A stretch of DNA of 38,578 bases from Lenisia limosa (lineage: Eukaryota; Protista; Breviatea): NCBI GenBank assembly GCA_001655205.1, contig LPNZ01008646.1, positions 1-38,578 of the forward strand, given 5' to 3'. Below are positions 1-38,578 of the stretch, piece after piece. The notes below the pieces were generated by a model that was given only the letters and a program-made list of their open reading frames with translations, did no database searches and was not told the origin of the DNA. A program made the translations under genes and the position numbers. Numbering within the stretch: position 1 is the first letter of the stretch; every line of letters starts with the position of its first letter.

Positions 1-104
1 AACGGCCGCATATATAATAATTGTCCTCATTTGAGTACAAATACAAATACAATCAGAAGTCAGAGCCATGTTTCAATCCTTGAAGAGAACCAGACACCCT
101 ACCA

Positions 105-1420
105 TCAGGAGCTATCAGCTTCCGAACACTAGGTTTCTTACGTGGCTTGGTTGCTGGCTTTACGGCCCCTTTAGAAGTCATAATGGCAAACATGAAACAT
201 TGAATAACACACACTAGCTACTTGTTCTCACCAGGGCAGTATACCCCCCATTAGCCCATCCCCACTCTTGGCAGTGGTCTCGGGTTTGACCTGTTTGGCC
301 TTGGCTGCCGCTTTGCTTGCTATGCTCTGTCCAACACTCTGAGCTGTCAGAAGTTGAAACCTAGTTAATTCAGAGAGAATGAGCCACACACCTGTTTGGC
401 TTGCTTCGCTTTCGGCTCACTGACTGGTGTGAGGCTCTGTCTCTTCATCTAAGGCGTTAAAGGAAAAATGAACCATTGTAGAAGAACAGCAAACAATCAA
501 AAAACGATATGAATTGACTGAATAAACCACTATATTGACTGAATAAACCACAGACCTGAAATAAAAAAAAGGAAGAATAATATGATATCAGTATCACATT
601 TTAATTCGTATACATTTTTCTACCGTCCCACCTGAGGAGGCAGCGCAGCATTGAGTGAAACCTGAGTGAGGGGTATCCGCGGGGCCAGGCCCTCAGAAAC
701 CGTATCAACAGGCTTAACTTGCACTGCAGCACTTCTTATGGGACCCTGGGGGGGGGGGTTAAAGCAGTTCTTGTTCTTGACAAATCAGATATGGTTGTAT
801 TATCTCTTGTGCAATTTTGTTGAGGAAATGAATTGACAAAATTTGAAATTAAATTGTCTGGAATAGGGTTCTCGTTACACTATGTCCGACTTCAAATTTT
901 GAAATTTATTCTCCAATTAATTGCACGGAGCCCTTGTCTTTGTCTCTTTTGTGCGGGAAGGACATGAAGGCAGAACGTACCTTTTGTGAAAAGGCCAATT
1001 TCCTAGCTTTCGGTGCAGGTGCAGAGACCACCACTTCGGCACTTTTAGAGTCCTATAGTGTTATAGACATATTACCTCATTTCATTAGAACACCAGAAGA
1101 AATGTTGTAGTTTACTGTGTATCGTAACAAACAATCGATATAAATATGAGGTTTGGATAAAACAATCACTAGGGCTTCACTTCGGTTCAAAAAAAGACGG
1201 AATTTCCCCGATAAATCCTCGAAAACTATCGATATTTCATCGGTCTTTTTTGAACCGAATTGTAGCCCATTCATTTCATCATTAAACTCTCGTAAAAACC
1301 TCACTAAACAAGTCTCACCTTAGACATGTTGTCAGGAACATCAGGAGCACTCTTTTTCCTTGACCCTCTTGGGGCCCTTTGCTTGGTGGCTCCTTTCTTC
1401 CGTTTTGAGGGCGGCTCCAT
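105..1420 (-). CDS. Hypothetical Lys/Pro/Ala-rich basic protein, multi-exon; 3' end may run off the window
   Basis: Exon 1 (1420-1319) reads MEPPSKRKKGATKQRAPRGSRKKSAPDVPDNMSK and ends at a GTGAG donor. Further AG/GT-bounded segments read DSKSAEVVVSAPAPKARKLAFSQK, GPIRSAAVQVKPVDTVSEG, MKRQSLTPVSEPKAKQAKQ and AVKPATKPRKKPSVRK. No domain recognised and some exon phases are unresolved. Confidence 0.5.
1170..1270. mobile_element. MITE copy (GGGCTTCACTTCGGTTC-type TIR family), intronic
   Basis: Imperfect terminal inverted repeats gggcttcacttcggttcaaaaaaagacgg / tcggtcttttttgaaccgaattgtagccc, preceded by TA. The internal core cgataaatcctcgaaaactatcgatatt is shared with copies at 25519 and 25763. 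Confidence 0.75.
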
Positions 1421-1603
1421 GGGATCTGAGGGCCCTTGGGGGTGAAAAAGAGTTGCTACAAGTGCTACAAGTTGAGATATCGTAAGAATTACTATAAACA
1501 CCAAGCTTTGTATCTTTAAAGAGTTCTGGAAAAAACACTTTTTGAAAGTCACCAACAAGTGACAACGCGTCCATGTATTATTCAATGCACTTTTAAGCCC
1601 ACA

Positions 1604-4600
1604 TCACCCACCATCACCGGGTGTGTCACTCGTCTTTCTCTCGCTACTCGGGGGACACATCTTCCACGTCACCAGTGTATGGCCCGACCCGGTGAGAACT
1701 GTCGTGCCGTCATGGGGCGAAAAGAGGTTCAACTAAGGACGCGGTGAGAAATGGACATGTCTGTGTTAACCCATCCACAAGTGATATGATCATATGACCG
1801 ACTTTCAAGTCGAAATGATATTCATCTTGAATCTAATGTCATGATGTGAAGAACAGAAGGCTCATCGACTGGTGCTACCTACAGGGGAGAGGGTTTTGAC
1901 CTTGACATCGGAGAGGGTAACACAGGCCGGCAGCGGTGACAGCTCCGTCGTGGCAATCTTCCGAATCTGTCCTCCTTCCGGGAACTTTGGTGTCAAAATA
2001 ACGGGGGGAAGCTCGACAACAACATATTGGAAATCAGCTGTAACACCCTCACGTTTTCAAGGATATCAGTGAATTGGAATCCAGGGGTTGAAGCTTGGGA
2101 CAGATTGAAGATGTCCTAAAAGGGCATGTCAGAAAAGCGAAAAGCAGTACTTCTTTTGATATTATGATATTGCTTCAACTACTTGAAAAATGCTAGAAGT
2201 AGCGTGTTCATAATATTCATACTTAGCTGGTGATGAAATCCTACAACACTTACAATAAACGGTAGCATATTCTTGTCTACTCCTTGTAATCCTCGCGACC
2301 TGATATGTCACCATTGAATATTAACAATAGCCAGAGAGGTTTACCATGATGGCTCCAAGTGAATCCCTCCACCCAACCTATATCGTCCAACAATGAAAAG
2401 GTCTTCGCTCCAAGGGTGCCATGTTGCTTTGAAGGGTGTAAGGTACTGGTAAAACTGCAGTGTAAGGTCTTGCGTATGCTGGGGAGGCACGCAGAAAGCT
2501 GTGTACACAGTTGTAAGGCAAATGAGTGGGTGAATTAATATGATACTATTATATCCAATATCTCTTANNNNNNNNNNNNNNNNNNNNNNNNNNNNNNNNN
2601 ATATATATAATCATTGCAACTTAAAAACCTGGTTCCGCATACGTTATGGGGGTGCTTGAAGGCAACACTTGCTTGGCTAGAAGGGGAGATAATGCGAATA
2701 GTACCGTCGTGACTGGTTGTCAGCAGGCGACTGCCGGTCAGAGGACTGTAATACGCTGCAACGTATTAGAAACATGTAGTACGCTGCAACGTATTAGAAA
2801 CAAAGATATTGCACAGTCTACCTAAGTATATGGTATCGAAATAAATAGAATGATATTATTACGAGCATCAAATCCATCTTTAGATGTAGGAAGCGATCTG
2901 AGAACACGCCCTCATACCAGAGCTGACGACCCCGTCATGGGCAAACTCCTGTACCGGACTCGGCACTGAGAGCGGCGACTTCAGCTTACGAATGTCCCAA
3001 ATCTGAACGTCAGACCACGGGATAGGTCATGTCGACTCTATTCTATGATATTTGATATATGACATGCATATATACAGTGGCCCCCATTCCGCCCACTTTG
3101 ACGAGATAGTCGTTGCCGGAAGTGGCAAACTCGAAGCCATAAGGATGTACATCGATACCTTGAATACGTTTGTTCTGATGGAGTCAAATAGAACGTCCGT
3201 TTCAATACTATATAGCTATATATAATATACTAAGTGTACTCATTCCTCATTATTGATGAAGTGAAATGGAACGGGAAGTAGGATGTGAGAAAATCTCCTT
3301 TCTCTGACACAAGAGATTATGTCGAGGTATTTGCCTTCATGGAGTAGACACGTCCAATAGTCCCACCTTTTTATGTAATTGCAGACGATCCACAATACCA
3401 GCCCGTTTGTCGTAGGTATACACTCGTCCTTGAGTTGTCCCTAAGGGGTGAAATGGGCTGATCTCATAATTCCTAAGGTGATAGACAAACAACACCTGGT
3501 CCATTCACAGCCATACCTGCGAGAACCGAGCCAGCTAGTGGGCCTTGACGGGCAGCGGCGACACTGCAGAACCATTGCGAAAAGGTGTGATCAAATACTA
3601 AAAGGAAAATAAGATTAGTGCCTCATTAGGCCTTTCAAATCGACAACAAGACCCCCCCCCCCACAATCGACAGCCGATTCGGATGCTTGAAGGTTCAGGT
3701 CATGGATCTTGAGACTCCCATCTCCGGCTATTTGGTGAGATATTAAACGCTCCTATTTTGGGCATAATATGAATACAATATTGCGAAGCTTATAAAGCAC
3801 CAATTCACAGAACGATATATGCCCTGGAGCTGTTCTTCTTGGAGGCACTCAGTACATTCCGCTTACAAGCCGTGGCACAATGAGCAGAGTACTCTAGGAA
3901 CGCTATGCCGTGGATCGCGTCCCAATGAGGCCGATAAATCTGAATAGTAATGAGCTCATGGATTCTTGGACCAGTAAAAGAAGTTCAGGAGGAGCCTTTG
4001 TTATCCTACTATTTATTGAGCATCACAACATTTGAATGAATTGAATTGAGATTGTACTAACAGTCAGAACTCACATTTAGTGCGTTCAGCTCCCCAGGGT
4101 TCTTGTCAAAATCCCTAAAACTGTCAATGATATGATCAAAGCGCTGCAAATTCCAGCCCTCCAACCAGATGCCAATATGGCCATTTTTGATACCACAAAC
4201 GGCCTTGGAAGGTAATGTAGGATGCCACTACATGGTAAACAAAAGGAGAGGGGCTGTCATGATGGGGGTGTTTTCAGGAGAACATATTTTGACTATTCAA
4301 GATTACCGAGTCCACAGATCAAGAGCGTTTCGGTGTCTGAAATTGCCTTATAAAATACATGGACAACCACCCTTACACACCGCCATGGCCGTGATTCTTC
4401 GCGTCTCAATTCGTGCCACTTTGTCGGCGAAGACAGCCTCGTTCGCACGTGCCATGATCATGTTGCTGACCTGTAATGGGTCAATAAATGATGTGTGGAT
4501 TAATTCCGGAATCGATTGGAATTGAGCATTGGAGAAATGAGTAGCAGGGCACGGCCTGTTATCGATAACCTTGACCAAAGACAAACCAATATATGTTCAA

Positions 4601-4900
4601 ACAGCATACCAGAGTACTTCGTCCAGCGTCAACCCCCGAAGAATTGGCATAGTACCTGGACACATAACTTGTAGGATAACATTTAAGCGGTTTATTGAAA
4701 ACAGACAGCCTGAAACTCATTACATCCCATCCATCGCAAGTTATTATCATCCCAAAAAGCCTAATCTCATCGTACTAACAACCTAAACACTATCACAAGA
4801 ACGCGGCCTCCCATGCACGTAAAGCGGCCTACTGTCTAGATGGCCGGAGAGGCGAGCGCCATGACGGGATTTGACCGAGATATTCCCGGCTCTGCAGGAC
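1604..4900 (-). CDS. DDB2: DDB2-like WD40 protein (UV-damaged DNA-binding protein 2 homolog); start codon not resolved
   Basis: Spliced exons give RRITAMA|WHPTLPSKAVCGIKNGHIGIW, GRVYTYDKRAGIVDRLQLHKK|NKRIQGIDVHPYGFEFATSGNDYLVK|IWDIRKLK, SRLLTTSHDGTIRII, HPHN|FYQYLTPFKATWHPWSEDLFIVGRY and LNLFSPHDGTTVLTGSGHTLVTWK. These parallel the DDB2 motifs RRATSLAWHPTHPS, MHKKKV, HPHRHFQHLTPIKAAWHP and LNEFNPMGD. TGA at 1604-1606. Confidence 0.8.
2474..2541. repeat. Dispersed intronic repeat A (hairpin GCACGCAG-AAAG-CTGTGT[A/G]C), copy 1
   Basis: Near-identical ~68 bp to 25198-25267: gtatgctggggaggcacgcagaaagctgtgt..cag..ttgt.aggcaaatga..gggtgaattaatat. Confidence 0.8.
2752..2801. repeat. Two-copy tandem duplication (period 28) beside a DDB2 3' splice site
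   Basis: tacgctgcaacgtattagaaac occurs at 2752 and 2780. Confidence 0.85.
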
Positions 4901-5867
4901 AATGGGGTTGGGGAAGGGGGACAATATTGAGGTTTGAGCTGAGAAGAAAGGTAGCCTTGGCTGGAGGTTAGAGGGATCTTCCATCATTGTGGTTAATGCA
5001 TGTTGCTTCTTGCTGAGTTGATTCAGCTTTCGCTCTCTCTTGTTTTTTGCTTGTTGTGTTTTGCGAGTGTGGTGTGATCGATCAGTGTTTTCGTTTGTTT
5101 ACATCCAAGCACATCCAAGCATCCAAGCATTTGGCAAAAAAGGAAACTTTATATAAATGTAACAAATGTAATAAATGTAACAAAAGATGATGTTTGATTT
5201 GGCACCCTAGGGGTGTATAATGGGGGAGGTTTAATTTTGGTTCTCATTTTGGTGAACGTGCTATCAAGGGGGGGGGAACTCCATAGAAACATGGCTCCTC
5301 CAAGCAATCACGGCGGATCGCGGATCGCTATGGAACGTGGATAAGTGCTGACGTCATGACGTTATGTGATGAATTTATGGTGTGGTACAATATCGTTATA
5401 TCTGGGGGTCTGGGCAGTCTGGGCTACCAAACCACCCATGGCGGATCGCGGNNNNNNNNNNNNNNNNNNNNNNNNNNNNNNNNNNNNNNNNNNNNNNNNN
5501 NNNNNNNNNNNNNNNNNNNNNNNNNNNNNNNNNNNNNNNNNGACACGTATTAAAGACGGCGGTTAACAGACTATCAAAACAATTGATGAACTCTTCAAAA
5601 GACCTTGTGAAACTGTACATTTTCTCAACAAATAAGAAATGGGTATCTTAACCCGTCACTCTAGCATTTTCTTCCCTCTTCCGAATATGATCATGATCAT
5701 TGGTCTGGATGGTTAGTTTTTGAGATATTAGCACCTCCCCCCCCCCCCAGTTNNNNNNNNNNNNNNNNNNNNNNNNNNNNNNNNNNNNNNNNNNNNNNNN
5801 NNNNNNNNNNNNNNNNNNNNNNNNNNNNNNNNNNNNNNNNNNNNNNNNNNNNNNNNNNNNNNNNNNN

Positions 5868-8800
5868 CGTGGGGTAGGACAGAATGGCGTCAGAAATGGT
5901 CTTGCGCGAGGCTGACAGGTTGTACTATAATCGGTAAATAAGAAAACAGCGAACTGCAAGAATTCGAGTATTTATGCTTGCTAAATGGTACAGATCATGA
6001 TCTGAGGAAGCAATTGCGCCTCAAACCTTGATGTAGTTTGCTGGTAACTTTTTATTCTGAAATGTCAAGAACGGCAAATAAACGAAATGTAAACAATAGG
6101 TTGAATTGTTGCTGATAAACAGTTTATGTTTATATTGGGCACATTTAAAGATGTTCTCAGGTTTAAATGTACTCCTCCATGAACCCATCTTGCTTGAGAT
6201 TTTCCGTGCCTACCCTGCCTGAACGTGCTGACAGGAGCTCCAAAGCAACCAACGAGCCGAATGCCTGGATAGACGTGAGGGGAATACGAAACAAACAACG
6301 CCAATACCCGAACTTATTGTCGGAAAATAAAAGCCAAGAGTTTGCTCCATAGCTTGCATGCATCTGGGGCTAAGGTTTGTACTTCACCACCCCATTATAA
6401 CCTCAATTTACTATCCCTGACAACCTTCAAAGCAATGTCTCGGGAAAACGAGCCGATAGTGGAGCCTCTCCCAACTCCCGAAGCAAAAGCCGAATACTCC
6501 ACAAATGCCATCTAATCGTGATGAGTGGAACATAATACTGAAATGGGATATGACAAATTAAAGTTTTCATCAGAGTTACGTTACTATGTTGATGATATTC
6601 ATTTTACCCTGATTTCCTTCATCCAATAGTATACTATGGTATCATATACTATTACCCCCAAGAAACAAGGTAACTGACCTCGAAATTGAAGGATTCAACG
6701 TCCTTGTTGATGAGGCGAGTTGAAGCAACCAAAAGCGCCAATTCAAGAACAGACAGGCCTAGAGGGGGGGGGGNNNNNNNNNNNNNNNNNNNNNNNNNNN
6801 NNNNNNNNNNNNNNNNNNNNNNNNNNNNNNNNNNNNNNNNNNNNNNNNNNNNNNNNNNNNNNNNNNNNNNNNNNNNNNNTTTTTCACGCCTTTCCCTCCC
6901 CTTTTACAGTTGATTGACTGTGTGATGGTATCTGCAAACGTGACGCTGATGCCAGCAACTATGTGTCCAATTTGCAAGACCGGGCTTGTTGGTGATAACT
7001 TCGAAATGGCCACATCCTTAAGCAGTCAAAACCATCTAAGAAATCGACATTTATTCTCCCATTTAGCATCTCATAAATATCTTCTCCATTTAGCATTTCA
7101 ATATATTAATCATGTTACGTACTACAAGTATCATATATGATGATATGAATATTACAACGTTTCTCCCCACCATGATATCGATGAATGTTCTGAATGTGTT
7201 GGCCCGGTCAAAAACGGTCTGCAGTCTGCGTCGTGTAGGCAAATCTCCCATCATTTCCTTGTAGATTATGATGTGTGTGTGTGGGGTAGGGGGGATAAGA
7301 ATATAAACATCAAGATCAAGGGCGTATTTGAGAAATCCTGCTAACTAAAAAAGGTCAAAGAATCAGAGCAGGAGTTTGTACATATCGATAAACAGTTGAG
7401 CTAACAGGACCAGAGTTAACTCCTCTCACAGTCACACTCTTGCTGTAAGCCTCGAGGAGAGAGGACCCTTTGACGGGCACTTGGAGAAGCGGCTCAAGGT
7501 CCAACCTACAATGTGTCAGATCTGAACTGTTTCTGCTACCAAATACAACCTTCCCCCTTCTGGTTTGGCAAAATACAAACACAAAGGGAATCTAGAACTT
7601 TTGCAACTGTTTCTGATGCAATACGCCTTGAATTTCGGATCAGACATGACATAATCTAAGAACTCACATTAGCTCCGAAAGGGTCGCATGAGGCTCAAAG
7701 AAGAACTCTCGGGGTGAGAAGCGCGAACGCACTCGTTTCTCTAACATTTCTAAGACATTCTAGGGAATTAGAGTCGAAAGTAGAAGTGCATTAAAAAATT
7801 GCTGTCGGATACTTTAAAAAAACTAAAACGAAAATAGAGGACATGTGTTATAAATTATCTCACCAATTTGGCAGAAATAGCAATAATGACAGCTTTGGCC
7901 TGGGAGGAGTGCAAAATATCAAAGAGATTGTAGAGAACATTCTGGTTTGTGTGGAGCGCAAATTGTTCGAAAGATTCAATTGTGAATACTCTGGAGGAGT
8001 TGTGTGAGTGATAAATGATAATTGATACAATAACAGGAGAGATGGTGCCTACACAGTGTCTGTGGAATGAAGTACCGATTTCAGAAGGCAGTTCAGGGCA
8101 TCAGCGAAACTGGTCTGAAGTGTCAATGATAGTGTTTTCACATTGTGTCTCGCATCCATCCAAAATAATTGGAAGACTACTACTATTTATCAAAGATATT
8201 ACTAATCCGCTATTCTGACATCTTTGAATACTGCACGCGACAATGTCAACAACAGCAAGAGAAGCTTACATATTTTTCACTGTTGTTAACCGAAAGTTGG
8301 TGTGCAATCGAACGGAGTGCAATCCTGCCCGTTGTCTACAGGGTCATCTTACTAAGCAATTGCAAGTAAACATAATACGCTAAATGGGAAATTCAAACGT
8401 ATTCATATTCAATCTATTCAAATAAATTGGATATCGATATAAACCGAACCAATGCAAAACCCTCAAACATCTCTGAGACCATCAAGTTGCACTACTTTTA
8501 GTTTCTTGGATTTTGTCACTGATTGGGCCTGTGAGGGTGACAGTTGGCCAGAATGAACAATGTCACTAGGACCATATTGGTTTTTCTTAGATGTAAGAGT
8601 ACACCTTATTAGAGTTTCATTGACTGCCAAAAGGAAGCTTACCTCATCAATAGCAGCAGCAACAGTGGCTGTTTTACCTGTTCCTGGAGCGCCTAAACAG
8701 AGAATACTGGCAACCTCACCGTGCTTGATAGCCCGGATTATTTGGTCTTTAATGTTCCTAAGGTATAAGAATCTACAAAACAACCATGGGAATCAAGCAG

Positions 8801-10192
8801 ACCCCCCACTCTCTTGTAGGTTTGAGGTGCTCTGATCGGGAGGCACCTGACACCAGGCTGCCTCTAACAAACGTCTGTAGACAGCGAACGCTGCTTGATC
8901 GATAAGCCGCCTGCTCAGCCTCATCAGTTATGCCTGAAGCCTGGAAACATAAACAGCAGCCAACATGATGAAAGAGTCCAGAGATAACTCATACCATAGA
9001 TGGTGTATGAGTCCAGAGATAACTCATACCATAGAGTATATATATCTAGATATATATATTACTTGGAAGATCAAGATAATGAGTTTATTGCAAAGCAAAA
9101 CTAAGCCGCCCACCTCTTCATCCATTTTCCGAGCCAGGTCAAGAGTGTCTTCTGAGGGGCGCGGGGTGGAGAGGGGACGGAATCCGACCTGTACTTTGGC
9201 CACAAACTCCATTGGTGCAATATTCTGAGTGGATTCTGGGGGAGTAAAATTGGAAAATTTAAAAACNNNNNNNNNNNNNNNNNNNNNNNNNNNNNNNNNN
9301 NNNNNNNNNNNNNNNNNNNNNNNNNNNNNNNNNNNNNNNNNNNNNNNNNNNNNNNNNNNNNNNNNNNNNNNNNNNNNNNNNNNNNNNNNNNNNNNNNNNN
9401 NNNNNNNNNNNNNNNNNNNNNNNNNNCGCATCGAAAACCACACTATCAACGAAGATGATCAAGGAGTATCATCTAATCCAAATTTGCCAGCCTACCAGCG
9501 TCGGGGTCAGAGTCTGGGTCACTATAGTCCTCATCAAACTCGTTATCAGGATACACCTGCACTGTGGGGCTTGGAGGGGCTTTGATGGTGGCTTGCTTTG
9601 AGGGTTTTGAGGGTGTTTTTGCCTGAGGTTTTGAGGGTGGTTTTGCAGGTACTTTGGCGGGTGGTTTTGCCTGTGCCTTCGAGGGAGTCTTTGTGGAAGG
9701 TTTTGGAAAGGCATGTGCTGGAAACTTCGCTGGAGGGATTTTGGGTTTGGGGGTCGATTTGACAGGGGTCTTTTTTGGAAGCGGACGTCTTGGCGAGACA
9801 ACAGTATTTGTCCTGTTCGTGGGAGGGGGTGGAGAGCTATCGATTTCATCAAAGTCATTGACGTTGCCAGCTGGTTGCGGCTTGGATGGCGGCGTGGTCT
9901 TCGTTGTTACCTTTGATGACTTTTTTGCAGGTGCTAAAACAGGCTTTTTCGAAGATGCTGGCTTTTTTGCAGGTGTTGAAACAGGCTTTTTCCAAGATGC
10001 TGGCTTTTTTGCAGGTGTTGAAACAGGCTTTTTTGCAGGTGCTGAAACAGGCTTTTTTGCAGGTGCTGAAACAGGCTTTTTTGCAGGTGTTGAAACAGGC
10101 TTTTTTGCAGGTGTTGAAACAGGCTTATTTGCAGGTAGCTTGTTTGCGGGAGTAGGAGGCTTCTTAGCCTTCTCCCTCGAACGAGTAGTCAT
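5868..10192 (-). CDS. ORC4: Origin recognition complex subunit 4 with long basic N-terminal extension; last exon lost in an assembly gap; start at 10192 or up to 10411
   Basis: Exons encode IIRAIKHGEVASILCLGAPGTGKTATV (Walker A, 8670-8693), FALHTNQNVLYNLFDILHSSQAKAVIIAISAKL, NVLEMLEKRVRSRFSPR, LGLSVLELALLVASTRLINKDVESFNFE, AFGSLVALELL and TISDAILSYPT. These match the ORC4 signatures HGESNSVLIIGPRGSGKT, NQTLLYNLFD, LEKRVKSRFSHR and LSVLEICLIIA. Upstream exons 10192-9496, 9235-9114, 8940-8810 and 8757-8643 are phase-compatible (1,0,2). Confidence 0.88.
8974..9035. repeat. Two-copy intronic tandem duplication (period 35) in ORC4
   Basis: gagtccagagataactcataccataga at 8974 and 9009. Confidence 0.85.
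9925..10135 (-). repeat. Coding minisatellite, ~24-bp unit encoding KPVS[TA]PAK
   Basis: Plus-strand unit aaacaggcttttttgcaggtg[t/c]tg is repeated about 7 times with variants and translates on the minus strand to seven PAKK motifs. Confidence 0.9.
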
Positions 10193-10472
10193 GACATTTT
10201 CCTCTTCTTGAGTCTTCAGAGCCCGTGTGCTGCTCCTTCGCACTTTCGTATCCAGATCAGGATACAACACTAGGCGCGGATCTCTATGGAATTTATGATG
10301 TTTCCTTTTGACGGAAGGAACTGCTGTTTTATCTAAATAATGAGGCAAAGGAATCAGTGCAGCTAAAAATACTGAGATTAATGTAATTCGAGTGTGATTA
10401 CAAAAAACCATAACAAAATGGACTTTTCATTGAGCACAATGTTGTTCAAACAGTGTTAAAAATCATCCAATG

Positions 10473-10516
10473 TTATATTTGGGTAATATATATATATATA
10501 TATTACCCAAATATAA
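10473..10516. other. 44-bp perfect palindrome with (TA)n centre in the divergent ORC4/repeat-gene intergenic region
   Basis: ttatatttgggtaata-(ta)n-tattacccaaatataa is self-complementary base for base. Confidence 0.85.
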
Positions 10517-11165
10517 AGTGAACATTTGAAATTAATTGTGAAACACTTAATGAAGAAACAAAAATAAAAAGAATGTTACTACTGACATTTGGGTCTCTGT
10601 ATTTTACAAATAACAAGATCAACAGTATTGAATTAACATGAATGCAAATCAAAAATAATTGTCATTAAACAATTTCTGTCCACAAAATTTAATAACTCCA
10701 ACAATCTCCACTCAAATCCATACTGGAATCAATTTTTAACGTGCAAACTTGATTTACAATAAACAGTCCTATGTTCACCCACCATTATTGGAATTAGAAG
10801 CATTCATTTTCTTCAAAAATAAGTAACTTCTTACAAATTAATCTTATTGTCTACTGGTTTCACAGGCTTCAGAGAGCTACAATTGCAGGAACTGAGATCA
10901 TTGAACAGAGAGAGAAAAAAACAATCTTGATGATCGCGGCTTCATTTCAGAGTATATGTAGAAGAAGAAAAATAAATCTATCTATGCATGTAGGAAGAGA
11001 GGGTTTTGTCCAGTGGTCCAGTGGCTGTCCAGTTTCCATCCAATTAATACAATTGCCTCCGGAGTATAAATCCAAATTCCCCTGACCCCGGGTATGCCCG
11101 GGTACTTTGAAAGTGTAAAAAAATAACACTGAAAAAACTGAAACAACATCTACTATACAATAATC

Positions 11166-13001
11166 ATGCCTATGGAACGTACCCAGACTGTTGCCTTCAC
11201 CCTTCCCGCTGATACCAAGGAAGTGAAGGTTTGAAGACCCCCTTATTTCTGCCAGTTCTAACACTGAAATGTCTAGAAACACTAAAGCGTATTAGTTTAA
11301 TGCATTTCAGAGGAATCTTTTATTTACACCGGTACAGGTCGACTCCCCTAAGGCCGCCAAGGCTGTTAGCCGCGCACGTACTGCCATCCAGACCCGCGCT
11401 ATTGTTGCTGCTAAGGTTTGCCTCGTGTTTGGTTACTCGCTCGCCATTCCTGAATTATTTGGGCGGACTCTTCTATCATCTGATCGTGAACCTTTACCCT
11501 GTGGCTATTTGATGTGATCCTATTTTGATTATATAAGGAGGAGGCCGAGATTGAGGCTAAGATTGCAGCCATGAAGCGTGAGCGTACTGCCATCCAAACC
11601 CGCGGACTTGTCGCTGCCAAGGCCAAGGAGGTGGTTGGGAAGTATGAAGGAAGCGATACGGGTCCCAATAATATAAAGCAAAGTGACTGAATGCATTTAT
11701 CTGGGTTCTTTTTCATATTAATACAATGTTAGCTAAGAGGTTCTCACCCCCCCCCCAGGAGGAAGATGCCCTTGACGCCAAGCTCGAGGCTCTCAAGCGC
11801 GAGCGTACCGCTATCCAAACTCGTGCCCGCACCGCTGAGAAGGAGGCCAAGGAGGTGGGCATTTGGTTTCGTTGTTGGTGACTTGTTTTTCTTTTTTCAA
11901 TCTGGAGCCGTAACATTTCAGCACCAAGATATTTTTGTACTTAGCTAAATTCTACTCGGGAGGTGGATTTTGCTAATACTTTTTTATCTCCATTTAAGAG
12001 GCTTTTACCTCTCTTTATTACATAACGTTTGAAAACAGCGTCAGGCTTGTATTTAGCTCCAAAACACCCAGAAATAGCTTTGTACAAAATGAGCTAAATA
12101 CAGCCATGTGCTAAAATGTTACGGGCTCCTGGGTTTTTGTTGGCTGTTGTTTTTTTATGGATCTCTGACTGTTTGCTTTTGTAACAATTCAAACCCCCAC
12201 AATGCTGTTATTTTGACATCGGTAGGAGGCTGAGGCTATGGAAGCTGAGGAGGAGGAAGTCCCCGAGGTATGTCGGTGGATTTTTCAATTGAGCCTCAAA
12301 TTTCACTAATTGTGTAACTATGCCTTCTAATACCCTACCATTCTCTGGTATGTGACACGGTTTACTTTGGACCAGATGAACGACGAGGAGGCTGAGAAGG
12401 CTGTTGAAGAGGCTGACAAGAAGATTGAGGCCCTTAAGAGGGAGAGAACCCAAATCCAAACCCGTGGTGTTGTGGCTGCCAAGGAAGAGGTGCGTGTTAA
12501 TATACTATATCATATCATATGTATGTTAATTCTATATATCGCACTATTAGATTAGTCCTTTTTTTTTTTACAGGCCTCTTCCTACATTATCCATCACCAA
12601 AAGCATCGTTAACACACCCACCAGGCTGACTTCGAGGCTAAGATCAACGCTCTTAAGCGTGAGCGTACCCGTATTATGACCCGTCATGCTGCTGTTGAGA
12701 AGAAACAGGTGTGGGGTACTTACGGTCTTTGCTTTCCTGGAACGTTAGTTATTCTGAATCGCACAATTACCTAATATTGCATCAGGAGGAGAAAGAGATC
12801 CGCAATGCTAAGCGGATGAACCGCGAACGTACCCGAATCCAAACCCGCAGCCAGACTGAGGTATGCCGAGACTGCTTCCTTTCCACTAAGGATTTACTTC
12901 GGAACATATCGGAAATATCGGTTAAAGATCTCGAGAGGGGGGGTGAACTTTCATACGTTTTGCTCTTTTCAATTGTCTTTTTACAGCTACAGAAGAAATA
13001 A
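11166..13001 (+). CDS. Orphan ~219-aa repeat protein, 9 exons, six R[EA]RTxI[QM]TR repeats
   Basis: Exons 11166-11228, 11338-11415, 11538-11630, 11759-11854, 12226-12267, 12376-12489, 12625-12708, 12786-12860 and 12987-13001 are all GT-AG and all phase 0. They join into an open frame ending LQKK-TAA, with strongly biased codon use (aag, gag, cgt, acc). Confidence 0.85.
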
Positions 13002-13145
13002 ATTCCCCTCAGAGCGCTTCTGACCATCTATTTATTGTTGACTAATGTACGTATTTTCTTGGTAAGATAGTGATATTCAGACTTTGGAAAAATATAAAGC
13101 AAATGGATGCATAATACTCATAATAAATTAAAAACAGACTTGGGG

Positions 13146-16100
13146 TTACATTTTGGCTTTTGGGCAAGTTGTGCACTTGCGTTTTGCCTGGGGGGTGACT
13201 CAAACTTAATTTGGGAAGAGAATTGTTATCTATAGTGTTCAAACCTGAATAGCCTTGATTTTGCGATCAATACGCTCTCCATAGTCCTGGTCGATTTTGT
13301 AGAAGAGGGCTGAGGGGGTCATTTGGAAGAAGAGGGTATGGTACAGTATAGAAATATTCTAGTTTTTCAAGGCCCTTCTCACCAAGCTGTCTATCAATGA
13401 TGTACTGTTTGGCGTTGACAAGGTGGCCTGCCAGGTTGTCAGTCAAACGGTCGCGGTGCGCATCATCAAGGACGTTGCGATAGAAGTCTGCAGGCTGCTC
13501 GAAGTGGTCTTCGGCCTCGTCAGTCCAGCGGTCCACGTCTCCTGAGGCGGTTTCTCTTGGCTCGGCCGCCTCCACCGAGGGCATGTGGCCCTTGAATGTG
13601 CTCGGATGGTAGTTGGGCGCCCCATCTGCGTGTCAGTATTCTCAAAACAGACGCTCCAATACCCGATCCCCCCGCTGCCGCCCCCCTTTTTTGGTGATAC
13701 TCCTAAATCGTACGATTGATATAGCAGTTTCCGCTGACCAATCACCACCCGCACCATTGTATGTCGGGCCGGAGGTCATGGGGCCGTCACGTTGGGTGTT
13801 GGCTACCTTGGCGCGATAGGGGCAGTTGATGGGCAACTGGTGGTAGTTGGCCCCGATCTGGTGAGTTAACTGATGTTTATTATGATATAGCTGCCTGATT
13901 CAGCACCATTTTTCCTGACATGATCTGAACACATCACCCCTGGCAAACTCTATGAACGTGGGTGTCGCTGTATGAGAATAGGCGGCCTTGGAGCATTTTG
14001 TCGGGAGATGCAGTGATGCCTGGTACCTGCGAGATGATTTGGAACGTTTGCGCTAGTGTCACTCATTTGGAAACACAAAAAGTATGATCAAAATCTCAAT
14101 TCCCTCCAACAAAATGACCAGGAGAAAATGCAGCCTGCTCAACCTCCGCGAAATAGTTCTTTGGGTTCCTATTCATTACCATGGTTCCAACAGGACGCAG
14201 TGGATACTCCTTGTGGGACCATACCTGCCAGAATAACAGTAATTCTACTCAAATGGTATGGAATGTGAGAATGGGGCTATAATTCACAGCATCGATTCCC
14301 AGCAGACCTTAGTCAGGTCAAACGGGTTGAACTTGAATTTGGATGCTTGTTCGAACGTCATAACCTAGGCTATGAAAAGGGGGCGATTTGTAAGCCCATC
14401 CTCTTTTATTTTATGATCACTGCAGTTTATCAATGACCTTTGGATAATATATGATATGCTAATCGATAAACATAATAGGTCTATTTTGCTACGTGTTTGG
14501 ATACTGCATGGTACACTCACTTGGACACTGAGTTTCCACTCGGGGAAGTCGCCCCTTTCAATAGCCTCGTAAAGGTCACGAATGGCATAGTCAGGGTCGG
14601 ATCCGGCCAACTGTCCGGCTTTTTCAACAGAGAGTGTCTTCCATCCTCCCTAACAATGTTAGCCGGAACATTTCGAATCGACCTTCGTGGCACACAAGAC
14701 AATGTCTTTCTCAACAAGTTACCTTAGGCTTGAAGTGATATTTGACGTAAACGCTGTTTCCGGATTCATTCGTCCATTTGTAAGTGTGTGAACCGTAACC
14801 TGTGTGAGTCAATATCATATCATCCACAAGGGCACTGCTATGACTATATATCAAAATAGTCACAGTTAATATAATATCAACAGTTCGGAAATTTGGCTGT
14901 TATCTCTTGATGACATTGTGTACTTAAACAATTACGATGGAAACGAACATGGATGATATAGTATCTGATATCATATCATATATAATAAATATACTATCAA
15001 ATAATGTTAACATAAGCCCGTACCAGTCATGTGTCTGAATCCGTCGGGAATACCGCGGTCACTGAAGAGGAACGACAACTGAAACCGTCAGAAAGAAAAG
15101 CTGAAATGTATTTTGTTGAGAACATTAATAAATAAATATGATATAAGACTCTAACTATAACAGGCGAAAAAGACACGGTTAATACCTGATGAAGTGATTC
15201 GGGGCGTTGTGAAAGGAAGTCCCAATGAGCATCCGGATCCTTGATACTGTGGTGCAAGTTAAACAATTGAACAAATGAATAAGAAATTGAATTAACAGAA
15301 TATTAAAATTGCCTACTGGGTGACAGGGTTGCGCTTTTGGGAGTGAATGAAGTTGGGAAACTGGAAGGGGTCGCGAATGAAGAAGACTGTAATATCATAA
15401 TTATCCGAAAGTGAATGAACATATTATTCTATATATGATATATTTCAACAAAAATTGTCCACTCTGCTCAACAACCAACTTACCTGGAGTAGCATTTCCA
15501 ACTAAATCGAAGTTTCCTTCCTCCGTATAAAACTTAATTGCAAAACCGCGAGGGTCACGAACTAGAGGTGTGAAGAATAAGATGCGAGGGTCACGAACTA
15601 GAGGTGTGAAGAATAAGATGTGAGGGTCATGAACTAGAGGAAGAATAAGATCCTAGCTTTTCACAATATTCACAAAGCATAATTTGGGGGCAAGAACCCA
15701 CGGGTATCTGCGCTTCCGAGTTCACCAGCAACAGTGGAAAAACGGCCAAACACAGGGGTTTGCTTCCCAATCTGAAAGTGTGATATTCAAGAAAAAGAGA
15801 CACATTAATATCATTAGGATGCCAGAATGCTAGCGAAAACAAGGTCAAGCCATACCCCTTGAAGGAACTTGGCGCGACAGATATCAGATACATCGTGAGT
15901 CACCACAAAGTGCCCATGAGCTCCTCCTCCTGACAAGTTATAAGAGTCAGCTTACACCGTTTTTACCCAACCCAAATTGTTATCTTTTTTTATAGCACCA
16001 ACTATGTTACAGTGATAAGAATACTTTCAAGTTGTATTGTGATCAAAAGAACTGACTGCACAACACGCTACTCACCCTTAGCATGCACAACACGCTCGGG

Positions 16101-16599
16101 CACACGTTCGCGATCAAAGTGTCTCATCTCATCCATAAAGTTGACATCCTAGTTTCATAATGGCACAACTTAGTCGGATAATGAAACAATATAATGTTGT
16201 ATTCGGCGCAGGCTGTCTACCTTATCACATTACAAAGAGTCGAAGAACTAAACAGGAAATTTAACAGGAAAACTAAATAATTGATGGAATAAAATAAGCC
16301 CAATGCAAGCCTCATCTCAGTAAAAACACACCATTGTCATGGGTCCGCGAGAACCAACAGTGCGCACATTTGTCTTGTCACCTTGGGGTAAACAAAAAAA
16401 AAACAGAAAGCAATGTTTAAAACCCAAAAATAGTGTCTAAAAATACATAACTACTGTTCTCAGAATGACAGATATGTTGATATATAATAAAAAAATAATG
16501 AAACCTTCTCCTACTGATTGGGCAGCCCGTGGAGGTGGTGAGAACTGGTGCCTGTGGGGTCTTTGTCGCATAATCAGTCAGCTGGTCTGTGACTGTCAT
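13146..16599 (-). CDS. CAT: Monofunctional haem catalase (small-subunit type) with C-terminal PTS1-like AKM
   Basis: Exons give [15 protein letters not shown] (distal His), [69 protein letters not shown] (haem-ligand Tyr) and GAPNYHPS. Final exon 13187-13146 reads [16 protein letters not shown]. Confidence 0.97.
15548..15651. repeat. 36-bp tandem triplication spanning a catalase intron/exon junction
   Basis: gcgagggtcacgaactagaggtgtgaagaataagat at 15548 and 15584, with a degenerate third copy at 15620. Each copy carries a minus-strand ...cctctAG acceptor. Confidence 0.92.
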
Positions 16600-17041
16600 A
16601 TCTGGTGTGTCCTTTCAATAAAAGTACAGGAAACCAACAACTTGCACCCTTTTTTGTTTTTTTGCAACCAGCCGAGCAGCAAGAGGTTCTGTTAAAAGGA
16701 AAAAGGCAAACATACTATTTTAGGAAGGTTGCTTCCAACTTGTCATGTAGATATTCGAGAAGGGGGGCTATCCACAGTCCACTGGCATTTTGTTATAATA
16801 ATTTAGTACATATACATTTTATATGTAAAAAAAGACAGAGGGACAACTAGGTCGGAGTGAATTAGTGACCCATTTGTTTGATTAATTTTGATTACCTATA
16901 GAATGAAAAAAAAGTGACTGTGTTTTTTTCACTATTGTTTAGTACAACTGGTTTAATAATTTAGTACAGGAAGATAGCAGACAGTTGTTTTGATTTAGTC
17001 GATATTTCAAATTCACAAAACTTCCTTTGGCTTTAAACACA

Positions 17042-19255
17042 ATGGAGGTCCATGCAGAGCCCGTACGTGCGCTTCCCTTTGATTTTGGAATGGCTAAGAG
17101 GTCGGATATTTACCTTACAGTTTTTTTTGGTGAAACTCTACTTACGTTACTGATGCTTTTAGGAATGTTTTGTTAGAAACTAAAGGATATTGTGCCCCAA
17201 ATGCGACCTCAACGGGAACAACAACCGTTGGAATTGTATTCAAGGTAAATTGTTAACTTTCGCAACCCTTCTCAACCCTCTCAGGACGGAGTTGTCCTTG
17301 GAGCTGATACTAGATCCACCAGCGGACCAGTTGTGGCAGACAGAGATTGTGAGAAGATCCACCACCTCGCTCCCAATGTATACACTTGTGGAGCTGGAAC
17401 AGCAGCAGATAATGATCATGTCACCTGTAAGTGGGGAAAAGCTTTGTAGAACGGCACAACAATACCAAGTTGTTGTATAAAGGCCTACCCATTTGAACAC
17501 CTCTTGTATCTTGTTTGTTGACGTCTTGGTGTTCTATCGCTTCATACCCCTTCCCCTATCACTTCATGGGATTGTTTGGTTCATTGACTGTATAGTGATG
17601 TTTGGTTCCAAGTTCAAACTTGAGAGGATACGGTCGAAGAAGGAGACCAAGGTGGTCACCGTCGTTCAAATGCTCAAGCAACACCTTTTCAAGTATGCGG
17701 ATTCTTTGAAATTACTCGCGGGATTACTCTCAATATTTAAAATATGCAAAATGAAGGACGAAGTAAACATTGGACTCAGATTTTTTAAGTGCCACTTCCC
17801 CTAAAAACAAAAAAAAAACAACGTTGTTGAAACAATAAGTTAAAAAGAAACAAAATCAAGGAACCGAGTGCTTCTTTATCCGGTCCCTCACCGCCCAGAT
17901 ATGGAGGCAATGTTGGAGCTTACTTCATGATTGGTGGTGTTGATAGTGATGGTCCACGACTCTGCACTATGCATGCTGACGGGTAAGTTAATAGGCTATG
18001 ACGTGTGACCCCTTTTTTGCAAGAGAAATAATATACAATAGAAATCTAGGGAAACAAATATACATAGGGACACTATACCCCCTCCCTTATTTCATTACTT
18101 TTCCAATTCACCATTAGTCCATCATCACATATTTGTCCTTGATGGTGTGGACGGCTTCGGTCTGATAATAGCTTTTTTTTTCTCATTTCTACAAAATATA
18201 TGTTGCATAGTATTTATCTCTGAAAATAATATGGGTAACCCCCCCCCCTCTGTTTTTTGTTTGTTTGTTGTTGTTTTTTGTTTTTGTTTTGGAGTTTCAG
18301 ATGATTTGTTTCGTGATTATTACCTTTATGCCAATATTCTTCATCGTAATTTTCTTCTTTCTTTTCATTAATGGTGTTTATAGCTTATGCTGCACAGGCT
18401 GTTGTAATTTCTCTCTTCTATTAACTTTTCAATGATTTTTGTTGATGTTTTGATTGGGAGTGTAATCTCTTGATATGTCGTCTTGACGCGACTCAGCTCA
18501 GTGCACTTCAATCCCTTTGCTGCTGACGGATCCGGGTGCATTGCTGCAATCTCAGTGATCGAATCGGGATACAAGGACAATATGACCGTGAGAGGGACAA
18601 AAGAGTAATGTTGCCCATTTACATGTGTTATGTGATTGATAAGGTTCCCTTTTTATTCTTCTTTTTGTGTGGGTACCTAGAAATCTGTAATATGTTTAAA
18701 GGCAAATAATGAGGTATCAGTTACCTTTCGTAATGATTGCAGATTGTTATTCTGTAATTTCCCTTTTTGGATGTATTAGAGAGCGGTTTTGTGGGGTGAA
18801 GTTGTGAAAAGACCCACACAAGCTAAGAATAACTTCCCATGGCTCACCCCCCAGGAAGAGGAGGCAGTGGATCTCGCCGCCCGAGCCGTGGCCGCCGGTG
18901 TCTTCAATGATCTTGGATCGGGATCAAATGTCGATATCTGTGTCATGAAGAAGGGTGCGAGGATGTTCAGTTCTACTATCATAACTCATCAATAAAAAAG
19001 CTATGCTTTTTCTTATTTTTTTTTTTCTTATTTTTTTTTTTTTCCTATATTGACTTTTCATTTAGATGACACCCGAATGCTGAGACATCACAAGTTACTC
19101 ACCTCCCGCAAATACCCTCTTGCTAACTTCCCTCTTCCCAAGGGCATTACTGGTTGGTTTTCAACATGGCAAATAGGATTTATCACTTCGTTCCGACTTG
19201 TTTTCCAGATGTACTTGCTCTCATCCCATATTCCAGGCGCTTCCGCTTTTTATAA
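17042..19255 (+). CDS. PSMB7: 20S proteasome subunit beta2 (trypsin-like; PSMB7/PUP1 ortholog or paralog)
   Basis: Propeptide ends STG, then mature TTTVGIVFK|[26 protein letters not shown] (Thr1, Asp17, Lys33), [19 protein letters not shown] and [17 protein letters not shown]. Stop TAA at 19253-19255. Confidence 0.93.
18140..18193 (+). repeat. Dispersed intronic repeat B (TGATGGTGTGGACGGCTTCGG[T/C]CTGATA...TCTCATTTCTACA), copy 1
   Basis: Matches 25302-25354, 32581-32595 (runs into a gap) and the reverse complement at 26444-26472. Confidence 0.8.
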
Positions 19256-19740
19256 AGCAAGCTAACACTCCAGAAATTTGGAGCGAAAAGATTACTCCCC
19301 ACAAAAACCCCATCACCAAGCCTGATGAGTCTGAAGCCCCGACCATGGAGGCTGAATAACTCCTTTAAATATAGTTCTGATTTCACGTGTCGTTCAAGGG
19401 TTCCATTTGTATTTTTATTGAATGGCGTCGTCATCAAGTTGTTTAAAACATTCTACCATCATTTTATCTTCTACCATTTGTCAGATACCCATATTTTTAT
19501 TCCCATATTTACACAAGCCCTTTTGTGAACAGGGCCGCCGCCGCCTTTGGTCCAAAATGGAAAATGGAAAATTTTCATCTTTCATCCGATTCTCTAAAAG
19601 CTGATTTTTTGGTTTAATTGTAGCAGCAGACAATTTCCTTACCGGGGAGAAAGGGCACAAGGTAAAAAAAAATAGGAATACCAACACGCCTCTTGCCAGT
19701 TTCTTGTCTAAACTGTGTCTATTGCCATATTTAAGCAACC

Positions 19741-22700
19741 ATGGGAGGCACAGAATGGATCGAAATGCAAAAGAAGGTCTGTCACCAAATAGTGCTATTT
19801 GTTTACCGCATTAGACGTTCACCAGATGGGCGAACACCCATCTTGAGAAGAGGGAACAAGCTTCTGTGGTATGAACAATGTGGATTTTTTTCACTTCCCC
19901 TGTTTTCAGAACAACTTTGGCGGTCTAATCTATATTCCTATTATGCCTGCTATCAATCACACTTGGTTCTTGGGTCAAAATAATACCATCTAAAGGGGAT
20001 ATGCCAGAATGAACAAAGATAAGATGAATAACGGTGGTATTTGGGGATTTGGGCATTTTATAATGATTGTTGCTTTTTTCATAATTGACCCACTTTCCAT
20101 GATACATAGCCTCATCAAATGTCACAGCGTTGATGGCTTCTTTCAGATAAAATTCCAGCTCTCATTCGATAAAGTTACCCTCTGACATCCAGCTCTCATT
20201 CGATAAAGTTACCCTCTGACATCCAACTCTCATTCGATAAAGTTACCCTCTGACATCCAACTCTCATTCGATAAAGTTACTCTCTGACATCAAAGCAACT
20301 CAGTGCGTATTAAAAAATAATGGCTTTGATTGGATTCCCAGTTTTGCAAGTTTTGACACATTTGTGACAAAGCAGATGGAGGACCTGGCTGAGGGCCTGG
20401 CTGACGGTGTCACGCTCTGCCACCTCATCGAAATCATCGGTGCGAACAACGACACTGTTTATATCCTTTGATAGCATTTTAACATGGTTCTCTTTCAGCT
20501 TTCTATCAGTCTTGACCAAAATCAATTAGATCTCATAACAGCGACTGTGGTAAACTTTTTAATATTATGTGGATTATTTGCTGTTTTGGTCAAACCAGTT
20601 CACTCACCCTTCAGCCAATGACAAGATCGGAAAGTTCTCACTCAAGCCCAAAATGAGACTTCACAAAGTAGGCCAAACACCAGTTAACATCCTATGTTAT
20701 TGTGGCCTTTAACGTAACAGATCAACAACATTGGCATTGCGTTCAAGTTTATCGAGAGCAAGGGCATCCCTCTCATTGGCGTGTCTCCGGAGGGTGAGGG
20801 GGGCATCAGGCATGATGAGTAACTTCAGAATGTTGTTGCCTTGTTATGATGCTGTTGCCTTGTTACGATGTTGTTGCCTTGTTATGATGTTGTTGCCTTT
20901 GTTATGATGCTATTGCCTTGTTATGATGATGTTGCCTTGTTATGATGCTGTTCAGGCGTGGCTTCAGCCGACCTTAAGACCGCTCTTGGACTTACGTGGA
21001 TCCTCATTCTCAGGTCAGCAGCGATTATGGTCATGGAGTGAGCACTTTTCCTTAAACTTTATCATGAACGACCAAAACAGCAGAAAATTTCCACAAAACA
21101 TGATTTGCTTTCATGCTGACGATGCCTAGGTTTGAGATACAGGCCTACACTGGAGAGAAGTCTGGTGCTATGGAGGGAAAGAAAACCAAGAAACAAACAC
21201 CAAAACAAGTATGTAAATGCGTAGTTGTTTATCTCATTGAGTTACTTCACCTCTTAAAATGGAATGAATGTGACTTTTTTTGGATAAAGTCCAGATAGAT
21301 GTATTTTAACGAAAAACAAAGGCATTATATACAACATATGATATGTATTCCCTGAGATGACGGTTCAGGAACTCCTTGCATGGGTAACGGGCGAGGTTGG
21401 GTACCCGGTTTCAAACTTCACCAGCAAGTGAGCCTGACTTCTAGGAATTATGTTACTCTGATACTGCATCTTGGGGCCTATTTCCCTTCGTTCAAATTCC
21501 AATGGTTTTGATCCTGTAGTTTCTCAGACGGTAAAGTAATGTGCTCCCTCTGTAACGCTACTGAAATGGGCGACCTAATTGACATGGCTGTTGTTGAGGT
21601 GGGTGGGGTGAAGTTCTTTTTGGATCCATGTTTTACTGTGTTCCTCAGTTCATTCACAGTATTGATGATGATCCTTTTTTAAATTTTTTGGAAAAGATAG
21701 GATCCGAGAATCTATCAGGCTCATTCTTTTCTCTTTTTATATATGACATGATATGATATATATATTATATATATTTTTGGTTTTGCACCGCACATTCCGA
21801 TCTCACATATCCAGGACCTTGAGCCTATGGACCGGCACAAGCTTGCTTTCGAGACCGCCGAGAAGCACATGGGCATCACGGCCATTCTCGAGCCTGAAGA
21901 CATGGTGCAGGTGCGGCTTGGTTACTTTGTTCTCCTTTTTTTGTCGATAACCCCCCAGGCCAAACCAGACGAATTGTCGGTGATGACATATGTGTCCAAC
22001 TTCAGGAAATTTGAGTACTTCGAGAAAGTCAATGAACAAGAGGAAAATTCCAATAATGTGGAAGAAGAAAAGAAACAAGCTGAGGAAGAGGAACAGAAGA
22101 AAATTGAAGAAGAAGCTGAAAAGAAGAGACAAGAAGAAGAAGCTGAGAAGAGAATTGAAGAAGAAGAAGCTGAGAAGAAGAGAATTGAAGAAGAAGAGGC
22201 AGAGAAGAAGAGACAAGAGGAGGAAGAAGCCAAGAGAATTGCTCGGGAGAATGTCCGAGGTAAGTCTCCTTTGGGTAGCGGAGGGAACTGAATTAACCCA
22301 ATTCCCTAGTGTTTGGCGTGGCTGTGGCGCGAGCCTGCAGCGTGCACGACACCGACGTTCCCGCTGTTGTCATGGACTGTTGCGATGCCATTGACTCGCT
22401 CTGCAGTAGGCCGCATTCTGGCCGTGTCTAATCCGCAGATGAGCCTGAAAACATGAAGCCCGTGCGGCCTGAAGCTGCGGACCCCCAGGAAGTCGCAACC
22501 ATCATCAACAAAATCGACCATGTGGGCTCCGAAGTGGTTTCAAGCCAGTTCTGATATTACTCCGTGTCCACTGTTTGTATAAATGAACATAACCCCCCGC
22601 ACCCCCACCCCCTTACCGCCCAGGGCGAACGGGTGGCGATGCCTTCACTGCGCCATGCCTCAGCGGTTCTCACAGCCTGGCTCGGAGCGCTGCCCGAAGA

Positions 22701-25700
22701 CGAGGCCCTCATGTGCATGGTCCTCAAGGAGGCTGAGACTGCCAATGGTGGGAATCCGGTTGTGCCGTGTCTGGTATTATTGACTATAATGCGGACTTGT
22801 TCGTGCTGTTTAAGCTGTATTTGTATGGGTGACTGAATTACGTTACATTTTGTGCTTATCAACGACCTGCAGATGACATTTAACGGGATATAGATGAAGA
22901 GGTCTGGGACGGCCTTCGGGATGTGGTCCAGAAGTTGCCATCTCCACAGCTGCCAACCCTCATGAGAATCCTCGACTCGCTCAGGATCCTTCAGGACGCC
23001 TGTGACCATGTGGGAAAGATTCAATCTACGCTTTTCTCATAGTATACTATATCATATGATATGCTATTATAATACTATTAATCCGGTATCTTTCATCGAC
23101 TGACTGAAACCGCTGTGTTATTGATATTTAAGAGCAAATATTGGTTTTTAATTCTCTTAGGAAGATTCAATTGACAGGGCTGTTGCAACTGATGAAGAGA
23201 AGGAAGAAACCGAGGACAACAATGAAGAGAAGGAAGAAACTGAGGACAACAATGAAGAGAAGGAGGGAGAAGAGGAAGAGATGAAATTGGGAGAGAAGGA
23301 AAAGGATAAAGAAGAGACAATGAAAGCGGGAGAGGAAGAGATAATGAAGGAAGAAGAAGAGGAAAAGGAAGTGAGAGAGGAAGAGATGGAAGAAGAGGCA
23401 TCTAAGGAGAGTGACACACAAGTTGAGGACTTCGGTGTTGCGGAAACCGACAACCAAGAACCCAGTGAAACTAAAGTCATTACTGGCAAGAATGACGATG
23501 GAAACATGAAAGAAGATAATGAAGAAGAGAATTTTGTTGATGATGAGGATCTGAAGGTAGAAGACAAGGGCGAAGATGCTCAAGACAAGGCACATGACGA
23601 CAGTGACATGACCGACAGCAATGATGATGCCTATGACATGGACTGTGATGCTGCTCTCAAGGCCCTGGTCACCCCTCAGGACTGTAGCCTGAAGCAGGAA
23701 ACTGGTAATGACGTTCCTCTGGTCATGTCGGGTCCTATGGGCATTTGTAGGGGGGTAGTGTTGTCCCATTGCTTCATTTACCATGTCATTCCCTCGGTAA
23801 AAGACCTTACCGTCTAGCCGCCAGCCTGCTGAGCTCCCTCCTGGAAGACCCCATATTATCTGCCAAGGGCCTTCCAAAGGTCTTCTCCGTGCCCATTGGT
23901 AGGCATTTGTGACGTATGGGCTGCTGTTTTGCCCCTTACTGTCCAGAAACGTCCCTTGACAGTGATGGTGACTCTTGGGCCCGTGTTGTGGACGAGTGCT
24001 GCCAGACACTCGAAAACGCCTACTCGGGTATGCCAAAATAGGGTCGCAATGGGACAACATGAATAGGATGATCCGATAGTGTAGTAGTTGGCGTTGTTTG
24101 GCTTTTAATCTGTTTTCAAAAAAGTGCATGGAAAACAACACTCAAAGCTGACTTTGCAGTGCCGTCGTCGACGGCCGTCCTGTCTGCTGCCGCTGACATG
24201 ACTGCTTCCAAGGCCCTCTACGACTCAAGGTACGCCGTCCTGGGGTATGGCGAGCTATTTTGGGACGCAACCGAGTTGATGTATCAGGGCTCCCGAGGGT
24301 ATGCCGAACGCAGCAGTCAGTCTTGGCCTTCTCGCAGCCTATTGCGACGAGTTGCCTGTCGGCTTGTTCGATGGCCACATGGACAAACTCCAGGCTGCAA
24401 TGGGTATGTGGCGGCTGGTGGAGTTTCGATATGAATCTTGGAGTGTGCTGAACATTGTCGTTTTGGAATTGCGCCATCCCTTATTTTTTTGCCCAGATAT
24501 GGATGACGCTGACGCTCGGATTATTATGATGGAGGCGCGGGTGAAGGCCATGAAAAAGCCTCAGGTTTGGTCAAAACACAATGTTCAAAATGGGCACAAA
24601 TGTTACTTTTAGAACCAATGTGATATTTTCAATTGATACCACAGGGCACAACCGCTCGGAGAATCCTGAACCTTCTTGCTCACTTGGCAGAACAGGACGA
24701 CACAGGTAGGTGACATCCCCGCCTCTTGAATCGGATGTCTCACTATGCAGCCCCCGAAACGGCGCTGTCCATGGCGGGCGCTCTGCGTGCCGGCGGCTCG
24801 GAAGCTGTGGTTGCCGACAACGAGATCCTGGAAACGTTCGAACAGGTCGGTTCGGCCTCCTCTCTTCTCCAGTCCACTAGGCATTATGACACTGTAGCAA
24901 GATGAAGGTGAAGAGACGCCCGCCTTCGCTGCCATGGCCCTGGTCATGGCGCCAATGCTCAAAAGTGGCGGGGCGTGCATGTGATACGCGGTAGCTGTCT
25001 CTAATTGTGACACATTGATATTATTGGAGGATCCCTCCGGTCCGTTGTTACCTTCTGACCGGGCAGTTGACACCGGAATGGCGGCGGTGCTGCTGCAGTC
25101 GGCTCCGTTTGCCGAGCCGAGGTTCAAGAAGAAAGATGCCAAGTCCGACAAGGTGCGAATGGTGATAATATTTTCTGATATCCTCTTGGTATTGATTGTA
25201 TGCTGGGGAGGCACGCAGAAAGCTGTGTGCACAGAGTTGTCAGGCAAATGATGGGGTGAATTAATATTTATCGTACTCTAATCATTATAACCATTATAAA
25301 CGTGATGGTGTGGACGGCTTCGGCCTGATACTCTTATTTTTTCTCATTTCTACATATTGATTGTTGAGTATTTTACAATGACCCTTCTTTCAGACCACAA
25401 GCGAGGTTGGAAAAGAAAAGAAGACAAAGGAGACAAAGGAAAAGAAGGACAAGAAGAAGCGTGAAAGAAGCCGGAAGCCTCGGGAAAAGGTCTGCGATGT
25501 ACTTATGTGATTTCAACAACTTCCCTTCAGTTCGAACTGCGGTCCGAAAAAGACCGTTTAAATATCGATATTATCCAGGATTTATCGAGAGATTCGGTCT
25601 TTTTTTGGGACCGTAGGGAAGTCCTAGTTCGAACCAAGAGATAAGCCCGCAATATCTCGGTTGAAAATAACACTGATGGCTTCTAACTATTTAGAAACAG

Positions 25701-26344
25701 AAGGATCGTTCAGTCCGTGAGGAACTCTATGTGGAGGTTTGGCGGGTGAATTTGGGCATATCTAGGGATTCACTTTGGTTCGCTTCGAAAAAAGACTGAG
25801 TATCTCGATAAATCCTCGAAAGCTATCGATATTCTGACAGTCTTTTTCGAAGTAAAGTCCTCGTCATACATGACCTCAATTGGCTTCAGATTGTGTTCTC
25901 ACACCCCATAACCCTGCAGGTTGACGACGTGACTTTACGCAAGGTTGGCGGCGTCAACAAGGCCGTCCAGAGCCTGCTGGCGGACTCCGGCCTCCACTAC
26001 GACGGTTGGTGTCCAATGGGCCTGAGAGGTCTGACACCCCAGAGGAGGCGTATAATGAGATGATGGGCCACTACGATGCCGATAAAATGGATCACCTGAT
26101 CACCGGTTTGAGGATGACGTTTCCGATTCTGTCTCCTCCTCCCTTACCCCCCAGGTCCGGCCGACTCGCCGTTTGAGCAGGTTCCTGACGTGGCAGCCAT
26201 GATGCGGTTTGCCGCCGCCATCATGGCCCATCGCAAGCCCGCACCAGTCTGGGGGGGGGGGGGNNNNNNNNNNNNNNNNNNNNNNNNNNNNNNNNNNNNN
26301 NNNNNNNNNNNNNNNNNNNNNNNNNNNNNNNNNNNNNNNATATA

Positions 26345-26380
<36 letters not shown>

Positions 26381-26626
26381 ATATGCATATAGTATATACT
26401 AGTGGTATATAGCTATATAGCAATGATAAATAAAATAAGGTTTTATCTGGCCGAAGCCATCCACACAATCACTCGAGATGTTGGATTAATTGCCTATAGG
26501 AGGCTGAGGATGCCGTTGTGGCAGAAGAAGATGCCCCACAGAATGTCGAACCTATGGATGTGGGTGGAGGGGTCTCCAAATTCACACCAAATTCGAAGTT
26601 TTGTCTTTTTACGTTTTCAGGTCTGA
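19741..26626 (+). CDS. Actin-binding protein: tandem calponin-homology (filamin/ABP-120/alpha-actinin type) ABD + E/K/R single-alpha-helix + two degenerate RhoGAP-like domains separated by an acidic linker
   Basis: CH1/CH2: MGGTEWIEMQKK|TFTRWANTHL, DLAEGLADGVTLCHLIEII, KINNIGIAFKFIESKGI, LGLTWILILRF, ELLAWV, NFTS, DGKVMCSL, PDELSVMTYVSNF. SAH about 22070-22245. RhoGAP-like 1: VFGVAV..VPAVVMDCCDAID..LTAWLGALPE..VVQKLPSPQLPTLMRIL. RhoGAP-like 2: VFSVPIE..RVVDECCQTLE..LLAAYCDELP..RRILNLLAHLAE. Exon phases are compatible across 23020-23161. Stop TGA at 26624-26626. Confidence 0.82.
20154..20291. repeat. Intronic minisatellite, 34-bp unit x4
   Basis: tcca[g/a]ctctcattcgataaagttac[c/t]ctctgaca repeated four times. 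Near-identical units and no unique spacers, so not CRISPR. Confidence 0.92.
20831..20950. repeat. Intronic minisatellite, ~19-bp unit x6
   Basis: tgttgttgccttgttatga variants running up to the 3' splice site at about 20955. Confidence 0.9.
25198..25354. repeat. Adjacent copies of dispersed repeats A (25198-25267) and B (25302-25354) in one intron
   Basis: Sequence identity with 2474-2541 and 18140-18193 respectively. Confidence 0.8.
25519..25622. mobile_element. Diverged MITE copy, opposite orientation
   Basis: Inverted ends acttccc..gcggtccgaaaaagaccg / cggtcttttttgggaccgtagggaagt. The internal core is the reverse complement of cgataaatcct..atcgatatt. Confidence 0.65.
25763..25861. mobile_element. 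Diverged MITE copy
   Basis: tagggattcactttggttcgcttcgaaaaaagactg..cgataaatcctcgaaagctatcgatatt..cagtctttttcgaagtaaagtcct. Confidence 0.7.
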
Positions 26627-27085
26627 CCTCAACTCGATATTTGATACCATTTTGCCTCAACCTGTTTCTTTTAGTTGTTTCATGTAGTTTTCCCTTTCTT
26701 TTGATATGATATATTAGTTTAGGCCTCAAGAAGTAAATTGGTTTTCTGGTTTTTGTAGAGAGCATTTTTGTCACTTTCCTTGTTGTCAAAGCAGCAAGCA
26801 ATACCATCAAATGTCAAAGCCAAAGTTAACAGACGGTTTATTCCCCATATTATGTCCTCCTAGGCCTGTTAAAGATGAGAATAGTTTGCCCGAGCACATG
26901 TGATGGTGACTCTTGCATGACTTTCTTTTTATCATATCCCTTTGTTTCCTTTCTTTTTGTTTATTTGTACTCCGATTTTCAACATCTAACAACCCAGATG
27001 ACAGATAACGAGAGCAACAGCTGCTCCAACATTGTACCGCGTTTCTTTGTTGCAAAATGGCTGCATAATAAACACAACTACTGAA

Positions 27086-27231
27086 AGCACAACATCACAT
27101 AACATAACACATATCACATAACATACATTAACATCACATACACATCACATACACATCACACAAACATACACATCACATACATTAATATCACATACACATC
27201 ACATACATTAATATCACATACACATCACATA
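27086..27231. repeat. Degenerate (ACATCACATAC)n / (ACATA)n simple repeat
   Basis: Run of acatcacat/acataac units. Confidence 0.85.
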
Positions 27232-27278
27232 ACTACTAACTACTCCCCAGTTGCCATGTCCATTTCAACATCAACGGG

Positions 27279-27767
27279 GGCCTACTTTGTGAAGTCTCAT
27301 TTTGGGCTTGAGTGAGAACTTTCCGATCTTGTCATTGGCTGAAGGGTGAGTGGTCAGATTTGACCAAAGTATATAAGAACAGTTTACCACAGTCGCTGTT
27401 ATGAGATCTGATTGATTTTGGACAAGACGTATAGAAAGCTAAAAGAGAACCCATGTTAAAATGCATAAAAGGATATAAACAGTGTCGTTGTTCGCACCGA
27501 TTATTTCGATGAGGTGGCAGAGCGCGACACTCAGCCAGGTCCTCCATCTGCTTTGTCAGAGGGGCAGGGATGATTATGCGAATCTTAGGAAGACAAACAC
27601 AATGAAAAAGGGAACATTGAAGGAATTCTTTGCCATTGACAACGGGACAAGCCAACTCACCATCGCCCATCATCTGCTGAACGTCTAAAGAGGTAAAACA
27701 AAGAGCACGATATGAAAACAAACCTTCTTTTGCATTTCGATCTATTCTGTGCCACCCATGTTGCTTC
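27279..27767 (-). pseudogene. Inverted, unprocessed partial duplicate of the 5' end (exons 1-4, CH1) of the 19741 gene
   Basis: The reverse complement matches 19734-19776, 19814-19830 and 20365-20672, including intron sequence. Trp codon TGG has become TAG (27742-27744), and a ~14-nt deletion in the DLAEGLADG exon shifts the frame. Confidence 0.9.
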
Positions 27768-27999
27768 AAAGGGAAGGTAAGTGGCTGAAACACAAAACTA
27801 CTCTATTAGAAAATGACAAGGCAAGCCGAGTTATTTGAGTGGCCCGCCTGAAACTTATTTCTCGTTTAAATTCTATCATTATTAGCCTAAAGAAGAAAGG
27901 AAAGACCCCAAAGAGGAAATCCTGAAAGCAGAATGCTGTACCAGTATTTATACATTTATAAGTTTGGGCCAGCCCACAAAATGGCCCTACTAGCCAAAA

Positions 28000-30900
28000 A
28001 TGGAGAACCCAGATGATGGGGATGATGTATTTGGATCATTTGGTGAAGGAGTACAGGGAGACACGATTGTAACAAAGGTAAATCTCAACACACTGACCTC
28101 CCCTCATCCCCCTCTTGGAGTTTATACCTAGTTACAACAACAAAGTAGTAAATTATTCATTATCGCAGACCTTTGGACACCGCTACCTCAACGCTACTGA
28201 GCATGTCAACACCAGGATCGCGGAGCTTCGACTTGGCACGGATGTCAAATCCCTCGACCTCACCTTTGAGAACCTGACTGATGGCGATAGTGTGGAGCTC
28301 GCCCGGGGTGGGGGGGGGGAGGGTAAGGGNNNNNNNNNNNNNNNNNNNNNNNNNNNNNNNNNNNNNNNNNNNNNNNNNNNNNNNNNNNNNNNNNNNNNNN
28401 NNNNNNNNNNNNNNNNNNNNNNNNNNNNNNNNNNNNNNNNNCATAGTAATAATATTTGGAGAAATGGGTTTTTTATTTCTAGCTGGTTTCTGTTCCCTCT
28501 TGTATTTTCACCTTTGTTTTGCGTTGGAAGTTTTAAGCACCCTGAACAACAGAGCAGTGCACAAACTTGACCCAGCAGGACTGGTCACAACGAATTCTTT
28601 GGAAGAGCTCGTGTTGGACTGGTGCATGATGACGGCTGATAGTGCCACTGTGTTTGCTAAGGGTCTTGAAGCGTGTCCTTCTATCAAGGTCTGCTGACGG
28701 TACAATGAGATGTCTTCATACGTTGAGCATACTGCAAAATTTGAATATGTGTACGTTCATATCATATACTATATCATATGATATTTTGCACTTGAAATGC
28801 AGATAACCTTTTGCCTTTTCCCATTTGAAATAGTATGTCTATATATAGGTATATCTAGATATATATATATATGTACATATTATAATATACTTCATTGTTA
28901 TATGATATGATATATATATCATATAGCATATCATTTTGTATTTATTTTATAAGTGTTACAAGTCAATAGAAAGTTGTGCCTAATAGAGGGGAATACAGGA
29001 TCGGTTTTGCATTGCTCTTCTCATTGTGAGTTTTTACTAACATTTTGCAAAACTACAAAGGTGCTAACAACCAGGTTCTTCGCCTGGGGTGGACAAGATT
29101 GGACACTAAGGCAATACAGGCCATTTGCGAGGCTCTCTCTTTTCCTGGTGAGGATAAAACAGCATCTTGACATTTGGGAATCATGACTTCCGCGGGGATT
29201 CACGCAGTGTGAAAGTGAATCTGCCCTTATGTGTCTCTAGGATGCCAGCTTGAGGCCCTGCATTTGAACTCCGCCAATTTGTCACCTCTTGCTCTTCATG
29301 CTGTCTTTTCATGTTGGTTTCTTTCCCTATTCAGGCCACATATCAGCTCTCACCTTATTCTTATTACCCACTTCCCACCACAGGTGTACGAAACCTTGCC
29401 CATCTTCACACATTGGATTTGTCGCATAATCGAATACCAGAAGACCTTTGGCCATCTGTTAGTTGTTGCCTTACAATAATATTGAAAAATTGTTTTGCTG
29501 TTGTGCCATCTTATGATGAATCGCAGTAAAAAGATACAAATATCATATACACTGACCTGGATAAGTGTTGACCGATTTGCTCTCTGATTTCCCAAGTAAA
29601 ATCGTTCAAGACTTATCCCTGTCACTGTACAAATACATACAATTAGTCAACCTAATTTGATGTGTTTGATGAGTGTGACGTTTCACCAAACAGGCTATGT
29701 TTGAACTCGGCCATGTCACAGGCCTGACGTCGCTGAACTTATCCGACACGGGTATGACTGAGGATGTGGTCTCGTTCGTCGCGTCGGCCGTCAGCAATTT
29801 GGAACATTTGAGGGTCCTCTCCTTGTCAAAGAACGCTATTGGTGGGTCTCGTCTTTGCCTCAAGTATCACTCAGTACAGTGCATGGTATATCATTGTGTC
29901 ATAATTTGTTTTTATTTATTTTCATCTTATACTTGTTCACACTGAATAGGGGATGATGGATTGGAGTGTCTCTCGGCCCCCATAGCATGGTCAGCAGCTC
30001 TAACGCATCTGAACTTGGGAGAGACTGAGGCCACTGGGCGAGGCTTCTTGAAATGGGGGGTGGCCATCTTGTCGGGATGTGAGGTCAATGTTTGTGGGGT
30101 TTCTTTCTCTAATTATTACCAAGATATTTGTTTTACACAGGTGAAGATCCCTTTTACCAAGTAGAAAGACACCTTCGGTAGTGATGTCTCCCAAATTTCC
30201 GCCGTTTTACCACTATTACCCTCTCCATCGAAACCTTATGGTGGTCTCTCCCATCTTGGACTTGGTATGCGTTCATCCCTCCAAGCCAGAATACTACACA
30301 CAATATAGTATATAGTGTATCCATACAGTATCTAAGAAGAGGAGAAAAGGGTATTGGACTCGGATTTCTCCTTCACTCTGTAGCTGGTAACCAAGATTTT
30401 GGGACGAGTGGCATCAAAGCCATTTTAGCTACCTTTTTGGGCCTGAAGAAAAGTAATCGACGGTTTGCACTCTGAAGCTATTACGAAATATGAAGCTATT
30501 ATGGTATTTTTTAGTTTGTTATATTAAAATCTTGCCTGAAGTGTAAATCTTCAAGTGGTTGTATATTTGGACTTTACACTGTCATGATTTTACCTCCCTA
30601 GTCCTTTGGTCAGTTTGGACTTGGCATGTTGTGGGATTGGTGATGCTGGAAGCGCACCGTTGCTCCAACTCGTGGTATGGGGTGACCTATTGATTGGAGA
30701 GTGGAAATGGGTCTTTCCTTGCTCAATCATTCAGTCGAACTCTTTCCTCTCCCGAATCAACCTTGCAAGCAACGGATTCTCGTCATCAAGCTTCCCAGCT
30801 CTAAGTGTGTGATTTGTATTGCGTTAGTTCATTTGAGAATCCTCTGGCTCAATAGGCTGTATGTTTTCAAGTGCCGTCGAATAGAATAGCTTTGTTTTTT

Positions 30901-33900
30901 GGACTTTATACGGATCAGATATTCCATGCTGTATCTCTCATTTCCAAATTCCGAACATATTGAGTCAATGGTTGTCTCCTTCTTCTCTTGCTGTAGAAGC
31001 GACTGGCCTGGACTTTGTTTGTTTTGTTGTTATCAACCCTCATGTGTTACCAGCTAACAGAGTTGATTTGGGATTTTTTTTCATAAATTGTCCAATTTTA
31101 CTCCCCTCCCCCCAGCCAACCTGCTCCTCTGCAACCACGTGACCACCCTGTCACTGGAGGGGAACGCTCTCCTTCCCTCCGATGATGAGGAGCTACGGAA
31201 CCTTGTTGACTTCTTTGCAGCCGAGGAGGCCGGGAAAAGTTGGTGGATCCTTTCCTCATTTAATCATGCTGCGATGTGTAAGAGTTGTATTATACAGATG
31301 GATATTATATGTTTCCTGTTCTGTATTCGACAAAACTGCTGTAAACCATGATGCCCCCCCCCCCCCNNNNNNNNNNNNNNNNNNNNNNNNNNNNNNNNNN
31401 NNNNNNNNNNNNNNNNNNNNNNNNNNNNNNNNNNNNNNNNNNNNNNNNNNNNNNNNNNCCGTGACACTGGTGGGTTTTGGGTTACATCGTGAAGTGTCGT
31501 GATGGTTGGCTGACCTTCAGAACAAAAAGAATCTGATATACAGTAGTGTGTTTAATGATAGTTTTATTTCAGTTAAAGAGGGACGCAAACAATGATAGCA
31601 ACATAGTTATCCCTTTGTAATTTCGTAAATTAGAAAACATTGTGAAATAAAACAACACGTTATCAGATACAAAACCTCAGTAACAAGTGAAATAAAAATG
31701 ATGGGCAATGCCGTTTTGCTATTAAGGAAAAAACTTTTTCCTATTCCTCATGTCGTGATGTTCACTTCTCAATTGAACAGCAAAAATTAATATGTGATCA
31801 CACTTTTGAGATTGATATGATATTAAGAATCAATAATGAAACGCATATCTTGTGCTTTTTTGTGATATTCGGTGTTTTACCTCCTGTCGCGAGATTGTAC
31901 TAACCCGAGTTCAGCTCCTGACGGGGGTATTTCCTTCGGGTACGGACTTGAGGCCTCTTGTGGACTCTCTCAAGGTCGTCAATATGACATACACCCAGGT
32001 TGGATGAGGAAAGGTAACATCACACTTTCCAGCATATGAAAGTTGTAGCATTTAACGGGAGATAAATATTGTTGAGAAGTTTTTCTTTAACATTCCATTT
32101 CCTTCCCCAAATCTTCCATCACCCCCAGGCCCCGCCCACGCTATTCAGTGTGGCGGCGGCGCAACTCAGCCCCCATGCCGANNNNNNNNNNNNNNNNNNN
32201 NNNNNNNNNNNNNNNNNNNNNNNNNNNNNNNNNNNNNNNNNNNNNNCCCGGTCCGCTCCAGGCCTTCGTGGCCAGTGTCAAGGTATTCCGACTTTTGGGT
32301 AGGGCTTCACTTCGGTAAGAAAAAGACCGGTTAAGATTGATCGAGCTTTTTCGAACCGAAGTGAAGCCCTACGGACTTAAAGAGTTTCGGTAAATCCATC
32401 CAAACGCTCAAGAAAGAAAGTCACTCTCATAGTCTTGCCCTGTGTGCGAACGGAAATTCTTCACCATCCCTCCACGCTTCATGTCCGAGTCCGTAATGTG
32501 GGTGGTGTTGAGGGGCTTTTTCGTGCTTTCTTCGGGTTTAAATAAGTGAATAGGATATGAAGCTATATGATTTGAGGTATGTGATGGTGTGGACGNNNNN
32601 NNNNNNNNNNNNNNNNNNNNNNNNNNNNNNNNNNNNNNNNNNNNNNNNNNNNNNNNNNNNNNNNNNNNNNNNNNNNNNNNNNNNNNNNNNNTACAGAGAT
32701 ACCAAGAAATGTCTATATTTGGTCTTTTTATGACCCATTTCAGTTCCGAGAGCCCCTCGGTCCTCTTTGACGAGTTGGACAACCTGGCTGCTTCCATCCC
32801 CCCGGTCATCAACTCAAGTTGAAGGGGGTAGACTTGTTCTCCTTATTCTAATTTCTCTTAGACAAATAATATTCATGACTTATACAAAACTAATTGCTGT
32901 CTTCTATAATTCATGACTTATATACTACTTTCTGTCTTTTATAATTCATAACTGATATTATACTAATTGCTGTCTTTTTCTTTTTTAACCCCCGCATGGC
33001 GAAATGACAAAAGAGCGGTTCTTTGCTTCACACATCCCGCACCACCCGTTGGAGTGATGGGATGCGGCGGTGNNNNNNNNNNNNNNNNNNNNNNNNNNNN
33101 NNNNNNNNNNNNNNNNNNNNNNNNNNNNNNNNNNNNNNNNNNNNNNNNNNNNNNNNNNNNNNNNNNNNNNNNNNNNNNNNNNNNNNNNNNNNNNNNNNNN
33201 NNNNNNNNNNNNNGTGTTCGGCCAGAGGTACTGGCGTCTTGGGGTCCTGGTACTCGGACCAAGAAAGAGGTGAGAGGGGGCGGGGGGTCTATCGCCAACT
33301 TCCTTCTGTCTTGTCATTTGTGTTGGTGTACTGTACCTCAAGGCATCATAAACCCTCCATTACTCTGCTTTTGCCTTTCTGACTGACCCTATCAGCTCGA
33401 GACGAAGGTCTGGCCTGGGTGGACGGACATCTCAAGCAACAGTCCCGAGTCTGTCTCGGCTGCCACTGTCGTCACTCAAGACACGTCAGTTGTCATCGAA
33501 ACAAAGTGGGGTGGGGTGGGGGGTCCGATAGCCAACTATTCTATTGCACAATTTAAATCCAACTACAAGTGTCCTGGGAGTAAAATTGTCCGAGAAGCGG
33601 GGGGGTCGTGCCCTCTCTGCAGATCTGAAGCTCGATGATCTGTGCACGGAAACTCCCAACAACTATCACTGCATCTTGTCTGTTCATATTTCCATTACTT
33701 GAAACTGACGGTGCAGTCTTGTCTGCAGCCGCACGTGCGCTCTAAAGCCCTTCAATGAGACCCCAAAACTGAAGCGCCCTGCCCCGAACAATGATACGCG
33801 TGAGGGGAGGAAATGAAGGATCAATGAAGAATATTGGCGTGAAGGTACTAATCACGAAGCGAATATTCTGAAACCAAACAAAAAAACTCGCGGGGGGGGG

Positions 33901-34397
33901 GGGNNNNNNNNNNNNNNNNNNNNNNNNNNNNNNNNNNNNNNNNNNNNNNNNNNNNNNNNNNNNNNNNNCTCATCACTTTAGGAGCAGCGAAGGTTGCCAA
34001 GACCAAAAAGAAGAAGAACAAAAGACGCGAGTTATGTAGGATTACCTTGTCCCCCTGTTCACGTTTGTAGTGTTGGACCTGTACGGACTTCCAGCTGATG
34101 AAACCGACCAGGATATCGAAGAAAGGTGGGTCATCAGGTTTTTCTCACACTGGGGATGGATGCTACGCACTCTCAAACTTTGCCAGTATCGATATAAAAG
34201 CTGATTCTGGGTTGTTTTTTTTTTTGTTTAAAATTGTACATTTTCATTCCCTCAGGAAGCCTGAAACCACGTCAGCCGGTTTTGACTGGAACAAGCCGCA
34301 GAAACGGGCTGCTTCTGACGGGGCAGGTTTCTCATACTGGGGGTCTGGCGGGAGCTCTGAAGGCCCAAACAAGAGAATCCGCGACTTGTTTCTTTGA
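28000..34397 (+). CDS. RNI-like leucine-rich-repeat protein with unrecognised C-terminal half; may be two genes because gaps break the model
   Basis: LRR exons: KSLDLTFENLTD, SLEELVLDWCMMT, VLRLGWTRLD, LEALHLNSANLS, LHTLDLSHNRI, LTSLNLSDTGMT, LRVLSLSKNAIGDDG, LVSLDLACCGIGDAG, LSRINLASNGF, VTTLSLEGNAL. Later exons include a basic KTKKKKNKRR stretch and end GPNKRIRDLFL-TGA. Confidence 0.75.
32300..32371. mobile_element. Best-preserved MITE copy, TA-flanked, inserted at a splice donor
   Basis: TA-gggcttcacttcggt..accgaagtgaagccc-TA has 15-bp perfect TIRs. The left TA overlaps the intron's GTA donor (GT at 32299-32300). Confidence 0.85.
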
Positions 34398-34439
34398 ATG
34401 GCTTTTTGATGGTTCTGATTTCTTCTGCTGATTTGTTAT

Positions 34440-37400
34440 TTATTCTGATATTACTGCTTTCATGAAGATGGACCTGTGGCGAGGAGCATAATAATAAATG
34501 AATAAATATAACCAAAAATTAAATAACCAAAAAACACAACTTTTTACCACATTGACGGACCGCTTCCCCCTACTCCTCGACAACACTTTTTATGCCCTCT
34601 TGTTCCACTTCCTCTTCCTTCTTCTCGTCTTCCTCCTTCTTCTCTTCTTCCTCCTTCTTCTCCTCCTCCTTTTCTCCCTCCTCCTCCTTCCCCCAGCCTG
34701 ACGGTATGAAGTCGGTGGGAGAGTCCGCGGATTTCCTCATCATTTGCGAGGGGTAATTCTCGATAGCGCTGCAACACCGAAGACGGCGTACTAGGGCGAT
34801 TGCCTGGGAGGGTAAAAATGATAACATACAAAAGTAAAGCCAACACAGAGTGATGAAATAACATGAAACTCTAATATTATGATTTGAGCATCTCACCTCG
34901 GGTACCGGCGGCGACAAAATTGAGTCAATAAAATCTGAGGAAATGAGTGGGGGCAATTTAACAAAAAAGAGTGCAGTAAAAGATACAATAATAATAAAAA
35001 ATGACCAGGGAAAAAAGCAACTCAAAATGTCATGAATTAGTGAGAAATGCAGTCAGGAGTACTTGAAAAGAAAGTCGGCGGTGGGAGCCTGATAAAAGGA
35101 AAGAAGAAAGTCAGGAACTTTTTTCAAAAGCCCCTTGAAGACATTCAGTTTAGCACCTTCCTGCATTACATTGTCCCCACACGTATTTCTACCACCCATT
35201 CTTCTGTGTGGCATACTTTCAGAAAGGAGTTGAAGAAAGAGTTGACCCCATAATCGATAAGAAGATTGCGGACATGTCCTAATTGTTGGTGTTACTGTTT
35301 TTTGAGTTTCGCTTCAAGTATCTTGTTCGTTCTCTAATATATGGAGAAAGGCCTTCCACAAGCGCCTTGACTCCAACTTCTTCAACACGAAAACCGCAGT
35401 GATGATGACAATCTTAAGACAGTTCTCGATTAGTTTTGCTGTCGGCCTATTGTGACATCAATGATTATTAACTGATCTTTCTAGACGGTTCTGAAAATGA
35501 TCCATCAGAACAATTAACCAATGCTGCTGATTACAAAGACGACCTAAATGATGGGGGAAAGCATGTAGAATATGTAACCATCCCTCATTTTGGCCCACCT
35601 GGAGTGGAAACATCCTCAGTTGGATCCAGGTGGCCCGATGCTATACCCGGAACCTTACCAACAAATTCAGTGTACTTCAATTCGGAGATTTACTCTCCAT
35701 TGATAAAAAGTGTCTCTCTGAACATTGTCCTTGTTCTCTAAAACTCTCGAACTCAATATGTTAGTAATGTTTGGACGGTACTTACTGATGACGTACCAGT
35801 GAGTTTGGCATGGAATTCTTCTTGAATAACAAATTAGACACTCAAATTATCTTGTATGCTCTGCAGCAAGCCTATAGACTACACGTCAGTTCAGTTTAGC
35901 TAGGGAGGTCACATCCTTGTGCGTATGGCATGACCCTCCGTTTTTGAATGCCACAAAGCCGAGGTCTCTTGAGTAGCAAACAACCCGATAAATCCTTCAA
36001 TGCTCTTAGAAATCCCTTAGCAAAAATTTATGTGACCATTAAGGATACAATTAATGATGCCACGTCTGGGTTTGTCGCAGGTATAGCATGTCAATGGGAA
36101 CCATTTGTATGTACAACAAAAGACACAGTCGACGACCTTCTCCCCTCCTCCAGGAAGAAGAAACAAGAGTGCATCAATATCAGGCACAGATGTTGCTAAA
36201 TGCCTTCTGCTGTTCCTGGCGCACGCAAGCGGGCACAAAGGAGTGAATATCGAGGGGCTAAGGAAGATGAAGACTATTAGTAACTGCGTCAATGGAGAAG
36301 TATTAGAGCAATCCTTTTCCGAGCGTGCCACCAACTTGACGCACCAAGGAGTGACATGTACGGTAGAATGGGGCAGGAGGATTGGAGGTTAATGTTTCTA
36401 AATGCAACTACATAGATATCAACCACGAAGGCTGTGGCAGACTCTTCAAAGGCCATTTTACTGTTGAGCAACTTGAGTTCAGTGATACAGTGTCGTCTTT
36501 GAGTGGGGGTTTTAGCACATCACTCGCCTTTTCCCCTACGTGAACTCTTGGAGACTTTTAAAAATTAGACAAGGCCTGTGTGTCGCGTATTGGTGTGTCC
36601 TTTTCTTAGCCGTTTGTGTTTGTTTGTGGTTTTACGCCTCAGAGTGCTGGAAGGGCTGGGAGAGATGGACAGCCCTTCCGTGTGGATGCGTTCCTCATGG
36701 TAGGAGGAAATGATGAGGGACTCGTCAACCTTGGTAGCAAAGCTAATACTGTCAAATACGCTTTCTCTAAAAAAGTGTCCAAGGAAACTGCCTCCTCCAT
36801 GTGGCAATGAAGTGTTTGCATTTGACCGTTTTTATGTAGTTATTTAACCCCAAGCTAAAAACAGCCAAATAACAAACCTTTCCGAAGTTTTATGAAGGAA
36901 TTGCTGAAGAAGGGAGGCCAGGAGGACAAAGTTGGTTAATGTTTTGTGTATTGTTTTGTTTGTTTCTTCCCTTTTGAAAGTTGTTTTTTTACATTGCTTT
37001 TGTTATTTGTTTTTCCTCATGTCTACCTACAGCATTGTTGGGTCCCTCCCTCTGGCAGCGTACAAATTGTTCTGTGCAAACAGAAATTGTATTTTCTATG
37101 TAATAAGCTATATTGTGAGTGGCGTTTTTCTGAATCTGAATCTTATATATGAGGAATCTGACAGTTCCTGCGGTATCAACAAAACGCGTTTACTTTTCTT
37201 TTAATACTGCTATTATATTGAAGGCTATTGGGTGGATTGGCAGGGCCGATACAACTGCAAGTTCCTTCATTGTCAGAGTTAACTTGCAAATCAAGGCATG
37301 ATTTTTGTTGTATTATTAATATAGTTATTTTACTTGGTATAGAACCCAAGTTCAGGTTGCGGCTGACAGGCGGCGTTAATTTGGCAGGTTGGCTTTGAGT

Positions 37401-38578
37401 TAACTGTGCTCTTTTCAAATCATATCATACTTTACATGTAGTAGACATATATTGTTTTAGAAAATCAACCATGAGGAGGTACCAAAGGGATATCAGCACA
37501 CTGATGATGTAGCAGTTTGGTTGTTTGAGGAGGCCCTTCAGAAAGGTGTTGTCCGAGCTAAGCTTACTTATCTCAGCATTCTGATAACTTGGGATGATTG
37601 TTTATTTTTTTACAGATGGTGGTATCCCTTTTTGATATAAAATGGTCGGGCTTAACGTCGGTCCGAAAGTGAACTAATTTCCCCGGAAATCCTTAATATT
37701 TCGCCCTGCCTGGATGCTGAATACGTGGATTTGAGAAATAAAAAAAAAATTTGTCAAAAAAAAAAAACATGGGGAGGGAAGGGAATATTGAGCCCACAAA
37801 CACGGGTCATTTTGGTTAAGTGGAGCACCTGCAGTCATTCCACCTCTTTGTGGCATGCCGCCCCGAGGTTGCATGCCTCCACGGGGGTGCTGTATTGTCA
37901 GTTTTGTTCCTCATGAAAAGGGACACAAATTTGAAACAATGTGATCATTTGTTTCGTCTCTTTTCCAGCATCAAAATCGGCATACTTGGGGTCCGCCGAA
38001 GCCTCCTCGATTCTGTCCTGGGAGGGTGCTTGTCGGTATGGTGCCACCACCTGGTGGAAATGAAAATGACACAGAATAACACGAAAAACAAGGCGGATGG
38101 TTAACAGCAATGAGGGTAATGCAGAATAGCTGAGTGTGTATATATGATTTAATGTTATGAGCGCTGTTTAACACATTGGATGAAAGCCCAAGGCAGCCTA
38201 TTAGAACATGTATACTGTACCTTGTGGGTAGGGGATGTTCTGGTAGTTGCCATGGGCGTTCCAAAAGAAGGGCATGCGAGGATGGACCTGTGTGTGTGGG
38301 GTAAGTATAAAAATCAGCTGTTAGAAACTGTGAGGCAATTATTACGCATGCAGTAATATATACTGTAATATTAAATTAAATAGTACCATGTTATATTACA
38401 CTTCATAAGGAACCAGCCACAAACCGATGCTTAGGAAACAGCCACAAACCGATGCCAAGGAACCAGCCACAAACCGATGCCAGGAAACAGCCACAAACCG
38501 ATGCTCTGAAAGGGGTGCCGAAGAAAGACCACCCCACGCCGGGCATGAAGGAAAGGGCTGGAGTTCCCCGGTGACGGT
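34440..38578 (-). CDS. Hypothetical multi-exon protein (5' end outside window) with RGG/P/G/Q low-complexity part and acidic C-terminal tract
   Basis: Exon-like segments: VHPRMPFFWNAHGNYQNIPYPQ, FPPGGGTIPTSTLPGQNRGGFGGPQ, QHPRGGMQPRGGMPQRGGM, GHVRNLLIDYGVNSFFNSFLK|DFIDSILSPPVPE|AIALVRRLRCCSAIENYP..KEEEGEKEEEKKEEEE. The middle exons are ambiguous and no family is recognised. Confidence 0.5.
38407..38504. repeat. Intronic minisatellite, ~25-bp unit x4
   Basis: aggaa[c/a]cagccacaaaccgatgc repeated four times. Confidence 0.9.

What the first reader, a model, noticed from the sequence alone, without database searches (positions are those of the whole stretch)
8643..10411. ORC4 carrying a histone-H1-like (S/T)PAKK-repeat N-terminal extension, a possible convergent analogue of the S. 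pombe Orc4 AT-hook arm
Seen: the large K/P-rich exon ends in a phase-1 GTAGG donor at 9495, before its apparent stop. It splices in frame (G+AA=Glu) to exon 9235-9114 and on through 8940-8810 into the ORC4 Walker A exon. This gives ~290 extra residues with seven PAKK motifs, at least eight full [ST]Px[KR] CDK-consensus sites (TPAK x4, SPRR, TPVK, TPSK x2) and an acidic end (DNEFDEDYSDPDSD). Established: most Orc4 proteins start shortly before the AAA+ fold, and fission yeast Orc4 is the known exception, using nine AT-hooks to pick AT-rich origins. SPKK/TPKK motifs of histone H1 bind AT-rich minor grooves in a CDK-phosphorylation-sensitive way. Inference: this lineage may have independently evolved a CDK-switchable DNA-binding or condensate-forming arm on Orc4, from a still-expanding 24-bp minisatellite and with no GRP AT-hook core.
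Basis: partly seen in the sequence, partly recalled or inferred. Interest (0 to 1): 0.82.

Follow-up and report, generated by a model that had tools for sequence, protein, structure and literature searches.

The report
ORC4 with lysine-proline-rich N-terminal arm
In this intron-rich protist, the gene for ORC4 (a subunit of the complex that marks where DNA copying starts) is spliced to an extra first exon that adds about 270 floppy, strongly positive residues resembling a histone H1 tail; this is probably an extra DNA or chromatin grip, which is interesting but not unprecedented in kind.

Summary
A poly(A) RNA contig joins 9496 to 9235 and 9114 to 8940 at GT..AG sites, so the assembly gap (9267-9426) lies inside intron 1 and does not affect the reading frame. 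A 17-exon, all-GT-AG, in-frame model gives at least 683 aa. An ORC4 profile aligns to residues 282-682 (246 bits). Exon 3, which the RNA links to the K/P exon, already carries ORC4 homology. The arm is about 274 aa, predicted disordered and about +34 in charge.

New points:
- The arm is two modules, each a basic block followed by N(D/E)FDExxS.
- The RNA-supported start is ATG 10192, not 10411.
- The exon 3 to exon 4 junction is inferred, not seen in RNA.
- One RNA contig hints at a second 5' form.

No homologue of the arm was found, and no close relative's ORC4 was available for comparison.

Function is inferred: most likely an ATP-independent, possibly CDK-gated DNA or chromatin tether, closest in logic to the metazoan Orc1 disordered region and the fission-yeast Orc4 N-terminus. 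AT-specific binding is weakly supported, because only one site is a canonical SP(K/R)(K/R) motif. The scan noted an H1-like tail on another protein of this genome (s1-199228, unchecked). I class it as a new variant of a known kind, of moderate interest.

The parts
9496..10192 (-). Exon 1, coding from ATG 10192. It encodes 232 aa of K/P-rich disordered sequence: basic block 1 (res 1-100, pI 11.6), acidic motif 1, basic block 2 (res 126-205, pI 12.0) and acidic motif 2. It ends at a phase-1 GT donor.
   Evidence: RNA contigs cover 9496-9873 and 10084-10193. The frame is open in only 0.03% of dinucleotide shuffles. AlphaFold2 gives pLDDT 55, pTM 0.14 and no secondary structure.
9918..10136 (-). 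In-frame minisatellite with 24-bp units (PVS[TA]PAKK) and 42-bp (24+18) units. It supplies the seven PAKK motifs and four TPAK sites.
   Evidence: TRF reports period 24, 9.5 copies. The repeat finder family D1 has spacings of 24 or 18 nt, with five units 97-100% identical. Contigs do not span it, so the copy number is unverified.
9605..9717 (-). Older, degenerate 12-bp (4-codon) periodic array underlying basic block 2 (KPPA/KVPA/KPPS/KPQA/KTPS...).
   Evidence: the repeat finder family D2: 8 copies, spacing 12 nt, 61-80% identity.
9836..9859 (-). Acidic-aromatic motif 1, NDFDEIDS (res 112-119), directly after basic block 1.
   Evidence: Regex hit. No composition shuffle (0 of 300) gives such a repeated non-KPAST motif. 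The DNA is 74% like motif 2 over 23 nt (D8).
9521..9544 (-). Acidic-aromatic motif 2, NEFDEDYS (res 217-224), directly after basic block 2. It is followed by DPDSDPD.
9236..9495 (-). Intron 1 (GT..AG). It contains the assembly gap 9267-9426 and the start of a dispersed repeat at 9239-9266.
   Evidence: The RNA contig skips it cleanly. DNA word depth is 158 against about 35 in the bin 9118-9293. A second copy of the 23-nt repeat end lies at 31084-31106.
9114..9235 (-). Exon 2 (res 233-273), a linker rich in acidic residues. It contains the in-frame Met241.
   Evidence: It is joined to exon 1 and exon 3 in one RNA contig.
8810..8940 (-). Exon 3 (res 274-316). ORC4 homology starts here, at about res 282.
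   Evidence: The ORC4 profile alignment starts at res 282. The exon adds 13.3 bits, against 2.9 +/- 1.4 (maximum 9.0) for 300 shuffled versions. RNA contig 2 covers 8853-8939.
8758..8809 (-). Intron 3, 52 nt, GT..AG. This junction is inferred, not seen in RNA.
   Evidence: The RNA contig of the ORC4 body stops 2 nt beyond 8757, and those 2 nt do not match the genome, so it is spliced there. Frame and homology run on across the junction.
8643..8757 (-). Exon 4, carrying the Walker A motif (GAPGTGKT).
   Evidence: Pfam AAA_16 and AAA hits. RNA contig 1 covers it.
5867..8528 (-). Exons 5-17 of ORC4: 8528-8469, 8335-8270, 8114-8053, 7990-7864, 7759-7668, 7505-7430, 7257-7171, 7016-6908, 6758-6679, 6511-6425, 6264-6214, 6056-6027 and 5924-5867. 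The last exon runs into gap 5756-5866.
   Evidence: All junctions lie in one 1245-nt RNA contig, and all are GT-AG and in frame. Exon 8 matches only ORC4 chains in the PDB (human 5uj7_C, E = 1.5e-6). Exon 13 scores 28.3 bits on Pfam ORC4_C, above the 25.3 cut-off.
10193..10411 (-). Stretch upstream of ATG 10192 that stays open in the same frame. It has no RNA contig support, and whether it codes is unresolved.
   Evidence: It is open in frame in 1.6% of dinucleotide shuffles. RNA depth is zero upstream of 10193.

Best explanation
This is the organism's ORC4 gene.

Shown: its mRNA begins with an extra coding exon that puts about 274 residues in front of the point where ORC4 proteins normally start. 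The arm is intrinsically disordered and has two modules. Each module is an 80-100-residue lysine/proline-rich block (pI about 12, built from in-frame 24-bp and 12-bp minisatellites) followed by an acidic-aromatic motif N(D/E)FDExxS.

Inferred: the basic blocks bind DNA or linker DNA in chromatin electrostatically and independently of ATP. This would hold ORC on chromosomes before the AAA+ ring encircles DNA. It is the two-step logic described for the fission-yeast Orc4 AT-hook domain and the metazoan Orc1 disordered region.

Also inferred, with less confidence: phosphorylation of the eight [ST]Px[KR] sites by CDK lowers the positive charge and releases or weakens the tether outside G1. The acidic motifs may fold back on the basic blocks or bind a partner.

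Confidence by layer: ORC4 with this arm in mRNA, about 0.9. DNA or chromatin tether, about 0.5. CDK gating, about 0.35. A/T-specific minor-groove reading, about 0.15. The overall figure given (0.5) is for the tether reading.
For: - Splicing of exons 1, 2 and 3 is seen in one poly(A) RNA contig.
- ORC4 homology starts in exon 3 and runs colinearly to the C-terminus: 246 bits, profile positions 8-422 of 437. The exon 3 contribution is significant.
- PDB and Pfam hits are ORC4-specific.
- The exon 1 frame is open at p = 0.0003, and all repeat periods are multiples of 3.
- Net charge is +33.6 and pI 10.4. There are eight full CDK consensus sites against 2.2 expected.
- No fold is predicted.
- PAKK tetrapeptide repeats are reported to facilitate DNA binding in histone H1 and mycobacterial HupB (PMC2932737). 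Mycobacterial Ku has related PAKKA repeats that interact with DNA (PMC3553676).
- Basic, phospho-regulated disordered regions tether ORC to chromatin in flies and other animals. The SpOrc4 N-terminus does the same job (PMC11077064).
- The basic composition persists in an old, decayed 12-bp array as well as a young 24-bp array. This fits composition being maintained over time.
Against: - There is no functional data of any kind.
- No homologue of the arm exists in 5.8 billion proteins within the searched length range, or in the Atlas. No close relative's ORC4 was retrievable. Conservation, the main computational test of function, could not be applied.
- Half of the CDK sites are copies of one repeat unit.
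- Only one site is a canonical SP(K/R)(K/R) motif.
- Low-complexity basic tails may be common in this genome (note s1-199228, unchecked).
- RNA depth falls from 13.6 to 7.8 to 4.3 towards the 5' end, and one RNA contig diverges at about 9580. A shorter isoform without the basic blocks may therefore co-exist.
- The exon 3 to exon 4 junction is not directly seen in RNA.
Confidence: 0.5

Rival explanations
1. The arm is real and translated but is essentially neutral low-complexity growth. Replication slippage in a minisatellite inflated the N-terminus, and it is tolerated because it is disordered. At most it serves as a nuclear localisation signal.
For: The youngest units are 97-100% identical at the DNA level, which points to recent slippage. 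No homologue of the arm was found. Another protein of this genome is noted to carry an H1-like tail (s1-199228, unchecked). Canonical ORC4 proteins work without such an arm: the N-terminal overhang has median 0 and maximum 107 aa in 120 animal ORC4s.
Against: The arm has organised architecture. A non-repetitive motif N(D/E)FDExxS occurs twice, each time after a basic block (0 of 300 shuffles). An old, decayed 12-bp array keeps the same composition. Full CDK sites also occur outside the young repeat. In the 38.6-kb window no other ORF has such composition.
Confidence: 0.3
2. Exon 1 is mostly a long 5' leader or belongs to a minor isoform. The working ORC4 starts at Met241 in exon 2 (MEFVAK...), or from another 5' exon, which would give a protein of canonical size.
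For: A start at Met241 would give a protein of about 460 aa, like other ORC4s. RNA word depth halves upstream of exon 4. One RNA contig matches up to about 9580, just after an AG, and then continues with 169 nt that are absent from the window. RNA contig support ends one base upstream of ATG 10192.
Against: The 697-nt exon is open in exactly the frame that joins exon 2 (p = 0.0003). Repeat units are multiples of three. ATG 10192 lies inside the RNA contig. A 3' coverage bias in poly(A) libraries would explain the depth gradient. No RNA contig starts in intron 1.
Confidence: 0.12
3. The link is an artefact: a chimeric RNA contig or a scaffold misjoin across the gap puts an unrelated K/P-rich gene next to ORC4.
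For: The window is a gappy draft scaffold. A high-copy repeat abuts the gap. A DNA contig shows an odd 9257-to-10553 joint.
Against: The RNA contig crosses two exact GT..AG junctions with zero mismatches on both sides of the gap. Its third piece, exon 3, is ORC4-homologous. Exon 4 has no in-frame ATG before Walker A and is itself spliced at its 5' edge. The next gene upstream lies on the other strand. DNA contigs with exon 1 have full depth, 31-35.
Confidence: 0.03

Closest known systems
Schizosaccharomyces pombe Orc4 N-terminal AT-hook domain
   Same: Both are large basic N-terminal additions to the Orc4 subunit, placed ahead of the AAA+ fold. In S. pombe this domain tethers ORC to DNA without ATP before the stable encircling step (PMC11077064, citing Chuang and Kelly 1999 and Lee et al. 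2001).
   Different: This arm has no GRP/RGRP AT-hook core and no Pfam AT_hook hit. It is built from PAKK-type K/P repeats with interspersed acidic motifs and many CDK sites. No sequence relationship is detectable, so any similarity is by convergence. A/T preference is not implied.
Metazoan Orc1 intrinsically disordered region (also Cdc6 and Cdt1 IDRs)
   Same: Both are disordered, basic and lie N-terminal to an AAA+ module of an ORC subunit. Both carry multiple [S/T]P and [S/T]PX[R/K] sites. [quoted passage not shown]
   Different: Here the region sits on Orc4, not Orc1. It is far richer in proline (23%) and strongly repetitive. Whether this organism's Orc1 has its own disordered region is unknown.
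Histone H1 C-terminal tail and SPKK-motif sperm histones
   Same: The K/P/A/S/T-rich composition, the PAKK tetrapeptides and the (S/T)PxK CDK-type sites are shared. Phosphorylation of SPKK serines inhibits DNA binding (PMC9903204, PMC2932737).
   Different: There is no linker-histone globular domain (no Pfam hit). Only one of the eight sites is the canonical SP(K/R)(K/R) motif that prefers A/T-rich minor grooves.
PAKK/PAKKA lysine-rich tails of mycobacterial HupB (Hlp, MDP1) and Ku
   Same: In both cases tandem PAKK-type repeats are appended as a disordered tail to an unrelated DNA-binding core, where they interact with DNA and modify its binding. The authors conclude that such tails evolved repeatedly (PMC3553676, PMC2932737, PMC10810275).
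   Different: Those tails are bacterial, C-terminal, alanine-rich rather than proline-rich, and have no CDK sites or acidic motifs.
Lymnaea stagnalis ORC4 gene model (P0119, 544 aa)
   Same: It has a 107-aa N-terminal overhang ahead of the ORC4 homology with eight SPx[KR] sites. This may be a second, independent CDK-site-rich basic arm on Orc4.
   Different: It is shorter, is not PAKK-repetitive, and has no detectable similarity to this arm. It is an automatic gene model with no relative sharing the arm, so it may itself be an annotation artefact.

Membership tests
ORC4 (origin recognition complex subunit 4) | Full-length colinear similarity to ORC4 proteins (AAA+ module plus C-terminal winged-helix region) | tested here: met
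   A profile of 118 animal ORC4s aligns positions 8-422 of 437 to model residues 282-682, 246 bits. The MAFFT alignment with P0013 and P0017 agrees.
ORC4 (origin recognition complex subunit 4) | Pfam ORC4_C (PF14629) above its gathering score | tested here: met
   Exon 13 alone scores 28.3 bits against the 25.3 cut-off, E = 1.4e-6. The spliced protein could not be submitted whole.
ORC4 (origin recognition complex subunit 4) | Best solved-structure matches are Orc4 chains, not other AAA+ initiators | tested here: met
   All six PDB hits of exon 8 are ORC4: human 1.5e-6, fly 2e-6, yeast 0.11.
ORC4 (origin recognition complex subunit 4) | Walker A GxxGxGK[ST] and the conserved EKRVxSRFS segment, which I recall as carrying the Orc4 arginine finger | tested here: met
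   GAPGTGKT in exon 4 and EKRVRSRFS in exon 9. The link between this segment and the arginine finger is from memory, not tested.
ORC4 (origin recognition complex subunit 4) | Walker B with two acidic residues (D/E-D/E before F) | tested here: not met
   The sequence reads TIESFE where homologues read LDEFD, LEEFD or IDDFD. The second acidic residue is Ser. This is a variation within ORC4, not grounds for exclusion.
ORC4 (origin recognition complex subunit 4) | Assembly into ORC with Orc1-3 and Orc5 | not testable with these tools
   The other subunits are not in the window.
Fission-yeast-type Orc4 AT-hook domain | Multiple AT-hook cores (GRP flanked by basic residues; Pfam AT_hook) | tested here: not met
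   There are no GRP or RGR motifs and no Pfam family on the arm.
Linker histone H1/H5 | Globular winged-helix domain (Pfam Linker_histone) | tested here: not met
   No Pfam hit on the 312-aa ORF at E <= 1. No fold is predicted.
SPKK DNA-binding motif (Suzuki) | Repeated S/T-P-(K/R)-(K/R) units | tested here: not met
   Only one such unit is present, SPRR at residue 133. The repeat is (T/A)PAKK.
Initiator-type disordered chromatin tether (metazoan Orc1/Cdc6/Cdt1 IDR class) | Disordered, basic, N-terminal to the AAA+ module, with multiple CDK consensus sites | tested here: met
   pLDDT 55 and no secondary structure. Charge +33.6 and eight [ST]Px[KR] sites. The arm lies ahead of residue 282.
Initiator-type disordered chromatin tether (metazoan Orc1/Cdc6/Cdt1 IDR class) | ATP-independent DNA binding, chromosome recruitment and phospho-regulation | not testable with these tools
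   This needs EMSA or fluorescence polarisation, imaging and kinase assays.

The most novel reading that the evidence does not exclude
In this lineage the chromatin tether of ORC has moved to Orc4 and is a self-contained, two-module switch. Each H1-tail-like basic block would bind linker DNA. Its adjoining acidic-aromatic N(D/E)FDExxS motif would either mask the block intramolecularly or dock on histones. This resembles acidic-aromatic histone-binding motifs of chaperones, a resemblance I recall from memory and did not test. CDK phosphorylation of the [ST]PxK sites would flip the balance once per cell cycle. This would be an independently evolved licensing control on a subunit not known to carry one outside fission yeast. 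It would matter most if this organism's Orc1 lacks a disordered region.
Probability: 0.12. Interest if true: 0.75.

Novelty: new variant of a known kind. Interest (0 to 1): 0.5.

Why it matters
Recent work proposes that most eukaryotic ORCs need an accessory, ATP-independent chromatin tether, and that evolution has supplied it in different ways: AT-hooks on fission-yeast Orc4 and a compositionally conserved disordered region on animal Orc1 (PMC11077064). If this arm binds DNA, an RNA-confirmed Orc4 with an H1-tail-like, CDK-site-rich arm in a distant protist would be a third, independent solution. It would be on the same subunit as in fission yeast but with the chemistry of the animal solution. 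That would make the 'composition, not sequence' idea testable outside animals, for example by domain swaps into fly Orc1 or S. pombe Orc4. It also shows a tether-like domain being built from coding minisatellites. If the arm is neutral low-complexity growth, the finding is an ordinary annotation detail.

Tried and rejected
- Search for homologues of the arm. The 312-aa ORF against 5.8 billion proteins gave one hit, judged spurious: a 478-aa protein whose only annotated domain is PF01261, unrelated to ORC. The ESM Atlas gave a best score of 0.65, only generic low-complexity nuclear proteins. Nothing usable came of either.
- Search for close relatives' ORC4, to test conservation of the arm. Exon 8 against 1.84 billion representatives gave 18 hits, the best full-length ones at most 54% identical and of canonical size. 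The three giant hits are not ORC4; P0002, the one inspected, is a repeat-built protein. A profile search returned only animal ORC4s among its top 120. No near relative could be reached.
- Spliced protein as a query. It cannot be passed to the database tools by reference and must not be typed, so searches used single exons and a locally built profile.
- Aligning all exon peptides to homologues with MAFFT misplaced several of them. I used only the five cleanly placed exons.
- K/P exon as the tail of an upstream gene: rejected. The next gene upstream (11166 onwards) is on the + strand, and the catalase gene on the minus strand ends at about 13147.
- Gap hiding coding sequence: rejected for the observed mRNA form.
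- Heterozygous deletion of exon 1, suggested by a 9257-to-10553 DNA joint: unlikely. Exon-1 contigs have full depth and a dispersed repeat starts at 9239.
- The two loose-end RNA sequences were searched for in the window and not found.
- The Lymnaea N-terminal arm has no relatives, so it gives no evidence of a conserved animal precedent.
- The organism could not be named. Run metadata are coded, and no long housekeeping exon was available for a name-bearing search.

Full report
**The observation**

The minus strand between 10411 and 9473 is one 312-codon open frame rich in Lys and Pro. Eight codons before its stop lies G|GTAGG, with the last exon base at 9496. Downstream, an AG acceptor precedes 9235, and G+AA restores a Glu codon. 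Exons 9235-9114, 8940-8810 and 8757-8643 follow in frame, all with GT-AG borders. The last of these carries GAPGTGKT.

The only runs found that hold this DNA are a poly(A) RNA library and a DNA library of the same study. Laying their contigs on 5950-11200 gave three informative RNA contigs:
- A 588-nt contig covers 9873-9496, 9235-9113 and 8939-8853 without a mismatch.
- A 1245-nt contig joins every exon from 8757 down to 6027, and continues 201 nt into the exon that begins at 5924.
- A 110-nt contig covers 10084-10193.

**The gap**

The scan's program asked for the gap to be tested first. The RNA contig goes from 9496 straight to 9235, skipping 260 nt with GT..AG ends on the minus strand. The Ns at 9267-9426 are therefore intronic and cannot affect the frame of this mRNA form.

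DNA contigs stop at 9266 and resume at 9427, so the gap is not closed. DNA word depth jumps to 158, against about 35, in the bin 9118-9293. A 23-nt stretch at 9239-9261 recurs at 31084-31106. A high-copy dispersed repeat inside intron 1 is the likely cause of the gap.

**What the gene is**

With the RNA junctions, a 17-exon model is in frame throughout and gives 683 residues. The last residues (about 20, judging from the alignment with canonical ORC4s) fall in gap 5756-5866.
- Exon 8 matches only Orc4 chains in the PDB (human 5uj7_C, E = 1.5e-6).
- Exon 13 passes Pfam ORC4_C on its own (28.3 against 25.3 bits).
- A profile built from 118 animal ORC4s retrieved aligns positions 8-422 of 437 to residues 282-682 at 246 bits.

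Homology thus begins inside exon 3. That exon adds 13.3 bits, against 2.9 +/- 1.4 for 300 shuffled versions.

This matters because the exon 3 to exon 4 junction (a 52-nt intron) is the one link not bridged by an RNA contig. The ORC4-body contig ends 2 nt beyond 8757, and those 2 nt do not match the genome. Exon 4 is therefore spliced to something upstream, and exon 3 is the in-frame, homologous candidate.

The next gene upstream lies on the other strand (also scan note s1-201393). The K/P exon is therefore not the tail of another minus-strand gene.

**Anatomy of the arm**

RNA support reaches 10193, and the first ATG inside it is 10192 (MTTRSREKAKK...). From there exon 1 encodes 232 residues. 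With exon 2 and the start of exon 3, about 274 residues precede the canonical ORC4 start. In 120 animal ORC4s the corresponding overhang has median 0 and maximum 107.

Composition of exon 1 is P 23%, K 18.5%, A 12%, S 11% and T 9%, with net charge +33.6 and pI 10.4.
- seven PAKK motifs;
- eight [ST]Px[KR] sites (2.2 +/- 1.4 in shuffles);
- no GRP.

Four of the eight sites are copies of one repeat unit. AlphaFold2 finds no structure (pLDDT 55, pTM 0.14).

The arm is blocky, in this order:
- basic residues 1-100 (pI 11.6);
- NDFDEIDS at 112-119;
- basic residues 126-205 (pI 12.0);
- NEFDEDYS at 217-224, followed by DPDSDPD.

It is not expected from composition (0 of 300 shuffles), and the two copies are 74% alike at the DNA level.

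Block 1 is a young 24/42-bp minisatellite with five units 97-100% identical. Block 2 is an old, decayed 12-bp array. All periods are multiples of three. The exon is open in the frame that joins exon 2 in only 0.03% of dinucleotide shuffles, which supports coding. No contig spans 9989-10083, so the repeat number is uncertain.

**Relatives**

The arm has no detectable homologue. No close relative's ORC4 could be retrieved. Conservation could therefore not be tested, and the lineage remains unnamed. Scan notes call it an intron-rich, possibly anaerobic protist; I did not check this.

One animal gene model, Lymnaea stagnalis P0119, has a 107-aa overhang with eight SPx[KR] sites. It is unique to that model and unverified.

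**Mechanism**

What is shown is ORC4 with a disordered, highly basic, CDK-site-rich arm in its mRNA. What is inferred is the function. The best-supported reading is an ATP-independent electrostatic tether to DNA or chromatin. Three lines of published work support this reading:
- PAKK repeats are reported to facilitate DNA binding in histone H1 and mycobacterial HupB. Related PAKKA repeats in mycobacterial Ku interact with DNA. The Ku authors conclude that such lysine-rich tails evolved repeatedly on unrelated DNA-binding proteins (PMC2932737, PMC3553676).
[quoted passage not shown] It acts through composition rather than sequence order. Its authors call it the functional analogue of the SpOrc4 AT-hook N-terminus, and they predict further solutions in other eukaryotes (PMC11077064).
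- CDK gating is plausible by analogy with Orc1 and with SPKK histones, where phosphorylation inhibits DNA binding (PMC9903204).

A/T-specific minor-groove reading is poorly supported, because only SPRR fits the SP(K/R)(K/R) motif.

The acidic motifs could mask the basic blocks or bind a partner. The single RPLP next to SPRR is a weak candidate cyclin-docking site. Both ideas are speculation.

**Rivals and loose ends**

Neutral minisatellite growth is the main rival (0.3). The next is that exon 1 is a leader or a minor isoform, with translation from Met241 (0.12). Three observations fit that second rival:
- RNA depth falls from 13.6 to 7.8 to 4.3 towards the 5' end.
- No contig lies upstream of 10193.
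- One RNA contig matches up to about 9580, just after an AG, and then carries 169 nt absent from the window.

That contig could be an alternative 5' exon, a paralogue or a chimera. Conversely, the 219 nt upstream of ATG 10192 stay open in frame (p = 0.016), so the protein might be even longer. An assembly or contig artefact is unlikely (0.03).

**Verdict**

I class the finding as a new variant of a known kind: an accessory basic tether on an ORC subunit. Here it sits on Orc4, as in fission yeast, but with H1-tail or Orc1-IDR-like chemistry and a two-module layout. Interest is moderate (0.5). It is a clean, RNA-backed case that makes a current idea testable outside animals and yeasts, but there is no evidence yet that the arm does anything.

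Noticed in passing
window 7966-7989 (minus strand, exon 8): The ORC4 Walker B reads VFTIESFE where homologues have LDEFD, LEEFD or IDDFD, so the second acidic residue is Ser. Walker A and the EKRVRSRFS segment are intact. This Orc4 may bind but not hydrolyse ATP.
   Followed up: partly
window 10193-10411 and about 10781-10806 (minus strand): The frame of exon 1 stays open for 73 codons upstream of ATG 10192 (p = 0.016). The part after a possible acceptor near 10333 reads like protein (KTAVPSVKRKHHKFHRDPR...). A candidate 25-nt mini-exon (ATGAATGCTTCTAATTCCAATAATG|GTGGGT) near 10806 would join it in frame. No RNA contig supports any of this.
   Followed up: partly
window about 9580 (minus strand, inside exon 1): One RNA contig fits the window up to about 9579/9580, just 3' of an AG. 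It then continues for 169 nt that occur nowhere in the window. Read in frame it gives ...PIEVLKPFRT|PPSPTVQ. It may be an alternative 5' exon giving an isoform without the basic blocks, a paralogue, or a chimeric contig.
   Followed up: partly
window 9239-9266 and 31084-31106: A short dispersed repeat end (GGGGGAGTAAAATTGGAAAATTT) abuts the gap in intron 1 and recurs 22 kb away. DNA word depth there is 4-5 times the single-copy level. It probably explains this assembly gap.
   Followed up: partly
window 9257 / 10553: A DNA contig (depth 23.7) joins 9257 to 10553 with GGT in between, which would remove exon 1 and its promoter-proximal region. Exon-1 contigs have full depth, so a repeat-related artefact is more likely than a deletion allele.
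   Followed up: no
window 6774-6879: The N gap in ORC4 intron 12 is bridged by a DNA contig with 51 letters instead of the 106 Ns, so the gap length is overestimated. It is intronic and harmless.
   Followed up: no
window 5756-5924: The last ORC4 exon (from 5924, YNLSASRKTISDAILSYPT...) runs into gap 5756-5866. The final residues (about 20) and the stop codon are missing from the assembly but are present in the RNA contig, which has 201 nt beyond 6027.
   Followed up: partly
window 8529-8642: Intron 4 of ORC4 is 114 nt long, in frame and free of stop codons. Its retention would insert 38 residues just after Walker A without breaking the frame.
   Followed up: no
window 10473-10516: A perfect 44-nt palindrome centred on (TA)n (TTATATTTGGGTAATATATATA/TATATATATTACCCAAATATAA) lies in the 970-nt spacer between ORC4 and the divergent + strand gene at 11166. 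It may be a shared promoter or TATA element.
   Followed up: no
window 13147-14400 (minus strand): A multi-exon catalase gene of the typical small-subunit kind (VWSHKEYPL..., [16 protein letters not shown]) lies upstream. This is notable if the organism is really anaerobic, as another scan note says.
   Followed up: no
protein P0119 (Lymnaea stagnalis ORC4 model), residues 1-107: This animal ORC4 gene model has a 107-aa N-terminal overhang with eight SPx[KR] sites. No other protein shares the overhang, so it may be a parallel case or an annotation artefact.
   Followed up: partly
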